A stretch of DNA of 64,000 nucleotides, from positions 6,938 to 70,937 of the forward strand of contig CBDHHN010000002.1 in NCBI GenBank assembly GCA_965263455.1, read 5' to 3'. The DNA is from Acidimicrobiales bacterium (GTDB lineage Bacteria > Actinomycetota > Acidimicrobiia > Acidimicrobiales > SZUA-35). Below the pieces are notes generated by a model. It saw only the letters and a list, made by a program, of their open reading frames with translations, was not told the DNA's origin and searched no databases. Shown here one piece after another: positions 1 through 64,000 of the stretch. The translations under genes were made by a program, and so were the position numbers. Every line of letters begins with the position of its first letter. Positions within the stretch are counted from its first letter, which is position 1.

Positions 1-190
1 CGAGCAGGGTCTTGATCACCTTGAGCTTCAGAAGATCGCGGTAGGAGTACCGTCGACGCGACCCGGAACCGGTGGCGTCGGCCACCGAGGGCCGGACCAG
101 ATCGGTCCGAGCCCAATAGTCCAGCTGGCGGTACGTGATGCCCACGATCTCCGCACTGCGTTTACCGGAGAAATTCATCTCGACCGACAT
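1..190 (-). CDS. MerR-family transcriptional regulator, N-terminal part (rest lies beyond the left edge)
   Basis: Reverse-strand translation from ATG 190-188 gives MSVEMNFSGKRSAEIVGITYRQLDYWARTDLVRPSVADATGSGSRRRYSYRDLLKLKVIKTLL, a typical MerR HTH. It is absent from the ORF track because it is truncated by the window edge. Confidence 0.85.
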   Translation of the reverse strand, partial: MSVEMNFSGKRSAEIVGITYRQLDYWARTDLVRPSVADATGSGSRRRYSYRDLLKLKVIKTLL

Positions 191-414
191 TGTTACCTGC
201 CTCCTCGAACGGCGTGAGAGGACCACAACACCGCCGAAAACGACCCTGAACCCGACCCGACCACGGTGCCCGCAACACCCGGATCGAATCCACCGGCCGT
301 AATTACGACGGAGAGATTTACCCGAACCCGAAGGGTAGTCACCCCGACACGTTGAGTCAACGATTCGCGCGCAGCGCGCTCCTCTTTGCAATAGCCTCCC
401 AGACGATCAGCGCT

Positions 415-1482
415 ATGACCGACGCCGCCCCCTCCCAGGCCGAACTGGAGCCCGTGCTGGCACGGGCCCTGTCCCCGTCGCCGACCGACACCGAGCCGAT
501 CCCGGTGTCGGATCCCGAGGCCGCCGTTCACCGCTCGTGGTCCATCCGGGCCGTCACCGACGCCAACCGGGGCCGCGGCGTGTTCTCCCGTGTGTATCGG
601 GTGGACCTCGACTGGGCGGAGCACCCTCCGTCGGCCGACCATCCGCCGTCGGTGGTGATCAAACTCCCGACCCGGGGCGCCAACGACGCCGCCGCACTGG
701 CCTCGGGGGCCTACGAGCGGGAGGCCCTGGCCTACCGCCGGCTCCTCCCCCGCTCCCCCGTTCGCCACCCCCGGGTCCACCTGGTCGAGCAGGACCCCGC
801 CGGACGCACCACCCTGGTGCTGGAGGATCTGGCGACGGCGCGGATGGTCGACCAACTCGACGGGCTCGACCTCGACGACGCCGCCTCGACCATGGCCGAA
901 CTGGCCCGGTTCCACCGGGCCTGGCGCCGCCCGGACCTCCTGACCGATCTGCCGGTGCGGCGGGCCACACCGTCGGCCCTCGATCCCGGGGCGTTGGCCC
1001 GGGGCCTCGACCACCTCGACGACCGTTGGGGTGACGTCCTCGAGCCGGCCCCCCGCCGGGCCTTCGACCTGCTCCTGGCTCGCCGCCACGAGCTGGTGAC
1101 GGCCTTCGCCGCCGCGGCCGACCCCACCCTGTGCCACGGGGATCCGAGAGCCGACAACCTGGCCTTCGAACCGGGAGGCCGGGCCATCCTGTTCGACTGG
1201 CAGCAGACGGCGATCCAGGCAGGCGAGGCCGACCTGGCGTGGCTGGCGGCCACCAGCCTCCGCATCGAGGATCGGCGACGGGTCGAGCGATCGCTGGTCG
1301 AGGAGTACGGATCGACCCTCGACCGCTACCGGCTGGGGCTGGTACTCCCCGGCCTGGCCGTGCTCCTCCTGGCCCAGCGCCACGTGGACGATGACCGGTC
1401 GGCCCGATTCGTGGCCACCAGCATCGCCCGGATCGGGGCCGCCCTCGACGATCTGGATGTGGCCCGGGCCGACGGTGGCTGA
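415..1482 (+). CDS. Aminoglycoside/choline-kinase-like phosphotransferase family protein
   Basis: Track ORF 352-1482. It contains VVIKLP (ATP-binding Lys region) and a CHGDPRADNLAF catalytic loop (HGD-x-x-x-N). The track start at 352 is a TTG inside a palindrome, so ATG 415 is preferred; the start remains uncertain. Confidence 0.75.
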   Translation: MTDAAPSQAELEPVLARALSPSPTDTEPIPVSDPEAAVHRSWSIRAVTDANRGRGVFSRVYRVDLDWAEHPPSADHPPSVVIKLPTRGANDAAALASGAYEREALAYRRLLPRSPVRHPRVHLVEQDPAGRTTLVLEDLATARMVDQLDGLDLDDAASTMAELARFHRAWRRPDLLTDLPVRRATPSALDPGALARGLDHLDDRWGDVLEPAPRRAFDLLLARRHELVTAFAAAADPTLCHGDPRADNLAFEPGGRAILFDWQQTAIQAGEADLAWLAATSLRIEDRRRVERSLVEEYGSTLDRYRLGLVLPGLAVLLLAQRHVDDDRSARFVATSIARIGAALDDLDVARADGG

Positions 1483-1503
1483 CGCCGAACGCCCGGCCCG
1501 AGA

Positions 1504-2001
1504 TCAGGGGAGAAAGTCCTCGGGGTTGACCTCGTCGAGGAACTTGCGCAACTCCTGCACCATCTCCTCCTCGTCGCCGTCTCCCTCGGACTCCGACTCC
1601 TCGATCCCGGCCTCGTCGATGAGGTCCTCCTCGGCGAAGATCGGGCTCCCGGTCCGGACGGCCAAGGCCACCGCGTCGGACGGCCGGGCCGACAACGTCG
1701 TGGGTTCGGCACCGTCGCGCGACAGGTGGAGCTCGGCGTAGAAGGTGCCGTCCTTCAGCTCGGTGATCACCACCTGCTGCAACTCGGCGCCCAGGACCTC
1801 GAGCACCTGGGTCAGCAGGTCGTGGGTCATGGGGCGGGCCGTCGTGGTCTGGGACAGGGCCAGATCGATGGCGTGGGCCTCGGGGCCACCGATGTAGATG
1901 GGCACCATGCGCCGCCGCCCCACCGTTTCCCGGAGCAGCAGGATCGGAGTGTTGGTGGGCATCTGCACCCGGACGCCCACGAGTTCCATCTCGACCGTCA
2001 T
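1504..2001 (-). CDS. Bifunctional nuclease (BFN/DUF151) family protein
   Basis: MTVEMELVGVRVQMPTNTPILLLRE...PIYIGGPEAHAI...MTHDLL matches the DUF151/BFN signature. It has an acidic C-terminal tail and sits in the conserved gcvH-garA neighbourhood. Confidence 0.85.
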   Translation of the reverse strand: MTVEMELVGVRVQMPTNTPILLLRETVGRRRMVPIYIGGPEAHAIDLALSQTTTARPMTHDLLTQVLEVLGAELQQVVITELKDGTFYAELHLSRDGAEPTTLSARPSDAVALAVRTGSPIFAEEDLIDEAGIEESESEGDGDEEEMVQELRKFLDEVNPEDFLP

Positions 2002-2007
2002 CGGCCG

Positions 2008-2496
2008 CTACCTCGCCCCGCTGAGGGAGATGAACACCAGCTTGAACTTCCCAACCTGGAGCTCATCACCGTCCGCCAGCCGCTCATTCTCGACTCTCGC
2101 CTGGTTGACATATGTGCCATTGAGGCTACCGGCATCCGACACCTCGAAGGAGTCACCCACCCGCCGCACCTCGGCGTGACGACGGGACACGGTCACGTCG
2201 TCGAGGAAGATGTCGCTGTCGGGATGACGCCCGATGGTGATCTGCTCGCTGTCCAGATGGATCCTGCTGCCCCGCTTGGGGCCCTGACGGACGACGAACA
2301 TCCCCGGGGTGTCGGACGGGACGCCGTCGAGGGAGATGGGATCCGTGGCCACCTGGTCGTGCTCGCCCGACATGACGTCGAGCACGGCGGTCGGGTCGTC
2401 GGTGGGCTGGCGGGTCGTCAGCGGCGCGCCGCACGAACTACAGAACCTGGCCCCCAGGGGGTTCTCGTAGCCGCACGATGGGCAGGGCGACGCCAC
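2008..2496 (-). CDS. FHA-domain protein, GarA/OdhI-like, with an N-terminal zinc ribbon
   Basis: The FHA core ITIGRHPDSDIFLDDVTVSRRHAEV...GSLNGTYVNQ...GDELQVGKFKLVF is nearly identical in pattern to mycobacterial GarA. The N-terminus CPSCGYENPLGARFCSSCG is a CxxC-x11-CxxC ribbon. Confidence 0.9.
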   Translation of the reverse strand: MASPCPSCGYENPLGARFCSSCGAPLTTRQPTDDPTAVLDVMSGEHDQVATDPISLDGVPSDTPGMFVVRQGPKRGSRIHLDSEQITIGRHPDSDIFLDDVTVSRRHAEVRRVGDSFEVSDAGSLNGTYVNQARVENERLADGDELQVGKFKLVFISLSGAR

Positions 2497-2498
2497 GC

Positions 2499-2882
2499 TC
2501 AGGCCTCCGTCAGGTTGATGTATGCCGACGCATCCATGAGGTCGTCGGTGGTGGCTCCAGAGTCTAGCTCAACCACGCAGATCCAGCCTTCCCCATACGG
2601 GTCGGCGTTGAGCCGCTCGGGGTGATCCTCCAGCTCGTCATTGACGCGCACGACCTCCCCCGTGACCGGGGCGTAGAGGTCGGAGATCGACTTGGTCGAT
2701 TCGATCTCGCCCATCCGCTCGTTGGATCCGAAACGCTGTCCGACCTGGGGCAACTCGATGTAGACGATGTCGCCCAGAGCGTCCTGGGCATAGTCGGTGA
2801 TACCGATGCGGACCTGGGTGTCGTTCTCGGTCCTGACCCACTCGTGTTCGGCCGAGTAGCGGAGATCGTCGGGCGCGTTCAT
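2499..2882 (-). CDS. gcvH: Glycine cleavage system H protein
   Basis: 127 aa starting at MNAPDDLRYSAEHEWV, with the lipoyl-Lys motif GEIESTKSISDLYAPVTGEV. ATG is at 2882-2880. The upstream extension of track ORF 2499-3464 is R/P/G-rich shadow. Confidence 0.95.
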   Translation of the reverse strand: MNAPDDLRYSAEHEWVRTENDTQVRIGITDYAQDALGDIVYIELPQVGQRFGSNERMGEIESTKSISDLYAPVTGEVVRVNDELEDHPERLNADPYGEGWICVVELDSGATTDDLMDASAYINLTEA

Positions 2883-2917
2883 GGGCCACACGCTACCGCT
2901 TCCGGCCCCGGCCGCCG

Positions 2918-3622
2918 CTACCGCCCAGGCGAGCTGGGCGAGGGCTCGGGGCCGGGCCTCGACCGCCGTAGCGCCAGGGTGGCCGGCAGGTACTGGAACA
3001 GCGCCGAGTACCAGCTGTAGGCGAGACCCGGGACGGCGAAGACCCAGGCCAACACGGCCAGCAGGCCGGCGTAGGGCAGGGTGCTGGCCGCTCCCAGGAA
3101 CATGGGGAAGGCGAACATGTGGAGGAAGGCGCCGGTCTTGCCCTCCCAGGTGACGACGAGTCGCTCCCCTCCGGCCCCGCTCACCACCAAGGCCATGATC
3201 GAGACGACAGCCTCCCGGGCCAGGACGGCGACGGCCACCACCAGGGGCACCGCCCCGTCGATGATGAGGCTGGGGACGGCGACGAAGAACAGCAGGCGGT
3301 CGACCACGGGGTCGAACAGGGCCCCGAACTCCGACGCCTGGTCCAGGCGACGGGCCAACCAACCGTCGATCCAGTCGGTCGCCCCCAGGGCGGCCAGCAA
3401 CCAGGCGGCCGACGCCCGATCGTCGCGGCCGAACAGGAGCCACAGGAACACCGGGATGCAGCACAGCCGGGCCAGGGTGAACAGGTTGGGCCAGGTCAGG
3501 ATCTCGTCCCGGGAGAACCGCAGCCGCAAGGGCCGGGCCCGCGCCTCGACCTCCGGCCCGGCGGTGGAGGCATCGTGGTCGCCCCGAGGATCCCCACCGG
3601 AGCGGGGTTCGCGCTCAGCCAC
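2918..3622 (-). CDS. CDP-alcohol phosphatidyltransferase (PgsA/cardiolipin-synthase-like)
   Basis: Motif DWIDGWLARRLDQASEFGALFDPVVDRL fits D-x2-DG-x2-AR...G-x3-D-x3-D. The protein has multiple TM helices. The proposed start, GTG 3622-3620, overlaps the upstream TGA (GTGGCTGA). The track ORF extends to 3739, but that part reads (PM)10 through a repeat used by the upstream gene. Confidence 0.8.
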   Translation of the reverse strand: MAEREPRSGGDPRGDHDASTAGPEVEARARPLRLRFSRDEILTWPNLFTLARLCCIPVFLWLLFGRDDRASAAWLLAALGATDWIDGWLARRLDQASEFGALFDPVVDRLLFFVAVPSLIIDGAVPLVVAVAVLAREAVVSIMALVVSGAGGERLVVTWEGKTGAFLHMFAFPMFLGAASTLPYAGLLAVLAWVFAVPGLAYSWYSALFQYLPATLALRRSRPGPEPSPSSPGR

Positions 3623-5237
3623 CGGTGGCCCCGTCCCCGCCGTCCTCGGGCGAGGCGCCGTCCCCGGTGACCGGACCGTCGGCATCGGCATCGGCATCGG
3701 CATCGGCATCGGCATCGGCATCGGCATCGGCATCGGCATCGGCCCGGGAGTAGAGCGTCACCCCGTCGCGGTCGTGCAGGATGCGGAAGCCGAGCGCCGC
3801 CATGTTCTGGTCGAAATCGGCCCGGGCCCCCTCCGATCGGGGCGGCAACTGGTCGTCGACCAGGAGCACGGCTCGGGTGAAATCAGGGAAGCCGACCTGG
3901 GCCGCCGTCGGCTCCCGATCCTGGTCGAGGGGGAAGACCCACTCCCGGTTCGAGAGCACGGTCAGCGCCGCCGGCGAGGCCCGGACCGGGGTGTCGTCGC
4001 CGATGAGGGCCACGGCGTCGAGCACCGAGCGATCGGTCGGGGTCCGGGTGGCCCAGTCCCACGGGCGCTCGTAGGGCGAGATGGGCGACACGGCCACGTA
4101 GGACAACACGGCGGCGGCGGCCAGGGAGTACAGGAGCCGGACGTCGAGGAAGACCCGGTCGACACCCATGTTGCCCAGCCGGTTGAGGGCGAAGGTGGCG
4201 GCGATGAAGGAGAAGGCCAACAGCATGGCCGAGCGCTCGGCGAAGGCCGACGGCGAGATGGAGGTGGTCTCGGCCACCAGGTACAGGGCTCCCAGGGGCA
4301 GGGCCGGGGCCAGATGACGCAGCGACAGCAGGGGCAGGAACAGCACCGGCGACAACAACCCGACCACCAGCGACACGTTGCGGCGGGCCACCAGGTCCTG
4401 CACCAGTTGGAGGGGGTCGGCAACGGGGGCCAGCACCATCTCCCCGAAGAACGATCCGTCGGCCCCGAACCCGGAGGCCACGCCGGTCAGCCCGACCAGG
4501 GGCTCGACCACCATGAGCAGGCCCACCGACCACAGCAACCCCACCCCCAGGGTCCAGATCCCCATCGTCCGCTCCCGACTCCCGAGGACGACGAAACCCC
4601 AGAGGGCGACGGCCAGACCCAGGTCGGCCCGGCAGGCCAGCGCGACGGCGATCACCAACCAGTAGGGAACCCATTGCTTGACCGCGCCGAAGTAGGCCAT
4701 GGCGATGAGGGCGGGCACGGCCAGCGCCACCGGATGGAAGTCCTCGACCGCCAGCCGGTGGGTGGCGGGATGGACGGCATAGGCCAGGATGAGGGCGGCG
4801 GCCGCCCCCACCCGGAGATTGGCCACCCGCCGGGCCAGCCACCACAACGGAAGCACGGCGGCGGCCAACGCCCCGGCCTGGACCACGACCAGCAGTTCGG
4901 CCGTGGGGGCCACCAGGGCCAGGGCCGCCAACGGGTAGAGGATGATCGACCAGTTCAGCTCCAGCAGGTGGACCTCGGTGCCGAACAGCGAGGCCTGGGG
5001 CATGGTGCCCTCGCTCAGCAGCCACAGAGACTGGCTGTAGGCGGCGAGATCGAGACCCGTGTCGAGGGCCGTGATGCGGGCCAGGGCCGAGCGGATCAGG
5101 ACCGCGGCCAGCACCAGGGTGACGGCCACCGGAATCCACCGGTCACCGGCCCCGGCCTCGAGCCGGGCCTGTTGGCGGATGATCTGACGCCGGATCCTGC
5201 GCCGGACGGGGAGGCTGGTCGCCGCCGCCTCACTCAC
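3615..5237 (-). CDS. Polytopic membrane protein, DUF2079-like (GT-C-like)
   Basis: 540 aa with many TM helices. The N-terminal pattern LDLAAYSQSLWLLSEG...HLLELNWSIILYPLAAL resembles DUF2079. The C-terminal tail contains (AD)11. The GTG start overlaps the upstream stop (GTGAGTGA). Confidence 0.7.
   Translation of the reverse strand: MSEAAATSLPVRRRIRRQIIRQQARLEAGAGDRWIPVAVTLVLAAVLIRSALARITALDTGLDLAAYSQSLWLLSEGTMPQASLFGTEVHLLELNWSIILYPLAALALVAPTAELLVVVQAGALAAAVLPLWWLARRVANLRVGAAAALILAYAVHPATHRLAVEDFHPVALAVPALIAMAYFGAVKQWVPYWLVIAVALACRADLGLAVALWGFVVLGSRERTMGIWTLGVGLLWSVGLLMVVEPLVGLTGVASGFGADGSFFGEMVLAPVADPLQLVQDLVARRNVSLVVGLLSPVLFLPLLSLRHLAPALPLGALYLVAETTSISPSAFAERSAMLLAFSFIAATFALNRLGNMGVDRVFLDVRLLYSLAAAAVLSYVAVSPISPYERPWDWATRTPTDRSVLDAVALIGDDTPVRASPAALTVLSNREWVFPLDQDREPTAAQVGFPDFTRAVLLVDDQLPPRSEGARADFDQNMAALGFRILHDRDGVTLYSRADADADADADADADADADADADGPVTGDGASPEDGGDGATGG
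3681..3740. repeat. Perfect hexanucleotide microsatellite (GGCATC)x10
   Basis: Direct reading of 3681-3740. On the minus strand it encodes (Asp-Ala)n in the tail of the DUF2079 protein, and (Pro-Met)n in the frame of the downstream gene. Confidence 0.98.
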
Positions 5238-5961
5238 CGTCGGCCGCCAACGGCTCGGGATCGATCTCGAGCAGTTCGGGTCCGTTGTTGCGGACGTTGT
5301 TGACCCGCGTCGTCACCGGCTGGAGGGTCAGGATCTCGTCGGGGGCGGGGACGAGCAGGCCGGCCAGTTCCTCGATCTCGTCGGTGTCGGCCAGCCAGCG
5401 GTCCCAATCGGCCGGCGCCAGGAGCACGGGCATGCGGTCGTGGACGGGGGCCATGGTGCCGTTGGCCGCCGTGGTGAGGATGGTGCAGGTCTCCAGGGTC
5501 TGGCCCGGATCCAGCTCGTCGTCGGAGTCCTCGGGCGGCGACCAGCGCTCCCACAGTCCGGCGAAGACCAGGGGCTCGCCGTCGCGATGGTGGATGAAGT
5601 ACGGCTGCTTGCGGGGCTTCTTGGGGTCGGGTCCCGGGATCTTGGCCCACTCGTAGAACCCGTCGGCCGGGATGAGGCAGCGCCGCTTCCGCACCGCCCG
5701 CCGGAAGGCCGGTTTGTCGAGGACGGTCTCGGCCCTGGCGTTGATCATGCGAGACCCGACCTTGCGGTCCTTGGCCCAGAACGGGACCAGACCCCAGCGG
5801 AGCTCGTCCAGCCGCCGGTGGCCATCGGCGGCCCGAACGGCGTAGACGGTGGTGGTGGGGGCCACGTTGTAGTTGGGTTCCAGGGCATGCGTCGGCGGCT
5901 CGGCCTCGAAGTACCGGGCCAACTCGTCGGGCGGCGAAGCCGACACGAACCGTCCACACAT
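5230..5961 (-). CDS. SOS-response-associated peptidase (SRAP; YedK/HMCES family)
   Basis: Begins MCGRF (catalytic Cys2). Also has NYNVAPT, RWGLVPFWAKD, INARAET and PADGFYEW. Confidence 0.93.
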   Translation of the reverse strand: MCGRFVSASPPDELARYFEAEPPTHALEPNYNVAPTTTVYAVRAADGHRRLDELRWGLVPFWAKDRKVGSRMINARAETVLDKPAFRRAVRKRRCLIPADGFYEWAKIPGPDPKKPRKQPYFIHHRDGEPLVFAGLWERWSPPEDSDDELDPGQTLETCTILTTAANGTMAPVHDRMPVLLAPADWDRWLADTDEIEELAGLLVPAPDEILTLQPVTTRVNNVRNNGPELLEIDPEPLAADGE

Positions 5962-6055
5962 CTCCCCGACGCTAGTCGCCCGGTCCCGGCCCGCCGCGCC
6001 GACCGCGCCGGATTCCCCCCGCCGGGCCGGGATCGTCGCCCCGGCACCGCCCCCT

Positions 6056-7612
6056 TCAGCTCGTCGGGTAGAAGCGTGGGCGCCGGGGCAACAGGTGGCG
6101 GCGACGGTCGAGGATGCGGCCGATGCGGAGATCGCCGTCGGCCTGGGCCTGGTTCAACCGCCGCCCGGCATCGAACTCCGAGAGGCGCCGCTGGTCGACC
6201 TCCTGCTCGAGCCCTGCCAGCTGCTCCGGGGTGACCGGAGACGGGCCCCCGAGCCGAGGCCGAATGTCGACGACGAGCACGGCCGCCAGCAGCGACGCCA
6301 ACCCGATCAGCCCCAGCACCGACCAGACGCGGAACAGCGTCGGCCCCGACGCCCCGTCGAGGCCGACCATCGAGGCCAGCCATGGTCCGAGCCGGACACC
6401 GATGCCGGGGGCGACCACGGCCACGGCCACCATGACGAGCGCCAGCAACAGCACCGGAGCCACGGCCCTCAGATCGAGGCGCCGTTCGACGACGCTGCGG
6501 GCCCGAGCCAGCTCCCGCTCCTTGGCCGCCCGGTCCCGCTCCCGGGCGATGACGGCCTCCCGGGCCCGTTGCTGATCGCGACGGCACCGCTCCAGCCGCC
6601 GGCGCAGATCGACCTCCAGCGCGGCCAGGCTGAAGCGGCGCGATCCGGGGACGGGTGGCGACTCGTCGTCGTCCCAGCCCGGCCCGTCGTCCACCGAACG
6701 CAGCCGGCGTTGGAGGACGTCGAGCGAGGCCAACTCCTCGCCCAGGGTGTCGGCCCGCTCGACCCGGGCCGGGGTGGCCCGGAGGCCGAGCAGGGCCACA
6801 TCGACATCGAGGAGGGGATCGGCTTCCAGCGCACGTCGCAGATGGCGGTCGGGCTCGTCGGAGAGCAGGGCCAGGTGGAGTGACAACGCAGGGCACGGCA
6901 GGTCGAGTCGGGCCTCGGTCTCGACCAGGATCTCGTGGGCCCGGTCCTCCCAACCGGAATGGGCCAGGACCAGGGCGGCCGTCATCTCGGCGTAGACGGC
7001 GGCGGCGGGATCGGCCGACCGGAGGTACCGGGCGGCCCGGCGGAGGTGGCGGGAACCCCGGTCGGCGTCGATATCGGCGGCCGCCACTCCGGCCCCGAAC
7101 CAGAAGAACGGCTCGGTCGGGATCTGGTCGGCGGCCTGAAGGAACAGTCGCTCGGCCTCCACGTACCACCCGTTGTGGTGGGCCTGGCACGCCAGTTCGG
7201 CTCGCTCCCGCGCCGCGGCGGCCCCAGGCACCGTGAGCAACGCTTCGGCCCGGACGACGGTGTCGGTCAGGGTCGCCACCGCGGCGTGGACGGCGGCCGC
7301 CGCCGACCCGGGATGGCTCGGTGGCAGGGCGTCGGGCTCGGGCGGCCGGGGCCTCGCCGAGGGATCCCGGGGGCTGAGGGTCAGGGGCTGGTGGAGGATG
7401 GCGTCGAGGGCCACCCCGAGGCGGGAGGCCACGGCGCTGGTGTCGGCGACGTCGCGCGAGACCGCCCGATCGACCGTCCAGGCCAGGGCGCTCGACGACG
7501 CCGGCGGCGGGAACAGGTCGGCCACGAGCGCGCCCAACGCCCGGACCGCGTCCGGGTACGACGCCAACAGCGCCGTCTCGACCGTCCCTCTGGCCTCAGG
7601 TTCCACAGTCAT
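6056..7612 (-). CDS. Hypothetical membrane-anchored protein (helical N-terminal half, Arg/Glu-rich coiled coil, two C-terminal TM helices)
   Basis: Normal amino-acid composition and high GC3 from ATG 7612-7610 (MTVEPEARGTVETALL...). The upstream part of track ORF 6056-8263 is shadow of the nitroreductase gene. I recognise no family. Confidence 0.6.
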   Translation of the reverse strand: MTVEPEARGTVETALLASYPDAVRALGALVADLFPPPASSSALAWTVDRAVSRDVADTSAVASRLGVALDAILHQPLTLSPRDPSARPRPPEPDALPPSHPGSAAAAVHAAVATLTDTVVRAEALLTVPGAAAARERAELACQAHHNGWYVEAERLFLQAADQIPTEPFFWFGAGVAAADIDADRGSRHLRRAARYLRSADPAAAVYAEMTAALVLAHSGWEDRAHEILVETEARLDLPCPALSLHLALLSDEPDRHLRRALEADPLLDVDVALLGLRATPARVERADTLGEELASLDVLQRRLRSVDDGPGWDDDESPPVPGSRRFSLAALEVDLRRRLERCRRDQQRAREAVIARERDRAAKERELARARSVVERRLDLRAVAPVLLLALVMVAVAVVAPGIGVRLGPWLASMVGLDGASGPTLFRVWSVLGLIGLASLLAAVLVVDIRPRLGGPSPVTPEQLAGLEQEVDQRRLSEFDAGRRLNQAQADGDLRIGRILDRRRHLLPRRPRFYPTS

Positions 7613-7725
7613 GATCGGTGCCCGTACCGGGCCGCCACCCTGATGGCGGGCGGCGACACCAGGTCCAGCCAACTCCCCCGCCGACCGATCGTCAACCGCG
7701 GGCCCCGGGACCGGGGCCGAGCCGT

Positions 7726-8367
7726 CTAGCGGATCGGGTTCTTGTAGGTGTCGAGGTAGGTGATCTCCTCGACCGGGGGTCGGGAGGCCGGCTTGAAGTC
7801 GGTGCCCACGGTGTAGCCCACCGGCAGCAGTCCGGCCTGGGTCATGTGGGGTGGGATCCCGAGCAGCTCGGCCGCCTCGGCCTCCAGGCCCAGGTGGAGG
7901 GTGGTGTAGCAGCTGCCGAGGCCACGGCTGCGCAGGGCCAGCTGGAAGCTCCACATGGCCGGGATGATCGACCCGAACAGACCGGCCCCGCCGTTGGGGC
8001 TCTCGTCGGCCCGGCCGACGATCATGGGGATCACCATGACCGGGACCCGGTGGAGGTTCTCGGCCAGGAAGAGGGCGGAGTTCATCACCCGTCCGGTCTG
8101 GGACCCCGCCTCCACGGTTCCCGCCGCCTCCTTGAGGTAGGCACCGCCGGCCCGGTTGTAGAGCTCGGCCAGGCCCGCCTTCTTCTCGGCGTCGCGCACC
8201 ACCAGCCAACGCCAACCCTGGCGGTTCGAGCCCGTCGGGGCCTGGACCGCCAACTGCAGGCACTCCAACAGCACGTCGTCGGGCACCTCCCGCTCGAAGT
8301 CCAGCCGCTTGCGCACGGCCCGCGTCGTCGAGAGAAGGGCGTCCACCTGTCCGAGGTCGAATTCCAT
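7726..8367 (-). CDS. Nitroreductase family protein
   Basis: MEFDLGQVDALLSTTRAVRKRLDFEREVPDDVLLECLQLAVQAPTGSNRQGWRWLVV is a typical actinobacterial nitroreductase N-terminus. ATG is at 8367-8365. Confidence 0.88.
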   Translation of the reverse strand: MEFDLGQVDALLSTTRAVRKRLDFEREVPDDVLLECLQLAVQAPTGSNRQGWRWLVVRDAEKKAGLAELYNRAGGAYLKEAAGTVEAGSQTGRVMNSALFLAENLHRVPVMVIPMIVGRADESPNGGAGLFGSIIPAMWSFQLALRSRGLGSCYTTLHLGLEAEAAELLGIPPHMTQAGLLPVGYTVGTDFKPASRPPVEEITYLDTYKNPIR

Positions 8368-8489
8368 GGCGACACTGTGGTCGCTGACCGCCCGGGGCGC
8401 CAGCCCGATCCCGCCGGTCGGGGCCCGGGCCACCGACGACCGGCGGCGGGGTACGGCTGCCGGTCGCCGACCTGTGTCACACTTCCCGC

Positions 8490-9074
8490 ATGACTTCGGT
8501 CCCCTCCCCGAGCCCCCCGAGGTCGGCGCCGGCCCGGCGTCGGCGCCGACTGCTCGTCATCGTGGCCGCGGCCCTGGGCCTGGCCGCCGCAGCCTGCGGC
8601 GACTCCTCGACGGCTCAGGACGAAGCCGGGGGCGTCGTCGCCGACGATGCCACCGTGCTCGATGCCGCCGTCTTCGACGGCACCGCCACCACCGTCGGCG
8701 GGGAGACGTACGATCTGGGCCAACTGGCCGACGCCGACCTGGTGCTGTGGTTCTGGGCCCCGTGGTGAACGTCGTGCAAAGCGGAGGGCCCTGCGGTCGC
8801 AGCGGTCGAGGCAACCTACGGTGACGAGGTCACCTTTGTCGGCATCGGGGGCGAAGCCCCGGGCCAGGAGTTCACCCCCTTCATCGAGCAGACGGGCACC
8901 GGGGCGTTCACCCACCTCGACGACTCGGCCGGTGACCTGTGGTCCCGGTTCGGGACCGGCGGTCGCTCCACCTTCTTGTTCGTCAACGACGACGGCACAT
9001 CGGTGCTGACCACCTATGGCGTGGTCGACGAGACCCGCCTGAAGGCCGAGGTCGAGCGGCTCATCGCCTCCTAG
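8490..9074 (+). CDS. TlpA/ResA-like thioredoxin-fold lipoprotein with an in-frame TGA (8766-8768) at the first Cys of CxxC; either a candidate selenoprotein (UxxC) or a very recent pseudogene
   Basis: The signal peptide and lipobox read RRRRRLLVIVAAALGLAAAAC. Around the TGA the sequence is ...LVLWFWAPW-TGA-TSCKAEGPAVAAVEATYGDEVTFVGIGG...GGRSTFLFVNDDGT...LIAS. The same frame stays open to TAG 9072-9074 with coding-like GC3. The track lists only 8490-8768. Confidence 0.7.
8787..8807 (+). promoter_or_regulatory. SECIS-like hairpin downstream of the in-frame TGA
   Basis: GGCCCUGC-GGUC-GCAG(C)GGUC forms an 8-bp stem with one bulged C and a GGUC apical loop. The stem starts 18 nt after the TGA and the loop starts 26 nt after it. 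Confidence 0.5.
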
Positions 9075-11407
9075 CCGCGGTCGGGGTCCGGCGACGGCGC
9101 CGGACCCGCCTCCGATCCCTCGGCCACGAAGGTCGGGGGATCGAAGGCCGTCACCGGGGGCGGCTCGCCCTCCAATCGTTCGACCTCGACCAGGCAGGTG
9201 TGGGCCGTCGGGCCCTGGGCCAGGCTCGAGGTTCCCTTGTCCCGGGTGAGGACGTTCGGGTTGCCGTGTTTGCACGTCCCGTCGTCGTCGGGGTCGTACC
9301 AGGCGCCGGTGGCCAACTGGACCACGCCGGGCGCCACCGCCGGGCTCAGCACCGCCCCGGCCAGACACGCCCCCCGCTCGTTGAACACCCGCACGACGTC
9401 GCCGTCGTCGATGCCGCGCCGGGCGGCGTCGAGCGGGTTGAGCCGGATCGGCTCCCGGCCTGCCACCTTGGCCGATCGGCTGTGATCGCTGTGGTCGTAC
9501 TGGGAGTGGAGGCGGGTGGTCGGCTGGTTCGAGACCAGGTGCAAGGGCCAACGATCGGCCCCCGCGCCGCCCAGGCGCTCGTAGGGCTCGTACCACCGGG
9601 GATGGCCGACGCAGTCGTCGTAGCCGTAGCCGTCGATCACTTCCGAGAACAGCTCGATCCTGCCCGACGGCGTGCCCAGCGGCCGGCCGTCGGGGTCGGA
9701 CCGGAACGACCCCAGGAACACCTGGTCGGTCTCGCCCATGGCCGGCATGGGGTGGACCACATGGCCGGTGGCCCGGAACTCCTCGTAGGGCGGCGCCGCC
9801 GGGTTCTCATCCCGAAAGCGATCGTAGAGGTGCCGGACCCACTGGTCGGCCGAGCGGCCCTCGGTGAACTCGGGCCCGAAGCCGAGCCGGTGGGCCAGGT
9901 CGGCGTAGACGGCGTAGTCGTCACGGGCCTCGCCCCTGGGGGCGACGGCCCGCTCCATGGCCAACAGGACGGTCTCGGCTCCGCCGAGGTCGTTGCGCTC
10001 GAGGGGTGTGGTCACCGGGAGGACGATGTCGGCCCGCTTGGCCATCGGGGTCCAGAACGGCTCGTGGACCACGATGGTGTCCGGCCGCCGCCAGGCCCGA
10101 TCGAGGCGGTTGAGGTCCTGGTGATGGTGGAAGACGTTGCCTCCGGCCCAGTACACGAGCCGGATGTCCGGGTACAGGTCATGGGTCCCGTCGAAGTCGT
10201 ACCCTCGTCCCGGCCCCTCCAGCATGTCGACGACCCGGGAGGTGGAGATCACGGGCGGCTCGGGGGGCCGGGCCGGAACCGGAAACCCCGGGACTCGTTT
10301 GCGCACCTGTCCCGCCCCGGCATTGCCGTTGGCGCCCAGCGGGAAGGCCAACCCACCGCCGGGGAGACCGACCTGACCCAGCACGCAGGCCAGGGCGAGG
10401 GCCATCCAGTACGGCTGCTCCCCGTGGTCGGCCCGCTGGACCGACAGGCTCAGGTTGATCAGGGTCCGGCCCGACGCCATCCGGTCGGCGAGGGCCTCGA
10501 TGGCCGCCACCTCGATGCCGCAGATCCCGGCCGCCCAGGAGGCCGACTTCGGTTGACCGTCGTCGGCGCCGGAGAGATAGGCCCACAGCCGATCCCAGCC
10601 GACGGTGTAGCGATCGAGGAAGCCGCGGTCGGCCCGGCCGCCGGTGACCAGCGTGTGGATCAGGCCGGCCATGAGGGCGGTGTCGGTCCCGGGGCGGGCC
10701 GGGAGCCAGGTGGTGTCCAGGTCGGACGGCTGGTCGTCGGCCAGAGGGCTGACGTTGACGAAGTGGATGCCTCGTTCCCGGGCCCGGTCGAGCCAGTACC
10801 GGTACCGATGGGGACCCTGGCCCCCGAAGGTGACCTGGGCGTTGTTGAGCCGGATGCTGCCGAAGCCCACGATGGTGTCGGTGTGGGCCACGATCTGCGA
10901 CCACGACGTCTGGGCCCCGACCGCTCGGCCGTAGCCCATGCCGAGGACGTGGGGCACGAGGGCCTCGGCCGCCGACCCGGAGTAGGTGCCGCGACCGTCG
11001 GTGTAGCCGCCGTAGAGGCGGAGGAACCGGTAGGTCTGATTCGACGGCAGGTGGAAACGGCCTGACGAGCCCCAGCCGTAGCTGGCGCCGTAGACGGCCT
11101 GATGGCCGTGCTCGTCCCGGACCCGGGCCAGTTCGGCCGCCACCAGGTCGAGGGCCCGGTCCCAGGAGACCTCGACGAAGGGTTCGCGGCCCCGGCCGTC
11201 GGTGGCCGCCCCCGGCCCGTCCTCCAACCACGAAAGGCGGACGGCGGGTCGGGCCACCCGGCACCGGTCCATGGCCGTCAGCCCCTGCCCCAGGGGCGAC
11301 GGGTCGGTGTCGAGCGGATGGGGGTGGACGGCGGTCACCCGCTCGCCGTCGGACTCGACCAGGAAGGGGCCCCAGTGGGTGGCGGTGGGGGTCAGCGTCA
11401 TGGCCAA
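9071..11407 (-). CDS. Molybdopterin (bis-MGD) oxidoreductase, BisC/TorZ-like S-/N-oxide reductase, cytoplasmic
   Basis: 778 aa. The N-terminus TATHWGPFLVESDGERVTAVHPHP resembles biotin sulfoxide reductase. There is no Tat signal and no N-terminal Fe-S Cys motif. Confidence 0.88.
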   Translation of the reverse strand: MAMTLTPTATHWGPFLVESDGERVTAVHPHPLDTDPSPLGQGLTAMDRCRVARPAVRLSWLEDGPGAATDGRGREPFVEVSWDRALDLVAAELARVRDEHGHQAVYGASYGWGSSGRFHLPSNQTYRFLRLYGGYTDGRGTYSGSAAEALVPHVLGMGYGRAVGAQTSWSQIVAHTDTIVGFGSIRLNNAQVTFGGQGPHRYRYWLDRARERGIHFVNVSPLADDQPSDLDTTWLPARPGTDTALMAGLIHTLVTGGRADRGFLDRYTVGWDRLWAYLSGADDGQPKSASWAAGICGIEVAAIEALADRMASGRTLINLSLSVQRADHGEQPYWMALALACVLGQVGLPGGGLAFPLGANGNAGAGQVRKRVPGFPVPARPPEPPVISTSRVVDMLEGPGRGYDFDGTHDLYPDIRLVYWAGGNVFHHHQDLNRLDRAWRRPDTIVVHEPFWTPMAKRADIVLPVTTPLERNDLGGAETVLLAMERAVAPRGEARDDYAVYADLAHRLGFGPEFTEGRSADQWVRHLYDRFRDENPAAPPYEEFRATGHVVHPMPAMGETDQVFLGSFRSDPDGRPLGTPSGRIELFSEVIDGYGYDDCVGHPRWYEPYERLGGAGADRWPLHLVSNQPTTRLHSQYDHSDHSRSAKVAGREPIRLNPLDAARRGIDDGDVVRVFNERGACLAGAVLSPAVAPGVVQLATGAWYDPDDDGTCKHGNPNVLTRDKGTSSLAQGPTAHTCLVEVERLEGEPPPVTAFDPPTFVAEGSEAGPAPSPDPDRG

Positions 11408-11474
11408 ACCGTAGCCAGGGTCGGCCCGAGCCCGACGACCTCGGCCGAACGGGTTGGCCGAACGGCGGCTCGGC

Positions 11475-12227
11475 TCAGGCGTGGATGCCGCCGTCGACGG
11501 TGAAGGTCTGGCCGGTGCAGTAGTCCGATTCGTCGGAGGCCAGGAACAGCACCATGTTGGCGATGTCGATCGAGTGCCCGACCCGACGGAGCGGGATGCG
11601 ACGCTCGATCCGGGCCCGAACCTGGGGATCGGCCACGGTCGGGAGGTCGGCCGTCATGGGCGTCTCGATCAGGCCCGGGTGGACCGAGTTGACCCGGATC
11701 CCGAACCGCCCCAGTTCCTTGGCCGCGGCGCTGGTCATCCCCGTCACCGCCCACTTGGTGGACGAGTACGCCACCCGGTTGGCCACCCCCTCGAGTCCGG
11801 CCACCGAGCTGATGTTGATGATCGAGCCCGGCTGCTGGGCTCCGATGAGGGCCCGGGCCACCGTCCGCATCCCGAGGAAGACCCCTCGTTGGTTGACGGC
11901 GTAGACCCGCTCGAACACCTCCAGCTCGGTGTCGACCAGGCGGCTCTCGTGGTCGATGCCGGCGTTGTTGACGAGCACGTCGAGCCGCCCGTGATCGGCC
12001 AGGACGGCGCCGACGACGGTCTCCCATTCCTCCTCCGACCGCACGTCGAGCCGGGTGTAGGTCGCCCCGTCGATGGCCGCGGCCGCGGCCCGGCCCTCGT
12101 CGTCGAGCACGTCGGCCAGCACCACGGTGGCGCCGTGGGAGGCGAACAACTCCCCCTCGACCGCCCCCTGGCCCCGGGCCCCTCCCGTGATCAGTGCCAC
12201 CTTCCCGGCCAGTCGTCCGTCGGTCAT
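11475..12227 (-). CDS. SDR-family oxidoreductase (3-alpha/20-beta-hydroxysteroid dehydrogenase-like)
   Basis: GKVALITGGARGQG (TGxxxGxG), NNAG, and a Y-x3-K region YSSTKWAV. Confidence 0.92.
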   Translation of the reverse strand: MTDGRLAGKVALITGGARGQGAVEGELFASHGATVVLADVLDDEGRAAAAAIDGATYTRLDVRSEEEWETVVGAVLADHGRLDVLVNNAGIDHESRLVDTELEVFERVYAVNQRGVFLGMRTVARALIGAQQPGSIINISSVAGLEGVANRVAYSSTKWAVTGMTSAAAKELGRFGIRVNSVHPGLIETPMTADLPTVADPQVRARIERRIPLRRVGHSIDIANMVLFLASDESDYCTGQTFTVDGGIHA

Positions 12228-12342
12228 CGTCTTCCCCCTGCTGTGGTGCCGGGCCGCCGCGTCCGTCTCGTAACGGTCGGGCCGGCGCCGTCGTCTCGCT
12301 GGGGGGACGCTACCGCCGGGCGGCCGATCGGGGCCAGCGCCC

Positions 12343-13353
12343 TCACCCCTGGCGGTGACGGAGGATGGGCTCCAGGCGGCGCAGCCGGTGGACCTCGGCC
12401 TCGTGGGCCAGGTCCTGCAGGAGGGCGGGCCCGGCCCCTTCCTCCACCCCGGCGTAGGCCAGTCCGATCTGACGCTCGGCGAACCCCTTGTAGTCGGACC
12501 TGATCTGGCGGCCGCGCTCGACCAGGCGCCAACGCTGCTGGGCCGGACGCCGACCCCCGTTGCCCTCGACCCACCCCAGGCGCCCCATACGCTCCAGCGA
12601 CGTCGCCGTCAGCCCGGGCCGAGGGGCAGGGGTGACGAGGGCGCTCATCGTGGCCAGGCTCAGCCCGTCGTCGATACCCCGGCTGGCGGCGAACGACAGG
12701 GCGTCGAGCAGGCGCCGGTCGAGGGGTTCGACCCCGAGCTTGGCCGCCCGGGCGAAGAACAGGTCGTTCAGGTGGAAGTGGGCGGCGCGGAGGGCGGCCC
12801 ACCCCGAGCGGGGTCGGATCTCGACCGGAGTCGGGGGCACGAGGGAGTCGATCAACGGGCCCAGCTCGTTGTCCATGAGGCGCATCACGGCCTCACCGTG
12901 GGCGAGGAGGGCCTGACGTTGCTCGGCGTCGGCCCCGCTGTAGGTCTCCCGCAGCACGATCTCGGCCAGGCGCTGGTAGTCGGCCCGCACGATCCGGCCC
13001 CGGCGACCGAGCCGGAACCGCTTCCCCCGACGGCCCTGCCGTCGCTCACCCCGTTGCTCGAACCATCCCCGGTCGGCCTCGGCCAGGCGCACCAGGGCCG
13101 ACAGCGCGGTCTGGGGCTTGGGTGACGGGGGGATGAGGGCGCAGATGGTTGCCACCGGCAGGCCATCGCCCACCCCCCGCCGCTCGGCGAAGGCCAGGGC
13201 GTCCAGGAGGCGCCGGTCGAGCATGGTGACGCCCATCCGGTCGAGGCCGTCCATGATCAGGTCGTTGACGAAGAAGTGGACCCGGCGGAAGGCACCCCAG
13301 CGGTCGGGATCGAGCTGGTCGGGCGGGCGGAGCGAGGGGTCGGTCGCCGTCAT
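12343..13353 (-). CDS. Hypothetical protein made of two tandem MarR-like winged-helix modules
   Basis: There is an internal duplication of about 150 aa: RRVHFFVNDL...LDRRLLDALAFAERRG..GLPVATI versus LRAAHFHLNDL...LDRRLLDALSFAASRG..GLSLATM. ATG 13353-13351 overlaps the upstream TGA (TGATG). Confidence 0.65.
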   Translation of the reverse strand: MTATDPSLRPPDQLDPDRWGAFRRVHFFVNDLIMDGLDRMGVTMLDRRLLDALAFAERRGVGDGLPVATICALIPPSPKPQTALSALVRLAEADRGWFEQRGERRQGRRGKRFRLGRRGRIVRADYQRLAEIVLRETYSGADAEQRQALLAHGEAVMRLMDNELGPLIDSLVPPTPVEIRPRSGWAALRAAHFHLNDLFFARAAKLGVEPLDRRLLDALSFAASRGIDDGLSLATMSALVTPAPRPGLTATSLERMGRLGWVEGNGGRRPAQQRWRLVERGRQIRSDYKGFAERQIGLAYAGVEEGAGPALLQDLAHEAEVHRLRRLEPILRHRQG

Positions 13354-14147
13354 CACCGGATCCCCCCGCTCCCGGCCCCGTTCCCGGCCGGGGCCGAGCC
13401 GCAGTAGTCCTGCCACAGGACCGGCGGCGGTGGCTCATAGCCGAGATGATGCTGGCCGAAGCACACGATGAACGAGCGGTACTCGACCACGAACCGGGAG
13501 AAGGCGGGGGCCGTCCACCGGAGTTCCCAGGGCACGATGCCGGCCTCGCGCAGCACCGTTCCCAGTTCGCCGTTGACATTGCGGACCACGCCGTCGCCCA
13601 CGTTCAGCAACCGGGTCAGATCGGCCCACCCGCACCAGTCACGCCGCACGGCGGCCACGTACAGCAGCCGGGCGAACCGCTCCCGGGAGACCATGATCTC
13701 ACCCAGGTCGGCGTCGAGGACGAGGCCCGGCGGGAGCGGGTCGAGACAGGTCACGTCGGGCGGCTTCTCCACCGCCACCTCGACGGCGTCGAGCAGATCG
13801 CTGGGGGTTCGGACGCCCACGTCGAGCCGGTGGAACAGGACCTTGGGGTGGCAGTTCCCCTGCGTCACGTGGCGCAGCATCATGGCGTTGGCCGGCCCCG
13901 CCCGCAGGCCCGGGGCGAGCAGGACGTGGTCGGGCAGCAGCGCACCGAGGGCGCACACCCCGAGCACACCGCTGTCGGTCCGCTCGACGGCGGGATGGAC
14001 CACGACGTCCGGAGGGGTGGCGACGGAGATGTCGTCGGGTTGCGAGGGGCGCCCGGGGCGATGGCCCCGAACCTCGTGTTCGGTCCCGAGGGCGGAGGCG
14101 GCGAAGGCCATGCCCGCTCCGAGGTAGTCGATTCGTAGGGTGGTCAT
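13353..14147 (-). CDS. Hypothetical protein, no recognisable family
   Basis: 264 aa with balanced composition (W, C, F, Y and H all present) and high GC3. The competing plus-strand ORFs 13446-14138 and 13468-14127 are R/P/G/S-rich. Confidence 0.6.
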   Translation of the reverse strand: MTTLRIDYLGAGMAFAASALGTEHEVRGHRPGRPSQPDDISVATPPDVVVHPAVERTDSGVLGVCALGALLPDHVLLAPGLRAGPANAMMLRHVTQGNCHPKVLFHRLDVGVRTPSDLLDAVEVAVEKPPDVTCLDPLPPGLVLDADLGEIMVSRERFARLLYVAAVRRDWCGWADLTRLLNVGDGVVRNVNGELGTVLREAGIVPWELRWTAPAFSRFVVEYRSFIVCFGQHHLGYEPPPPVLWQDYCGSAPAGNGAGSGGIR

Positions 14148-14462
14148 GGGCCGACCTCCGTTCCCGACGCCCCGCTCCCCGCTCTACGACGGGAGGTCCT
14201 CCGGTCGTACCCGGTGTCCCCGACCGTCGTCCGGGGTCACCAAGGCGGGCCGTCCGAGACGCTCACAACTGTCATCTGTCAATGATCTCTACGCCGCACG
14301 AGAGCGGTTACGGCTGTGTCTTGTCGGTGACCCGGCGCCGTGCGACAACGGTGACATGGGTGGACGGCCGACGATGAGGCAAGGACCGCAAGCGTTTGCA
14401 GGCCGTGCCGGGCTCGGCGACGGACCGGGCCGCCACCAGGTCGGAACGGACCGGGTGGGGCC

Positions 14463-15122
14463 GTGCTGAGCCTGATCCGGTTCCTGGCCTTCGGCTGGAT
14501 CTTCGCCTTCGTCCTGGCTGCAGCCTGGCTCGGGGTCCTGGTCCCGGTCGACCCTCCCGGACCCACCGCACCGGTCACCGCACCGGCTCCAACGGAACCG
14601 GAGTCGGGGATGGGCGGGACGCCGGCGGGGCCCGGCCCGGACTCGGTGCCGACCTTGGCCCCGAGGCTCGACGGTGCCCAACCGTGCCCTCGGATCGAGC
14701 CCCCGCTGGTGCTCTTCGGGCCCAACGCCACCTTCGTCGGTCCGGAGGCCCAGGACGAGATCGCTGCCTTCGTCCTGCGCCTCCGGTCGGCCGATTGCGT
14801 GGCCGACACCGTCGGGACCTTCTGCTCGCCTCACGACATCGAGGTGTCGGTTGCCGGCCACACCGACGACAGCCCGTCGGCCCGTCCCGGAGGCAACCCC
14901 CGACTCTCGTTCGACCGGGCCCTGGGCGTGGCCCTGCTGCTGGACGAAACCGGACTGACGGTCCGCTCGGTCGAGGGCTACGGGGCGGCCCGCCCCCTGC
15001 CGACCCCGCCCGCTCCCGCCGGGGGGACGGCGACCGGGCCCGACGGCGCCCAGGGCGGGCCCGGACCGGTGGCCCGGCGGGCCGAACTCAGCCTGTGGTG
15101 CCCTCGGCTCCTGTCGGGCTGA
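14463..15122 (+). CDS. OmpA/MotB C-terminal-domain-like membrane-anchored protein
   Basis: N-terminal TM helix LIRFLAFGWIFAFVLAAAWLGVLV. The C-terminal half VSVAGHTDDSPS...NPRLSFDRALGVALLL...GYGAARP resembles the OmpA-like peptidoglycan-binding fold. GTG start. Confidence 0.65.
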   Translation: MLSLIRFLAFGWIFAFVLAAAWLGVLVPVDPPGPTAPVTAPAPTEPESGMGGTPAGPGPDSVPTLAPRLDGAQPCPRIEPPLVLFGPNATFVGPEAQDEIAAFVLRLRSADCVADTVGTFCSPHDIEVSVAGHTDDSPSARPGGNPRLSFDRALGVALLLDETGLTVRSVEGYGAARPLPTPPAPAGGTATGPDGAQGGPGPVARRAELSLWCPRLLSG

Positions 15123-16488
15123 GGCCGGCCACGGCCAGGGCCTTGGCCCTGGCCCGGTCCAGGTCGTAGTGGCGGCGGGTGACGATCCGCTGGGCGTACA
15201 ACCCTCCCCCGGCCTGGAGGTTGGTGACGAACTTCCAGCCCCCGTAGGCGTCGGCGGTGAGATCCCGGATGGCGTGCATCAGCCGGGCCCGGTACTCGCC
15301 GTCGACGTCGTTGCCGGTCGACATGTACTTGCGGGCCAGGTCGCCGACCTCCGGGTTCTCGAAGTCGGCCGGGACCGGGGCCGTCAACACCGCCCCGCCG
15401 GCGATGTCGTGCAGGTGGCGGACCATGAGGTTGTAGTTGGCGGCGGCGTGGAACTTGCCGGCGTTGACGTACAGCTCGTCGGGGAAGGCGGCCCCGTCCT
15501 CACTCACGGAGCAGTTGCCGACGGCCGCCTCGAGGGTGGAGCGAATCAGGGTGGCGTGGATGATCATCTCCGAGATCTTCTCCTTCACGTGGGAGATCCC
15601 GGCGGTGCCGTTGGCCTCGGCCACCAGTTGGGCCAGGCCCACGAGCTCGTCGGCCTCCTCGACGAAGGCCGACAGCCCACCGAGGCGTTCCCACAACCCC
15701 AGGCTGTGGGCGAACACCGCGGCGTAGGCCGTCTCACCGTCGAGGAAGACCCGCTCGTGGGGCACGAAGACGTCGTCGAAGATGACGAACCCCTCGGGAT
15801 AGTGGTGGGCGCCCGAGACCGGGAAGGCGCGGGCATCGTCGTGCCGGGGGGCGTAGGTGGTGTTGATGATCTTGACCCCGGGGGCGTTGACGGGGACGAT
15901 GCAGGCGATCGACCAGTCCTCCTCCCCCGGCTTCATGGCCTTGGTCGGGATGGTGAGCAGATCGTGGCCGAACGAGGCGCCGGTGATGTGGAGCTTGGCC
16001 CCCCGGATCACCACGCCGTCGCGTTGGCGGTCGACGACGCGGACGTAGGCGTCGAGGTCGTCCTGGCGGGCCGGCGGTCGGCTCCGGTCGCCCTTGGCGT
16101 CGGTGATGCACTGGGTGATGCGCACGTCGCCCGACTGGGCCTCGCCGATGTACTGGTCCATCCGTTCCCGGTACTCGGGTTTCAAGTCGCCCATCCGGCC
16201 CGATGCCGTCTTCAGGGTCTGGATCGAGGTCGAGGTGACGTGGGCCATCATCCCGGCCTCGTGGAGCAGGGGGATCAGGCGTCGGAGCTCCTCGGAAGAC
16301 CCGGGCACGGCCAGAAGTGGGCTGGTGGCCCCGGGCGCGGGGTCGTAGTGGTGGTCGTAGGCGGCGGCGGTCGTGGCCACCGTCTGGCCCAGGAGCGGGT
16401 GTCCGACGAGATCGTCGATCCGCTCCCCTTCGAAGTAGGTCTGGCGGCCGTCGTCGAGCGAGGCCTTGTACTGCTCGCCGGTCAGCAT
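15088..16488 (-). CDS. HpaB-family flavoprotein (4-hydroxyphenylacetate 3-hydroxylase / AbfD-like fold)
   Basis: MLTGEQYKASLDDGRQTYFEGERI, DAKGDRSRPP...DGVVIRGAKLHITG and ISHVKEKISEM. It lacks the Cys ligands of 4-hydroxybutyryl-CoA dehydratase. Confidence 0.85.
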   Translation of the reverse strand: MLTGEQYKASLDDGRQTYFEGERIDDLVGHPLLGQTVATTAAAYDHHYDPAPGATSPLLAVPGSSEELRRLIPLLHEAGMMAHVTSTSIQTLKTASGRMGDLKPEYRERMDQYIGEAQSGDVRITQCITDAKGDRSRPPARQDDLDAYVRVVDRQRDGVVIRGAKLHITGASFGHDLLTIPTKAMKPGEEDWSIACIVPVNAPGVKIINTTYAPRHDDARAFPVSGAHHYPEGFVIFDDVFVPHERVFLDGETAYAAVFAHSLGLWERLGGLSAFVEEADELVGLAQLVAEANGTAGISHVKEKISEMIIHATLIRSTLEAAVGNCSVSEDGAAFPDELYVNAGKFHAAANYNLMVRHLHDIAGGAVLTAPVPADFENPEVGDLARKYMSTGNDVDGEYRARLMHAIRDLTADAYGGWKFVTNLQAGGGLYAQRIVTRRHYDLDRARAKALAVAGLSPTGAEGTTG

Positions 16489-16609
16489 GGTTCCCCCTGG
16501 TGGCGTGATGGTCGGCCGGTCCCGGCCGACAGGCCCACGCTGCCATGGCCGCCTCGCCGTCGCCAGTTGCGGGGCCGACGGTAGGCCCGGGCGGTCGGGG
16601 TCGTGCGTC

Positions 16610-18004
16610 TCAGGCCGGCGGTCGATCCGGGAGGGTGAGGCGGCGCGCCGGATGGCGGGCCGGGAGGTGAGGGCCGGCGCCCAGGATCTTGTCCCGCAGG
16701 GTGCCGGGGGTGTACTCGGTCTGCATCAGACCTCGCTCCCGCAGCACGGGGGCAACGCCGTCGACGAAGTCGACGAAGGTGCCCGGAGTGGTGGTGTAGA
16801 TCAGGTTGAAGCCATCGGCCCCGGCCTCGGCCAAGCGGGCGAACCGGTCGGCCAACTGCTCCGGAGTGCCGGTGAGGAAGGTGCCCGTCATCTGCCGCCG
16901 GGCCAGGTCGCCGAAGGTGACCGTCTTGTCCGGGAGCGACTCGATCAGGTTCGAGATCACCCCGGCAACGGCGTTGGTGGTGAAGTCGCCGATCGGCCGG
17001 TCGGGATCCACGGCCGACAGGTCCACCCCGACGGTGCCACTCAGGTGGACCAGGCCGCCCTCGACCGACAACTGCTCGGCCAGGTCGGCCTCCTTGGCCC
17101 GGGCCTCGGCCTCGGTTCCGCCCACCACGGGAGCCACGGCGGCCAGGAAGCGGATGTCCTCGGGACGGCGGCCGTGGCGACGGGCCCGGGTCCGCACGTC
17201 GGTCGCAGTGGCGGTCAGGGCCCGGGCGCCCCCGATGGTGAACACGCATTCGGCATGACGGGCGGCGAACTCCCGGCCCCGATCCGACGCCCCGGCCTGG
17301 AACAACATCGGGGTCCGCTGGGGCGACGGCTCGCACAGATGGGGCCCCGGCACCCGGTAGTGGGGTCCCACGTGGTCGATGGTGTGCACCCGGTCGGGGT
17401 CGGTGTAGATCCCGAGGTCGGGGTCGGCCACGACGGCGTCGTCGTCCCACGACAGTTCGAGGAGCTTGTAGACGACGTCCAGGTAGTCGTCGGCCCGGTC
17501 GTAGCGCCCGTCATGGTCGGGCAGGTCGTCGTAGCCGAGGTTGCGGGCCGCGCCCGGCAGGTAGGAGGTGACGATGTTCCACGCCACCCGGCCCCGGGTC
17601 AGGTGATCGAGGGTGCTGAGTCGGCGGGCGAACAGGTAGGGGTGATCGCCCAGCACCGAGGAGGTGAAGGCGAAGCCGAGATGCTCGGTGGCGTGGGCCA
17701 TGGCCGGGATCAGCAGTGCCGGATCGTTGACCGGGACCTGCATGGCGGTACGGAAGGCGGCGTCGGGACCGCCGCCGTAGCTGTCGTAGACGCCGGTGAC
17801 GTCGGCCAGGAACAGGGTGTCGAAGCAACCCTGCTCCAGGATTCGGGCCAGGTCGACCCAGGGGTCGAGGGTGGCGTACTCGCGCTGGCGGGTGTCGTCG
17901 CGGCCCCACAACCCGTGTTGGAGGTGGGAGACACAGTTCATGGAGAAGGCGTTGAACAACAGGCGCCGTGGCGTGCTCAGGTCGATCCTCCCCCGTCCGG
18001 TCAC
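16610..18004 (-). CDS. LLM-class flavin-dependent monooxygenase, NtaA/SnaA/DszA family
   Basis: LLFNAFSMNCVSHLQHGLWGRDDTRQREYATLDPWVDLARILEQGCFDTLFLADV is the family N-terminus. Confidence 0.92.
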   Translation of the reverse strand: MTGRGRIDLSTPRRLLFNAFSMNCVSHLQHGLWGRDDTRQREYATLDPWVDLARILEQGCFDTLFLADVTGVYDSYGGGPDAAFRTAMQVPVNDPALLIPAMAHATEHLGFAFTSSVLGDHPYLFARRLSTLDHLTRGRVAWNIVTSYLPGAARNLGYDDLPDHDGRYDRADDYLDVVYKLLELSWDDDAVVADPDLGIYTDPDRVHTIDHVGPHYRVPGPHLCEPSPQRTPMLFQAGASDRGREFAARHAECVFTIGGARALTATATDVRTRARRHGRRPEDIRFLAAVAPVVGGTEAEARAKEADLAEQLSVEGGLVHLSGTVGVDLSAVDPDRPIGDFTTNAVAGVISNLIESLPDKTVTFGDLARRQMTGTFLTGTPEQLADRFARLAEAGADGFNLIYTTTPGTFVDFVDGVAPVLRERGLMQTEYTPGTLRDKILGAGPHLPARHPARRLTLPDRPPA

Positions 18005-18142
18005 GGCTCACCGTAGCGGCCGACCCCGGGCTGGGCGAGCGGCGAGGGAGGGGGCGCCGGCGGGGTCGTCATCACCCCGGCGTCCAAGGTCGCTAGTCTC
18101 GACCCGAGGCGACCTGCAGGACCCCCCACCGGAAGGACGGTC

Positions 18143-19090
18143 GTGACTCCCGCGCTCAACCGACTCATCGGCATCGTCACCCTGGAGCAGCGGGAGCCCG
18201 ACCGGTTCCGGGGCGTCGGCTCCACCGCCGACGGGGTCGACGGCACCTTCGGGGGCCATTTCCTGGGCCAGGCCGTGGCCGCCGCCTCGGCCACCGTGGA
18301 TGGCGAACGACGGCTCCACTCCCTGCACGCCTACTTCCTCCGGGGCGGCCGACCCGGGACACCGTTCGACCTCGAGGTGGAACGGGTCAGGGACGGGCGC
18401 ACCTTCTGCTCCCGTCGGGTTCGCACCACCCAGGACGGCGGACCGGTCCAGTTCGAGTTGCTGGCCTCGTTCACCCGACCCGAGGACGGCCCCGAGCTGT
18501 GCCCCGATCCCCCGTTCGATCCGGCCGAGCTGCCCCCGCCGACCTCGCTCCCCCGCTACGGCGACCTGATGGCCTCCCTCGACCCGCTGCCCCTCCCGGA
18601 GTCGTGGGCCCTGCGCCAGTACGGACTCGACCTGCGCACGCTGCACGCGCCGTGGGTTCGGTCCGGGCCCAGCCCGACGGGCGGCATCCGACTCTGGGTC
18701 CGGGCCGAACACGACGAGCAGGCCGAGGGCGGATCAGGCGTCGGAGGCGATCCCGGCCTGCCCGACGATCCGGCCCTGCACCTGGCCCTGCTGGCGTACC
18801 AGAGCGACGAGTCGCTGGCCGATACCGTGGCCATGCCCTGGGGGGTGACGTGGGGGACACCGGGGGTGGCCTTCGTCAGCCTGGACCACGCGGGCTGGAT
18901 CCACCGTCCCCTCGACCTCAACCGCTGGCACATCCTGGACCAGCGGCCGATCTCGGTGGCCCGGGGCCGGGGGCTGGCCACGGCCTCGCTGTGGGACGAC
19001 GAGGGTCGCCTGGTCGCCACCTTCAACCAGGAGGCCCTGCTCCGGTTGCCGATCGACCTCGACCCGGATCACGAGGCCCACCATGGCTGA
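18143..19090 (+). CDS. tesB: Acyl-CoA thioesterase II
   Basis: TFGGHFLGQAVAAA, HSLHAYFLRGG and VRDGRTFCSRRV indicate a double hot-dog TesB. GTG start. Confidence 0.85.
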   Translation: MTPALNRLIGIVTLEQREPDRFRGVGSTADGVDGTFGGHFLGQAVAAASATVDGERRLHSLHAYFLRGGRPGTPFDLEVERVRDGRTFCSRRVRTTQDGGPVQFELLASFTRPEDGPELCPDPPFDPAELPPPTSLPRYGDLMASLDPLPLPESWALRQYGLDLRTLHAPWVRSGPSPTGGIRLWVRAEHDEQAEGGSGVGGDPGLPDDPALHLALLAYQSDESLADTVAMPWGVTWGTPGVAFVSLDHAGWIHRPLDLNRWHILDQRPISVARGRGLATASLWDDEGRLVATFNQEALLRLPIDLDPDHEAHHG

Positions 19091-21269
19091 CCCGTATCGT
19101 CGGCGGCCGAGCCTGGTCAACGTGGCCGCCGGCATCGTGTTCATGATCGGGATCGGTGCGGTGTCGGCCGCCTTCCTCGGCCCGGTGGTGTTCCCCGACG
19201 CCGGCTCCGACCGCTCGCCGACCCCGTCGGCCACCACCGTCCCGGTCGACGCGGTGGCGGCCCAGGCCGCGGTCGACGCCTTCGCCTCGGCCCTGGAGAC
19301 CGGCGACTTCGAAGCGGTGGCCTTCGCCGATGGGGTCATGAGCGAGACCGTGACCGACGACGTGGCCACCGCCACCGGGGGGCTGGGCGAGTTCGGGCTG
19401 GCCGTCAGCCCGGGGTCCGTGGCCGTGGTCGGCGACCGACTGGCCCAGGCCCCTCTCCAGCTGACCTGGACCTTCCCCGGGGCCATCGCCTGGACCACCG
19501 CCACCAACGTCACGGTCGAGGACGACGACGGGACCTGGGCCGTACGTTGGACTCCGGCCGTGCTCGAGCCCACCCTGGTTGCAGGCGACCGGCTGCGGCG
19601 GGAGCGGATCGCGCCGACGCGGGCCGAGATCCTCGGCCGCGACGGTTCGGTGCTGGTCAGCGACCTGAACGTGGTGCGGGTCGGCATCCGGCCCAGCCGG
19701 GTTCAGGACCTGCCCACCCTGCTGGCCGACATCAACGCCGTGCTACCGATCGACGCCGACGCGGTGACGGCCCAGGTCGAGGCGGCCCGGCCCGACGAGT
19801 TCGTGGAGATCGCGGTTCTGCCCCGGGCCCGGTACGAGAGCATCCGCGATCGGATCTTCCCGCTGCCCGGGACCGTGTTCGAGGAACAGACCCGGCCCAC
19901 CAGCGGCGATCCCACCCTGGCCCGGGCCCTTCTCGGCCGCTCGGGCGAGGTCACGGCCGAGATCATCGAGGACAACCCCGGACTGTTCGTCCCCGGCGAT
20001 TTCGCCGGGCTGTCGGGCCTGCAGGAGCAGTACAACCCGGTGTTGGCCGGCACCCCGGGCACGAGGATCTCGGTCCTGCGGACGAGCATCGACCCGTCCT
20101 CGACCACCACCGGCACGGGCCTGACCACGACGTCGGCCCTTCGCGATCCGACCACGCCCGAGGTCCTGGCCGTGGTCGACCCGACCCCGGGAGCCCAGGT
20201 GGTGACCACCATCGACCCCGTGGTCCAGGCCGCGGCCGAGGCGGCCCTCGATCTCCGACCCGAGACCACGGCCCTGGTGGCGGTGGAGGTGTCGACCGGT
20301 GACGTGGTGGCGGTGGCCAACGGGCCCCGGGGCGTCAGCGTCAACAACGCCCTGGCCGGGCGCTACCCACCGGGGTCGATCTTCAAGGTGGTCAGCGGCT
20401 ACGCCCTGTTGCGCGATCGGCTCGAGCCCGAAGGCCCGATCGACTGCCCCGGCGCCGTCACCGTGACCGGCCGCACCTTCCGCAACGCCGGGACCCTCGA
20501 CCTGGGCACGATCCCGTTCCGCACGGCGTTCGCCCTGTCGTGCAACACCGCCTTCATCAACGGGACCGTCGGCTACGGTCCCGACGTGCTGGCCGCGGCC
20601 GGCACCGACTTCGGGCTCGGGGTCGAGGCGCCGATCGGGGTCCCGGCCTTCACCGGCGCCGTGCCGATGACCGACGACGAGGTGGCCCTGGCGGCCACCG
20701 CCTTCGGCCAGGGGGAGACGCTCATGAGTCCGCTGTCGGCCGCCGTCATGGCCGCCACCGCGGCCGACGGGGTGTACCGCTCCCCCCGCCTCATCACCGC
20801 CCCCAATCCGGGAGCCCAGGTCGTGACCCAACTCGACCCCGATGCGGCCCGGGCCCTCCGCCAGGTGATGCGGGCCGTCGTCACCGAGGGCACGGGAGGA
20901 GTCGTGTCCGCGGTGCCGGGCCCGCCGGTCTCGGCCAAGACGGGCACGGCCGAATTCGGCAATCAGGTCCCACCCCAGGCCCACGCCTGGATCGCCGGAT
21001 ACCAGGGCAATCTGGCCTTCGCCGTATTCGTCGAGGGAGGCGAGTCGGGGGGCGGGGTCGCCGGTCCGGTCGCCGCCCGCTTCCTCGAGATCGTGGCCGA
21101 TCGGCCCGACCCCACGGCGCCCTCGGCCGATCCCTCCGACACCCCGGACACCACGTCGCCCGACGGCGACCCGCCTCCGACCTCGGTGCCATCGACCACC
21201 GCCCCGTCCACTACCACCACTACCACCGCTACTACGACCACTACCGAACCGGCCGGCGAGGACGGCTGA
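19083..21269 (+). CDS. Class B penicillin-binding protein with a MecA-N/NTF2-like N-terminal domain
   Basis: N-terminal TM helix. The three transpeptidase motifs are present: SxxK (GSIFKV), SxN (SCNTAF) and KTG (KTGTAE). The C-terminal tail is Thr/Pro-rich. The start overlaps the tesB stop (ATGGCTGA). Confidence 0.92.
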   Translation: MADPYRRRPSLVNVAAGIVFMIGIGAVSAAFLGPVVFPDAGSDRSPTPSATTVPVDAVAAQAAVDAFASALETGDFEAVAFADGVMSETVTDDVATATGGLGEFGLAVSPGSVAVVGDRLAQAPLQLTWTFPGAIAWTTATNVTVEDDDGTWAVRWTPAVLEPTLVAGDRLRRERIAPTRAEILGRDGSVLVSDLNVVRVGIRPSRVQDLPTLLADINAVLPIDADAVTAQVEAARPDEFVEIAVLPRARYESIRDRIFPLPGTVFEEQTRPTSGDPTLARALLGRSGEVTAEIIEDNPGLFVPGDFAGLSGLQEQYNPVLAGTPGTRISVLRTSIDPSSTTTGTGLTTTSALRDPTTPEVLAVVDPTPGAQVVTTIDPVVQAAAEAALDLRPETTALVAVEVSTGDVVAVANGPRGVSVNNALAGRYPPGSIFKVVSGYALLRDRLEPEGPIDCPGAVTVTGRTFRNAGTLDLGTIPFRTAFALSCNTAFINGTVGYGPDVLAAAGTDFGLGVEAPIGVPAFTGAVPMTDDEVALAATAFGQGETLMSPLSAAVMAATAADGVYRSPRLITAPNPGAQVVTQLDPDAARALRQVMRAVVTEGTGGVVSAVPGPPVSAKTGTAEFGNQVPPQAHAWIAGYQGNLAFAVFVEGGESGGGVAGPVAARFLEIVADRPDPTAPSADPSDTPDTTSPDGDPPPTSVPSTTAPSTTTTTTATTTTTEPAGEDG

Positions 21270-21385
21270 ACCCACCGGCCCGCCCGGGCCGACGACGGCA
21301 CGCCAACGCCGGCATCCGCCGGGGCCGACGACGTTGCGCCGGTGACACCCTCACCGCCGCCGGCGAGGGTGGGCGCCGAGGCCGA

Positions 21386-22501
21386 TCAGGACACGATGCT
21401 GGTGAGGACGGCGAAGGCGGGCACAGGGCGGCTGCTCTCCAGCCGGTGGGTCGGGGTGTCGATCTGGGTCGAGCCGCCACCGTCGAGCATCACGCCTTCC
21501 ACCACACCGAGTTCGAGGGCCCGATCGGCCAGCTGCGAGGCCGTCATCGATCGGGTGGCGATGATCACGATCTCGTCGTCGTTGTAGCCGATGAAGCTGT
21601 GCGAGCGACTGCGATTGGTGTAGCCCCCGTGCAGGTCGATGCCGGGGTAGGCGTCGGCCCGCTCCCCCTTGTGGATCAGGGAGATGCCGGACACGGCGGT
21701 GCGGACGCAGGGGTCGGCTTCGAACGTGGCGCCCATCCAGGTGTGGCCCAGGGCGCCGGGTCCGTGCTCGTCGCACCCGTCGCGGAAACCGACCAGTTGG
21801 CCCCGCTCGATGATGTCGGCCGTGCCCAGCAACCGACCGTCGACCACGACCGGGGCTTCCGGTGTGGCCCCGAAGAACCAGTTGGCGTTGACCACCACGT
21901 CGCCCGGGATCCGCCCGGCGTAGGTCCGGGGACCCACGGCGGCATCGAAGGCGACCAGGTCGCGGTCGGCCAGCACGGTCACGGTCGAGCCCTGGCGGCC
22001 CACGTTTATGCCGGGAACGACCTCGGCCAGGCCCCACTCCCGGGCCTTGCGGCACGTCCCGGACTCGACGATGGGCCACCGCTCGGCGAACTCGGGGGTC
22101 TGCGTCATCCAGGACACGACGGCGGCCCGACCGTCGGTGCCGATCAGTTCCATCCAGTAGGCGTGGCCCCCGGCGTCGGCCCGGCGACCGAGGAGGTTGT
22201 GGTAGACGGCGTCGAGGAAGGCGCTGTCGTCCAGGCCCCGGTACAGGTGGTCGTACTCGCGGCCCTGGGTCATCCAGTAGGCGACCTCCTCGCCGGTCAG
22301 CCCGTCGCGGCGGAGGCCGACCCAGTAGGCCAGGCCGGCCCGGTCGGCCTGGCGGCCGAGCAGGGTCCGGTAGAGGCGGGCGGTGTGGACGCCCACCCCG
22401 TCACAGGTGATCGACACCTCGGGAGCCCGGGGCTGGGCGCCGACCGGGTCGGCCTGGAGGAGGCCGGTGAGGACGAGAATGGTGACAACGATCCGCCGCA
22501 A
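21386..22501 (-). CDS. Secreted protein with two DUF4214 repeats and a phosphodiester glycosidase (NAGPA-like) domain
   Basis: Signal peptide present. The DUF4214 repeats are LYRTLLGRQADRAGLAYW and VYHNLLGRRADAGGHAYW. The C-terminus reads SFIGYNDDEIVIIATRSMT...MLDGGGST. Confidence 0.8.
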   Translation of the reverse strand: MRRIVVTILVLTGLLQADPVGAQPRAPEVSITCDGVGVHTARLYRTLLGRQADRAGLAYWVGLRRDGLTGEEVAYWMTQGREYDHLYRGLDDSAFLDAVYHNLLGRRADAGGHAYWMELIGTDGRAAVVSWMTQTPEFAERWPIVESGTCRKAREWGLAEVVPGINVGRQGSTVTVLADRDLVAFDAAVGPRTYAGRIPGDVVVNANWFFGATPEAPVVVDGRLLGTADIIERGQLVGFRDGCDEHGPGALGHTWMGATFEADPCVRTAVSGISLIHKGERADAYPGIDLHGGYTNRSRSHSFIGYNDDEIVIIATRSMTASQLADRALELGVVEGVMLDGGGSTQIDTPTHRLESSRPVPAFAVLTSIVS

Positions 22502-22648
22502 CTTCGATTACCACTTTCAGTAGCCGACAAGCACCGAAAGTAGGAATCAGCAGCAGGGTGATCGATGGGACGACGTGCTACGCCACAGGTGTCCAACTTC
22601 TCATCCGGAGGCCATCAACGTGGGCGGAACCACCCCCTTGACGCGACG

Positions 22649-22690
22649 GTGCGGGCCCCCTTCCCCCGGGTGGGAGAGAGGGGCCCGCAC
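22649..22690 (-). terminator. GC-rich hairpin downstream of glnK (likely intrinsic terminator, no U-tract)
   Basis: GTGCGGGCCCC...GGGGCCCGCAC forms an 11-bp perfect stem, 62 nt past the glnK stop. Confidence 0.55.
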
Positions 22691-22751
22691 GTCGAAGCTG
22701 CCTCGTTGCAACAGGTCCGAGCCTGGGGCCCGGGTTGGGGTGACCTTCCGG

Positions 22752-23117
<366 letters not shown>

Positions 23118-24536
23118 TCAGACGTTGATGCTGGTGGGCAGCAGGTCGGGGCCGTAGCCCGGGCTGCCGTGCTCGCTCACGTCGAGACCGGCCTGCTCCT
23201 CCTCCGGGCTGACCCGGAGCAGACCGGCGGCCTTGAGACCCATGAACATGGCCCCGGCGGTGGCGAAGACGAAGATGGCGATGGCGATGGCCCCGACCAG
23301 CTGGTCGACGAAGAGGTCGGCGTTGCCGCCCATCAGCAGGCCTGCGCTCTCGTCCGCCCCGTTGACCGGGGTCTGGCCGGCGAGAAGGCCGGTGGCCAGG
23401 AGGCCCCAGAACCCGGCCACGCCATGGACCGAGAAGGCGCCGACCGGGTCGTCGATGCCCAGGCGCTCGATCAGCAGCACCGACATCACCACGAGGACGC
23501 CGGCCACGGCGCCGGTGACCAGGGTCGACCAGGGACCGAACTCACCGATCCCCGAGCAGATGGCGACCAGGCCGGCCAGGATGCCGTTGCCCACCATCGA
23601 GACGTCGGGCTTGGGCATGGTGATCCACGAAGTGGCCAGGGCGGCGGCGCCGCCGGCGGTGGCGGCGAACGCCGTCAGAACGGCGATCACGGGCACGTTC
23701 ATGTCGGCCTGCAGCTGCGAGCCGGGGTTGAACCCGAACCAGCCGATGAACAGCAGGAACACACCGGCCATGGCCAGAGGAATGCTGTGGCCGGGCATGG
23801 CCCGGGGCTTGCCGTCGTCGCCGTACTTGCCGATGCGGGGGCCGATGACCATGGCCCCGGCCAGGGCGGCGAAACCACCGGTCATGTGCACCAGGCCCGA
23901 GCCGGCGAAGTCGATGAAGCCGGCGTCGTCGAGCCAGCCGCCGCCCCACTTCCAGCTGACCACGATCGGGTAGATGATGGCGGTGAGGATGATCGAGTAG
24001 CTGAGGTAGCCGACGAACTTGGTCCGCCCGGCCACGGCGCCCGACACGATCGTGGCGGCGGCGGCGGCGAAGGCGGCCTGGAACAGGAAGTCGACGGGCA
24101 CGGCCAGCGGGTAGAAGTCCTCGGAGGCCAGCGCCTCGGGGCTGACGTCCACCAGCACACCGCCGAAGAAGCCGTCGATGCCGAGACCGGCCGAGCCGAT
24201 CCAGTTGTTGAAGTCGCCGGGATAGGCGATGCCCCACCCGATGAGGGCGAACATCAGCACGCCGATGCACAGGTCCATCAGGTTCTTCATCATGATGTTG
24301 GCGGCGTTCTTGGCCCGGGTGAGGCCCGCCTCCAGCAGGGCGAAGCCGGGCTGCATCAGGAAGACCAGCACGGCGGCCAGGAAGATGAAGATGTTGTCGA
24401 GGACGACCATGTTCATGGCCTCGGCCCCGGTCGCCGCCGTGCGGTCGTACTGCTCGGCCTGGGCCGCCGCCGGTGCGGCCAGAGCCAACAGTGACCCCAC
24501 ACCAACGGTGAGTGCCAACAACAGTTTTCGTGTCAT
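23118..24536 (-). CDS. amt: Ammonium transporter
   Basis: 472 aa from MTRKLLLALTV (signal peptide). It has Amt signatures (FLMQPGFALLEAG, FDFAGSGLVHM-type, VHGVAGFWG). The extension of track ORF 23118-24689 is non-coding leader. Confidence 0.95.
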   Translation of the reverse strand: MTRKLLLALTVGVGSLLALAAPAAAQAEQYDRTAATGAEAMNMVVLDNIFIFLAAVLVFLMQPGFALLEAGLTRAKNAANIMMKNLMDLCIGVLMFALIGWGIAYPGDFNNWIGSAGLGIDGFFGGVLVDVSPEALASEDFYPLAVPVDFLFQAAFAAAAATIVSGAVAGRTKFVGYLSYSIILTAIIYPIVVSWKWGGGWLDDAGFIDFAGSGLVHMTGGFAALAGAMVIGPRIGKYGDDGKPRAMPGHSIPLAMAGVFLLFIGWFGFNPGSQLQADMNVPVIAVLTAFAATAGGAAALATSWITMPKPDVSMVGNGILAGLVAICSGIGEFGPWSTLVTGAVAGVLVVMSVLLIERLGIDDPVGAFSVHGVAGFWGLLATGLLAGQTPVNGADESAGLLMGGNADLFVDQLVGAIAIAIFVFATAGAMFMGLKAAGLLRVSPEEEQAGLDVSEHGSPGYGPDLLPTSINV

Positions 24537-24581
24537 GAGACTGCTCCTTGTCGCTTCAGGGCCAGAAGCTACGAGCAGGTC

Positions 24582-24608
24582 GTTTCCGCGGTGTTCTCGT
24601 CCCGTTAC
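24582..24608 (-). promoter_or_regulatory. GlnR-box-like element upstream of amt
   Basis: The minus strand reads GTAAC-gggacg-AGAAC-accgcg-GAAAC (5-n6-5-n6-5), 45 nt upstream of the amt ATG. It resembles the actinobacterial gTnAc-n6-GaAAc boxes. Confidence 0.5.
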
Positions 24609-24772
24609 GCCCTGAGGACACGCTTCTGTCGCTCTTCTTTCGCTCGCCTGTCGGCGGGCGGCCACCCGGACGCGACGAAACGGACCCACGCCGGGTCCGT
24701 CGGCGCCGTCCCCGCTCCCGGAGAGACGGGATTCTCGTCGGGCAAGAGTCCGAGCCCGCCAGGGCCCGACCC

Positions 24773-25243
24773 TCAGCCCCCCAGGACGTACCCGCGCTTG
24801 CGCACGGTCCGGATCGTCAGCCCCAACGGCTCCAGCCGCCGCCGCAGGCGCAGGACATGGACGTCGAGCACGTTGCGCTTCGGCTCCTCGCCGGGCCAGC
24901 CCCGCTCGATCAGCTGCTCACGGCTGACGACCTTGCCGAACCGCTCCAGCATGGCTCGCACCAGGCGGGCCTCGATCGGGGGCAGGGCGGCCCACACCTC
25001 GCCGTGGCGGAGGACGCCGTCCTCGTCGAGGGTCGGCTCCACCTCGGTCCGCCGGTCGAGGGCCTCGACCCGGGCCTGGAGATCGCGCTCGTCGGCCGGC
25101 AGACGGATCCAGTCCTCGAGGGGATCGACGGTGACCGGGGCCGGTTCCGAGGTCTCGACCAGAAGGATGCGGGGCTGGGCGCGCTCTCGGAGCAGAGCCC
25201 GTCGCTCGCGCTCCCCCGGCCAGTACACCAGCTCCACCTTCAT
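24773..25243 (-). CDS. Small OmpR/PhoB-type winged-helix DNA-binding protein with a truncated, receiver-less N-terminus
   Basis: 156 aa from MKVELVYWPG. The C-terminus LPPIEARLVRAMLERFGKVVSREQL...VLDVHVLRLRRRLEPLGLTIRTVRKRGYVL is a Trans_reg_C fold. The N-terminal segment of about 60 aa is too short for a receiver domain. Confidence 0.8.
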   Translation of the reverse strand: MKVELVYWPGERERRALLRERAQPRILLVETSEPAPVTVDPLEDWIRLPADERDLQARVEALDRRTEVEPTLDEDGVLRHGEVWAALPPIEARLVRAMLERFGKVVSREQLIERGWPGEEPKRNVLDVHVLRLRRRLEPLGLTIRTVRKRGYVLGG

Positions 25244-25265
25244 GGGCTCACCTAAGCAGCCGTGT

Positions 25266-25292
25266 GTTTCACCCTTGTTTCGTCGGGGTAAA
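25266..25292 (-). promoter_or_regulatory. Second GlnR-box-like element, upstream of the wHTH regulator gene
   Basis: The minus strand reads TTTAC-cccgac-GAAAC-aagggt-GAAAC, with the same 5-n6-5-n6-5 architecture as 24582-24608. It lies 22 nt upstream of ATG 25243. Confidence 0.45.
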
Positions 25293-25296
25293 TGCT

Positions 25297-25330
25297 CCGG
25301 TGGGTGCGACGTCGTTGGCGCACCCACCGG
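25297..25330 (-). terminator. Hairpin downstream of the transglycosylase-like gene
   Basis: CCGGTGGGTGCG-n10-CGCACCCACCGG forms a 12-bp perfect stem. Confidence 0.55.
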
Positions 25331-25360
25331 ATCGAACGGTGGCGGCCGACCCCCGTCGGG

Positions 25361-26182
25361 TCAGCCCCAGCAGTGCCTGGAGGCGTTCCAGGGACGAGTG
25401 CCGTCCCGCTGCCAGGTGATCAGGGCGGCCTCGTCCTGCTGCGCCGGACTGGCCAGATGGGCCTGAGACACCCCATAGCGGTCGGCGTGCCCGTAGGCGG
25501 CCCAACTCCCGGTCAGGAACTGGTAGGCGCCGCGGGCGCTGGAGGCCGGGTTGGCCGCCTGGTAGTTGTCGGTCGACTCGCAGAACCGGATCTTCAGCAA
25601 CACCGGCGGCACGAAGATGCCGTGACCGGCGTCGACGAATCCCTCCGGATGGGCCGGGGGGGCCGTGGTGGTGGTCTCCCCGCCCTCGGCCGGCTCGGCC
25701 GGGGCCGGAGCCTCGGTCGGCTCGGTCGGCGCCTCAGCTGGAGGGGCGGTGCTGGGCGCGGTGGTCGGGGTCGGCGTGGTCGGCGGCGCCGTCGGAGGCG
25801 GCGCCGCGGTGGTCGTCGGGGCCGGATCGGGGGCGGCCGACAGCACGCCTTGCCGGGGCCGCATCGGAGCCAGGCCCTCGAGGGCGCCGACGCCGCTCTC
25901 GTAGCGGGGCCGGATCGGCTCCACGTCGGCTGCCGCGACCTCCGCCTCCGATTCGGGGTCGGAGGTGGACGGCCCGGCGATGGGTCGCGACGACGAGGCC
26001 ACGGCCAGTGCCCGGCGGGCGGCCGAGTCGGCCTCGGCCCCGTCGGCCACCAGATCGGTCTCGCCACCGGTCGCGCCGGCGCCGAGGGCGAACCCTGCCG
26101 CCACCACGGCCATCAGCACGGCCAGGAGCAGCGCCCGACCGGGGCGCGGTGAATCAACAACAGATTGAAGAGGCATGCGCAT
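25361..26182 (-). CDS. Secreted transglycosylase-like (Rpf-like) protein with a Pro/Thr/Ala-rich linker
   Basis: MRMPLQSVVDSPRPGRALLLAVLMAVVAAGFALGAGA is the signal/anchor. The C-terminus is IRFCESTDNYQAANPASSARGAYQFLTGSWAAYG...WNASRHCW. Confidence 0.8.
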   Translation of the reverse strand: MRMPLQSVVDSPRPGRALLLAVLMAVVAAGFALGAGATGGETDLVADGAEADSAARRALAVASSSRPIAGPSTSDPESEAEVAAADVEPIRPRYESGVGALEGLAPMRPRQGVLSAAPDPAPTTTAAPPPTAPPTTPTPTTAPSTAPPAEAPTEPTEAPAPAEPAEGGETTTTAPPAHPEGFVDAGHGIFVPPVLLKIRFCESTDNYQAANPASSARGAYQFLTGSWAAYGHADRYGVSQAHLASPAQQDEAALITWQRDGTRPWNASRHCWG

Positions 26183-26475
26183 GCGTCCGTACTCCCATCG
26201 GTCGGGCCCGGCCCCGCCGGCCGGCGCCACCATTCGGAAACTCAGATGCGGATGCGACCACGAAGGTCAACGGAGAGGACCCTACCAACATTACGGAACG
26301 ATTACGCGTCGCGGTGTGACCGAAGTCACTCGGCCCGGTAGGGGCGTTCGTGGAGGCAATGGCGCCCGTTCTAGCCCAGCGCGGCCCCGGATCGTTGGAC
26401 CCGTCGTCGGGCCCGACGCCCTCGGCGCCCGGCCCCGGCGGGACCGGCCCGGGCCCGCTGTAGTACAAACGGTCC

Positions 26476-27255
26476 ATGACGCAGACGGTGGCCAGGGGGG
26501 ACCGGGAGGGCGCAGCGCCCCTGTGGAAGGAACTGCGGGCGCCCTTGGAGCTCGGGTTGTTCGTCGGCTTGGCCCCGCTACTACGGGCGGTGCCACCGGG
26601 TCCGTCGCGCTCGGTCCTCGTGGTGCCCGGTTTCGGGATCGACGACCGGGCCACCCTGCCGCTGCGCGGTCTGCTCCGGGCCCTCGGCCACCGACCTCGG
26701 GGTTGGGGTCTCGGACCGAACCGGGGCCCGACACCCGAGGCCATGGACGGCCTGGCCCGACGGCTGGCCGAGGTGACCGAGCGGACCGGGGCGCCGGTGC
26801 CGATCGTGGGTTGGTCGTTGGGTGGCGTGTACGGCCGAGCCCTGGCCCAGTGGTACCCGGAGCGTGTCGATCAGGTGATCAGCCTGGGCAGCCCCTTCAA
26901 CCTCGGGGCCCGCGAACAAGGCAGTCTGATCACCGATCTGTACGCCCGGGCCGAACGAACGGGCCGGTTCATTCGCCGCCGCGGCGAGATCGACCTCGAC
27001 GCCATCGCCTGCCCCTCGACCTCGATCTACACCCGGAGCGATGGCATCGTCCCCTGGCGGGCCTGCCTTCAGAGCGAAGGTCCCACGGCCGAGAACGTCG
27101 AGGTCCGGGGCAGCCACTGCGGCCTGGGTTCCAACGTGACCGCAGCCTGGGTGATCGCCGACCGTCTCCGCCATCGGGCCGACGACTGGCGTCCCTTCCA
27201 GGCCCCGGCCGCGACCCGCTGCCTCTTCCCGGCGGACGACCCATGCGCCAACTGA
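26476..27255 (+). CDS. Alpha/beta hydrolase
   Basis: Nucleophile elbow GWSLGG, with a VLVVPGFG oxyanion region. 259 aa. Confidence 0.85.
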   Translation: MTQTVARGDREGAAPLWKELRAPLELGLFVGLAPLLRAVPPGPSRSVLVVPGFGIDDRATLPLRGLLRALGHRPRGWGLGPNRGPTPEAMDGLARRLAEVTERTGAPVPIVGWSLGGVYGRALAQWYPERVDQVISLGSPFNLGAREQGSLITDLYARAERTGRFIRRRGEIDLDAIACPSTSIYTRSDGIVPWRACLQSEGPTAENVEVRGSHCGLGSNVTAAWVIADRLRHRADDWRPFQAPAATRCLFPADDPCAN

Positions 27256-28676
27256 CCGGCCTCGACAGCAGCTTCCTGACCTGGGAGAGCGGGACCACGG
27301 TCGGCCACATGACCAGTGTCCTGCTCATCGATCCGTCGACCTCCCCCGAGCCCTGGACCTACGAGCGGCTGGTGACCCTCCTCCAGGCCCGGGTGCCCCT
27401 CGTCCCCACCCTCACCGAGTCGCTGGTCGAGATACCCCTGGGTCTGGACCGGCCGTACTGGGTCCCGGCCGACAACTTCGACCTGGAAGACCACCTCCAC
27501 TATGTCGCCGTCCCCGGTGACGGCGACCGCCGGACCTTCGCCGACCTCGTGGCCCGCATCCACGAACGACCCCTCGACCGCCGCCAACCCCTGTGGGAGT
27601 GCCATCTCGTCGACGGCGTGCCGGGTGGCGGCAAGGCCGTCATCACCAAGATCCACCACGCCGCCATCGACGGCCTGTCGGGTCAGGAGATCCTGGCCGC
27701 CCTGGTCGACCTCGAGGCCGAGGCCCCGCTCGAACCGGGACCGGAACGGCCGCCGGTCCCGAGTCGGACCCGGCCCCCCGAGGCCGCCACCCTCGCCTCC
27801 CGCACCGCGGTGTCGCTGCTGACCTCCCCCGGCCGGATGGTCAAGGCGGGGTGGGCCCTGGGGCGCCTGCTCCCCGTGGTCGGGCCGACCATCGCCCGGG
27901 CCACCCCGGTCGCCGGCGGGGATCAGACCGCAAGCGAGGTGTTGCGCCGACTCGGGGCCGCACCCCGGACACCGTTCAACGCCGCCATCGGGACCCATCG
28001 CCGATGGGCCAACGCCTCCGTGGAGCTCGATCGGGTCAAGGCGGTGAAGAACGCCGCCGGAACCACCGTGAACGACGTCGTCCTGGCGGTGGTGGCCGGA
28101 GCCGTCCGCACCTGGCTGAGCGACCACCACTCACTGCCCGACCGCCCGCTGGCGGCCATGGTGCCGCTGTCGATCCGGGGCCAGGGCAACACCGGAGAGC
28201 TGGGCAACCACCTGTCGGCCACCGTGGCCACGCTGGCAACCGACATCGACGACCCGGCGGAGCGCCTGGCCGCCATCAAGTCCGGGATGGACGGGGCCAA
28301 GGCGGCCCAGGACGCCCTCCCGGCCGAGATCCTCACCGACCTGACCCAGGTCGCGCCCCCGGCGGTGGCCGCCCTCGCCGCCCGACTGGTGGCGTCGACG
28401 AAGCTGGCCGACCGGGTCGGGCTGCCGTTCAACCTCGTGGTGTCGAACGTGCCGGGCCCGCCGATACCTCTCTATCTGGGCGGGGCCCGCATCACGGCCC
28501 ACTACCCGGTGTCCACCATCGTGGACGGCGTCGGCCTCAACGTGACCGTGATGTCGACCGACGGCTGGCTCGGTTTCGGCTACGTGGCCGACCGTGACCT
28601 GATCCCCGACCTCTGGGACCTGGCCGACCGGACGGTGCCCGCCCTCGACGAACTGACGGCCGCCGTCGGGGTCTGA
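27243..28676 (+). CDS. Wax ester synthase / diacylglycerol acyltransferase (WS/DGAT)
   Basis: MRQLTGLDSSFLTWES and the catalytic motif HHAAIDG. 477 aa. The ATG overlaps the hydrolase 3' end by 13 nt. Confidence 0.93.
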   Translation: MRQLTGLDSSFLTWESGTTVGHMTSVLLIDPSTSPEPWTYERLVTLLQARVPLVPTLTESLVEIPLGLDRPYWVPADNFDLEDHLHYVAVPGDGDRRTFADLVARIHERPLDRRQPLWECHLVDGVPGGGKAVITKIHHAAIDGLSGQEILAALVDLEAEAPLEPGPERPPVPSRTRPPEAATLASRTAVSLLTSPGRMVKAGWALGRLLPVVGPTIARATPVAGGDQTASEVLRRLGAAPRTPFNAAIGTHRRWANASVELDRVKAVKNAAGTTVNDVVLAVVAGAVRTWLSDHHSLPDRPLAAMVPLSIRGQGNTGELGNHLSATVATLATDIDDPAERLAAIKSGMDGAKAAQDALPAEILTDLTQVAPPAVAALAARLVASTKLADRVGLPFNLVVSNVPGPPIPLYLGGARITAHYPVSTIVDGVGLNVTVMSTDGWLGFGYVADRDLIPDLWDLADRTVPALDELTAAVGV

Positions 28677-28709
28677 CCGGACCTCCCGACGGCGGCACCC
28701 GTCAACTCA

Positions 28710-31700
28710 TCACGGCGCCGCCAGCACCGCGTCGTACTGGAGCTTGGTCTGACCACCGGCGATGCAGGCGGTCCGCGTCGCCGTGGACTTGCCGTTGACG
28801 AACTCCCGGCCCTCGGGGGCCACGAACCGGATCCGGTAGCACCCGGCGTCGAGGGTGAACCAGTAGAACCCGGCGTAGTTCGTCGTGGTCGAGTCGACCA
28901 GGGGCCCGAGGGCTCCGCCACCGGCGTGCTCGTAGGCGTGCACGGTCACCCCGGCGGCCCCGAGCCCGCTCTCCTCGGTCACCGAATCGCCGATGACCCC
29001 GGTGGTCACCTCCGGTCCCTTGGCCTGGCCCGTGCTCAGGGCGTAGGCCGACCGGGCGGTGGTGTCCTCGATCCCGCCGAACCCCTCGAACGTATTGAAG
29101 ACGTCGACCACGAAGTCGGGATCGACGTCGTCGGCGGTGCCCAGCACGCCGTCGGGACCGACACCGAAGATCGACTCGAACTCGCCACCGGCATCCATCA
29201 GCGACGGCTGGGGGTTGAACGTCTCGGTGTGCCAGTTGCCGATGAAGTGCCCGACCTCGTGGGCGGCGATGTGGCCGACGCCGAACCCGATGAGGTCGAT
29301 CTTGGTCGCCCCGTTGGCCAGCCCGTAGGAGTTCAGACTGATGGGATCACCGGCCGGACTGCTCAACAGGTCGAGCAGCACGACCCCGGTCTCGGTGCTG
29401 TCGGTGTTACCCGGGTCGATGGACTGGGCGATGCCGATGGTCGGAATCTGCAACTGGTCGATGGTGCCGCCGACCACGATGCGGCTGACGTCGGGGTCAC
29501 CCCAACGGTCACCGTGATCGCGGCTGTTGAGGATCTCGATGTCGAACTGGGTGCCTCGGCCCTGACGGTCCCGGTTGCCGTTGCGGCCATCCACGATGCG
29601 CAGGTCGGTGTCCAGGTTCTCCACCATGGCGTCGAGAACGGCGTCGATCACGGCGTCCTCGTCGGCCGGCTCGAGGCCCCAGGCCGGCAGGAAGTCGGCC
29701 AGGGGCGACAGGGGCTGGGCCGGGGTGGGGACGGGTGGGGGCGGCCCGAAGAACAGGTCGGGTGAGACCTCGGCCCCGTCGAAGTCGACGAAGATGATCT
29801 GCTGGGCCTGACCCGGCTCATCGGCCCGCCCGGCCTTCACCACCTGCAGCTGCCCCTCGTAGGGGCCGTCGCCCTCGGTGACGAACACGGCATGACGCCC
29901 CTTGCGGGTGACCACGTGGTCGAAGCCGACCCGCCGGTCGTGCCGCAGCGGCGAGTCGGCCGGGTAGATGAAGCTGGGGTTGAACCCCGACTGCATGACC
30001 AGGGTCCCGCCGGGGTCGATGATCCCGGCCACCCGGGCCGAATCGAAACCACCACTGATGGCGTCACCCTTCTCCAGATCGACCAGGTAGACGTCGACGT
30101 CGATCACGGGTTCGGCGTCGGCCATGGCCTCGGCGATCTCGTCGCGGCGGTCCTCGAGAGCGGCCAGCGCCGCGGCCCTGGTTTCGGCCCGCTGGCCGTC
30201 GCGGGCCGCCACCAACGAGGCGGGATCGATGCGTCGGACCCCCCAGTTCGGACCGACGATGCCGTCGATGACCTCCTGGGTGGTGTCGACCAGGGCCAGG
30301 CCGTAGGGGCCGACGACGGCGGTGTCGGTACCGGTCGTACTGTCGAACGGATCGGTGGGCAGGCCGCCGGTGATGGCCACGTGGTAGACGCCGGTGGCCG
30401 GTACCGTCAGCTGCACGAACCCGGGCACCGCCTCGCCCCCGTCGCTGTCCTGACCGGAAAGGACGAGGTCTCCGGCCTCGTCGTAGATCCCGACCACGAA
30501 GTTCTCGATCACGGGGTCGGGTCCGAAGTCGACCAGATCGACGACGAGTTCCTTGCCCTCCTGGACCACCCGGGTGCTGTAGAAGTCGACGTCGCCGGTG
30601 CCGGCCTGGGGTCCATCACCGACGAAGCCGTCGCAGAAGGTCACGAACAGTTCGTCGTCACCGGTGCCCCCCGAGGCGTCGTTGGCCAACGGGATGGCGC
30701 CGTCGTCCTCGTCGGAGAAGCAGGGAGGCGGTGGGGGACTGACGCTACCGATCACCACCTCGTAGCCACCGGTGTCGGTCACGCCGGCCCCGCTCGACGA
30801 GTCGAAGGGGTCGGACGGCAGCGGCCCGGCGCCGACCACGGCCACCACGTACTCGCCCGTCGCCGGCGCCGGCACCTCCAGGAACTCGGGCAGCTCGGGG
30901 TCGCCGCTGTCGTCGATCGAGGCCACCAGATTGCCGGCGCCGTCGTAGATGGCGACGGTGGTCTCAACCCCGTCAGGGTTCTCGAAGTGGACGACGTCGG
31001 CCAGGATCAGGTCGCCCTCGGGCACGGTGCCGACCCGGTAGAAGTCGGCGTCACCGGTGCTGGCCCCGAACGGCCCGTCACCGATGAATCCGAGACAGAA
31101 CTCGACGGTGTCGACCAGGTCACCCCGGTCGTTGGCCAGGGGGATGGAGCCGTCGTCCTCGACCGAGACGCAGGGCGGAGGCAAGGTGACGACGAAGAGG
31201 TCGTAGGTGCCGTCGGTCGTGACCCCGGCGCCGCTGGTGGGATCGAAGGGGTCGGTGGGGAGTGGCCCGGCACCGACCACGAAGCCGAAGTACTCGCCGT
31301 CGGCCGGGGCTTCCACCACGAGGAACTCGGGAAGGTTGGGATCACCGGAATCATCGACCGAACCGAGCAGGTTGCCCGCGGCGTCGTAGATGGCCAGCGT
31401 GGTGGCGGCGGCCTGAAGCGAGTCGGAGACGTTGGCCGAATCGAGGATCAGGGTCGACCCGGCGGCCACCTCGCCATAGGAGAACACGTCGATGTCGCCC
31501 GTGGTCGAGCCGTGGGGTCCGTCGCCGATCTCCCCGGCGCACAGGGCCACGTCGAAGGCGGGAACGGGGTTGGCCAGGGGGATGGAGCCGTCGTCCTCGG
31601 TCGAGAAGCAGTCGAACGGCACCGGCAACCGGGGCTCGGCCCCGGACAGATGGCCCTCGATGGTCACGGCCCGGTTCTGGTTGCGACCGGTGCCGAACCT

Positions 31701-32123
31701 CGGAATGCGCTGACCGGTGGCCGGGGTGTCGTTGACGCCCGTCTCGCCCGGGGCCTCCCGTTCGCTCACCTCGGTGAAGCGGGGCCTCCCCCGACGACCG
31801 TCGACCGGGAGTTGCTCGTGCGCCGGCAGCTGGGCGGCCACGTCGACCCAGGTCTCGACAACGGTCTCGCTCCGCTCCCGGCCCAGCGAGAGCCAGGGCG
31901 GCGGACCGAGGCGGCCCAGTTCGTCGATCTCGTCGCTGGCGAGGGCGCCGTCGGCCCCCTCCAACTGCTGTTGGACCTCGGCCGCCGCCTCCTCCTGCAC
32001 CGCGGCAGAGGTCGGATCCTCCTGCCCCGACGTCGGTGGCGTGTTCACCAGTCCGAACACCATGATCGCGGCCACCAGAACGGCCGCCCGCCGTACGATC
32101 ATCATCGTCCCCCTCCTGACCAT
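28710..32123 (-). CDS. Large secreted zinc metalloprotease with three PPC-like repeat modules and a C-terminal CarboxypepD_reg-like domain
   Basis: Signal peptide present. There are three modules of about 147 aa. The zincin motif is HIAAHEVGHFIGNWH (HExxH). The C-terminal beta-sandwich region reads GVTVHAYEH...GFYWFTLDAGCYRIRF. Confidence 0.85.
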   Translation of the reverse strand: MVRRGTMMIVRRAAVLVAAIMVFGLVNTPPTSGQEDPTSAAVQEEAAAEVQQQLEGADGALASDEIDELGRLGPPPWLSLGRERSETVVETWVDVAAQLPAHEQLPVDGRRGRPRFTEVSEREAPGETGVNDTPATGQRIPRFGTGRNQNRAVTIEGHLSGAEPRLPVPFDCFSTEDDGSIPLANPVPAFDVALCAGEIGDGPHGSTTGDIDVFSYGEVAAGSTLILDSANVSDSLQAAATTLAIYDAAGNLLGSVDDSGDPNLPEFLVVEAPADGEYFGFVVGAGPLPTDPFDPTSGAGVTTDGTYDLFVVTLPPPCVSVEDDGSIPLANDRGDLVDTVEFCLGFIGDGPFGASTGDADFYRVGTVPEGDLILADVVHFENPDGVETTVAIYDGAGNLVASIDDSGDPELPEFLEVPAPATGEYVVAVVGAGPLPSDPFDSSSGAGVTDTGGYEVVIGSVSPPPPPCFSDEDDGAIPLANDASGGTGDDELFVTFCDGFVGDGPQAGTGDVDFYSTRVVQEGKELVVDLVDFGPDPVIENFVVGIYDEAGDLVLSGQDSDGGEAVPGFVQLTVPATGVYHVAITGGLPTDPFDSTTGTDTAVVGPYGLALVDTTQEVIDGIVGPNWGVRRIDPASLVAARDGQRAETRAAALAALEDRRDEIAEAMADAEPVIDVDVYLVDLEKGDAISGGFDSARVAGIIDPGGTLVMQSGFNPSFIYPADSPLRHDRRVGFDHVVTRKGRHAVFVTEGDGPYEGQLQVVKAGRADEPGQAQQIIFVDFDGAEVSPDLFFGPPPPVPTPAQPLSPLADFLPAWGLEPADEDAVIDAVLDAMVENLDTDLRIVDGRNGNRDRQGRGTQFDIEILNSRDHGDRWGDPDVSRIVVGGTIDQLQIPTIGIAQSIDPGNTDSTETGVVLLDLLSSPAGDPISLNSYGLANGATKIDLIGFGVGHIAAHEVGHFIGNWHTETFNPQPSLMDAGGEFESIFGVGPDGVLGTADDVDPDFVVDVFNTFEGFGGIEDTTARSAYALSTGQAKGPEVTTGVIGDSVTEESGLGAAGVTVHAYEHAGGGALGPLVDSTTTNYAGFYWFTLDAGCYRIRFVAPEGREFVNGKSTATRTACIAGGQTKLQYDAVLAAP
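30288..31613 (-). repeat. Three tandem protein-level repeats of about 147 aa inside the metalloprotease gene
   Basis: Each unit reads C-x-S-x-EDDG-[SA]-IPLAN...GDGP...TGD-x-D-[FV]-[YF]...[AG]IYD-x-AG-[ND]L[VL]...D[DS]-x-G...P-x-DPFD-x-[ST]-x-G. The units cover aa 171-612. Confidence 0.85.
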
Positions 32124-32264
32124 GCCGACCCTTCTGCCGGTGGCCTTTCACGACAATCGGGGCCAACCATAGACAACAGGGCTAACCGCTTGCTGTCGGG
32201 CCCCTGTCGAGCTCCACCCCGACGCACGCCGGTACGGAGCGGTACGGCTCAGCCGTCGCCGATC

Positions 32265-33131
32265 TCAGCGTCGGCGCAGGCAGTCGAAGCGGTCGAACCC
32301 GACCTCGACGGCCACGGTCGAACCCGGCGCCACCTCGACGGCCAGGGAGCACCGAAGAGCCCCGAGGGGATCGGGTCGGACCGGGGCTGGTCCCAGGCCG
32401 ACATTGGTCGTGGCCCGGACGACCACTCGTCCGGCCGGGACCGGCTGATCGAGGATCGTGTCGTAGTACGCGTCGATGCCCCCCTCGGAGGTGGCCGCCA
32501 CCACCTCGGACCACAGCAGGGCGGCGATGACGTCACCCTGGCCGGTCTCGAACCGCAACCCGATCTCGAACCCCTCGATGAGGTAACCGTCGATCTCCTC
32601 GACAGTGAGGGCGATCGTCCCGTTGCCGCCCTGCTCCCACCCGGGACCGGACCCGGTGGTCGTCGGGCCCGGCGGGGTCGAGACCGTGCTCGTGGGCGAA
32701 GTCGTAGGCGGAGGGGAAGAGGACGGTGACGAGGGCGAAGAAGAGGAAGAAGAAGAGGTAGAGGAAGCGGGCGACGAGGGGGAGGTGACGACGGCGGGGT
32801 CCGGGCCCGAGGCCGGAGGCCGGGGGGCACCGGCGACGGCCGAGGCCGGCGCGGCCCCGGTGTCGACCGGATCGGCCTCCGATTCCGGGGATGAGGGCGA
32901 CGACACCACCGACCCGCCGTCGAGGGTCGGGGCCGACGGGTCGCCTTCCACCTCGATCGCGGCCGAGCCGAGGTCGTCGTCCACCGCCCCGCCACAGGCC
33001 GCCAGGACCAGACCGAGCACGGCCGGCGCCACCGTCCAGGCCCTTGGCCCGACGAACCACCGCCGACACCGGCCCGCATACGCCTGGTGTCGCCCTCGTC
33101 GCCGCCCGCCGTCTCGCCCGCTCGCACTCAT
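32265..33131 (-). CDS. Lipoprotein with a Ser/Thr/Pro-rich linker and an uncharacterised C-terminal domain
   Basis: From ATG 33131: MSASGRD...APAVLGLVLAACGG (lipobox), followed by SSPASSTSSSSSSSPSSPSSSPPPTTSPTS. The upstream part of track ORF 32265-33620 is shadow. Confidence 0.65.
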   Translation of the reverse strand: MSASGRDGGRRRGRHQAYAGRCRRWFVGPRAWTVAPAVLGLVLAACGGAVDDDLGSAAIEVEGDPSAPTLDGGSVVSSPSSPESEADPVDTGAAPASAVAGAPRPPASGPDPAVVTSPSSPASSTSSSSSSSPSSPSSSPPPTTSPTSTVSTPPGPTTTGSGPGWEQGGNGTIALTVEEIDGYLIEGFEIGLRFETGQGDVIAALLWSEVVAATSEGGIDAYYDTILDQPVPAGRVVVRATTNVGLGPAPVRPDPLGALRCSLAVEVAPGSTVAVEVGFDRFDCLRRR

Positions 33132-33270
33132 CGCGCAACCTCGTCGTCGCCCCGCCTCTGACCCGGGCAATACTACCCAGGACGTGTCACCGGATGGCCT
33201 CGGGCCTCTGCCGCGACGGGCGACGCCGACCGGCGTCCTACCCTGTCGGTCGCCCGATCGGAGTTCCACC

Positions 33271-34116
33271 ATGACCGCCCGCCAGCACGTCCCCCGCCCG
33301 CCCGGCGCCCGCAGCGCCCGATCGCGCCTCGTGGCCGTGGCCATCGCCCTGGGCCTGACGGCGCTCGCCTGCGGAGGCGACGACGGTTCAGGGGCCGGGA
33401 TCGCCGCCCTGGCCACGTCCACCACCTCGCCGACCCCGTCGGCGTCGACCGGCGAGCCGTCGACCACCGCCGACCCCTCGTCGACCACGTCGTCCAGCCC
33501 CTCGTCGACCGCGCCTGCGACACCGAGCACCACGTCGACCACACAACCGGTGCCGAGCACCACGGCCGGCCCGACCCCGACCGGGTCCACCCTTCCCGAC
33601 GGGATCGAGTACGAGATCACCGACGACGGCTTCGGACCGGTCCGGCTGGGAATGACGGTGGACGAGATGATCGAGGCCCTCGGCCCCGGCTACTCGGTCA
33701 CCTTCGAGTCGGCGGTCCGGGTCGACCTCGACGCCTATCGGGTGGGCCGCGACGGACGCACCCTGTTCTACGCCGCCGACCTCGGCGAGGACCACATCCG
33801 CCTTCTGCTGACCGACAACGACCGGTTCGGCCTGGCCTCGGGCCTCCGTCCGGGCATGACGCTGCAGGAGGCGGTGGCCCTCCACGGACGACCCACGCTG
33901 GGCTTCAACACCGAATCGGAGAGCCGGGAGACCGTGTCGTTCGCCGACGGCACCGGCAACTCGCCGCGGTTCCGCATCGAGACCTTGATCCGGGCCGGAA
34001 TCTACGCCGACGTGGTCGGCGGCTTCAACCAGACCAGGGACTTCCGGCCGGAGGGCCGTATCGGTTGGCTGTGGCTGACCTGCTTCGCCTCGGGCCCGGA
34101 CGCCTGCCCCGAGTGA
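33271..34116 (+). CDS. Lipoprotein with a Ser/Thr/Pro-rich linker and an uncharacterised C-terminal domain
   Basis: From ATG 33271: MTARQH...LVAVAIALGLTALACGG (lipobox), an S/T/P linker, then a globular 170-aa domain. It is divergent from 32265-33131. Confidence 0.7.
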   Translation: MTARQHVPRPPGARSARSRLVAVAIALGLTALACGGDDGSGAGIAALATSTTSPTPSASTGEPSTTADPSSTTSSSPSSTAPATPSTTSTTQPVPSTTAGPTPTGSTLPDGIEYEITDDGFGPVRLGMTVDEMIEALGPGYSVTFESAVRVDLDAYRVGRDGRTLFYAADLGEDHIRLLLTDNDRFGLASGLRPGMTLQEAVALHGRPTLGFNTESESRETVSFADGTGNSPRFRIETLIRAGIYADVVGGFNQTRDFRPEGRIGWLWLTCFASGPDACPE

Positions 34117-34244
34117 AGACCGGCCGACCGCCCGGAATTCGGACCCTCCGACCAGGTTTCACTACGCTTCTCTAAGTACCTGGGAGCCCGGCCGGGCTCG
34201 CGGCCGAGGCCACACCCGGTGGTCGAAGGTGAGCGAAAGGGGAC

Positions 34245-36107
<1,863 letters not shown>

Positions 36108-36215
36108 CGGGGGCGGGGCGCGGCCGCCGGCCTTCCGATTCGGCGGGCGGTGCATCCGGAATCGCTCCAGGGAGCGAAGGAGCATGCAGATACTCACACA
36201 ACAAGGAGTGCACGC

Positions 36216-37013
36216 ATGTTCCGAATCCGAACCCTGCTGGCCGGTGTCGCCGTCCTGGCCCTGGCCCTGGCCACGCTGGCCCTTCCCGCCTCGGCCGACG
36301 ACGCCCGGATCCACCTCATCCACGGCATCCCCGACACCGATGTCGACGTGGAGGCCAACGGCGACAACGTCTTCGAGAACTTCTCGTTCGGCGACACCCA
36401 GGACCTGTCCGGCCTGGCCGGCGCCACCCTGGCCGGACTGAAGGTCAAGGCCGCCGGTACCGACACCGTGGCCATCGACGCCGGTGACGTCACCCTCCCC
36501 GACGACGGCAACACCACCATCATCGCCCACCTGGACGCCTCGGGCACCCCGACGCTGTCGATCTTCGAGAACGACACCTCCACCATCGACGCCGGCGAGG
36601 GTCGCCTGGTCGTCCGCCACACGGCGGCCGCCCCCGAGGTCGACATCAAGGCCAACGGCGACGTCGCCTTCGCCTCGGTTCCCAACGGGGCCGAGGGCTC
36701 GGTCGACCTGGCCACCGGCACCGTCACGGCCGAGGTCGTGCCCGCCGGGGCCGCTGACCCCGTCGTCATCGGCCCGGCCGATCTGCCCATCAACGAGGGT
36801 GAGTCCCTGATCGTGTACGCCGTCGGCTCGCTCGACGACGGGAACCTGTCGGTCCTGACCGAGTCGATCACCGGTCTCCACACCTCGCCCAACCAGGTCA
36901 ACACCGGTACCAGCCCCGTGTCCGACGGCGTCGCCCCCGCCCTGGTGGCCACCGTCCTCGGCCTCGGTGTCGCCGCCGGCGGCGGACTGGTCCTGGCCCG
37001 TCGGCGGGCCTGA
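36216..37013 (+). CDS. DUF4397-domain surface protein with a C-terminal sortase-type sorting signal
   Basis: An AAGGAG RBS lies 7 nt upstream. Signal peptide MFRIRTLLAGVAVLALALATLALPASA. The C-terminus is QVNTG, then a hydrophobic stretch ALVATVLGLGVAAGGGLVL, then ARRRA. Confidence 0.8.
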   Translation: MFRIRTLLAGVAVLALALATLALPASADDARIHLIHGIPDTDVDVEANGDNVFENFSFGDTQDLSGLAGATLAGLKVKAAGTDTVAIDAGDVTLPDDGNTTIIAHLDASGTPTLSIFENDTSTIDAGEGRLVVRHTAAAPEVDIKANGDVAFASVPNGAEGSVDLATGTVTAEVVPAGAADPVVIGPADLPINEGESLIVYAVGSLDDGNLSVLTESITGLHTSPNQVNTGTSPVSDGVAPALVATVLGLGVAAGGGLVLARRRA

Positions 37014-37043
37014 GCCCCACCGACCGGAACCGGAGTCTCCGAC

Positions 37044-37799
37044 ATGGCTCGACGCTCCCCCACCGTCGCCGTCGCCCTGCTGGCCGCACTGACCCTCGTG
37101 GTATCGGCCTGCACCACCGGCTCGGCCTCCACCGCCGCCGACCCGATCGTGGTGTCGGGACCACAGGGCGACGGCGCCGAGTCGTCGGAGACCGGTTCCC
37201 CCCAGTCCGACTCGGCCGGCGCCCCCACGGCGGCCGGGTCGGACCCGGCCGCCGCTGACGGCGGCGACGAGCAGCCCGCCCTGTCGGCGGCCGAGGTGGC
37301 CGCCCGCATCGAGCAGTTGCCGACCGCCCTCGACGTCCCCGAGTTCCGGCCCGGGCCCGAACCGATCGCCATCTCGTTCCCCGCCATCGGGGTCGAGGGC
37401 TCCCCGATCGACGGTGTCGGAGTCGAGCCCAACGGCGAGCTGGAAGTGCCGGAGGCCCGGCGGGTCGGCTGGTACGAGTACGGCCCGTCGCCCGGCCAGG
37501 ACGGTTCCAGCGTCCTGGCCGGCCACATCGCCGCCGACGGGATCGACGGCGTGTTCCGCCGCCTGGCGGACGCCGAGCCCGGCGACCGGTTCGATCTCGA
37601 GTTCCGCACCGGGGAGCGGGCCAGCTTCGAGATCATCGAGATGGCCCAGTACGACAAGGACGAGCTGCCCCTGCCCCGGGTGTTCGCCCGGGATGGACGT
37701 CCCGTGGTCACCCTGATCACCTGCGGTGGCGACTTCCAGCCCTCACTCGGAAGCTACGAGGACAACATCGTGGCCTACGCCGTCCCGGTCGAGCCATGA
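37044..37799 (+). CDS. Class F sortase
   Basis: VLAGHI (catalytic His region), TLITCGG (catalytic Cys), and an N-terminal lipoprotein-like anchor. Confidence 0.88.
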   Translation: MARRSPTVAVALLAALTLVVSACTTGSASTAADPIVVSGPQGDGAESSETGSPQSDSAGAPTAAGSDPAAADGGDEQPALSAAEVAARIEQLPTALDVPEFRPGPEPIAISFPAIGVEGSPIDGVGVEPNGELEVPEARRVGWYEYGPSPGQDGSSVLAGHIAADGIDGVFRRLADAEPGDRFDLEFRTGERASFEIIEMAQYDKDELPLPRVFARDGRPVVTLITCGGDFQPSLGSYEDNIVAYAVPVEP

Positions 37800-38392
37800 C
37801 CCTGGTCGAACTCCCGGCCGGTGCCGTCGCCCCCCGATTCGGCCGCCGCTACCATCCAGGCGTGGTCGATTCCGCCGACCAGTTGGAAGCGGCGTTCGTT
37901 GCGGGCGATCCGGATTCCCTCCGGCTCATGCACCAGCGGTTCGGTGATGACGTGCATCGCCTGTGTCTGCGCGCCGTTGGCGTCGACGACGCCCCCGACG
38001 TGGCCCAGGAGGCGTTCCTGGCGGCCTGGCGTGCCCGGCACCGCTTCAACCCCGACCGGGGCAGCCTGGCCGGGTGGGTCGTCGGCATCGCCAAGTACAA
38101 GGCCATCGATCACCTCCGCCGCCGGGCCCGCCAGGAGCGGACGACCGAGCCGACGCCGGTCACCGGCAACGAGGCGGTCGAGCAGCTGGCGGAGCAGATC
38201 CTGGTGGCCCGGGCCATGTCCGCCCTGCCCGAACGCATGCGCCAGACGATGGAGCTGGCCTTTTTCAGTGATCTGACCCACACCCAGATCAGCGATAAAA
38301 TCGGTTCACCGCTCGGGACGGTGAAGAGCGACATCCGCCGGGGACTGGCCCGGATGCGACGAGAACTGGAGGGCCTCGATGCTGCACGGTGA
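37796..38392 (+). CDS. ECF-type RNA polymerase sigma-70 factor (SigK-like)
   Basis: Region 2 is DVAQEAFLAAWRARHRFNPDRGSLAGWVVGIAKYKAIDHLRR. Region 4 is LPERMRQTMELAFFSDLTHTQISDKIGSPLGTVKSDIRRGL. There is an ATGA overlap with the sortase gene. Confidence 0.92.
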   Translation: MTLVELPAGAVAPRFGRRYHPGVVDSADQLEAAFVAGDPDSLRLMHQRFGDDVHRLCLRAVGVDDAPDVAQEAFLAAWRARHRFNPDRGSLAGWVVGIAKYKAIDHLRRRARQERTTEPTPVTGNEAVEQLAEQILVARAMSALPERMRQTMELAFFSDLTHTQISDKIGSPLGTVKSDIRRGLARMRRELEGLDAAR

Positions 38393-39059
38393 CCGTGACG
38401 ACCGCCTTCTCGCCGCCCTTCGGGGCGATGCCGTCACCGGTGAGGACCGGGACGAGGTGTTCGAACTGCGTGCCGCCAATCGGGTCGGCACCATCGCCCG
38501 GTCGATGGAGACCGAGGTCCCCGCCGACCTGTCGGGTGTGATTGAGCCGGTACCGGCCCTCACCGACTTCGACCGGATCGCCGCCGCCCTGGGCGACGAG
38601 CTGGCGGCACCGGAGGAACGGGCCGAGATCATCCCGCTGCGTCGCAACCGGGCCCCCCGGGTCTGGCTGCCATCGCTGGCTGCGGCCGCCATCGCCCTGC
38701 TGGCCGGCGCCGCCTTCCTCCTCCGCCCGGGCGACGCCACCACCAGCGAGGAGTTGGTCCTCGACACGCTGCTGGAGGGCGAGGCCAGCGCCGAGCTGAT
38801 CCGCCAGGGCGACGACTACCGTCTCCGGGTGGAGATCGACGGCCTGACCACGTCCAACGGCTATCTGGAGTTGTGGCTGATCGACCCCGAGGTCACCCAG
38901 CTGGTGTCGCTGGGACCGATCCGGGCCGACGGCGAGTATCCCCTGCCGTCAGGGCTCGATCCGGCCGCCTTCCCCGTGGTCGACGTCTCGGTCGAGTCCT
39001 TCGACGGCGACCCGACCCACAGCGGCCAAAGCGTCTTCCGAGGCCAGTTCGAGCTCTGA
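38379..39059 (+). CDS. Anti-sigma-K factor RskA-like (single TM helix, extracytoplasmic RskA domain)
   Basis: The central TM helix is WLPSLAAAAIALLAGAAFLL. The C-terminus is YLELWLIDPE...LVSLGPI...VVDVSVESFDGDPTHSG. It overlaps the sigma gene by 14 nt. Confidence 0.82.
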   Translation: MLHGDRDDRLLAALRGDAVTGEDRDEVFELRAANRVGTIARSMETEVPADLSGVIEPVPALTDFDRIAAALGDELAAPEERAEIIPLRRNRAPRVWLPSLAAAAIALLAGAAFLLRPGDATTSEELVLDTLLEGEASAELIRQGDDYRLRVEIDGLTTSNGYLELWLIDPEVTQLVSLGPIRADGEYPLPSGLDPAAFPVVDVSVESFDGDPTHSGQSVFRGQFEL

Positions 39060-39240
39060 TCGGCCGCCCCGGAAGGCCGGCGATGAGGGCCGGCTCCGGG
39101 AGGTATCCGGCGTCGGCCCGGCGCACCAGGAATCGAGCCGGTGACCGACCCCGGGGTACAGTCGTGGTCCGCACCGGGCCGGTGCCGGCCCCGGGCCGAG
39201 GACCGACCGGCGGACTGAGCTGGGTCGGAAGGAGCCGGAC

Positions 39241-40734
39241 GTGCTGGGAAGGTTGTTGTCGGGTCGCAACCGGCGGCCCTCGACGCCGTCATCGCCGGCC
39301 GGTGACGATCCGTTGGTGACCGATCTGGTGGCCGCCCTCGATCCCGACCGGGTCAGGGTCGACGGGGCCCACCGGTCGTTGCTGAGCCACGACGCCTCGG
39401 TGTTCGAGGGCGGAGTCGCCGGACCGGTCTGCTACCCGACCACCACGGCCGAGGTCCAGGCCATCGTGCGGGCGGCGGTCGAGCACGGCTGCGACGTCGT
39501 GCCCCGGGGGGCCGGCACGGGTCTGGCGGGCGGGGCCATCCCCCTCGGCCGACCGGTCGTGATCGCCCTGACCCGGATGAACCGGATCCTGGAGGTCGAC
39601 CTCGCCAACGACGTGGCCTGGGTAGAGCCGGGCGTGGTGAACCTCGACCTCACCCGTCACCTGCAACCCCTCGGCTACCACTTCGCCCCCGATCCCTCGA
39701 GTCAGCAGGTGTGCACCATCGGGGGCAACGTGGCCAACAACTCGGGTGGACCCCACTGCCTCCTCTATGGCGTCACCAACGCCCACGTCATGGCCCTCGA
39801 AGTGGTGTTGGCCTCGGGCGAGGTGGCCATGTTGGGCGGGCTCGAGGCCGAACCGCCGGGCTATGACCTGCGTGGGGTGTTCGTCGGGGGCGAGGGGATG
39901 CTGGGGATCGCCACCCGGATCGCCGTCCGCATCACCCGCAACCGCCCCGAGGTCCGGACCCTGCTCCTGTCGTTCGACTCGGTCCACGCCGCCGCCACCA
40001 CCGTGAGCACCGTCATCGCCGAGGGCGTCGTGCCCGCGGCCATGGAGGTGATGGACCAGCGGATCACCCGAGCGGTGGAGAACTACGTCGGGGCCGGCTA
40101 CCCCACCGACGCCGCCGCCGTTCTCCTGGCCGAGGTCGACGGGGTGGGGGCCGGCATCGACCTCGACGCCGAGCGCATCGCCGAGATCGGACGGCGGTGC
40201 GGGGCCACCGAGGTCCGCCTCGCCGCCGACGACGAGCAGCGGGCCCTCCTGTGGAAGGGACGCAAGACCGCCTTCGGGGCGGTGGCCCAGATCGCCCCCA
40301 ACTACTACCTCCACGACACCGTGGTCCCCCGTTCGGCCCTGGCCGAGGTCCTGGAGCAGGTCTACGCCATCGCCGACCGCCACGACGTCCTGGTGATGAA
40401 CGTGTTCCACGCCGGCGATGGCAACCTGCACCCCCTGCTCATCTTCGATCGCCGGGAGGAGGGTGTCCTGGATCGGGTCCACGCCGCCGGGGCCGAGATC
40501 ATCACCGCCTCCCTCGACGCCGGCGGGGTCCTGTCGGGCGAGCACGGGATCGGGGTGGAGAAGCAGGCCTACATGGGGCGTCTGTTCACCGACGACGACC
40601 TGGACCACCAGGACCGACTCCGCCGGGCCTTCGACCCGGCATGCCGGGCCAATCCGGGCAAGGTGCTGCCCATGGGGCACAGTTGCGCCGACATCCAGGC
40701 TCTCCGCTCGGTTCCCCGGGACGTGTGGGGATGA
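39241..40734 (+). CDS. glcD: Glycolate oxidase subunit GlcD (FAD-linked oxidase)
   Basis: VVPRGAGTGLAGGAIP in the FAD-binding PCMH domain, and SGEHGIGVEK at the C-terminus. It is followed by glcE and glcF. Confidence 0.9.
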   Translation: MLGRLLSGRNRRPSTPSSPAGDDPLVTDLVAALDPDRVRVDGAHRSLLSHDASVFEGGVAGPVCYPTTTAEVQAIVRAAVEHGCDVVPRGAGTGLAGGAIPLGRPVVIALTRMNRILEVDLANDVAWVEPGVVNLDLTRHLQPLGYHFAPDPSSQQVCTIGGNVANNSGGPHCLLYGVTNAHVMALEVVLASGEVAMLGGLEAEPPGYDLRGVFVGGEGMLGIATRIAVRITRNRPEVRTLLLSFDSVHAAATTVSTVIAEGVVPAAMEVMDQRITRAVENYVGAGYPTDAAAVLLAEVDGVGAGIDLDAERIAEIGRRCGATEVRLAADDEQRALLWKGRKTAFGAVAQIAPNYYLHDTVVPRSALAEVLEQVYAIADRHDVLVMNVFHAGDGNLHPLLIFDRREEGVLDRVHAAGAEIITASLDAGGVLSGEHGIGVEKQAYMGRLFTDDDLDHQDRLRRAFDPACRANPGKVLPMGHSCADIQALRSVPRDVWG

Positions 40735-41660
40735 CGGCCGCCGTCCGCCCCGACGATCCGATCCTGCACGATTTCGCCGACCTGATCGGCGCCGAGGACC
40801 GGGTGGCCGTGGTCGGGGGCCGGACCCGATGGGACGTCGGGGGCGCACCGACACAGCCCGTCCGCCTGGTCGAGGCCCCGACCGGCATCGTCGATCATCG
40901 GCCGGAGGAGATGACGGTCCGGGTCCGGGCCGGGACCACGGTGGCCGAACTCGATGCGACGCTGGCCGCCGCCGGCCAGCGTTGCGCCCTCCCCGACCGG
41001 GGCGGCACGGTCGGCGGAGCCCTCGCCGTGGGCGAGAACCACCCCGAGGCCCTGGCCCGGGGTCTGATCCGCAACTGCGTGCTTCAGGTCCGGTACGTGT
41101 CGGCCGAGGGTCGGCTCATCTCCGGTGGCGGCCCGACGGTCAAGAACGTGACCGGCTTCGACCTCCCCCGGATCATGGTCGGCTCGCTGGGGACCCTGGG
41201 CCTGCTGGCCGAGGTCATCCTGCGGACCAATCCCATCCCCGGCGCCTCTCGTTGGCTGCGGGCCGAGGGCGTGGCTCCGGCCGCGGTACTGGATGCCGTG
41301 CTGGCCCCGTCGGCCGTGCTGTGGGATGGAGCCGACGTGTGGGTCCACCTGGAGGGTCACCCGATCGACGTCGACGCTGCGGAGGGGGCCCTGGCCGGGA
41401 TCGGCCGCTTCGGGCCCACCCAGGGCGCCCCGGCCCTTCCCCGCCACCGTTGGTCGGTGGCCCCGGCCGAGGCTCGGGAGTGGTCGGCCGACCGGGCCGG
41501 ACCGTTCGTGGCCGCCCTCGGCCTCGGCCTGGTCTGGGCCGAGGAACCACCGCCCCCGGCGACCGTCGACCCCGGCGTGTCCACCGTCAGCCGTCGTCTC
41601 AAGGACGTCTTCGACCCGACGGGACGGCTCAACCCGGGCCGCGATCCCCTCCGTCGCTGA
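40731..41660 (+). CDS. glcE: Glycolate oxidase FAD-binding subunit GlcE
   Basis: From ATG 40731 (ATGA overlap with glcD): MTAAVRPDDPILHDFADLIGAEDRVAVVGGRTRWDVGG...VKNVTGFDLPRIMVGSLGTLG. Confidence 0.85.
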   Translation: MTAAVRPDDPILHDFADLIGAEDRVAVVGGRTRWDVGGAPTQPVRLVEAPTGIVDHRPEEMTVRVRAGTTVAELDATLAAAGQRCALPDRGGTVGGALAVGENHPEALARGLIRNCVLQVRYVSAEGRLISGGGPTVKNVTGFDLPRIMVGSLGTLGLLAEVILRTNPIPGASRWLRAEGVAPAAVLDAVLAPSAVLWDGADVWVHLEGHPIDVDAAEGALAGIGRFGPTQGAPALPRHRWSVAPAEAREWSADRAGPFVAALGLGLVWAEEPPPPATVDPGVSTVSRRLKDVFDPTGRLNPGRDPLRR

Positions 41661-41698
41661 AACGCTTCCCGATCACCGACCAACCACCCGGACCGACC

Positions 41699-42868
41699 AT
41701 GGACCTTCGCCTCGATCCCGACGAACTCAACAAGTGCGTGCAGTGCGGCCTGTGCCTTCCCCACTGCCCCACCTACCGGGTGACCGGCGACGAGACCCTG
41801 TCGCCCCGCGGTCGAATCAAGTTGATGCGGGAGGTCCACGACCACGACGCCCCGGTGACCGACGACGTGCTCCACGCCTTCGACAGCTGCGTGCAGTGCC
41901 GGGGCTGTGAACCGGCCTGTCCGTCGGGTGTGCCCTACGGGCACCTGATCGAGCAGACCCGCTCCACCCTGGCCACCGAGGGACGGGCCGGCTCTCGCTG
42001 GCTACGCCTGGCGCTGCGTCCCCTGGCCTGGCCCTCGGTCCTGCAGATGGGGGCCCGGGTCGCGGCCGTGGTGCAGCGGACGGGACTCGTCCCGGCCCGC
42101 CTGGGCCTGCCCCCGGGGCTTCCCCTCCGCAACCGCCCGCTCCCGGTGACCGGCGACGACGTGTACCTGTTCACCGGGTGTGTGATGGACGCCCTGCAAC
42201 GCGACGTGCACCGGGCCGGGATCGACGTCCTGGGGGCTGCCGGGTTCGGGGTCACCCCCACCGGTTCGTCGGCGCCGTGTTGCGGCGCCCTGCACGCCCA
42301 CGCCGGTCTGGGGGCCGAAGCCCGGGATCGGGCCCGCGCCACCATGGCCGCCCTCCCCGGCTCGCGGCCGATCCTGGTCGACTCGGCCGGATGCGGGGCC
42401 GCCATGAAGGAGTACGGCCACCTCCTCGGCACCGACGAGGCCCGGGCCTTCTCGGCCCGGGTTCACGACATCGCCGAGTTCGTGGCCCGCCATCTGGACC
42501 GGCTCCCGAACGTGGAGCCCCTCCCGACCCGGGTCGCGGTCCAGGACCCGTGCCACCTCCGGCATGTCCAGCGGGCCCACGCCGCCACCCGGACGATGCT
42601 CGCCCCCCACGTCGGCGAACTCGTCGAGCTCGACGACGACGGCCTGTGCTGTGGCGCCGGGGGTGCGTACTCCCTGCTCCAACCCGAACTGGCGGGGCAG
42701 ATACGGGAACGCAAGCTGGCCGTGATCGAGGGCCGACGACCGGACGTGGTGGCGAGCGCCAACCCCGGGTGCTCCCTGCACCTGGCTGCGGCCGGGGTAC
42801 CGACCCGGCATCCGATCCAGCTCGTGGACGACGCCGTCAACGGCCGTCCCGCCCGCCTCCGCCCCTGA
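41699..42868 (+). CDS. glcF: Glycolate oxidase iron-sulfur subunit GlcF
   Basis: Two 4Fe-4S motifs, CVQCGLCLPHCP and CVQCRGCEPACP, plus CCG-domain cysteines (PCCGA, GLCCGAGG). Confidence 0.9.
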   Translation: MDLRLDPDELNKCVQCGLCLPHCPTYRVTGDETLSPRGRIKLMREVHDHDAPVTDDVLHAFDSCVQCRGCEPACPSGVPYGHLIEQTRSTLATEGRAGSRWLRLALRPLAWPSVLQMGARVAAVVQRTGLVPARLGLPPGLPLRNRPLPVTGDDVYLFTGCVMDALQRDVHRAGIDVLGAAGFGVTPTGSSAPCCGALHAHAGLGAEARDRARATMAALPGSRPILVDSAGCGAAMKEYGHLLGTDEARAFSARVHDIAEFVARHLDRLPNVEPLPTRVAVQDPCHLRHVQRAHAATRTMLAPHVGELVELDDDGLCCGAGGAYSLLQPELAGQIRERKLAVIEGRRPDVVASANPGCSLHLAAAGVPTRHPIQLVDDAVNGRPARLRP

Positions 42869-42961
42869 ACCGGGCGGGCGGCCGTCGGTCGCCGCGCACC
42901 GCCGACGGAGACCGCCGACGGGCGCCCCGTGGCGGCCGTCGGTGGCCCCTTGCCACCATTC

Positions 42962-42996
42962 CAATCGTGTGTTTGAATAAATCAAACACACGATTG
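42962..42996. promoter_or_regulatory. 15-bp perfect inverted repeat in an AT-rich island; probable TetR operator
   Basis: CAATCGTGTGTTTGA-ataaa-TCAAACACACGATTG lies 52 nt upstream of the TetR GTG start and 94 nt after the glcF stop. Confidence 0.6.
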
Positions 42997-43047
42997 ATAC
43001 CCGGGATCGACCGCACCGACGGGCCAGGCTCGTCGAAGGGGACCGAC

Positions 43048-43665
43048 GTGCCGACCGACGCCACCACCACCGCCATCCTCGACGCCGCCGAGCGGATCCT
43101 GGCCGCCAAGGGCTACGACGCCACGTCCATCCGGGAGATCACCCGGGAGGCCGGCGTCAACGTGGCCGCCGTCAACTACCACTACGGCGACAAGCCGACG
43201 TTGCTGCGAGCGGTGACCGACCGGATCACCGAGCCCCTGGTCGAACGGCGTCACCGCCTCCTCGACCTGGCCGAGGCCGGCGCCCATCCCGACCCCCCGA
43301 CGCTGGAAGCCGTGCTCGACGCCTTCATCCGGCCCGACGTCGAGGCCCTGCAACACCTGTCGACCCGCGGCCCGACGGTGGCCCACTTCCTGGGCCGCAT
43401 CTACGCCGACCGAACGCCGTGGATCCAGGAGATGGCGTTGGACCAGTTCTCGGCCACCAGCCGGCGTTTCCTGCCCCGCCTGGCCGCCGCCGCCCAGCTC
43501 GATCCGGCTGAGACCGAGTGGCGCCTCACCCGCATGGTGGCCGTCATCCTCCACACCTTCGCCACCTGGCCCCCGGGCGGCCTCGATGACGGCGACGCCG
43601 ACCGGCTGGTACGCCGGCTGGTGTCACTGTGCGCCGGCATGTTCCGGGCCCCCACCGTGACCTGA
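43048..43665 (+). CDS. TetR/AcrR-family transcriptional regulator
   Basis: ILDAAERILAAKGYDATSIREITREAGVNVAAVNYHYGDKPTLL is the TetR HTH. GTG start at 43048, in frame within track ORF 42178-43665. Confidence 0.9.
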   Translation: MPTDATTTAILDAAERILAAKGYDATSIREITREAGVNVAAVNYHYGDKPTLLRAVTDRITEPLVERRHRLLDLAEAGAHPDPPTLEAVLDAFIRPDVEALQHLSTRGPTVAHFLGRIYADRTPWIQEMALDQFSATSRRFLPRLAAAAQLDPAETEWRLTRMVAVILHTFATWPPGGLDDGDADRLVRRLVSLCAGMFRAPTVT

Positions 43666-43792
43666 ACCCCTCGCAGGTCGCCGACGTGTGGCGACCTCGA
43701 CGCCCGTCCCCGACACCGCTTCCACACGCTCCGGGGACGGGCGCTGAACACCGCCCACCGTCGGTGGGCCGTACCCGAAAGAGAGCATAGAC

Positions 43793-44677
43793 ATGACCAC
43801 CATCGTCGAGCGGCCCGCCTGGCTCGGGCCCGACACCTACCCCTTCACCCCGAGACGGCTCGACCTCGACGGCGACACCGTCGCCTACGTCGACGAGGGG
43901 ACGGGTCCCGTGCTGCTGTTCGTCCACCTCGGCCTCTGGTCCTACGTGTTCCGCGACGTCATCGTCCGCCTCCGCTCCGACTTCCGCTGCATCACCCTCG
44001 ATCCTCCCGGTTTCGGGCTGAGTCCGACCCCGGGCGATGGCGAGGCGCTCGGCTACGACGAGCTCTCCGAACTGCTCGGCCGGTTTGTCGACGCCCTCGG
44101 CCTGGAGCACATCACGCTCGTGGCCCACGATCTCGGCGGGCCGGCATCGGTGGCCATGGCCGGGCCCCGGGCCGATCGCATCGCCGGCCTGGTGGTGGTG
44201 AACACCTTCCTGTGGGAGCCCGATCGCCGGGCGTTGCGGACGATGTTCCGCCTCATGGGCAGCCGAACCCTCACCGCGCTGGGTGCGGCCACCAACCTCA
44301 TTCCGCGGCTGTCGTCAGGTCGGGTCGGGGTCGGCCGACAGCTCGACGCGGCGAGCCGGGCCGCCTTCCTCGGGCCCTACCGGGAGCGGGACCGCCGACG
44401 GCGGTTCCACACCACGATGCGATCCGCCTTCGAGCACCCCGAGGTCACTCGACGCGCCGAACGGGTTGCCACCACCGTGTTGCGCCGCACCCCGGTGCTG
44501 ACCGTGTTCGGTGAACGCAACGACCCCTTTGGGTTCCAGGCCCGGCACGCCTCGGTGTTCGACGACCACGAGGGCCTGGTCATCCCGGGCGGCAACCACT
44601 TCCCCATGGCCGACGACCCCGAGCGGTTCGCCGATGCCGTCCGGGACTGGCACCACCGCAAGGTCGACCGGGCCTGA
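43793..44677 (+). CDS. Alpha/beta hydrolase, haloalkane-dehalogenase-like
   Basis: PVLLFVHLGLWSYVFR and VAHDLGGP (Asp nucleophile elbow). 294 aa. Confidence 0.85.
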   Translation: MTTIVERPAWLGPDTYPFTPRRLDLDGDTVAYVDEGTGPVLLFVHLGLWSYVFRDVIVRLRSDFRCITLDPPGFGLSPTPGDGEALGYDELSELLGRFVDALGLEHITLVAHDLGGPASVAMAGPRADRIAGLVVVNTFLWEPDRRALRTMFRLMGSRTLTALGAATNLIPRLSSGRVGVGRQLDAASRAAFLGPYRERDRRRRFHTTMRSAFEHPEVTRRAERVATTVLRRTPVLTVFGERNDPFGFQARHASVFDDHEGLVIPGGNHFPMADDPERFADAVRDWHHRKVDRA

Positions 44678-44740
44678 GCCCCGGCGCCCTCGTCCGAGGG
44701 CCGACGGCGGGCCTTGCCGGTCCGCCGTCGGCGCTCGGTA

Positions 44741-45286
44741 CTAGCCCCGGGGCTCGTCGGCCACCTCGACCTGGAACGAGCCGGCCTGGAAGTCGGTGAT
44801 CTCGATGGTTGCGTCGTAGATGTCGCCGTTGTCGGGATCGGTCAGTTCGCAGTCGAACGTGTTGTCGGTCCCGACCGCCACCGGACCGTCACCGCAATCG
44901 AAGTTCTCGTAGCCCAGGGTCCGCCCGGCCTGCGCCTCGATCAGGTCGACGGCTGCCACCTCGATCCCGGCCAGATCGTCGGCCGTGACCAGGTTGACCG
45001 AGTCGACGTTGACCACGTCGTCCTCGCCGATCACGGCCGTCCAGCGGATCTCGCCCACCTCGCTGGTGGACGTGCAGGTGAAGGCGGTCCCGGGCGACTC
45101 GTCGACCGGGTCGTCGCAGGTGGCCGACATGTCCGTCAGGCCCAACTCGTCGGCCAGCTCCCCCTCGATGAGATCCTCGGCTCCCGAGGCGGCATCGCCG
45201 CCGAAATTGAACTCGAACGAGCAGCCCCCCAGAACGAGAGCGGCCACGGCCAAGCCGAGGCGTCCGGTGAGCGCGGTGCGGTGCAT
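44741..45286 (-). CDS. DUF4333-like lipoprotein
   Basis: From ATG 45286: MHRTALTGRLGLAVAALVLGGCSF (lipobox). It has two Cys-containing repeats (TCDDPVDESPGTAFTC and DCGDGPVAVGTDNTFDC). Confidence 0.75.
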   Translation of the reverse strand: MHRTALTGRLGLAVAALVLGGCSFEFNFGGDAASGAEDLIEGELADELGLTDMSATCDDPVDESPGTAFTCTSTSEVGEIRWTAVIGEDDVVNVDSVNLVTADDLAGIEVAAVDLIEAQAGRTLGYENFDCGDGPVAVGTDNTFDCELTDPDNGDIYDATIEITDFQAGSFQVEVADEPRG

Positions 45287-45401
45287 GGGTCTGGTCCTCC
45301 TCGACGAGCCCGAACCAACCGGCCCGGGGCCGCGCCGACCGGCCCTCGCCGGTCCACGGTCAGCCGTACCGTATCGACTGGAGGTTGTCCCGATGTTGCG
45401 C

Positions 45402-45427
45402 GCCGAGGAGACCTTCGTCTCCTCGGC
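45402..45427 (-). terminator. Hairpin after the ABC ATPase gene (end of the sugar operon)
   Basis: GCCGAGGAGAC-cttc-GTCTCCTCGGC forms an 11-bp perfect stem with a 4-nt loop, 26 nt past the stop at 45453. Confidence 0.6.
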
Positions 45428-45452
45428 CACGCTGGCGAGCGTCGGCCCGGAA

Positions 45453-46632
<1,180 letters not shown>

Positions 46633-46640
<8 letters not shown>

Positions 46641-47985
46641 GGCGCTCCTCTTTTCCTCCCAGCTTCTCGCTGAGAACTCGATCCCGATACCAGTGGGCGC
46701 TGGCCTTGGGTTTGCGCTCGAGACCGGCGGGATCGATAGCGACCAGTCCGAACGTCTTCCGATAGCCCTCGGCCCACTCGAAGTTGTCCATCAGTGACCA
46801 TGCATAATAGCCGTCGACGGGCACGCCGGCCTGTCGAGCCCGGGCCACCTCGGCCAGGTGCCCGCTCAGGTAGTCGATGCGGTCCGCGTCGTCGACCGTG
46901 CCATCGGGCCTGGTCCGGTCGTCGGGCATGGCAGCGCCGTTCTCGGTGATCAGGTAGCGCCGGAACCGGTGCCGGTCGTGCAGCCCGATCAACAGGTCGC
47001 CCAGGCCGCGGGGGATGATCTCCCACCCGAAGTCGGTGACCGGACCCTCCGGGTCGAGCACGGTGCCGTCGGCGGCCAGGCGCTGGCACGTGTAGTAGTT
47101 GATGCCGAGCACGTCCACCGGCGCCGCGATCAGTTCGAGGTCGCCGGGCCGAATCTCGGCCTGATCCCACTCCAGGCCCGCGACCCCCTCGGCCGGGTAG
47201 CCGAGCCCGGCCAGGGGCTCCACGTACCATCGGTTCTCCCAGGCGTCGACCACGGCCGCCGCCGTCCCCGCCTCGGGGGTGGGCAGGATGGGGGTGAAGT
47301 TGAGCACGACCCCGACCTCGGCCCGCGGGGCGGCGGCCCGCAGGACGGGTACGGCCAGACCGTGGGCCAGAAGCAGGTGATGAGCCACGGCCAGCGCTTC
47401 GGGCAGCGACTGCCGACCGGGGGCGTGGACGCCCAGGCAGTGCCCGTGATGGGTGCTGACGAAGGGCTCGTTGAGCGTGAACCAGGTGTCGACCCGGTCG
47501 CCCAGCCGTTCGGCCGTCACCTGGGCGTAGCGGGCGAAGGCCTCGGCCGTGGACCGTTCCCGCCAGCCACCCCGTTCCTCCAGGGCCTGGGGCAGATCCC
47601 AGTGGTAGAGGGTGGGGGCCGGGGTGATGCCGGCCTCGAGCAGGGTGTCGACCAACCGGTCGTAGAAGTCGAGCCCAGCGGGGTTCACGGCACCGTCTCC
47701 GTCGGGGACGACGCGGGGCCACGCCACCGAGAACCGGTACGAGTCGAGCCCGAGCCAGCGCATCAGGGCGACATCGTCGTCGACCCGGTGGTAGTGGTCG
47801 CAGGCCGTGATCCCGTCGGAGCCGTCGGCGATGGCCCCGGGCACGGTGCAGAAGCGGTCCCAGATGCTCTCGCCCTTGCCGTCGGCGTCGGCTGCGCCCT
47901 CGATCTGGAACGACGAGGTGGCGGCCCCCCACACGAACCCGGGACCGAGGAGGGCCGAGGACGAGGTGTCGGCGTGATCGGTCAC
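46633..47985 (-). CDS. GH1 beta-glucosidase
   Basis: FVWGAATSSFQIEGA, TLNEP (acid/base Glu) and ITENGAA (nucleophile Glu). Confidence 0.95.
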
Positions 47986-49370
47986 GGCGTCCAGCTCGCA
48001 TCGATGGCCTGAGCGCCCTCGGCCGCCGTCTTCTCACCGGCGACGATGGCCGTGCCCTCGGACCAGAACGTCCCCGATCCGACCGCCGGAGGCATGAGGT
48101 CGGAAGCGTCGTACCGGGCCACGTCGGCCCCGAGGACGATCTCCACGAACGAGGCCTCGATCCCCGAGTACAGGCTGGTGTCGAGACCGGCGGCGGCCGA
48201 CAGGAAGCCCGACACCTCCTCGCCCACCCGATCGTTCTGGGCCTGGCGCCGGGCGTCGGCGTAGTCGGCCGACGAGAGGTAGGCCATCACCTCCCACACC
48301 TCGGGAGCATCCCGGACGGCGGCCGCCAGCGACGCCCCGACCACGATGGGGCGGCCCTCATCGGCCGGAAGCGGGAACACGTCCACCGGGTCCTCCTCGA
48401 TGCCGAAATCGGAGCCGTCGGGAATGAAGTCGATGTACCGGTCGCTCTCGCGGTGCATGAGGCACTCACCGTCGACCAGGTACTGGCCGTTGTCCCCGAA
48501 CGGCGTGGTGGCGATCGTGCCGCCTCCGGCGAACACGACGCCCGGGGTGTTCCACAGCTCCACGATCTCCTCCATCGGTCCGGTGACGGCCTCGTCGTCG
48601 AACGGGATCTGGTTGGTGACCCACCGGTCGTAGGTGTCGGGGCCGGACAGGCGCAGGACCAGGTCCTCGGTCCAGTCGGTGAAGACCCGGCCGGTGGTCG
48701 GACCCGATTCGATCCCGACACAGAGCGGGGTGTTGCCATCGGCCACGGCCGCGGTCACCAGCGACCGGAACTCGTTCCAGGTCTCGGGAACGGTGTAGCC
48801 GAACTCCTCGAACCGGGCCGGCTGATACCACACCAGCGACTTGACCTCGGCCCCCGTCGGGACCCCGTACTGCTCGCCGTCGACCACCGCCACCCGGTTC
48901 CAATCCGACCCCCAGCTGGCGTCGGCGGCGTCGGCCACCTCCGACGGCAGGGGCTCGACCGCCCCCTGGTCGACCAGGTCCAGCAGGGCGGCGGGCCGAT
49001 CGAACATGACGATGTCGGGTCCGTCGTCGCTCCCGAGCCGCGCCGCCAACTCGGCGTCGAAGTCGCGGACGCCCGTGTAGCGGATGGGGATCCCGGCCTC
49101 GACCGACAGCTCGTCCAGCGCGTCCTGGATGGCTCCGGCCTCATCGGCCGCACTCTCGAACCCGAGGACGGTGACCACACCGTCGTCCACGTCGTCGTCC
49201 GCGGCCGGATCGTCGCCGGCAGCCGTCGCGTCGTCACCGGCCGAGGGCTGCTCGTGCCCGAGTTCTTCGGCCTCCTCGTCCCCGCCGGAGCAGGCGGCGA
49301 GGCTCAGACCGAGCCCCATGGCCAGCCCGATCAGGACCGGTCTGACCCTCAGCGTCGTCACCCTGCGCAT
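47982..49370 (-). CDS. ABC sugar-binding lipoprotein (family 1 SBP), copy 1
   Basis: Lipobox LSLAACSGG and an acidic linker. It aligns along its whole length with the copy at 53169-54581. Confidence 0.88.
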   Translation of the reverse strand: MRRVTTLRVRPVLIGLAMGLGLSLAACSGGDEEAEELGHEQPSAGDDATAAGDDPAADDDVDDGVVTVLGFESAADEAGAIQDALDELSVEAGIPIRYTGVRDFDAELAARLGSDDGPDIVMFDRPAALLDLVDQGAVEPLPSEVADAADASWGSDWNRVAVVDGEQYGVPTGAEVKSLVWYQPARFEEFGYTVPETWNEFRSLVTAAVADGNTPLCVGIESGPTTGRVFTDWTEDLVLRLSGPDTYDRWVTNQIPFDDEAVTGPMEEIVELWNTPGVVFAGGGTIATTPFGDNGQYLVDGECLMHRESDRYIDFIPDGSDFGIEEDPVDVFPLPADEGRPIVVGASLAAAVRDAPEVWEVMAYLSSADYADARRQAQNDRVGEEVSGFLSAAAGLDTSLYSGIEASFVEIVLGADVARYDASDLMPPAVGSGTFWSEGTAIVAGEKTAAEGAQAIDASWTP

Positions 49371-49386
49371 GAACCCTCCCGGTGGC

Positions 49387-50397
49387 TCAGCCCTTTACCG
49401 AGCCCGCGAGGATACCCCGGACGAAGAACCGCTGGAGCAGGAAGAAGACCAGGAGCGGCACCGCGGCCTGGACGAAGGCACCGGCCGTCAGGAGATGCTC
49501 GTTGCGCCCGAACTCACCGGTCAGGGCGGCGATGCGGACCGTCATCGGGCTGATCTCTCCCCCGGCGTCTCCCATCACGGTGGCGATGAGCAGATCGTTC
49601 CAGGTCCACAGGAACTGGAAGATGGCGAAGGCGGCCAGCACGGGCACCGACAGCGGCACCACCAGGCGCCAGAAGATCGTGAAGTGATCGGCCCCGTCGA
49701 TCCGGGCCGACTCGAAGACGTCCTTGGGGAGCGACTTGATGTAGTTGTGCAGGAGGAAGATGGCGAAGGGCATGGCAAAGGCCGTGTGCGACAACCAGAT
49801 GGCGGTCGACGTCCCCTGCAGACCCACGTCGGGCAGCAGGGTCACCGTCTTGTCGGTGCCCCAGATGGTCCAGTGGGCCCCGCCGGCGTAGGTCTGCAGC
49901 AGCGGGAGCAGCGCCGTCTGGTTGGGGATGGCGAGCAGGGCCACCACGCCGATGAACAGCGTCTCCCGCCCCCGGAACTCGATCCAGGCGAAGGCGTAGG
50001 CGGCGAAGGCGGCGATGGCGATCGGAATGATCGTGGCCGGGATGGCGATGGCGAAGCTGTTGACCAGACCGTCGCGGAGGCCGCCACTGGCCTGCGAGCT
50101 CCACACCGCGTCGTAGTTGTCGATGGTGAAGGCGTCCCAACCGGCAGGGATGTCACTGCCCTCCTCGGCCACCACCGACGGCGGCAGGAAGATCTCCCAG
50201 AACACGCTGGCCCGCTGGGCGTCGCGACCTCGGAACGAGTTCAGGAACAGGCTGGCCGTGGGAAGGGTCCAGATCGTGACGATGACCCACAGCAACCACG
50301 TGGGGATGCCGGAAAGGAACCGGTAGATGGTGGACGACAGGCCGGGCCCGCCCCGGGCAGCCCCGGGGGCGGACGTCGGGACCTCGTGCGTGGTCAT
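49387..50397 (-). CDS. Carbohydrate ABC transporter permease (MalG-like)
   Basis: 336 aa with 6 TM helices and an EAA loop ESARIDGADHFTIFWRLVVPLS. Confidence 0.92.
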   Translation of the reverse strand: MTTHEVPTSAPGAARGGPGLSSTIYRFLSGIPTWLLWVIVTIWTLPTASLFLNSFRGRDAQRASVFWEIFLPPSVVAEEGSDIPAGWDAFTIDNYDAVWSSQASGGLRDGLVNSFAIAIPATIIPIAIAAFAAYAFAWIEFRGRETLFIGVVALLAIPNQTALLPLLQTYAGGAHWTIWGTDKTVTLLPDVGLQGTSTAIWLSHTAFAMPFAIFLLHNYIKSLPKDVFESARIDGADHFTIFWRLVVPLSVPVLAAFAIFQFLWTWNDLLIATVMGDAGGEISPMTVRIAALTGEFGRNEHLLTAGAFVQAAVPLLVFFLLQRFFVRGILAGSVKG

Positions 50398-50398
50398 G

Positions 50399-52990
50399 TC
50401 ACACTCCCTCCTGCTGGAGCCGTCGGATGTTCAGGTAGAGCACCGGAAGCACGGCCAGGAACAGCACCACGGCGAGCGCCGAGCCCAGGCCCCGGTTGCC
50501 GGCCGTGAAGGCTTGGAAGAACATCTCGTTGGCCACGATCTGGGTCTCGAAGTTGCCGTTGGTCATGACCTTCACCACGTCGAAGATCTTCAGCACGTTC
50601 ACCGTCATCGTGGTGACCACCACCCCGACGGTGGGAAGGATCTGGGGCACGATGATCCGCCAGAAGATGGAGGAGTCGGTGGCACCGTCGACCTTGGCCG
50701 CCTCGATGAACTCCTGGGGTACGGCCTTGATGGCGGCGGAGAAGATCACCATGGCGAAGCCGGTCTGGATCCAGATCAGCACGACCATGAGCCAGAGGTT
50801 GTTGTAGGGCAGATTCTGGCTGATGAAGATGACGGTGCGCTCCCCCACCCCGTCGACCCCGGTGCCACCGAGGCGGCCGGCGGCCAGACGCCACAGGACC
50901 CACAGCAACGGGACGGCCAGGGCCAGGCTGCCGCCGGCGAGGCCGCTGGCCCCCGATCGCAGGCCCTGGTAGGCGAGCCATCCGAGCCCGGCCACCACGG
51001 CGGCGAGCAGGGCCACCCCGATCCAGCGGTACCCGGACAGCGACAGATCGCCGAGGGCGACCCAGGCCCAGTTGAGCAGACCGGTCTGCGGGTTGTCGCC
51101 GGGCCGGGCGATGTACATGAACCGCCAGATGATGCCGGCACCGACGAACGAGATGGCCAGGGGCATGAAGATGATCGACTTGGCCACGTTCTCGAACCGG
51201 GCCCGGTCGGCCAACGCCGCCACCGCCAAACCGATGGCGGATGCGGTGGCCGTGACCATGAAGACCCACCAGAGGCTGTTGATCACGGTTCCCCGCACGG
51301 CGGCGAACGCCGCGGTCGCGGCCAGGAAGACGCCGAAGGCCATGGCCCCGGCATGGGATCCGCCCAGGTCCACGCTCAACCCGGGGGTTCCGGCCAGGCG
51401 TCCGGCTGAGGCCACGAGGGCGATGAGGGCCAACCCGATGGCGACGAACAGGGCCAGATACAGGTACCGCCACGACGGGGCGGTGGCGGCGGCCGCCAGC
51501 ACCCCGGTGCCGACCGCCTCCTCGGAACCGTCGCCCCGAATCAGGCGGAGTTCGTGGTAGGCGGCGAACAGCATGAGGGCGCCGAGGGCGGGAAGGACGA
51601 ACCGGGCGCCCGGGAACGAGTTGCCGGTCCGACGGCCCAGCACCACGGCCCCCGCGACCCCGACCGCCATCAACACCAGGCCGATCTCGAACGGGGCCGA
51701 GGTGAACAGGGCCCGCCAGTTGCCGAAGTCCCAGTTGGCGGCGTTGCCGAAGATCTGGCGGTAGTTCTCCAGGGACGGGAACTCCTGGACCCGCTGGCCG
51801 GCGTCATCCCGGAAGCTCCGCTCCAGGCTCAACAGGATGGTCCGGATCAGGGAGGCGACGAGGCCGACCCCGACGAAGAACAGGGCCGGGGCCAGGAAGA
51901 TGTAGCTGCGGGAGCGGTTCTCCAGTGCCGTCAACTCGGCCTGGGTCGGCCGGGGGCCGACGGCGAAGCGGGCCCCGGCCAGGGCCCCGGCCACGCCGAA
52001 GGCGCTGAAGGCTTCGATCCTGGGGCCGCCGGTCCCGGTGAGCAGAAACACGCCGATCAACCAGCCGATCAAGCCGCCGACCAGGGCACCGGTGGCCAGC
52101 GGGCGATTCCGCAGGCGGGCGATTCCGGCCCCCGCCGCGGCCAGGGCCAGGGGCCAGACGATGGCGCCCACCAACTCGATCCGGGGCACGATGGAGGTGA
52201 ACGCCAACCCACCGGCGAAGAGGCCGAGCCCGGCCCCACCGGCGGCGCCCGCCACCAACCGCACCGGCTGGTCGAGGCGGGCCAGGGCGTAGCCGAGGGC
52301 GGCGGTCAGGGCCGCCCCCATGAGGGGGGTCCACACGATCGTCACCGCGGTGTCGACCGGGATGCGCTCGGCGAAGAACAGACCCCAGAGGTAGCCGCCG
52401 ATGAGACCGACGACGAGGCCGCCCAGCTGCCATCGGTCGACCTCGTCCCGGACGACGCCGACGGCGAAGCCGATCGCCATCCCCAGCCCGGCTCCGATGA
52501 TCAGCGAGAACAGCAGCAGGGTCCACTCGTTGGCGTTGACCGCGTCGTGGAGCCCGGTTGCCAGGCCGTCCCGGCCGTTGATGTGCTGGATGAGTCGGTT
52601 GCCGTCGAGGAGACCGAAGACGATGAACCCGATGACGGCCCCGAGCAGGGTGGCGAAGCGGGTGTAGGACTTCCCCGCCTGGTTGAACAGCAGGTTGGCG
52701 CCGACGAAGAGGGCGCCGCTGACGGTCACGGCCAGCAACACACCCCACAGGGTGGTGGCCAGCTTCGAAGCCTCGGGCGAGGCCAGGAACCGGTCGGCCC
52801 GGTCGGCCTGGAGCATCCAGATCAGGCCGACCAGCGATGCCACGCCGAACACGGCCAGCGGGAAGCGGCTCCGCAAGCCGGCCGGCAGCAGACCGCCCAG
52901 TTGTCGGGTCGCGGCCGTTACGACCCCGCCGAACAGCCCGGCCACGATGGCGGCGATGATCACCGAACCGATGGCCTCGAGAACACCCAT
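50399..52990 (-). CDS. Carbohydrate ABC transporter permease (MalF-like core) with a multi-TM N-terminal extension of about 355 aa and an extra TM-rich insertion
   Basis: 863 aa. The canonical core starts near SYIFLAPALFFVGVGLV (aa ~362). The EAA loop is EAAKVDGATDSSIFWRIIVPQ. The N-terminal 355 aa are Gly/Ala/Leu-rich TM helices. Confidence 0.85.
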   Translation of the reverse strand: MGVLEAIGSVIIAAIVAGLFGGVVTAATRQLGGLLPAGLRSRFPLAVFGVASLVGLIWMLQADRADRFLASPEASKLATTLWGVLLAVTVSGALFVGANLLFNQAGKSYTRFATLLGAVIGFIVFGLLDGNRLIQHINGRDGLATGLHDAVNANEWTLLLFSLIIGAGLGMAIGFAVGVVRDEVDRWQLGGLVVGLIGGYLWGLFFAERIPVDTAVTIVWTPLMGAALTAALGYALARLDQPVRLVAGAAGGAGLGLFAGGLAFTSIVPRIELVGAIVWPLALAAAGAGIARLRNRPLATGALVGGLIGWLIGVFLLTGTGGPRIEAFSAFGVAGALAGARFAVGPRPTQAELTALENRSRSYIFLAPALFFVGVGLVASLIRTILLSLERSFRDDAGQRVQEFPSLENYRQIFGNAANWDFGNWRALFTSAPFEIGLVLMAVGVAGAVVLGRRTGNSFPGARFVLPALGALMLFAAYHELRLIRGDGSEEAVGTGVLAAAATAPSWRYLYLALFVAIGLALIALVASAGRLAGTPGLSVDLGGSHAGAMAFGVFLAATAAFAAVRGTVINSLWWVFMVTATASAIGLAVAALADRARFENVAKSIIFMPLAISFVGAGIIWRFMYIARPGDNPQTGLLNWAWVALGDLSLSGYRWIGVALLAAVVAGLGWLAYQGLRSGASGLAGGSLALAVPLLWVLWRLAAGRLGGTGVDGVGERTVIFISQNLPYNNLWLMVVLIWIQTGFAMVIFSAAIKAVPQEFIEAAKVDGATDSSIFWRIIVPQILPTVGVVVTTMTVNVLKIFDVVKVMTNGNFETQIVANEMFFQAFTAGNRGLGSALAVVLFLAVLPVLYLNIRRLQQEGV

Positions 52991-53109
52991 TGCGCACCTT
53001 CCCCCAGGGCCGCACCGTCTCCCGGTGGCGACTGCCGACCACCCGCCCGACCCGTTTCGAGAGGGGGGCCGGAACCCGACCCCCCTCGCATTACTCAGTA
53101 TTGCCCATC

Positions 53110-53142
53110 GGCGGTGACGGGACCGAAGGGCCCGTCACCGCC
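53110..53142 (-). promoter_or_regulatory. Intercistronic hairpin between SBP copy 2 and the permease genes
   Basis: GGCGGTGACGGG-n9-CCCGTCACCGCC forms a 12-bp perfect stem. A second, imperfect G/C hairpin lies at about 53063-53093. Confidence 0.5.
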
Positions 53143-53168
53143 GAGAGGATGACCGGAAACCAGCCCGA

Positions 53169-54581
53169 CTAGGGCCAGCTGGCCTCGATGGCGTCGGCGG
53201 CCTCCTGGGCCGTCTTGTCACCGTTCACCGCAGCCGTGCCCTCGGTCCAGAAGGATCCGGAGCCGACGGCGGCCGGCATCAGGTCGGAGGCGTCGAAGCG
53301 GGAAACCTCGGCGTCAGCGAAGATCTGGAGGAAGGTCTGCTCCAGCTCGTTCAGGTTCGACGAGTCCCACCCGTCGGCGGCCGACAGGAAGCCCGAGGTG
53401 GCGCCGTCGAGGGCGTCGACCTGGTAGGCCTGGCGGGCGTTGGCGTAGTCGGCGGTGGTCAGGTACTTGATGACCTCCCACACCTCCGGCCGGTCGTTGA
53501 AGACCGAGGCCAGCACACCGGCCACCAGCAGCGGGCGGTCGCCGTTGACGGTCGGAAGGTAGAAGGCGTTCACGGCCTCGGCGCTGCCGTCGTTGGCCGG
53601 CGTCCCCTCCGGGAAGTTCCCGGCGAAGAAGTTGGCCTGACGGTGCATGAGGCAGTCCTGCTCGACCAGCGGCACCGCGTTCTCGGCGAACGGGGTGGTG
53701 GCGATGGTGCCACCGCTGGCGAAGACCATGCCCGGGGTGTTCCACAGGGTGAGGATCTCGTCCATGACCTCGACGACGCGGGGGTCGTTGAAGGGGATCT
53801 CGTGGTTGACCCACTGGTCGTAGACCTCGGCGCCGTGGAAGCGGAGCATGAGGTCCTCCATCCAGTCGGTGAAGGCCCAACCGGTGGCGCCGCCGGACTC
53901 GATGCCGACGCACAGCGGGGTGTCGCCGTTGCCGATCATGGTCTCGGTCAGAGCCTTGAAGTCGTCCCAGGTCTCGGGGACGTCGTAGCCCTTCTCCTCG
54001 AACACGGCCGGCTGATACCAGACCAGCGACTTGAGGTCGGCCTTGACCGGGACGCCGTACACGTCGCCGTCGACCGTGCCGAAGCCGGTCCAGTCCGACG
54101 ACCAGTTGGTGTTGGCCTCGGTCACGACGTCCTCGGGCATGGGCACCAGGAAGCCGTCACGAGCGAAGTCGGCGACCTTGCCCGGCTGGGGGAAGAAGGC
54201 GATGTCGGTCGTGGTGCCGGCCTCGGCCTGGACACCGATGTTGTCCGAGAAGTCCCGGGAGCCGTTGTAGACGATCTCGATGCCGGTCTCGGCGCTGAAC
54301 TCGTCGAGTGCGGCCTGGATGGCGCCGATGTCGAGCTCGGAGTTCTCCGGGCCGGAGATGGTCACGGTGGTGCCGGAGAGGTCGCCGGCGTCCTCCATGG
54401 CCTCTCCATCGTCTTCGCCGTCGTCGGCGGCGGTGGTCTCCGTGGTCTCCTCGGAGTCCTCGGTGGTGTCGGAGCCGGCGTCGGTCTCGGCCCCCTCGTC
54501 ATCGTCGCCCGAACAGGCGGCGGCCACGAGCGCAAAGCTGAACAGCAGCGCCAGCAGCACCTTCCATCGCGAAGTACGCAT
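53169..54581 (-). CDS. ABC sugar-binding lipoprotein (family 1 SBP), copy 2
   Basis: From ATG 54581: MRTSRWKVLLALLFSFALVAAACSGDDDE. It is a paralogue of 47982-49370 (shared blocks KSLVWYQPA, TPLCVGIESG, TDW.EDL.LR, WNTPG.VFA.GGTIATTPF, CLMHR). Confidence 0.9.
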   Translation of the reverse strand: MRTSRWKVLLALLFSFALVAAACSGDDDEGAETDAGSDTTEDSEETTETTAADDGEDDGEAMEDAGDLSGTTVTISGPENSELDIGAIQAALDEFSAETGIEIVYNGSRDFSDNIGVQAEAGTTTDIAFFPQPGKVADFARDGFLVPMPEDVVTEANTNWSSDWTGFGTVDGDVYGVPVKADLKSLVWYQPAVFEEKGYDVPETWDDFKALTETMIGNGDTPLCVGIESGGATGWAFTDWMEDLMLRFHGAEVYDQWVNHEIPFNDPRVVEVMDEILTLWNTPGMVFASGGTIATTPFAENAVPLVEQDCLMHRQANFFAGNFPEGTPANDGSAEAVNAFYLPTVNGDRPLLVAGVLASVFNDRPEVWEVIKYLTTADYANARQAYQVDALDGATSGFLSAADGWDSSNLNELEQTFLQIFADAEVSRFDASDLMPAAVGSGSFWTEGTAAVNGDKTAQEAADAIEASWP

Positions 54582-54661
54582 TGTTGTCCTCTCGTTGTGG
54601 GCCGGCTGGCCCCTCTCCCACGACCGGCACCCGCCCACCGCCTCGGCTGCATCGCTTCGGC

Positions 54662-54675
54662 TGCAAGCGTTTACA
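54662..54675. promoter_or_regulatory. LacI-family operator-like imperfect palindrome
   Basis: TGCAAGCGTTTACA fits TGnAAnCGnTTnCA. It lies in the divergent region between SBP copy 2 and the LacI gene. Confidence 0.45.
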
Positions 54676-54961
54676 GGTGGCCGGTCTGTCGTGTCGGGAA
54701 AGGCTACACGGTTGTTCGTCTATGGGTGCGATTGCCGTAAGACTGCAGTAATTGTCCTTGCTGACCAGGTCAAACGGATGAGACGGGCCCGACCCTGAAT
54801 CGACAACTCCCCACCTCGGTCGGCGCCCGCCTTCGGCCGATAGCGTGCGCTGGACGACGGCGCGGGAAACGGACATCATGGCGAGGGCCGGTGAATGTCG
54901 GGTGCCCCGTGTGGCGTGGTCCCCCAATCTGCCGAGTTCGAGACGCCAAGGAGACCGTCGG

Positions 54962-55978
54962 GTGCCGACCCAGCGGCCAATCACCATCGACGACGTGGCC
55001 CGGGTCGCCGGGTACTCGGTGGCGACCGTGAGCAGGGCCCTTCGGGGCCTGCCCAACGTGGCGCCGTCGACCCGGCGCCAGATCGAGGACGTTGCGGCCC
55101 GGCTGAACTACCGGCCCGACCCGGCCGCCATCCGCCTCGCCACCGGCCGCTCCCGCACCGTGGCCATGGCCGTGCCCAGCCTGGCCACCTGGTACTTCGG
55201 GCAGGTCATGGCCGGGGCCGAGGCGCTGCTGACCGATGCCCGCTACGACCTGCTGGTGTTCTCCCTCGACAGCGACCCGACCCGCCGCCTCCAGGCCTTC
55301 CAGGGGCCGACGGTGGCCCGGGCCGCCGGAGTCATCGTGGTCGACCTGGCCCTGTCGGGGCAGGAGGCGGCCACCCTCTACCGGACCGACCAGCAGGTGG
55401 TGGCGATCGGCACCACCTCGGACGCCTTCAGCAGCGTCCGAATCGACGACATCGGCGTGGCCGAGTCGGCCGTCGGCCACCTCGTCGAACTGGGCCACCG
55501 GCGCATCGGTCTGCTCAAGGGCCAGAACGACGATCCCTTCCACTTCGACGTCCCTCGTGAGCGCCAGACCGGCTACCGCAACGCGCTGCTCCGGGCCGGC
55601 ATCCCGGTCGACCCCGACCTCGAACGATCCGGCAACTTCTCGGTCGAGGGTGGGGCCGAGGCCATGGCCGCCCTGCTCGACCTGGAGAAGCCCCCCACCG
55701 CGGTGTTCGCCATGTCCGATGAGATGGCGTTCGGGGCGATGCAGACCCTGTGGTCGCGGGGCCTGTCGGTGCCCGACGATGTCTCCCTGGTCGGGGTCGA
55801 CAACCACGAGTTGAGCCCGGTTCTGGGGCTGACCACGATCGACCAGTCGGCGGGCGAGCACGGCGTACGGGCGGCCGAGTTGCTGCTGACCCTGCTCGAC
55901 ACCGACCACGCCGCCCCCGTCCACCACCAGATGCCCATCCGGTTGATCGAGCGACGCAGTTCGGCCTCGGCCCCCTGA
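54962..55978 (+). CDS. LacI-family transcriptional regulator
   Basis: ITIDDVARVAGYSVATVSRALRG.PNVAPSTRRQIEDVAARLNYRPD is the LacI HTH. GTG 54962 is the preferred start; ATG 54878 is also possible, and the track ORF starts at 54845. Confidence 0.9.
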   Translation: MPTQRPITIDDVARVAGYSVATVSRALRGLPNVAPSTRRQIEDVAARLNYRPDPAAIRLATGRSRTVAMAVPSLATWYFGQVMAGAEALLTDARYDLLVFSLDSDPTRRLQAFQGPTVARAAGVIVVDLALSGQEAATLYRTDQQVVAIGTTSDAFSSVRIDDIGVAESAVGHLVELGHRRIGLLKGQNDDPFHFDVPRERQTGYRNALLRAGIPVDPDLERSGNFSVEGGAEAMAALLDLEKPPTAVFAMSDEMAFGAMQTLWSRGLSVPDDVSLVGVDNHELSPVLGLTTIDQSAGEHGVRAAELLLTLLDTDHAAPVHHQMPIRLIERRSSASAP

Positions 55979-56029
55979 CCGGGCCAGGGCGCGCCCGGTA
56001 CGGCCGGGCCGACGGCGGCCCCGGACGGC

Positions 56030-57325
56030 TCAGGCCACCAGCCGGTGGACGGCGGCCAGGAGGCGCTCGACCTCGGCCACCGAGTTGTAGTGGCAGACCG
56101 AGGCCCGAACGCAGTCCTCCAGACCCAGCGGCTCGAGGATGCCGGCCGAGTAGTGGTCCCGGCGGCGAACGTGGACCCGGACCCCGTCGGCCCCCAGCGC
56201 CTCGACCACCGTGGCCGAGGGCATGCCGTCGATCGTGAACGAGACCAGGCCGGCCCGGTGTTCACTGGCCACGGGGCCCAGCACCCCGACCCCGGGCAGC
56301 CGGGCCAGGCCGTCCAGGTCGCCCGCGCCGTGGAGCATGGCCTGGACCAGGTGGTGCTCCTGGGCCCCGATGGCGGCGGCCGCGGCCTCGATCAGGCGGC
56401 GGGAGGTCACGGGATCGGGTGCATCGTGGTCCGACGCCCCCGCCTCCGGCACCCGGTAGACCTCGTTGCCACCGCTACGGGCTCCGAGCCACTCCAGATA
56501 GCGGACGACATCGGAGAAGGTGGCGTAGGCCGAGGCGTCGCGGGTGCCCAACTCCCACTGGGAGTCGGGGGCGCCGTCGAGCTGATCATGGGGCACGGCG
56601 GCCAGCCGGTCCGAGATCCAGGCCACCCCGTAGTTGTGGCGGGAGAAGAACTTGTAGCCCGACACCACGTACCCGTCGATGTCGTAGTCATCGATGTCGA
56701 TGTGGCCGTGGGCCGCGTGCTGGATCCCGTCGACGATGACGAAGGCGTCGGGCGAGGCTCGCCGGACGGCGGCGGCGACGGCGCCCACGTCGACGTGCAT
56801 GCCGGTCACGGGGCTGGCGTGGATGATGGTGGCGACGCCGGCCCCGGCGGCCACCGGTCGGTAGTGGTCGGCCCCGACCACCGTGGTGACCGGGTCGAAC
56901 GGCACCTGGTGGTAGGTCGAGCCGGCAACGGCGGCCCAGCGGCGGCACGGGCTGTAGGTCGCCGGGTGTTCGAGGTGGCTGCCGATCACGGCCCGTCCGG
57001 GCCGGGCCAGGACGGCGGTGCGGATCAACCGACCCAGGAGCTCGGTCCCGGTCTCCCCCACCACCACCACGCCGGAGGAGGCCCCGAATGCGGTGTGCAT
57101 GTCGCGACGACCCTGGGCGATCAGTTCGGCCAGGGCGGCCGAGGCCGGGTTGGCCCGACCCTGGTTGTCGGGAACGGCGGCCAGGGTCGCCGTTCGCTCC
57201 ACCACCGACCGGAGGGTGAGGGAGCCCCCGGCGTTCTCGAAGAAGGCTCGGGGACCCTGGTAGGGGCAGGCGTCGACGTGGTGGAACCGCGTGCGGACCT
57301 CGGCCAGGAGGGCGTCGTCGAACAT
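56030..57325 (-). CDS. Class V aminotransferase-fold PLP-dependent enzyme (cysteine-desulfurase-like)
   Basis: 431 aa. The PLP-Lys context is VVSGYKFFSRH, and the N-terminus FFENAGGS is typical of the family. Confidence 0.8.
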   Translation of the reverse strand: MFDDALLAEVRTRFHHVDACPYQGPRAFFENAGGSLTLRSVVERTATLAAVPDNQGRANPASAALAELIAQGRRDMHTAFGASSGVVVVGETGTELLGRLIRTAVLARPGRAVIGSHLEHPATYSPCRRWAAVAGSTYHQVPFDPVTTVVGADHYRPVAAGAGVATIIHASPVTGMHVDVGAVAAAVRRASPDAFVIVDGIQHAAHGHIDIDDYDIDGYVVSGYKFFSRHNYGVAWISDRLAAVPHDQLDGAPDSQWELGTRDASAYATFSDVVRYLEWLGARSGGNEVYRVPEAGASDHDAPDPVTSRRLIEAAAAAIGAQEHHLVQAMLHGAGDLDGLARLPGVGVLGPVASEHRAGLVSFTIDGMPSATVVEALGADGVRVHVRRRDHYSAGILEPLGLEDCVRASVCHYNSVAEVERLLAAVHRLVA

Positions 57326-57355
57326 GGGCCGACCCTAGCCGGGGACCGGGAATCG

Positions 57356-58603
57356 ATGGCCCCGACCGGTCGGGCTAGGGTCGATCCGGTGCCCGACTCC
57401 CCCTCGTCATCGCCCCGGCTCCCTCTGGCCGGGATCCGCATCGCCGACTTCACCGACGTGGTCATGGGCCCCCTGGGAACCCGGATGCTGGGCGACATGG
57501 GGGCCGACGTGATCCGGGTCGAGGCGCCGGGCGGCGACGCCATCCGTCACTACGAGCCGATGCGGAGCGAGGCGATGAGCGCCTTCTCGATGAACGTGAA
57601 CCGCAACAAACGGTCGATCGTGCTCGATCTCAAGTCGCCCGAAGGTCGCCAGGCGGCCCGGGATCTCATCGCCTCGTGCGACGTGTTCGTGTCCAACATG
57701 CGGCGGGCGGCGCTGGCCCGCCTCGGCCTCGATGAGGACTCGGTCCGGGCGTTGCGGCCCGACATCGTCTATTGCGTGGCCAACGGCTACGGGAGCGACG
57801 GCCCCCGCGCCGATCATGCCGCCTACGACGACGTGATGCAGGCGGCGTCGGGCCTGGCCTCGATGTTCGCCTGGGTCGGCGACGAGCCCCGCCTGGTCCC
57901 GAGCATCTACGCCGACAAGGTGACCGGCGTCCACATCGCCTTCGCCATCGCCGCCGCCCTGGTCGGGCGGGCCCGCGACGGGGAGGGCGTCACGTTGGAG
58001 GTGCCGATGGCCGAGACCATGGCCGCCTTCAACCTGGTGGAGCATCTCGGGGGCCAGACGTTCGAGCCCCCCGAAGGCCACTTCAGCTACCGACGGATCC
58101 GGACCCCCAACCGCAAGCCCCGCCGGACCAGCGACGGCTGGATCGTGGTCCTTCCCTACTCCGACGACAACTGGCGCCGGTTCTTCGCCTTCGTCGGGCG
58201 GCCCGATCTTGCCGACGACCCCCGCTTCACCACCGGCGCCGACCGGGTCATGAACGCCGACGCCCTGTACGGACTGGTCGACCGATTGACCGATGGCCAC
58301 TCCACGGCCGAGTGGCTGCGGTTCTGCGCCGAGCACTCGATCCCGGCGGCCGAGCTTGTCGACCCCGAGGACCTGCGCCACGACGAGCACTTCGCCGCCG
58401 TCGGTCTGCTCCAGGATGACGTCCATCCGACCGAGGGGCCCTACCGCTATGTCCGGAGCTCGATCCGGATCGACGGTGCACCGCTGCGCCAGCACCGCCA
58501 CCCGCCACGGCTCGGGGCCGACGGGCCCGAGATCCTGCGGGAGCTGGGCTGGGACGAGGCCCGCATCACCGGCGTCGTCGGCTCCGCGCCCGGCGACGAC
58601 TAG
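57356..58603 (+). CDS. Family III CoA-transferase (CaiB/BaiF)
   Basis: LAGIRIADFTDVVMGPLGTRMLGDMGADVIRVE is the family N-terminus. It has the conserved Asp region (YADKVTG). ATG 57356 is in frame within track ORF 56045-58603. Confidence 0.88.
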   Translation: MAPTGRARVDPVPDSPSSSPRLPLAGIRIADFTDVVMGPLGTRMLGDMGADVIRVEAPGGDAIRHYEPMRSEAMSAFSMNVNRNKRSIVLDLKSPEGRQAARDLIASCDVFVSNMRRAALARLGLDEDSVRALRPDIVYCVANGYGSDGPRADHAAYDDVMQAASGLASMFAWVGDEPRLVPSIYADKVTGVHIAFAIAAALVGRARDGEGVTLEVPMAETMAAFNLVEHLGGQTFEPPEGHFSYRRIRTPNRKPRRTSDGWIVVLPYSDDNWRRFFAFVGRPDLADDPRFTTGADRVMNADALYGLVDRLTDGHSTAEWLRFCAEHSIPAAELVDPEDLRHDEHFAAVGLLQDDVHPTEGPYRYVRSSIRIDGAPLRQHRHPPRLGADGPEILRELGWDEARITGVVGSAPGDD

Positions 58604-58639
58604 GCGCGGGCCGGTCGAGGCCACGGGAACCGATAGCGG

Positions 58640-58876
58640 TCAGGCTTCGGCGTGACTGAGGAAGGGCACGAAGGCGACGACGGCCGAGGCCACCCACAGC
58701 AGGGCCCCGAGGTTGGCGTTGAGGTTCCAGCCCACGTAGGTCCCGATGATGAACACCACCGGCGCCACGGCCCACAACGCCCGCCGCCGATGGCGTCGGG
58801 TCACGGGAGCGGGAGCGATACGGGGCCGGTCGGCCCGGGATCGGGGACGTCCGCCGCCGGTGGTTGGATCAGCCAT
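58640..58876 (-). CDS. Small two-TM membrane protein (hypothetical)
   Basis: 78 aa. A basic N-terminus is followed by two hydrophobic helices (LWAVAPVVFIIGTYVGW and LGALLWVASAVVAFVPFL). Confidence 0.45.
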   Translation of the reverse strand: MADPTTGGGRPRSRADRPRIAPAPVTRRHRRRALWAVAPVVFIIGTYVGWNLNANLGALLWVASAVVAFVPFLSHAEA

Positions 58877-58953
58877 CGACGGTGAGGATAGAGGGCCCCG
58901 GGGCCGTCGGGTCGGGTCGGTTGGGTCTCCCGGCCGTGCCGGTCCTCACGACC

Positions 58954-60432
58954 TCACAGGGCAGCGGCCGGGGCCCAGGTGGCGTGGGTGCCGCTGGAGA
59001 TCCGCTCCGGCAGGCGGATCCGGGCCACGGGACCGTCGCCCGGCCGAGCCGCATCGAGCACCACGCACTCGGAGCGGTCATTGACCAGATCCGAGGTGAA
59101 GGTCACGAGGTAGCCGTCGTCCTCGGCCGCCGAGCCGTCCCGGGGCGCCATGACGGTCTCGCTGAGGAAGACCCCGTCGCCCAGCCTGACCACCTCCTCG
59201 GTCCCGGTTTCGACGTCGTGTTTGACCAGGCCGTCGAAGGCGAACAGACCCGGGGTACCGAGCGCCAGGTAGGCGTAGCGGTGGGGGCGGCCGGCGTGGC
59301 GGCCGTTGATCATGGGGAACTCGGCCAGGGTCTCCGACAGGGACTCCTCCCTCGTCTCCCCCGTGGTCAGGTTGAAGCGCCAGCGATGGTGGCGGGCCTG
59401 GAGCACGTTGAGATCGAGGGTCTCGAAACCCTTGTGCCGGCCGCCCATGCGGGCCACGCCCCGGGCCGTCGGGTTGTGTTGGAAGAAGCCCTCCAGGATG
59501 ACCCACTCGCCCTCGGGGTCGGTGTGCTCGTAGGCGTTCGTCCAGTGGAGGACGAAGGTCGGCTCGGCCTCGAACCACCGGATCTCGTCGGTCGTGCCGT
59601 GGCGGGGCACCAGGGCGAAGCGACTGGGGAGATCCCGGTTGAAGGTGTTGGAGTAGTAGCCGTCGGCCAGGGCCTGGGGTTCCCAGTAGAGGGGCAGGTC
59701 GTTGAGGATCGACCAGTTCTCGGTGAAGGCCATGTCGTGGGGCAGGCGGGGCCCGGGAAGCGGGACGTCGAGGTAGGTGGTGAGCTCACCGGCCGGGCTG
59801 ACCACGCCGTAGTGCATGTACGGGGCCTCGGTCGAGTAGTTGAAGAACAAGAGCTCGCCCGTGTGCTCGTCGACCTTGGGATGGGCCGACACCCCCTCGA
59901 CCGGGAAGCGACCTCCCCAGGAGGCCCGGCCCTGATCGTCGAGGGTGCGGGGGTCGAGGGCGTAGAGATCGCCGCATTGGTAGAAGCTGGCGAGGGCCTG
60001 GCCCCCGTGGACGACCACGTCCGTGCTGGCGTTGTCCTTCATCAGCGTGCGGGCGCCCCAGCCATGGTCGGCCACGGCGTTGGACGGGTGCTCGGCGATC
60101 CCGGCCCACAGCGAACGCCTGGCCTCCTGTTCGGCCAGGAAGCCCTCGGTCCGCACGAACCGGTTGGCGTAGCGGGCCTCGCCGTTGGCGAAGGTCATGG
60201 CGTGGAGCATGGCATCGCCGTCGAAGGGGTGGTATCGCTTGATCGGTTCGAACAGGGCGGTCTCGGTGTTGCGGAGGTAGACGCCATTCAGATCATCGGG
60301 GATCCGGCCTTCGACATCGAGGTCCCAGGCGTCGTACTCGGTGGTCTGGGGCCGCCACACCCCGGTCCGGTAGGGGTGATCATCGTCGGGGGGCAACGCC
60401 GACTCGGCCCGTCCCCGCACCTCGACCTGCAT
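58954..60432 (-). CDS. Carotenoid oxygenase family dioxygenase (CCD / lignostilbene dioxygenase-like)
   Basis: HPFDGDAMLHAMTF, plus His-containing blades (VSAHPKVD, LPHDMAFTENW, FVLHWTNAYE). 492 aa. Confidence 0.9.
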   Translation of the reverse strand: MQVEVRGRAESALPPDDDHPYRTGVWRPQTTEYDAWDLDVEGRIPDDLNGVYLRNTETALFEPIKRYHPFDGDAMLHAMTFANGEARYANRFVRTEGFLAEQEARRSLWAGIAEHPSNAVADHGWGARTLMKDNASTDVVVHGGQALASFYQCGDLYALDPRTLDDQGRASWGGRFPVEGVSAHPKVDEHTGELLFFNYSTEAPYMHYGVVSPAGELTTYLDVPLPGPRLPHDMAFTENWSILNDLPLYWEPQALADGYYSNTFNRDLPSRFALVPRHGTTDEIRWFEAEPTFVLHWTNAYEHTDPEGEWVILEGFFQHNPTARGVARMGGRHKGFETLDLNVLQARHHRWRFNLTTGETREESLSETLAEFPMINGRHAGRPHRYAYLALGTPGLFAFDGLVKHDVETGTEEVVRLGDGVFLSETVMAPRDGSAAEDDGYLVTFTSDLVNDRSECVVLDAARPGDGPVARIRLPERISSGTHATWAPAAAL

Positions 60433-60505
60433 GACCGACCTCCCGTGTCGCGGCCTGTGGCCTCCGTTCTAGCCCACGGTCCCGATCGGAGGCACGCCCG
60501 CGCCC

Positions 60506-61810
60506 TCAGTCGAGCTCGAGCAGTCGGCCGAGGTCGCGGTGGGCCTCGGCCGCCTCGGCCGCCAGCGTCGGGTCGGCCAGGTCGTCCGGCCGCAGCTCGT
60601 CCCGATAGTGGCGGCCGACCCAGGCCTCGAGCTGGTCGAGCAGGTCGTCGTCGACGACCACCCGGGCGTTGAGCGCCGCCTCCTCCTCGGCCCTCAGCAC
60701 GACCCGGAGGCGGAGGCAGGCCGGGCCCCCGCCGTTGTCCATGCTCTGGCGGAGGTCGACGACGTGGACGGCGTCGATGGGGTGCCCGGGGTCGGCGACC
60801 GCCCGGTCGAGATAGCGGGCGGTGGAGGCCGTCTCGGTCGCCTCAACCGGGGCCACCAGGGCCGTGGTCCCGTCGGGCATCGTGACCAGCTGGGAGTTGA
60901 ACAGGTACGAGGCCACGGCGTCGGCCAGGCCGACCTCGGCCTCGGGTACCTCGACCACCGTGACACCATGGGCGGCGAGGTCGACCCGGACCCGGCTGGG
61001 CTCGTCGAAGGCCCGCTCGTGGGCGAACAGGACGCGACCGTTGGCCACCGAGACCACGTCATTGTGGAAGGCCCCGGCGTCGATGGCGGCTGCCGACTGA
61101 CGGGCGACCACGACCCGCTCGGGGTCGAGGCCGTGGGAGGCGGCGATGAGGCGCCCGGCCAGGTCGGTCTGACGCCGGGGCACCCCGTCCACAACGGGCG
61201 GTTCGTCGGCCCGACGGCCGTGGACGAAGAGGTGTACGCCGGGTTCGCCGTGCGACGGGGCGAACCGCCCGTGGTTGGCCGCCCCCTCGTCGGCCAGAGG
61301 ACCGATCGCGGGCAGCGGGTCGTGGACCACGAACCGGTCGGGGTCGGCGAAGATGCGGCGGAGGGTGGCGGTGGTGGCCGACGGTTCCAACGATCGGTGG
61401 GCCGTCGACCACAGGTTGGCCGGGGTGAGGTGAACCCGGCCGTCGGCGGCGTCGACCGACGGGGTGACGGTGGCGGCGTTGGCCGCCCACATCGACGACG
61501 CCGACTGGGTGAGGGCCACCAGTTCGGGGGCGACGGTGTCGAGGGCGGCGACACCATCGGGCGCCGCAGCCGCCGCCGGACCGATCAGGGCGGCCAGCAC
61601 CGATGGGTCGGGCCGCAGGGGCGGGGGCAACACGCCCTGACCGAGGCCGAGGTGATGGAGCCGACGCATCTTGGCCAGACCCTGCAGAGCGGCCCGCCGG
61701 GGGCTCGACGCCCGCCCGGCGTTGCCGGTCGAGGCTCGGTTGCCCGGTGACAGTCCGGCGTAGTTGTGGGTCGGCCCGACCAATCCGTCGAAGTTGAGCT
61801 CCCGCGTCAC
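60506..61810 (-). CDS. astB: N-succinylarginine dihydrolase
   Basis: MTRELNFDGLVGPTHNYAGLSPGNRAS closely matches the AstB N-terminus ([21 protein letters not shown]). 434 aa. Confidence 0.92.
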   Translation of the reverse strand: MTRELNFDGLVGPTHNYAGLSPGNRASTGNAGRASSPRRAALQGLAKMRRLHHLGLGQGVLPPPLRPDPSVLAALIGPAAAAAPDGVAALDTVAPELVALTQSASSMWAANAATVTPSVDAADGRVHLTPANLWSTAHRSLEPSATTATLRRIFADPDRFVVHDPLPAIGPLADEGAANHGRFAPSHGEPGVHLFVHGRRADEPPVVDGVPRRQTDLAGRLIAASHGLDPERVVVARQSAAAIDAGAFHNDVVSVANGRVLFAHERAFDEPSRVRVDLAAHGVTVVEVPEAEVGLADAVASYLFNSQLVTMPDGTTALVAPVEATETASTARYLDRAVADPGHPIDAVHVVDLRQSMDNGGGPACLRLRVVLRAEEEAALNARVVVDDDLLDQLEAWVGRHYRDELRPDDLADPTLAAEAAEAHRDLGRLLELD

Positions 61811-61890
61811 CCGACATCCTCCCTGGTCGTCCGGAAGAGGCCTCGTCGTTCCCTCATCGCCGTGGTCCGGTCATCTACGATCAACCTCCA

Positions 61891-62358
61891 ATGGTTCCCA
61901 AGGACGTCGAGATGGACGAGACCGACTGGTCGATCGTGCACCTCCTCCAACAGGACGGCCGCATGTCGTTCCGCAATCTGGCCAAGGCCGTGCACCTGTC
62001 GCCGGCTGCCACCACGGCCCGGGTCCACGCCCTGGAGAGCGCCGGGGTGATCACCGGGTACCGGGCCGACGTCGACGCCACGCGGGTGGGCCGGCCGACC
62101 CGGGCCTTCGTCAGCCTGCGGGCGGCCAACGCCACCACCCGGTCGGTCCACGCCGCCCGACGCATCGGCCAGGACCACCCTGCGGTCCGCCACGTGTATC
62201 TGCTGCTGGGCGACGCCGACCTGCTGTTCTACGTCGAGGCCACCGATCTCCAGGAACTCGACGCCCTGGTCACCTCGCTGGGGGCGTTGGGCCAGACGAC
62301 GACCACCATGGTCGTCGACACCCTGGTCGAGGCTCAACGGACACCGCCCTCGGGCTGA
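61891..62358 (+). CDS. Lrp/AsnC-family transcriptional regulator
   Basis: DETDWSIVHLLQQDGRMSFRNLAKAVHLSPAATTARVHALESAGVITGYRADVD, followed by a RAM domain. Confidence 0.92.
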   Translation: MVPKDVEMDETDWSIVHLLQQDGRMSFRNLAKAVHLSPAATTARVHALESAGVITGYRADVDATRVGRPTRAFVSLRAANATTRSVHAARRIGQDHPAVRHVYLLLGDADLLFYVEATDLQELDALVTSLGALGQTTTTMVVDTLVEAQRTPPSG

Positions 62359-63473
62359 CCGGTCTCCAGGACCAGCGCCGTGGCCTCCCGGCCCGGCTCC
62401 AACCCGAGCGCCGCACCCACGTCGGTCGTCGCCTCGGCGATGGCCGGGGCCGTACCCGCGCCGCCATCGGCCGTGCCGCCATCGGTCGTGAGGCCCACCC
62501 GCCCCCGCACCACTCGGAAGTCGTCGAGGGAGGTGGTGGCCACCAGGGCATCGAGGCCGGCCCCGTCGTCGGGTGCCGTGCCCGGCGCCGCCACCGCGAC
62601 CGGGGTCCTGAGCCGCCAGGTCCGGGTCGAGGTCAGGGGCCCGGCCAGGGTGGGACCGGCGTCGATCGGGTCGAACAGGCCGTTGGGGCGCAGCCCCTCG
62701 GCCATCAACAGGTGGAAGGCCGGCAACGACAGCCGGTTGACCGAACCCACGATCTCCAGCAGGCGGGGCTCCACCTCGATGGAGTGCTCGACCAGGTCCT
62801 CGATGCGGTCGGGGTGGGCCGCCAGGGCCCGCTCGGCCGCCATCGACGTGGGCCACTGGGGGGCGACCTGGCGGCCGAAGACCTCCCAGAACGGGGCCGA
62901 GCCCCCCGGGCTGAACGGGCCCCGCAGGTGGGACACGAGGGTCGGGGGAACCTGGTCGGCCACCAGGGTGAGCAGCAGGAAGCGCCCTCGGGACAACAGG
63001 GTCCCGTGACCCCGACCCCGGGCTCGGGGTCCGAGGAACGTGGCGTTCAGCTCGGTGCAGGTCCACGGCTGTTTCTGCCCGGCCAGGCACAGACCCCGAC
63101 CCTCGGGGCTGGTCACGATGCGGACGGCGAAGTTGGGGACCTCCCACTTGGCGCTGAAGCCGGTGACCCCGACCAGCTCGCCGTCGCCGTCCTCCAGCAC
63201 CAACAGCACCGAACGGGATCCCCCGGGCGAGGGCCGGAGGGCACCAGCGGCCAGGTCGGCCACCGTCCGGGCCGACCGATGGCATCGCCGACGGGCATCG
63301 TCGGCCGACGAGGGCAGCGACACCATACCCACCAACTCGTCCCGGGCCGGGGCCAACAGCGCCCACAGCGCGGCGTGGTCGTGGGCCCGGACCGGGCGCA
63401 GCACGGCTGATGCCGGGCCGGCCGGCGGTACGGCGCGTAGGGGCGGGGTGTCGGGACCGGTCGTCGCCTCCAT
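62334..63473 (-). CDS. astA: Arginine N-succinyltransferase-like protein
   Basis: Blocks align with AstA: LLVLEDGDGELVGVTGFS, ELNATFLGPRARGRGHGTLLSRGRFLLL, APFWEVFGR, FDPIDAGPTL. Confidence 0.75.
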   Translation of the reverse strand: MEATTGPDTPPLRAVPPAGPASAVLRPVRAHDHAALWALLAPARDELVGMVSLPSSADDARRRCHRSARTVADLAAGALRPSPGGSRSVLLVLEDGDGELVGVTGFSAKWEVPNFAVRIVTSPEGRGLCLAGQKQPWTCTELNATFLGPRARGRGHGTLLSRGRFLLLTLVADQVPPTLVSHLRGPFSPGGSAPFWEVFGRQVAPQWPTSMAAERALAAHPDRIEDLVEHSIEVEPRLLEIVGSVNRLSLPAFHLLMAEGLRPNGLFDPIDAGPTLAGPLTSTRTWRLRTPVAVAAPGTAPDDGAGLDALVATTSLDDFRVVRGRVGLTTDGGTADGGAGTAPAIAEATTDVGAALGLEPGREATALVLETGQPEGGVR

Positions 63474-63514
63474 GCCCGTGCACGGTAGAGCGACGGGCCG
63501 CCCCGAGGCGGGAT

Positions 63515-64000
63515 TCAGTCGGCCTGGACCGGTACCGCGACCGGCGGCGTCGTCTCGCTCAGGCGATCCCAGGTGTCCTGGTCGCTCATGCCCATCATGG
63601 CGTCGAGCACCTTGCGGGGATAGTGCATCGAGGGTTTGGCCTCGTCGAAGGCGGGTTGGGCCACGGGGGCGGCCGGACGCTCGTAGGGGGTCGGCCGCTT
63701 CAGGGCCTCGACCTCATCGGCGGTGATCCCGCACAGATCGCGAACCTCGGGATCGATCCAGGCCTCGGCGTCGATGGCGGCCCCGGTGGCCACCTCCAGG
63801 GCCAGGCCCTCGGGTCCGGCGAAGTACATCGACTGGATGAACCCGTGGTCGAGGGGTCCCCACACCTGGATCCCCCGGGCCCGGATCCGGTCCCGCAGGC
63901 TCAGCAGCTCGTCCAGGGTGTCGACGTGGAGGGCCACGTGCTGCATGGCCCCGGCCGCCACCGGGCTGCCGGGGTTGCCGGCGTGGCTGACGCCCCAGAC
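63515..64000 (-). CDS. VOC/glyoxalase-family protein, C-terminal part (the reading frame stays open to the right edge)
   Basis: MQHVALHVDTLDELLSLRDRIRARGIQVWGPLDHGFIQSMYFAGPEGLALEV is a VOC beta-alpha-beta-beta-beta module. The frame continues upstream of the track start (GTG 63961) to position 64000. Confidence 0.75.
   Translation of the reverse strand, partial: VWGVSHAGNPGSPVAAGAMQHVALHVDTLDELLSLRDRIRARGIQVWGPLDHGFIQSMYFAGPEGLALEVATGAAIDAEAWIDPEVRDLCGITADEVEALKRPTPYERPAAPVAQPAFDEAKPSMHYPRKVLDAMMGMSDQDTWDRLSETTPPVAVPVQAD

Follow-up and report, generated by a model that had tools for sequence, protein, structure and literature searches.

No type of bacterial selenoprotein is commoner than the thioredoxin-fold proteins with a UxxC motif, in which selenocysteine (Sec, U) stands at the first active-site position. 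TlpA-like members of this type have been catalogued since 2005 (Zhang 2005, PMC1088965). Selenoproteins named "Thiol:disulfide interchange protein" followed in 2006 (PMC1794560) and were listed for 14 organisms in 2016 (PMC5029168), and a 2026 review holds both a "Redoxin family protein" (UxxC) family and a "UGC-containing TlpA" family (PMC13188914).

Among proteins of known structure, the closest described systems are DsbE (MPT53, Rv2878c; PDB code: 1LU4) and DsbF (Rv1677; PDB code: 3IOS) of M. tuberculosis, which are the best PDB matches of the gene product reported here, by sequence as well as by fold. Both are secreted or lipid-anchored actinobacterial proteins, as is predicted for the present one. 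They act as oxidants in vitro. The gene lies in a 64,000-nucleotide stretch of DNA from an Acidimicrobiales bacterium, which we refer to as the window. Its product shares with DsbE and DsbF the context FW(A/T)PW-C-x-x-C-x-x-E-(A/G)-P, which in the window reads WFWAPW-U-TS-C-KA-E-G-P. The difference is at the first active-site position, which is Cys in DsbE and DsbF and is predicted to be Sec in the window, at an overall identity of 31-33%. Thus aligned, the window protein reads as a Sec variant of the DsbE/DsbF active-site motif. We conclude that positions 8490-9074 very probably hold a genuine Sec-decoded gene for a DsbE/DsbF-like oxidoreductase, predicted to be extracytoplasmic, with the active site U93-T-S-C96.

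Coding frame, fold and putative export signal

The gene is on the plus strand and extends from an ATG at 8490 to a TAG at 9072-9074. Its 194 codons plus stop comprise 92 codons, the candidate selenocysteine codon 93, which is an in-frame TGA at 8766-8768, and a further 101 codons. The codons around the TGA are ccg tgg TGA acg tcg tgc aaa (P W * T S C K), so that the TGA occupies the first position of U-T-S-C and the TGC at 8775-8777 encodes Cys96, the resolving Cys of UxxC. The Cys96 column is invariant in the alignment of homologues, and in the DNA alignment of the family T10 and G11 of its TGC are likewise invariant. The upstream half ends in ...LVLWFWAPW and the downstream half runs from TSCKAEGPAVAAVEATYGDEVTFVGIGG to ERLIAS. 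Apart from the TGA at 8766-8768, stops and frameshifts are absent between 8490 and 9072, and GC3 is 0.88 before the TGA and 0.87-0.89 after it. These results bear out the first-pass annotation, which had described a frame interrupted at 8768 that stays open for 101 more codons to the TAG at 9072-9074, GC3-rich and free of frameshifts and further stops; its coordinates are confirmed.

When the window was scanned for in-frame TGAs flanked on both sides by coding-like sequence, only the TGA at 8766-8768 was found to fall within a gene. The other same-frame TGA junctions separate adjacent genes (e.g., amtB/glnB) and were rejected as selenoprotein candidates; this ORF-based scan found no second selenoprotein gene in the 64-kb window. 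Of the 46 coding-like stop-to-stop frames in the window, 36 end in TGA and ten in TAG. With TGA as the usual stop, a reassigned genetic code, in which TGA would be a sense codon throughout, is excluded. The protein database that contains the neighboring Mo-oxidoreductase of the same contig, with 100% identity, has neither half of the redoxin, and therefore the gene was not called in the source genome, just as had been predicted for standard gene callers. Thus, standard pipelines do not see this predicted extracytoplasmic redox enzyme, which belongs to a widespread class of actinobacteria.

For the Pfam search, Cys was put in place of the TGA stop. Three Pfam families score above their gathering thresholds, namely Redoxin (PF08534; 28.6 bits, cut-off 26.6), AhpC-TSA (PF00578; 28.1, cut-off 26) and Thioredoxin (29, cut-off 23.5). 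The top PDB sequence matches, MPT53/DsbE 1LU4 (E 9e-20) and DsbF 3IOS (E 6e-19), both span the TGA. In an alignment with 16 database homologues, the TGA falls in the column of the first Cys of LWFWAPWCxxC, which is invariant, and DsbE and DsbF also have Cys there. The AlphaFold2 model has a mean pLDDT of 82.7, with values >90 over most of residues 60-194, and forms a single thioredoxin-fold domain. In this domain U93..C96 follows strand 84-89 and leads into helix 95-110, as is canonical for a CxxC motif. Foldseek places this model closest to DsbF (3IOS; TM 0.92, rmsd 1.5 Å) and DsbE (1LU4; TM 0.91, rmsd 1.2 Å), followed by ResA, and its top 25 matches consist of DsbF, DsbE, ResA and DsbE-like proteins. 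The assignment of the product as a DsbE/DsbF-like member of the TlpA/ResA-like thioredoxin-fold oxidoreductases is therefore supported. Two further points of the first-pass annotation stand as well: that the downstream half is the rest of a thioredoxin fold, which the PDB matches and the model cross as one domain, and that the TGA replaces the first Cys of CxxC. At residue 160, the window copy and its closest relative have Ser; in most of the family and in DsbE/DsbF this residue is the cis-Pro. Substitution of this kind for the cis-Pro is also present in some of the Cys homologues.

The N-terminus, at 8490-8597, reads as an export signal with a lipobox-like AAAC|G end, with cleavage and lipidation predicted from the sequence. 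Residues 1-36 comprise an Arg-rich n-region (RRRRR), a hydrophobic stretch, LLVIVAAALGLAAAA, and Cys36 (TGC 8595-8597). The residues AC(G) at the Cys36 site are those of the majority among 121 aligned family members and are also found in Cys homologues. In the PROSITE lipobox rule the usual range for the Cys is positions 15-35, and Cys36 is one residue past it. Because the RRRRR segment, the hydrophobic segment and AAAC|G occur together and the AC is the family majority, we regard a lipoprotein signal at the redoxin N-terminus as plausible.

In the window the redoxin gene is flanked by a nitroreductase gene and by a gene for a BisC-like Mo-oxidoreductase on the other strand. These flanking genes are not conserved beside the relatives of the redoxin (120 loci among the matches listed). 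A comparison of neighbor clusters among the 120 loci brought out no conserved neighbor that points to a redox partner. An lpd-like gene accompanies 21 of the 120 relatives among the matches listed and is absent in the window.

Recurrence of the TGA and selection on the downstream half

We scanned a one-genome-per-species collection of bacteria and archaea for TGGTTYTGGGCNCCNTGGTGANNNNNNTGY, i.e., WFWAPW-TGA-xx-C. The motif was found at at least 120 loci in other species, whereas about 0.3 matches are expected by chance, given 20 fixed and 2 twofold positions and 1.2e12 positions searched. Counted by record title, with lineages checked for two candidate taxa, the matches listed divide into 76 Acidimicrobiia, 33 generic Actinomycetota, 6 Nitriliruptoria and 5 with other or unclassified titles; the last five may be mis-binned contigs. 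The Acidimicrobiia titles among the matches listed include Acidimicrobiales, Ilumatobacter, Microthrix, Ca. Poriferisodalis and Ca. Aldehydirespiratoraceae; the matches from Ilumatobacter are in MAGs. In 113 of 120 loci among the matches listed, the frame downstream of the TGA is open for 90-107 codons, shows residues typical of the family and then reaches a stop, and five more of these 120 end before any stop is reached.

Conserved family residues go on through the C-terminal half in the 121 aligned members. The closest relative among the matches listed (locus L009) is a TGA form with 65% identity over 139 residues, whereas Cys-type homologues are only about 40% identical to the window protein. 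Compared with this relative, the downstream half has pN 0.21 and pS 0.42, without indels or stops; the resulting pN/pS of about 0.5 is low only to a moderate degree. Together, these data show that the downstream half is conserved, and they support purifying selection on it. The first-pass annotation had proposed two comparisons with orthologues, namely which of TGA and TGC/TGT they carry and whether the downstream half is under purifying selection. Both came out on the side of a selenoprotein, with TGA at at least 120 loci, the closest relative included, and with pN at half the value of pS.

A candidate insertion element and the decoding machinery

The minimum-free-energy fold of the region after the TGA contains a SECIS-type hairpin within the coding sequence, on the plus strand at 8787-8807: GGCCCUGC-GGUC-GCAG(C)GGUC. 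It lies 21 nt after the TGA. Its stem of 8 base pairs is interrupted by a single bulged C (8803), and its tetraloop GGUC (8795-8798) is at nt 30-33 from the U of the UGA. Folded alone, the hairpin has an energy of -10.3 kcal/mol. We aligned the window with 119 loci that have enough flank (n = 120), drawn from the at least 120 matches. GGTC is found at the identical offset in 94 of the 120 sequences, the window among them, and these 94 align gap-free. In the other 26 sequences a hairpin lies 5-9 nt further downstream, mostly with GGU in its loop.

In the gap-free set of 94 sequences, 86% of the cells of seven stem pairs are paired; sliding the 3' partner by 1-3 columns lowers this value to 27-58%. 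Cells in which both bases have changed number 49, versus 11.3 in column shuffles, and none of 500 shuffles reaches the observed value. Compensatory changes occur in five of the seven stem pairs (e.g., G-C to U-A, U-A to C-G and C-G to G-U). RNAalifold recovers three core pairs, each with compensatory changes, with a weak consensus energy. Since the stem changes cross codons and alter amino acids jointly (A-V-A to S-V-E), selection on the RNA is indicated. In the window, the U-A pair of the stem depends on two rare codons, CCT (3.1% of Pro) and GCA (2.0% of Ala). The hairpin is absent in the three Cys-type homologues whose DNA was compared, a small control. Shuffled sequence folds at least as stably as this region (z = +0.79); folding energy is therefore no argument for the hairpin, and the case for it is made by conservation, covariation and codon choice. 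In Rfam, neither the whole window at gathering scores nor positions 8700-8900 at E up to 10 gave a relevant match. On these grounds, 8787-8807 is supported as a candidate selenocysteine insertion element.

The E. coli fdhF SECIS is the known element with which this hairpin can be compared. Both are intragenic hairpins that come shortly after the UGA. They have the same apical tetraloop, GGUC, and in both the stem is disturbed by a bulge or mismatch a few pairs down from it. They differ in the position of the loop, which is at nt 22-25 from the U of the UGA in fdhF and 8 nt further, at nt 30-33, in the window, and their stem sequences are unrelated. The window hairpin thus appears SECIS-like in its predicted function, without the geometry of the fdhF element.

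Genes for the decoding machinery were sought in the window and around the relatives. ARAGORN detected no tRNA-Sec in the window, which is without any tRNA, nor in 120 related 8-kb loci. With the E. coli proteins as tblastn queries, no selA, selB or selD was found in the 64-kb window, and no selA or selD in the 8-kb loci of the 120 relatives. The only SelB-like matches, three weak tblastn hits, were rejected, as their sequences read like those of TypA/BipA-type GTPases. At the level of the clade, the Sec trait is documented, and it is patchy in Actinobacteria. The supplement of PMC5029168 has three Sec-trait columns, which we read as SelD, SelA and SelB. Ilumatobacter coccineus, I. nonamiensis and Ca. 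Microthrix parvicella score positive in all three and are listed with 15, 10 and 7 selenoproteins, respectively; Acidimicrobium ferrooxidans is Sec-negative in the same supplement. In Actinomarina, selA, selC and selD are present in 84 of 84 complete genomes, and a selB-like gene is divergent and below the annotation threshold (bioRxiv 10.64898/2026.04.03.716425).

Four other explanations of the locus can be weighed against these data. An intact Sec-type gene could sit in a genome that has lost its Sec machinery, in which case the TGA would terminate translation, giving a 92-residue fragment or nothing useful, and the gene would be a very recent relic. Such a loss, which is the chief doubt bearing on the Sec reading, would fit a window that lacks Sec genes, tRNA-Sec and a second selenoprotein gene, in a phylum where the trait is patchy and A. 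ferrooxidans is negative (PMC5029168). We nevertheless consider it improbable: the 101 downstream codons keep their high GC3 without a stop or an indel, differences from the 65%-identical relative are mostly at synonymous sites, and the hairpin is still made with codons used at 2-3%, which drift would soon erase. It is very unlikely, in our judgment, that the UGA is read through without selenium, whether by a near-cognate tRNA (Trp or Cys) or with the hairpin as a general read-through stimulator. Leaky decoding of UGA by tRNA-Trp does occur in bacteria and speaks for this idea. However, Trp as the nucleophile residue would abolish catalysis, and a Cys codon would be a simpler way to a Cys enzyme; moreover, the loop equals the SelB-binding GGUC loop of fdhF, and the lineages that carry the gene have documented Sec machinery.

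If the TGA came from a nonsense mutation, or from an error of sequencing or assembly, in a Cys-type redoxin, the gene would be a pseudogene or an artefact; only one base change separates TGC or TGT from TGA, and every database protein homologue recovered has Cys. Yet this TGA, followed each time by an open frame, is shared by at least 120 other species, the nearest relatives are TGA forms and not Cys forms, and the codon is followed by a conserved, covarying hairpin that is missing in three Cys forms. Lesions or sequencing errors could not strike one codon in all these species with the remainder of the gene left intact; the recurrence and the covariation effectively refute this explanation, to which we give scarcely any credence. 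Alternatively, the mechanical ORF list, which closes the first ORF at 8768, could be taken at face value as two genes, with a short lipoprotein encoded at 8490-8768 and an independent ORF following it at 8769-9074. However, TSCKAEGP..., the part that follows the TGA, lacks a start codon, and the first in-frame ATG, GTG or TTG is deep inside the fold. The PDB matches and the model moreover cross the TGA as a single domain, with the CxxC helix split between the halves. The chance that there are two genes is negligible, the single-domain alignment having already refuted it.

For the selenoprotein that we favor, we propose the following mechanism. The mRNA hairpin at 8787-8807 would, through its GGUC loop, recruit SelB with GTP and Sec-tRNA(Sec), and UGA 8766-8768 would then be decoded in the source organism as Sec and not as a stop. 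The 194-residue precursor would be exported via its Arg-rich signal peptide and probably lipidated on Cys36, and the mature domain would swap disulfides with envelope substrates via a Sec93-Cys96 selenenylsulfide. As for the direction of catalysis, which may be oxidation or reduction, the active-site context W-U-x-x-C-x-x-E-G-P and the best matches are closer to DsbE/DsbF than to the reductase ResA.

Relation to known selenoprotein families

The first-pass annotation had singled out the gene as a candidate UxxC selenoprotein and had called a selenoprotein of this kind uncommon in an actinobacterium. The candidate is supported by the TGA at the nucleophilic Cys, the TGA orthologues, the conservation downstream and the SECIS-type hairpin. 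The word uncommon goes too far, since UxxC TlpA-like families are already catalogued, and for cultured Acidimicrobiia the Sec machinery is reported together with 7-15 selenoproteins per organism (PMC5029168 supplement, PMC13188914). The gene leaves the known picture of selenoprotein biology unchanged; its use is for annotation, with little surprise for specialists. The proteome predicted for its own genome does not include it, and the same is probably true for more than 100 related species. The combination of WFWAPW-TGA-xx-TGY with a GGUC-capped stem is a simple and specific signature, and could be the basis for protein and RNA models that repair the annotation. With this gene, the selenoproteins of a mostly aerobic, high-GC lineage also gain a member that is probably exported and lipid-anchored.

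Tentatively, we raise the possibility that the WFWAPW-U-xx-C lipoproteins are a distinct, clade-wide and unannotated family, found in at least 120 species of Acidimicrobiia and Nitriliruptoria, often as two paralogues per genome, with an in-frame GGUC hairpin of its own and without an NCBIfam or Rfam model. If this is true, the envelope disulfide chemistry of abundant marine, soil and sponge-associated actinobacteria would be selenium-dependent, and the enzyme would be systematically missing from their predicted proteomes. A curated selenoprotein model, NCBIfam NF041054 ("ResA-like WAxxUGC motif-containing protein"), shares with the window protein a ResA-like thioredoxin fold with Sec soon after W-A-x-x. 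It differs in its UGC motif and its 354-residue profile, against U-T-S-C and 194 residues in the window. We rejected membership in NF041054 because the window protein scores 19.9 bits against a cut-off of 300 and its motif, WAPW-U-TSC, is different.

Like the window protein, the catalogued UxxC TlpA-like families have a thioredoxin fold, Sec as the N-terminal nucleophile and a predicted extracytoplasmic thiol-disulfide function, and they were found by a like logic, in which a TGA aligned with Cys is followed by a bacterial SECIS. Their early members came from Deltaproteobacteria and from unassigned marine reads, not from Acidimicrobiia, and the window clade may be one of these families or a sister clade. 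As reference sequences, PMC13188914 lists MGB1650493.1, HEU0032618.1 and WP_011366075.1. Set beside DsbE and DsbF of M. tuberculosis, the family of the window protein forms a natural Sec/Cys pair, and this pair could show what benefit selenium brings to a disulfide oxidoreductase that works outside the cytoplasm.

Paralogy and variable hairpin placement

Among the matches listed, two separate WFWAPW-TGA-xxC genes are found per MAG in 10 MAGs. The locus pairs are L064/L068, L036/L084, L017/L111, L035/L051, L010/L118, L060/L098, L099/L120, L028/L113, L039/L097 and L065/L073, with L064 and L068 both located on the same contig. Thus, the Sec-type redoxin often occurs as paralogues.

The post-UGA hairpin, a SECIS-type element, lies 5-9 nt further downstream in 26 of the 120 related loci (among the matches listed), and GGU is mostly retained in the loop of these shifted hairpins. 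For example, the shifted element reads GCGC-AGGUG-GCGC in L014, L038 and L080, and GGCUGC-GGUC-GCAGCC in L028, L056 and L113. Because of this second placement, the distance from the UGA to the hairpin is not constant within one protein family.

Gene neighbourhood

In the window, a biotin/methionine-sulfoxide-reductase-like molybdopterin oxidoreductase gene (9071-11407, - strand) lies convergent to the redoxin gene, with a 4-nt overlap between their 3' ends. Its product matches a protein encoded on a 779,460-bp NCBI/ENA contig at 100% identity, and the nearest named proteins are from Acidimicrobiales and Actinomycetota MAGs. This adjacency is not kept in the related loci compared. Among the matches listed, 21 of the 120 related loci carry a divergent dihydrolipoamide-dehydrogenase-like flavoprotein gene on the opposite strand, about 0.4-2 kb upstream of the Sec-redoxin; in 12 loci, a lipoamide acyltransferase (E2)-like gene is located still further upstream. 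Neither gene is present in the window.

Other in-frame TGA codons

Two further sets of same-frame ORFs split by a single TGA in the window were rejected as adjacent ordinary genes, their products being identified by eye only. The first set (22752-24917, - strand) encodes an ammonium transporter and, after it, a PII protein. The second (34233-37799, + strand) encodes, in this order, a Baeyer-Villiger-type monooxygenase, a secreted protein and a sortase-like protein that contains the motif TLITCGG.

Elsewhere, a rhodanese-like ORF in the related locus L119 (~5034, + strand), from an Acidimicrobiales MAG, carries an in-frame TGA (VVVYCWDSL*DMSQRAAWQLE), and GC3 is high on both sides of this codon. 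This ORF may represent a second selenoprotein family in this clade.

The cis-Pro site

Ser160 of the window's redoxin (8967-8969) lies in the motif GGRSTF, and the equivalent residue in L009, its closest relative, is also Ser. Ser replaces the cis-Pro in some Cys-type homologues as well (EQSSF). In contrast to these two Sec-type copies, M. tuberculosis DsbE/DsbF and most family members carry the thioredoxin-fold cis-Pro at this position (QPAF).

Follow-up and report, generated by a model that had tools for sequence, protein, structure and literature searches.

Here, we describe a gene on the forward strand of the window (the whole 64-kb stretch of DNA that was analysed) that is interrupted by an in-frame TGA and carries, shortly downstream, a hairpin predicted to be a bacterial selenocysteine insertion element (SECIS). 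By position in the window, the features are:

8490..9074, + strand, predicted selenoprotein gene, complete, of 194 codons including the in-frame TGA, with a TAG stop at 9072-9074
8490..8597, + strand, predicted signal peptide with lipobox, read from the translation and ending at Cys36 (codon 8595-8597)
8766..8768, + strand, in-frame UGA, predicted Sec codon U93, first position of the UxxC motif WFWAPW-U-TS-C
8775..8777, + strand, TGC codon for C96, which is the resolving Cys of UxxC and an invariant alignment column
8787..8807, + strand, predicted SECIS hairpin, based on folds, conservation, covariation and synonymous-site constraint
8795..8798, + strand, apical tetraloop GGUC, presumed SelB contact and counterpart of fdhF G23 and U24

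By translation and Pfam search, the product of 8490-9074 is a thioredoxin-fold thiol:disulfide oxidoreductase related to DsbE, MPT53, TlpA and ResA, with Thioredoxin, Redoxin and AhpC-TSA all scoring above the Pfam cut-offs. The closest solved structures are those of M. tuberculosis MPT53 (1LU4, E = 9e-20) and DsbF (3IOS, E = 6e-19). An R-rich n-region, a hydrophobic core and the string L-A-A-A-A-C follow one another, as read by eye, at the start of the translation, and the Cys homologues have the same lipobox-type pattern (...AACG); on the strength of this pattern, the protein is predicted to carry a lipoprotein signal and would be exported and lipidated. In an alignment with 14 Cys homologues, the TGA at 8766-8768 occupies the column of the first Cys of WFWAPW-C-xx-C, which is invariant, and the same pairing of UGA with Cys at the redox site is seen against 119 Cys-form genes with an identical flanking motif. 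Coding statistics are maintained over the 101 codons 3' of the TGA, with a GC3 of 0.89, and the family-invariant residues that follow it (C96, V114, G118, H142, D145, G148, G169 and G177) are all present. Most genes and predicted ORFs of the window end in TGA as their normal stop, and a reassigned genetic code was rejected on these grounds.

The sequence of the hairpin at 8787-8807 is GGCCCTGCGGTCGCAGCGGTC. RNAfold pairs this 21-mer as ((((((((....)))).)))), with a lower helix (8787-8790/8804-8807), an upper helix (8791-8794/8799-8802), C8803 bulged between the two and GGUC at the apex. These eight pairs, including one G-U, are identical to those that the first-pass annotation of this DNA had read directly from the letters. 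The fold has a free energy of -10.3 kcal/mol, makes up 0.88 of the ensemble and has z = -2.05 against shuffles (RNAfold); apart from one U-A pair, the stem consists of G-C or G-U pairs throughout. It is retained in the minimum-free-energy and centroid folds of both 8766-8830 and 8766-8810. Measured from the TGA, the stem starts at +18 nt and the loop at +26 nt. Hairpin and UGA sit in one ORF, and translation confirms the earlier placement of the hairpin inside coding sequence, where its codons encode G-P-A-V-A-A-V.

On its own, the hairpin is nothing unusual within this 71% GC window. The surrounding 65-nt region is no more stable than shuffles (z = +0.61), and the window holds 10 GGTC-tetraloop hairpins of at least 7 bp, compared to 13.5 +/- 3.3 in dinucleotide shuffles, which bears out the earlier caution that short GC hairpins arise by chance at this GC. 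What gives the hairpin significance is solely where it lies with respect to the in-frame TGA, together with the comparative data. A search of the whole window with Rfam at gathering scores gave no match, and a permissive Rfam search of 8700-8900 produced nothing beyond matches to miRNAs and lncRNAs that are attributable to chance.

Recurrence, conservation and covariation

An exact-pattern scan for WFWAPW-TGA-xx-C in a collection with one genome per species placed TGA at the equivalent codon in at least 120 further loci, almost all from Acidimicrobiia and Nitriliruptoria. About 109 genomes contribute these loci, and two TGA-form paralogues occur together in at least 10 of them; complete chromosomes with such loci include OZ244898.1, NZ_OZ253573.1 and NZ_OZ242344.1. 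Among the matches listed, the reading frame of every complete TGA-form gene stays open for 89-106 codons past the TGA, the encoded proteins share just 20-65% identity with the window protein, and all six genes closest to the window gene (42-65% identity) are TGA forms. Low identity, together with nearest relatives that are all TGA forms, indicates that the TGA is old and did not arise by nonsense mutation in recent times. A database of 5.8 billion proteins returned no full-length Sec form, and no NCBIfam model reached its cut-off, the matches to thioredoxin, ResA, TlpA and DsbE being sub-threshold only. Since gene callers stop at UGA, the TGA-form family is split or missed in annotation, and the gene family with the hairpin, found in more than 100 actinobacterial genomes, appears to be largely unannotated.

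For comparison, 121 TGA forms (the window gene and 120 among the matches listed) were set against 119 Cys-form homologues. A GGUC tetraloop with its closing stem at +26 is present in 85 of the 121 TGA forms (among the matches listed) and in 1 of the 119 Cys forms, and GGTC alone at this offset is present in 95/121 TGA forms (among the matches listed) and 20/119 Cys forms. All 85 hairpins of the GGUC class, among the matches listed, have the same 26-nt spacing, and at this fixed distance the core CUGC-GGUC-GCAG is almost sequence-invariant, though the proteins have diverged to 20-65% identity. An alignment of 95 TGA-form genes (among the matches listed) has 86.5% paired cells in the true register, compared to 28-58% in slid registers, and a covariation score of 0.320, compared to 0.152 for shuffles, with 0 of 500 shuffles reaching 0.320. 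The stem contains 53 double-sided changes in this alignment, and the core pairs were recovered de novo by RNAalifold. The predominant stem CUGC/GCAG is accompanied by the variants GUGC/GCAC, CCUC/GAGG and CGGC/GCCG, which correspond in this order to the peptides PAVA, GAVA, PSVE and AAVA; the residues change and the pairing stays. The first-pass annotation had proposed a SECIS and had named two outcomes that would speak against one, loss of the stem from the local fold and the lack of a conserved hairpin in orthologous TGA-containing genes; neither occurred, the orthologues show compensatory substitutions, and the proposal is thereby supported.

The same nucleotides are constrained at synonymous sites. 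For Pro and Ala, TGA forms favour CCT and GCA, which are rare codons, and for Val they favour GTC; these codons build the stem and loop, whereas Cys forms have CCC/CCG and GCC at those codons. GTC is the loop codon in 113 of 120 TGA-form Val codons (among the matches listed), compared to 47 of 89 in Cys forms, and third-position entropy is 0.43 at this codon, compared to about 1.5 elsewhere. When synonymous codons were resampled with amino acids held fixed, 4.4 hairpins were expected and 80 were observed; the corresponding chance for the window gene is 3%.

Details outside the core are more variable. Directly below the upper helix, about 35 of the 85 relatives listed have a 1x1 mismatch (C.C or C.A), about 21 have a 5' bulged C and about 20 have no irregularity. 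Another hairpin, about 9 nt further 3', is found in about 30% of the TGA-form relatives (among the matches listed), and a second hairpin class, in Nitriliruptoria-like members and represented by UCGCGC-AGGUG-GCGCGA, has this same shift of about 9 nt and an AGGUN or GGGUC loop, with an extra 5' hairpin ahead of it.

Comparison with known elements, selenoproteins and Sec users

Bacterial SECIS (bSECIS) criteria are a loop of 3-9 nt, a stem of 4-16 bp, a spacing of 16-37 nt between UGA and loop, and dG <= -7.5; in addition, the first or second loop base (or both) is G, and the base after it is mostly G or U (PMC13188914). The window element, with its 4-nt loop, 4+4 bp, GG first, 26-nt spacing and -10.3 kcal/mol, falls within all four constraints of the consensus bSECIS model (bSECISearch; Zhang and Gladyshev 2005, per PMC13188914), and the spacing measured here agrees with the first-pass annotation, which had put the loop 26 nt after the UGA and inside the permitted range. 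Elements of the window type are far tighter than this model, with one fixed offset, a near-invariant GGUC and mostly CUGC/GCAG as the stem. The generic criteria were passed by 116 of the 120 Sec forms listed and also by 68 of the 119 Cys-form controls (57%), counted with a self-written scorer whose per-sequence loop calls are unreliable and of which the pass counts alone are used. The generic bSECIS model is thus poorly specific at 70% GC, and predictions of selenoproteins that rely on it at this composition call for caution.

The hairpin had also been likened to the top of the E. coli fdhF SECIS, a likeness that holds for the GGUC loop, the 4-bp helix and the single bulge and fails for the strand and base of the bulge and for the spacing from the UGA. 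The minimal SelB-binding hairpin of fdhF is 17 nt long (nt 15-31 counted from the U of UGA), and its sequence was confirmed by its occurrence, within the feature annotated as fdhF, in 5,413 E. coli genomes. Both elements lie in coding sequence just 3' of the UGA, and both have a 4-bp upper helix with GGUC, a one-nucleotide irregularity directly under this helix and then a short G-C lower helix. G23 and U24 of fdhF have roles in SelB recognition (PMC8659212). The bulge, however, is a 5'-strand U in fdhF (U17, reported to be essential for E. coli SelB) and a 3'-strand C in the window (C8803), where U17 has no equivalent. After the UGA, the loop starts at 26 nt in the window and 18 nt in fdhF (8 nt further), and the minimal hairpin at 18 nt and 11 nt, respectively. 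The window hairpin is more stable (-10.3 compared to -4.2 kcal/mol), and its host gene encodes a thioredoxin-fold protein rather than formate dehydrogenase.

Published UxxC thioredoxin-fold (TlpA/DsbE-like) selenoproteins have in common with the window protein the Thioredoxin/Redoxin/AhpC-TSA fold, Sec (predicted in the window protein) in place of the N-terminal Cys of CxxC, and a predicted redox role. The definition of those families drew chiefly on genomes of proteobacteria and on metagenomes from the sea, whereas the window clade is concentrated in Acidimicrobiia and Nitriliruptoria and differs from them in its WFWAPW-U-xx-C signature, its predicted lipoprotein signal and its nearest structures, M. 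tuberculosis DsbE and DsbF. The window family may coincide with a published 'thiol-disulfide isomerase-like' (cd02966) selenoprotein family (reference sequence MGB1650493.1, PMC13188914). M. tuberculosis DsbE (MPT53, 1LU4) and DsbF (3IOS) are secreted actinobacterial thioredoxin-fold proteins with the motif WFW(T/A)PWCxxC, comparable with the window protein in fold and in its predicted export, but they have Cys instead of Sec, with no in-frame UGA or SECIS, and carry a Q-P cis-proline motif where the window protein has R-S.

No tRNA-Sec was detected in the 64-kb window or in any of the 120 loci (8 kb each), and no selA, selB or selD was detected by Pfam among about 30 ORFs of the window. Searches of all 8-kb loci by tblastn, with E. 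coli SelA, SelB and SelD queries, yielded GTPase-domain matches only; those in TGA-form loci L074 and L080 were rejected as SelB and are TypA/BipA. In the literature, lineages that carry the TGA-form gene include recorded Sec users: Ilumatobacter coccineus and I. nonamiensis are positive for SelD, SelA and SelB and have 15 and 10 selenoproteins, respectively, Ca. Microthrix parvicella has 7 selenoproteins (PMC5029168 supplements), and Sec machinery is present in Actinomarinales (preprint). From this literature on related genera, we infer that the source organism is Sec-competent.

Further candidates in the sequences at hand were also considered. Four same-frame adjacent ORF pairs in the window were rejected as selenoprotein genes and are ordinary neighbouring genes; they comprise FHA and nuclease, Amt and GlnB, monooxygenase with DUF4397 and a further ORF, and LacI with the next ORF. 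Two other GGUC hairpins in the window with a TGA 16-37 nt upstream were rejected as antisense or out of frame. When 0.9 Mb of loci were scanned for hairpins of this type downstream of further in-frame TGAs, four weak candidates emerged, all of which lack a redox motif.

Alternative explanations and proposed mechanism

One alternative is that the gene is a pseudogene, with a TGC-to-TGA nonsense mutation or a sequencing error in a Cys-type DsbE-like gene and a hairpin that arose by chance in 71% GC DNA. TGC becomes TGA by one substitution, and this reading would fit the window as such, where hairpins are not enriched, the regional fold is unexceptional and Sec machinery was not found over the 64 kb. 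Against it stand at least 120 loci, spread over about 109 genomes (some of which have two such paralogues), that share the TGA codon and keep an intact ORF of 89-106 codons downstream, as well as six nearest relatives (among the matches listed) that are all TGA forms. In addition, the hairpin is conserved with covariation only in TGA forms, and the invariant residues and high GC3 are kept downstream of the TGA. Recurrence, the TGA-form specificity of the hairpin and the nearest relatives effectively refute the pseudogene, which we regard as extremely unlikely. Comparison with Cys forms bears equally on the idea that there is no RNA element and that the hairpin is conserved as a by-product of a P-A-V-A protein segment after CxxC. 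P101 is nearly invariant, V is common in the Cys homologues too, and GGTC stands at the same offset in 20/119 of them; yet just 1/119 has the stem although similar peptides are encoded, stem variants with differing amino acids (PAVA, GAVA, PSVE, AAVA) still pair, and resampling with fixed amino acids leaves 4.4 hairpins expected against 80 observed, with 3% for the window gene. The Cys-form comparison and synonymous resampling refute this explanation, and it is hardly conceivable that protein sequence drives the pattern.

The hairpin could, alternatively, be a functional recoding signal that works without SelB or Sec, by near-cognate UGA read-through (Trp, Cys or Arg) or as a pause or regulatory site. 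The base following the UGA is most often C (51/95 family members, among the matches listed), and UGA-C is a leaky stop context. Sec machinery is no more than predicted for the source genome, and the hairpin is without the 5'-bulged U of fdhF and 8 nt further from the UGA. We nonetheless consider recoding of this kind very unlikely, as the enzyme would be inactive if its nucleophile were replaced by Trp or Arg, the loop GGUC is the SelB-recognition tetraloop, spacing and geometry match the bSECIS model, and Sec use, with many selenoproteins, is documented for lineages that carry the gene. Moreover, the UGA replaces the catalytic Cys of a CxxC redox centre, which is the classic Sec/Cys signature (PMC13188914).

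The structure of the hairpin, its fixed position, covariation, restriction to TGA forms and synonymous selection, and the intact, conserved ORF downstream are all observed here, and hairpin 8787-8807 is very probably a bacterial SECIS within the gene for a DsbE/MPT53/TlpA-related thiol:disulfide oxidoreductase lipoprotein that would be exported. In the mechanism that we propose, with the ribosome at UGA 8766-8768, the downstream mRNA would fold into the 4-bp helix with its one-base irregularity and GGUC tetraloop. SelB, the elongation factor specific for Sec, would bind the exposed loop bases through its C-terminal winged-helix domain, tethering SelB.GTP.Sec-tRNA(Sec) at the A site, so that UGA would be read as selenocysteine and not as stop. 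The product would have a U-T-S-C redox centre instead of CxxC and, after export and lipidation, would presumably serve as a disulfide oxidoreductase outside the cytoplasm, with selenolate as a more reactive nucleophile.

The SECIS is a signal of known kind, and it is the carrier gene family that appears to be the largely unannotated part. It is possible, if somewhat short of probable, that the hairpin represents an undescribed, lineage-wide SECIS type for a family of exported DsbE/MPT53-like selenoprotein lipoproteins that has gone unannotated in Acidimicrobiia. A divergent SelB has been reported for this class. If such a type exists, the two hairpin classes would point to lineage-specific co-evolution of SECIS and divergent SelB, and the alignment would provide a ready-made covariance model for selenoproteins of Actinomycetota, where current tools and Rfam find nothing. 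With the SECIS recognised, the annotation of a redox lipoprotein is recovered in more than 100 actinobacterial species, and the roughly 120 Sec forms and 120 Cys forms with the same flanking motif make up a natural experiment on coding nucleotides under SECIS constraint. The findings suggest that these actinobacteria use selenium for extracytoplasmic thiol-disulfide chemistry. Among the carriers of the gene are Ca. Poriferisodalis, which are symbionts of sponges, the filamentous Microthrix of wastewater, and Ilumatobacter from the sea.

The predicted selenoprotein gene and its hairpin

The hairpin at 8787-8807 is very probably a functional SECIS, the bacterial element directing selenocysteine (Sec) insertion at UGA, acting at U93 (TGA, 8766-8768) of a DsbE/MPT53/TlpA-like lipoprotein. 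The two features are:

8490-9074, + strand: predicted selenoprotein gene, one 194-codon ORF when the TGA is read through
8787-8807, + strand: SECIS-candidate hairpin, sequence GGCCCTGCGGTCGCAGCGGTC

The window protein matches Pfam families Thioredoxin, Redoxin and AhpC-TSA, and its nearest solved structures are MPT53/DsbE (1LU4, E = 9e-20) and DsbF (3IOS, E = 6e-19), both secreted M. tuberculosis oxidoreductases. Its N-terminus, read from the translation, runs from an Arg-rich stretch through a hydrophobic core to L-A-A-A-A-C36, a predicted lipoprotein signal. In an alignment to 14 homologues (all Cys, ~30-46% identity), the TGA coincides with the first Cys of an invariant L-W-F-W-A-P-W-C-x-x-C, giving a predicted redox centre U93-T-S-C96. 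Downstream of the TGA, GC3 is 0.89 over 101 codons and all family-invariant residues are retained (C96, V114, G118, H142, D145, G148, G169 and G177). We infer that SelB, the Sec-specific elongation factor, would bind the hairpin and Sec would be inserted, and that the protein would be exported and lipidated and have a redox role. Codons R159-S160 (8964-8969) encode R-S in place of Q-P in the thioredoxin-fold cis-proline loop; Q-P is found in M. tuberculosis DsbE and 94/116 Sec forms, and R-S in only 5/116.

RNAfold yields the structure ((((((((....)))).)))) at -10.3 kcal/mol (ensemble share 0.88, z = -2.05), with 8787-8794 pairing with 8799-8807, a bulged C8803 and a GGUC loop (8795-8798), identical to that drawn in the first-pass annotation. 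The stem, which starts 18 nt after the TGA with the loop at 26 nt, is kept in MFE and centroid folds of both 8766-8830, the region proposed there for a folding check, and 8766-8810. Folding of the 65-nt region is no better than in shuffles (z = +0.61), and the two strands of the window together hold 10 hairpins with a GGTC tetraloop and 7 bp or more, vs 13.5 +/- 3.3 in dinucleotide shuffles, in line with the earlier caution about chance hairpins in GC-rich DNA. The hairpin is thus statistically unremarkable inside the window, and its weight must come from context and comparison.

Relatives carrying the same TGA

A collection with one genome per bacterial species was scanned for exact matches to TGG TTY TGG GCN CCN TGG TGA NNN NNN TGY, yielding at least 120 loci from ~109 genomes among the matches listed. 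Nearly all hosts among these matches are Acidimicrobiia (Acidimicrobiales, Ilumatobacter, Microthrix, Ca. Poriferisodalis, Aldehydirespiratoraceae) or Nitriliruptoria (Euzebya, Egibacteraceae). Four loci (L020, L048, L069 and L105) have source MAGs under the labels Chthoniobacterales, Gammaproteobacteria, Acidobacteria and Myxococcota, and the locus sequences resemble the Acidimicrobiia type; the labels could reflect mis-binning or horizontal transfer. At least 10 genomes (MAGs) carry two TGA-form paralogues, each with its own hairpin (locus pairs L064+L068, L036+L084, L017+L111, L035+L051, L028+L113, L065+L073, L039+L097, L010+L118, L060+L098 and L099+L120); L064 and L068 share a Ca. Poriferisodalis contig, separated by ~70 kb. 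The Sec UGA is followed by A in the window (8766-8769), and by C (51), A (29), G (12) or T (3) among the 95 genes of the TGA-form alignment.

A reassigned genetic code is ruled out, because most window genes terminate normally at TGA. A recent nonsense mutation or sequencing error is ruled out by the relatives: the TGA recurs in proteins with only 20-65% identity to the window protein (among the matches listed), 89-106 codons stay open after it in every listed gene not cut by the locus end, and the six sequences that match the window protein best all belong to the TGA form, so that the TGA is ancient and maintained.

As controls, 119 Cys forms were collected by a metagenome scan with the same pattern bearing TGY at the Sec position. 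With no indels, 95/121 TGA forms have GGTC at +29 to +32 (positions numbered from the T of TGA), and 85/121 also have a closing stem of 3 bp or more; in Cys forms, GGTC is at this offset in 20/119 and the stem in only 1/119. Within the 95-sequence alignment, the seven-pair helix has 86.5% of its cells paired, vs 28-58% with partners slid by 1-3 columns, and the covariation score is 0.320 vs 0.152 +/- 0.012 for shuffles, none of 500 reaching 0.320. Both sides of the helix are changed in 53 cells, the upper helix varying among CUGC/GCAG (53), GUGC/GCAU (10), CCUC/GAGG (8), GUGC/GCAC (4), CGGC/GCCG (3) and others, and RNAalifold recovers three core pairs without a supplied structure, each with compensatory changes. 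The SECIS interpretation of the first-pass annotation, which had suggested looking for a conserved hairpin and compensatory substitutions in orthologues, is supported, with conservation and covariation restricted to TGA forms.

The constraint on this region acts on RNA, not protein. TGA forms use CCT for 61/91 Pro and GCA for 72/107 Ala stem codons, and GTC for the loop Val in 113/120; Cys forms favour CCC/CCG and GCC, with Val divided between GTC and GTG. Third-position entropy is 0.43 bits at the Val codon vs ~1.5 elsewhere. When synonymous codons were redrawn from each gene's own usage with the amino-acid sequence held fixed, GGUC with four closing pairs was expected in 4.4 genes vs 80/116 observed, and in 3% of resamplings of the window gene.

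Comparison with known SECIS elements

In the published bSECIS model, the loop measures 3-9 nt and has G in its first two positions, the upper stem is 4-16 bp long, the loop lies 16-37 nt from the UGA, and MFE is <= -7.5 kcal/mol (PMC13188914). The window element passes throughout (loop 4 nt, starting with GG; stem 4+4 bp; spacing 26 nt; MFE -10.3 kcal/mol), the spacing agreeing with that first noted. A rough implementation also passes 68/119 Cys-form controls with no UGA (L121-L240, nt +16 to +60 after the Cys codon), a high false-positive rate in GC-rich coding DNA that makes the generic model uninformative at window GC content; the SECIS argument is carried by family-specific conservation.

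The E. coli fdhF sequence (UGACACGGCCCAUCGGUUGCAGGUCUGCACC..., which 5,413 genome records of E. coli carry under the fdhF feature at >=99% identity) has a minimal element at nt 15-31, a helix of 4 bp capped by GGUC, U17 forming a bulge on the 5' strand, a fold that was also computed here; U17 and G23 are reported SelB contacts (PMC8659212). The resemblance first proposed holds for the GGUC loop, the helix of 4 bp and the single-base irregularity immediately under that helix, and fails for the bulge (3' C vs 5'-strand U17) and for the distance from UGA, which is 8 nt greater in the window (7 nt for the hairpin start). The window element thus lacks two of three strict 'fdhF-type' features. At the corresponding site, ~35 of the 85 relatives have a 1x1 mismatch (C.C or C.A) and ~21 a 5' bulged C; the irregularity is missing in ~20. 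By analogy, the shared features suggest that the predicted SECIS works like the fdhF top.

Selenocysteine use, neighbouring genes and a second hairpin class

UxxC thioredoxin-fold selenoproteins are a well-known kind. Acidimicrobiia relatives are on record as using Sec and have, for Actinobacteria, an unusually large number of selenoproteins (Ilumatobacter coccineus 15, I. nonamiensis 10, Ca. Microthrix parvicella 7), all three SelD/SelA/SelB positive (PMC5029168 supplements), and a 2026 preprint reports that Sec machinery is universal in Actinomarinales, with SelB divergent; the searchable literature on Sec in Acidimicrobiia is otherwise very thin. No tRNA, selA, selB or selD is found in the 64-kb window, nor tRNA-Sec, selA, selB or selD in the 8-kb loci; the conservation pattern and the literature on relatives suggest that the source organism is Sec-competent. 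No NCBIfam model scores above cut-off for the window protein, no Rfam family matches the hairpin or window, and among 5.8 billion predicted proteins searched the hits were Cys forms only, which makes this a largely unannotated family of a kind already known.

Neighbouring genes include a convergent molybdopterin oxidoreductase, whose stop (9071-9073) overlaps the TAG of the selenoprotein gene (9072-9074) by 2 nt and which is ruled out as a Sec-type formate dehydrogenase because it has no in-frame TGA. Five large window ORFs with coding-like GC3 match no Pfam family at E <= 1e-5. The oxidoreductase gene and these ORFs are placed as follows:

9071-11407, - strand: molybdopterin oxidoreductase gene, 778 aa
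28713-32147, - strand: ORF without Pfam match, 1,145 aa
6059-8263, - strand: ORF without Pfam match, 735 aa
12346-14183, - strand: two ORFs without Pfam match, ~360 and 276 aa
47985-49394, - strand: ORF without Pfam match, 470 aa

The SECIS assignment will not surprise specialists; the case is very clean, the covariation strong, and a widespread, unannotated clade of selenoproteins in Actinomycetota, with two predicted classes of SECIS, comes to light through it. The +26 GGUC hairpin is missing from about 30% of the TGA-form genes among the matches listed, many of them Nitriliruptoria-like (Euzebya, Egibacteraceae, Nitriliruptorales) (loci L002, L012-L014, L016, L018, L021, L028-L030, L032, L038, L040, L056, L062, L063, L070, L071, L074, L078, L080, L081, L083, L085, L088, L092, L094, L096, L106, L110, L113 and L115). 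Between nt +12 and +55 after the TGA, these loci have a different candidate hairpin ~9 nt further 3' (UCGCGC-AGGUG/AGGUU/GGGUC-GCGCGA or GGCUGC-GGUC-GCAGCC), often preceded by a second candidate, CCGGG-AGGCU-CCCGG, at +16.
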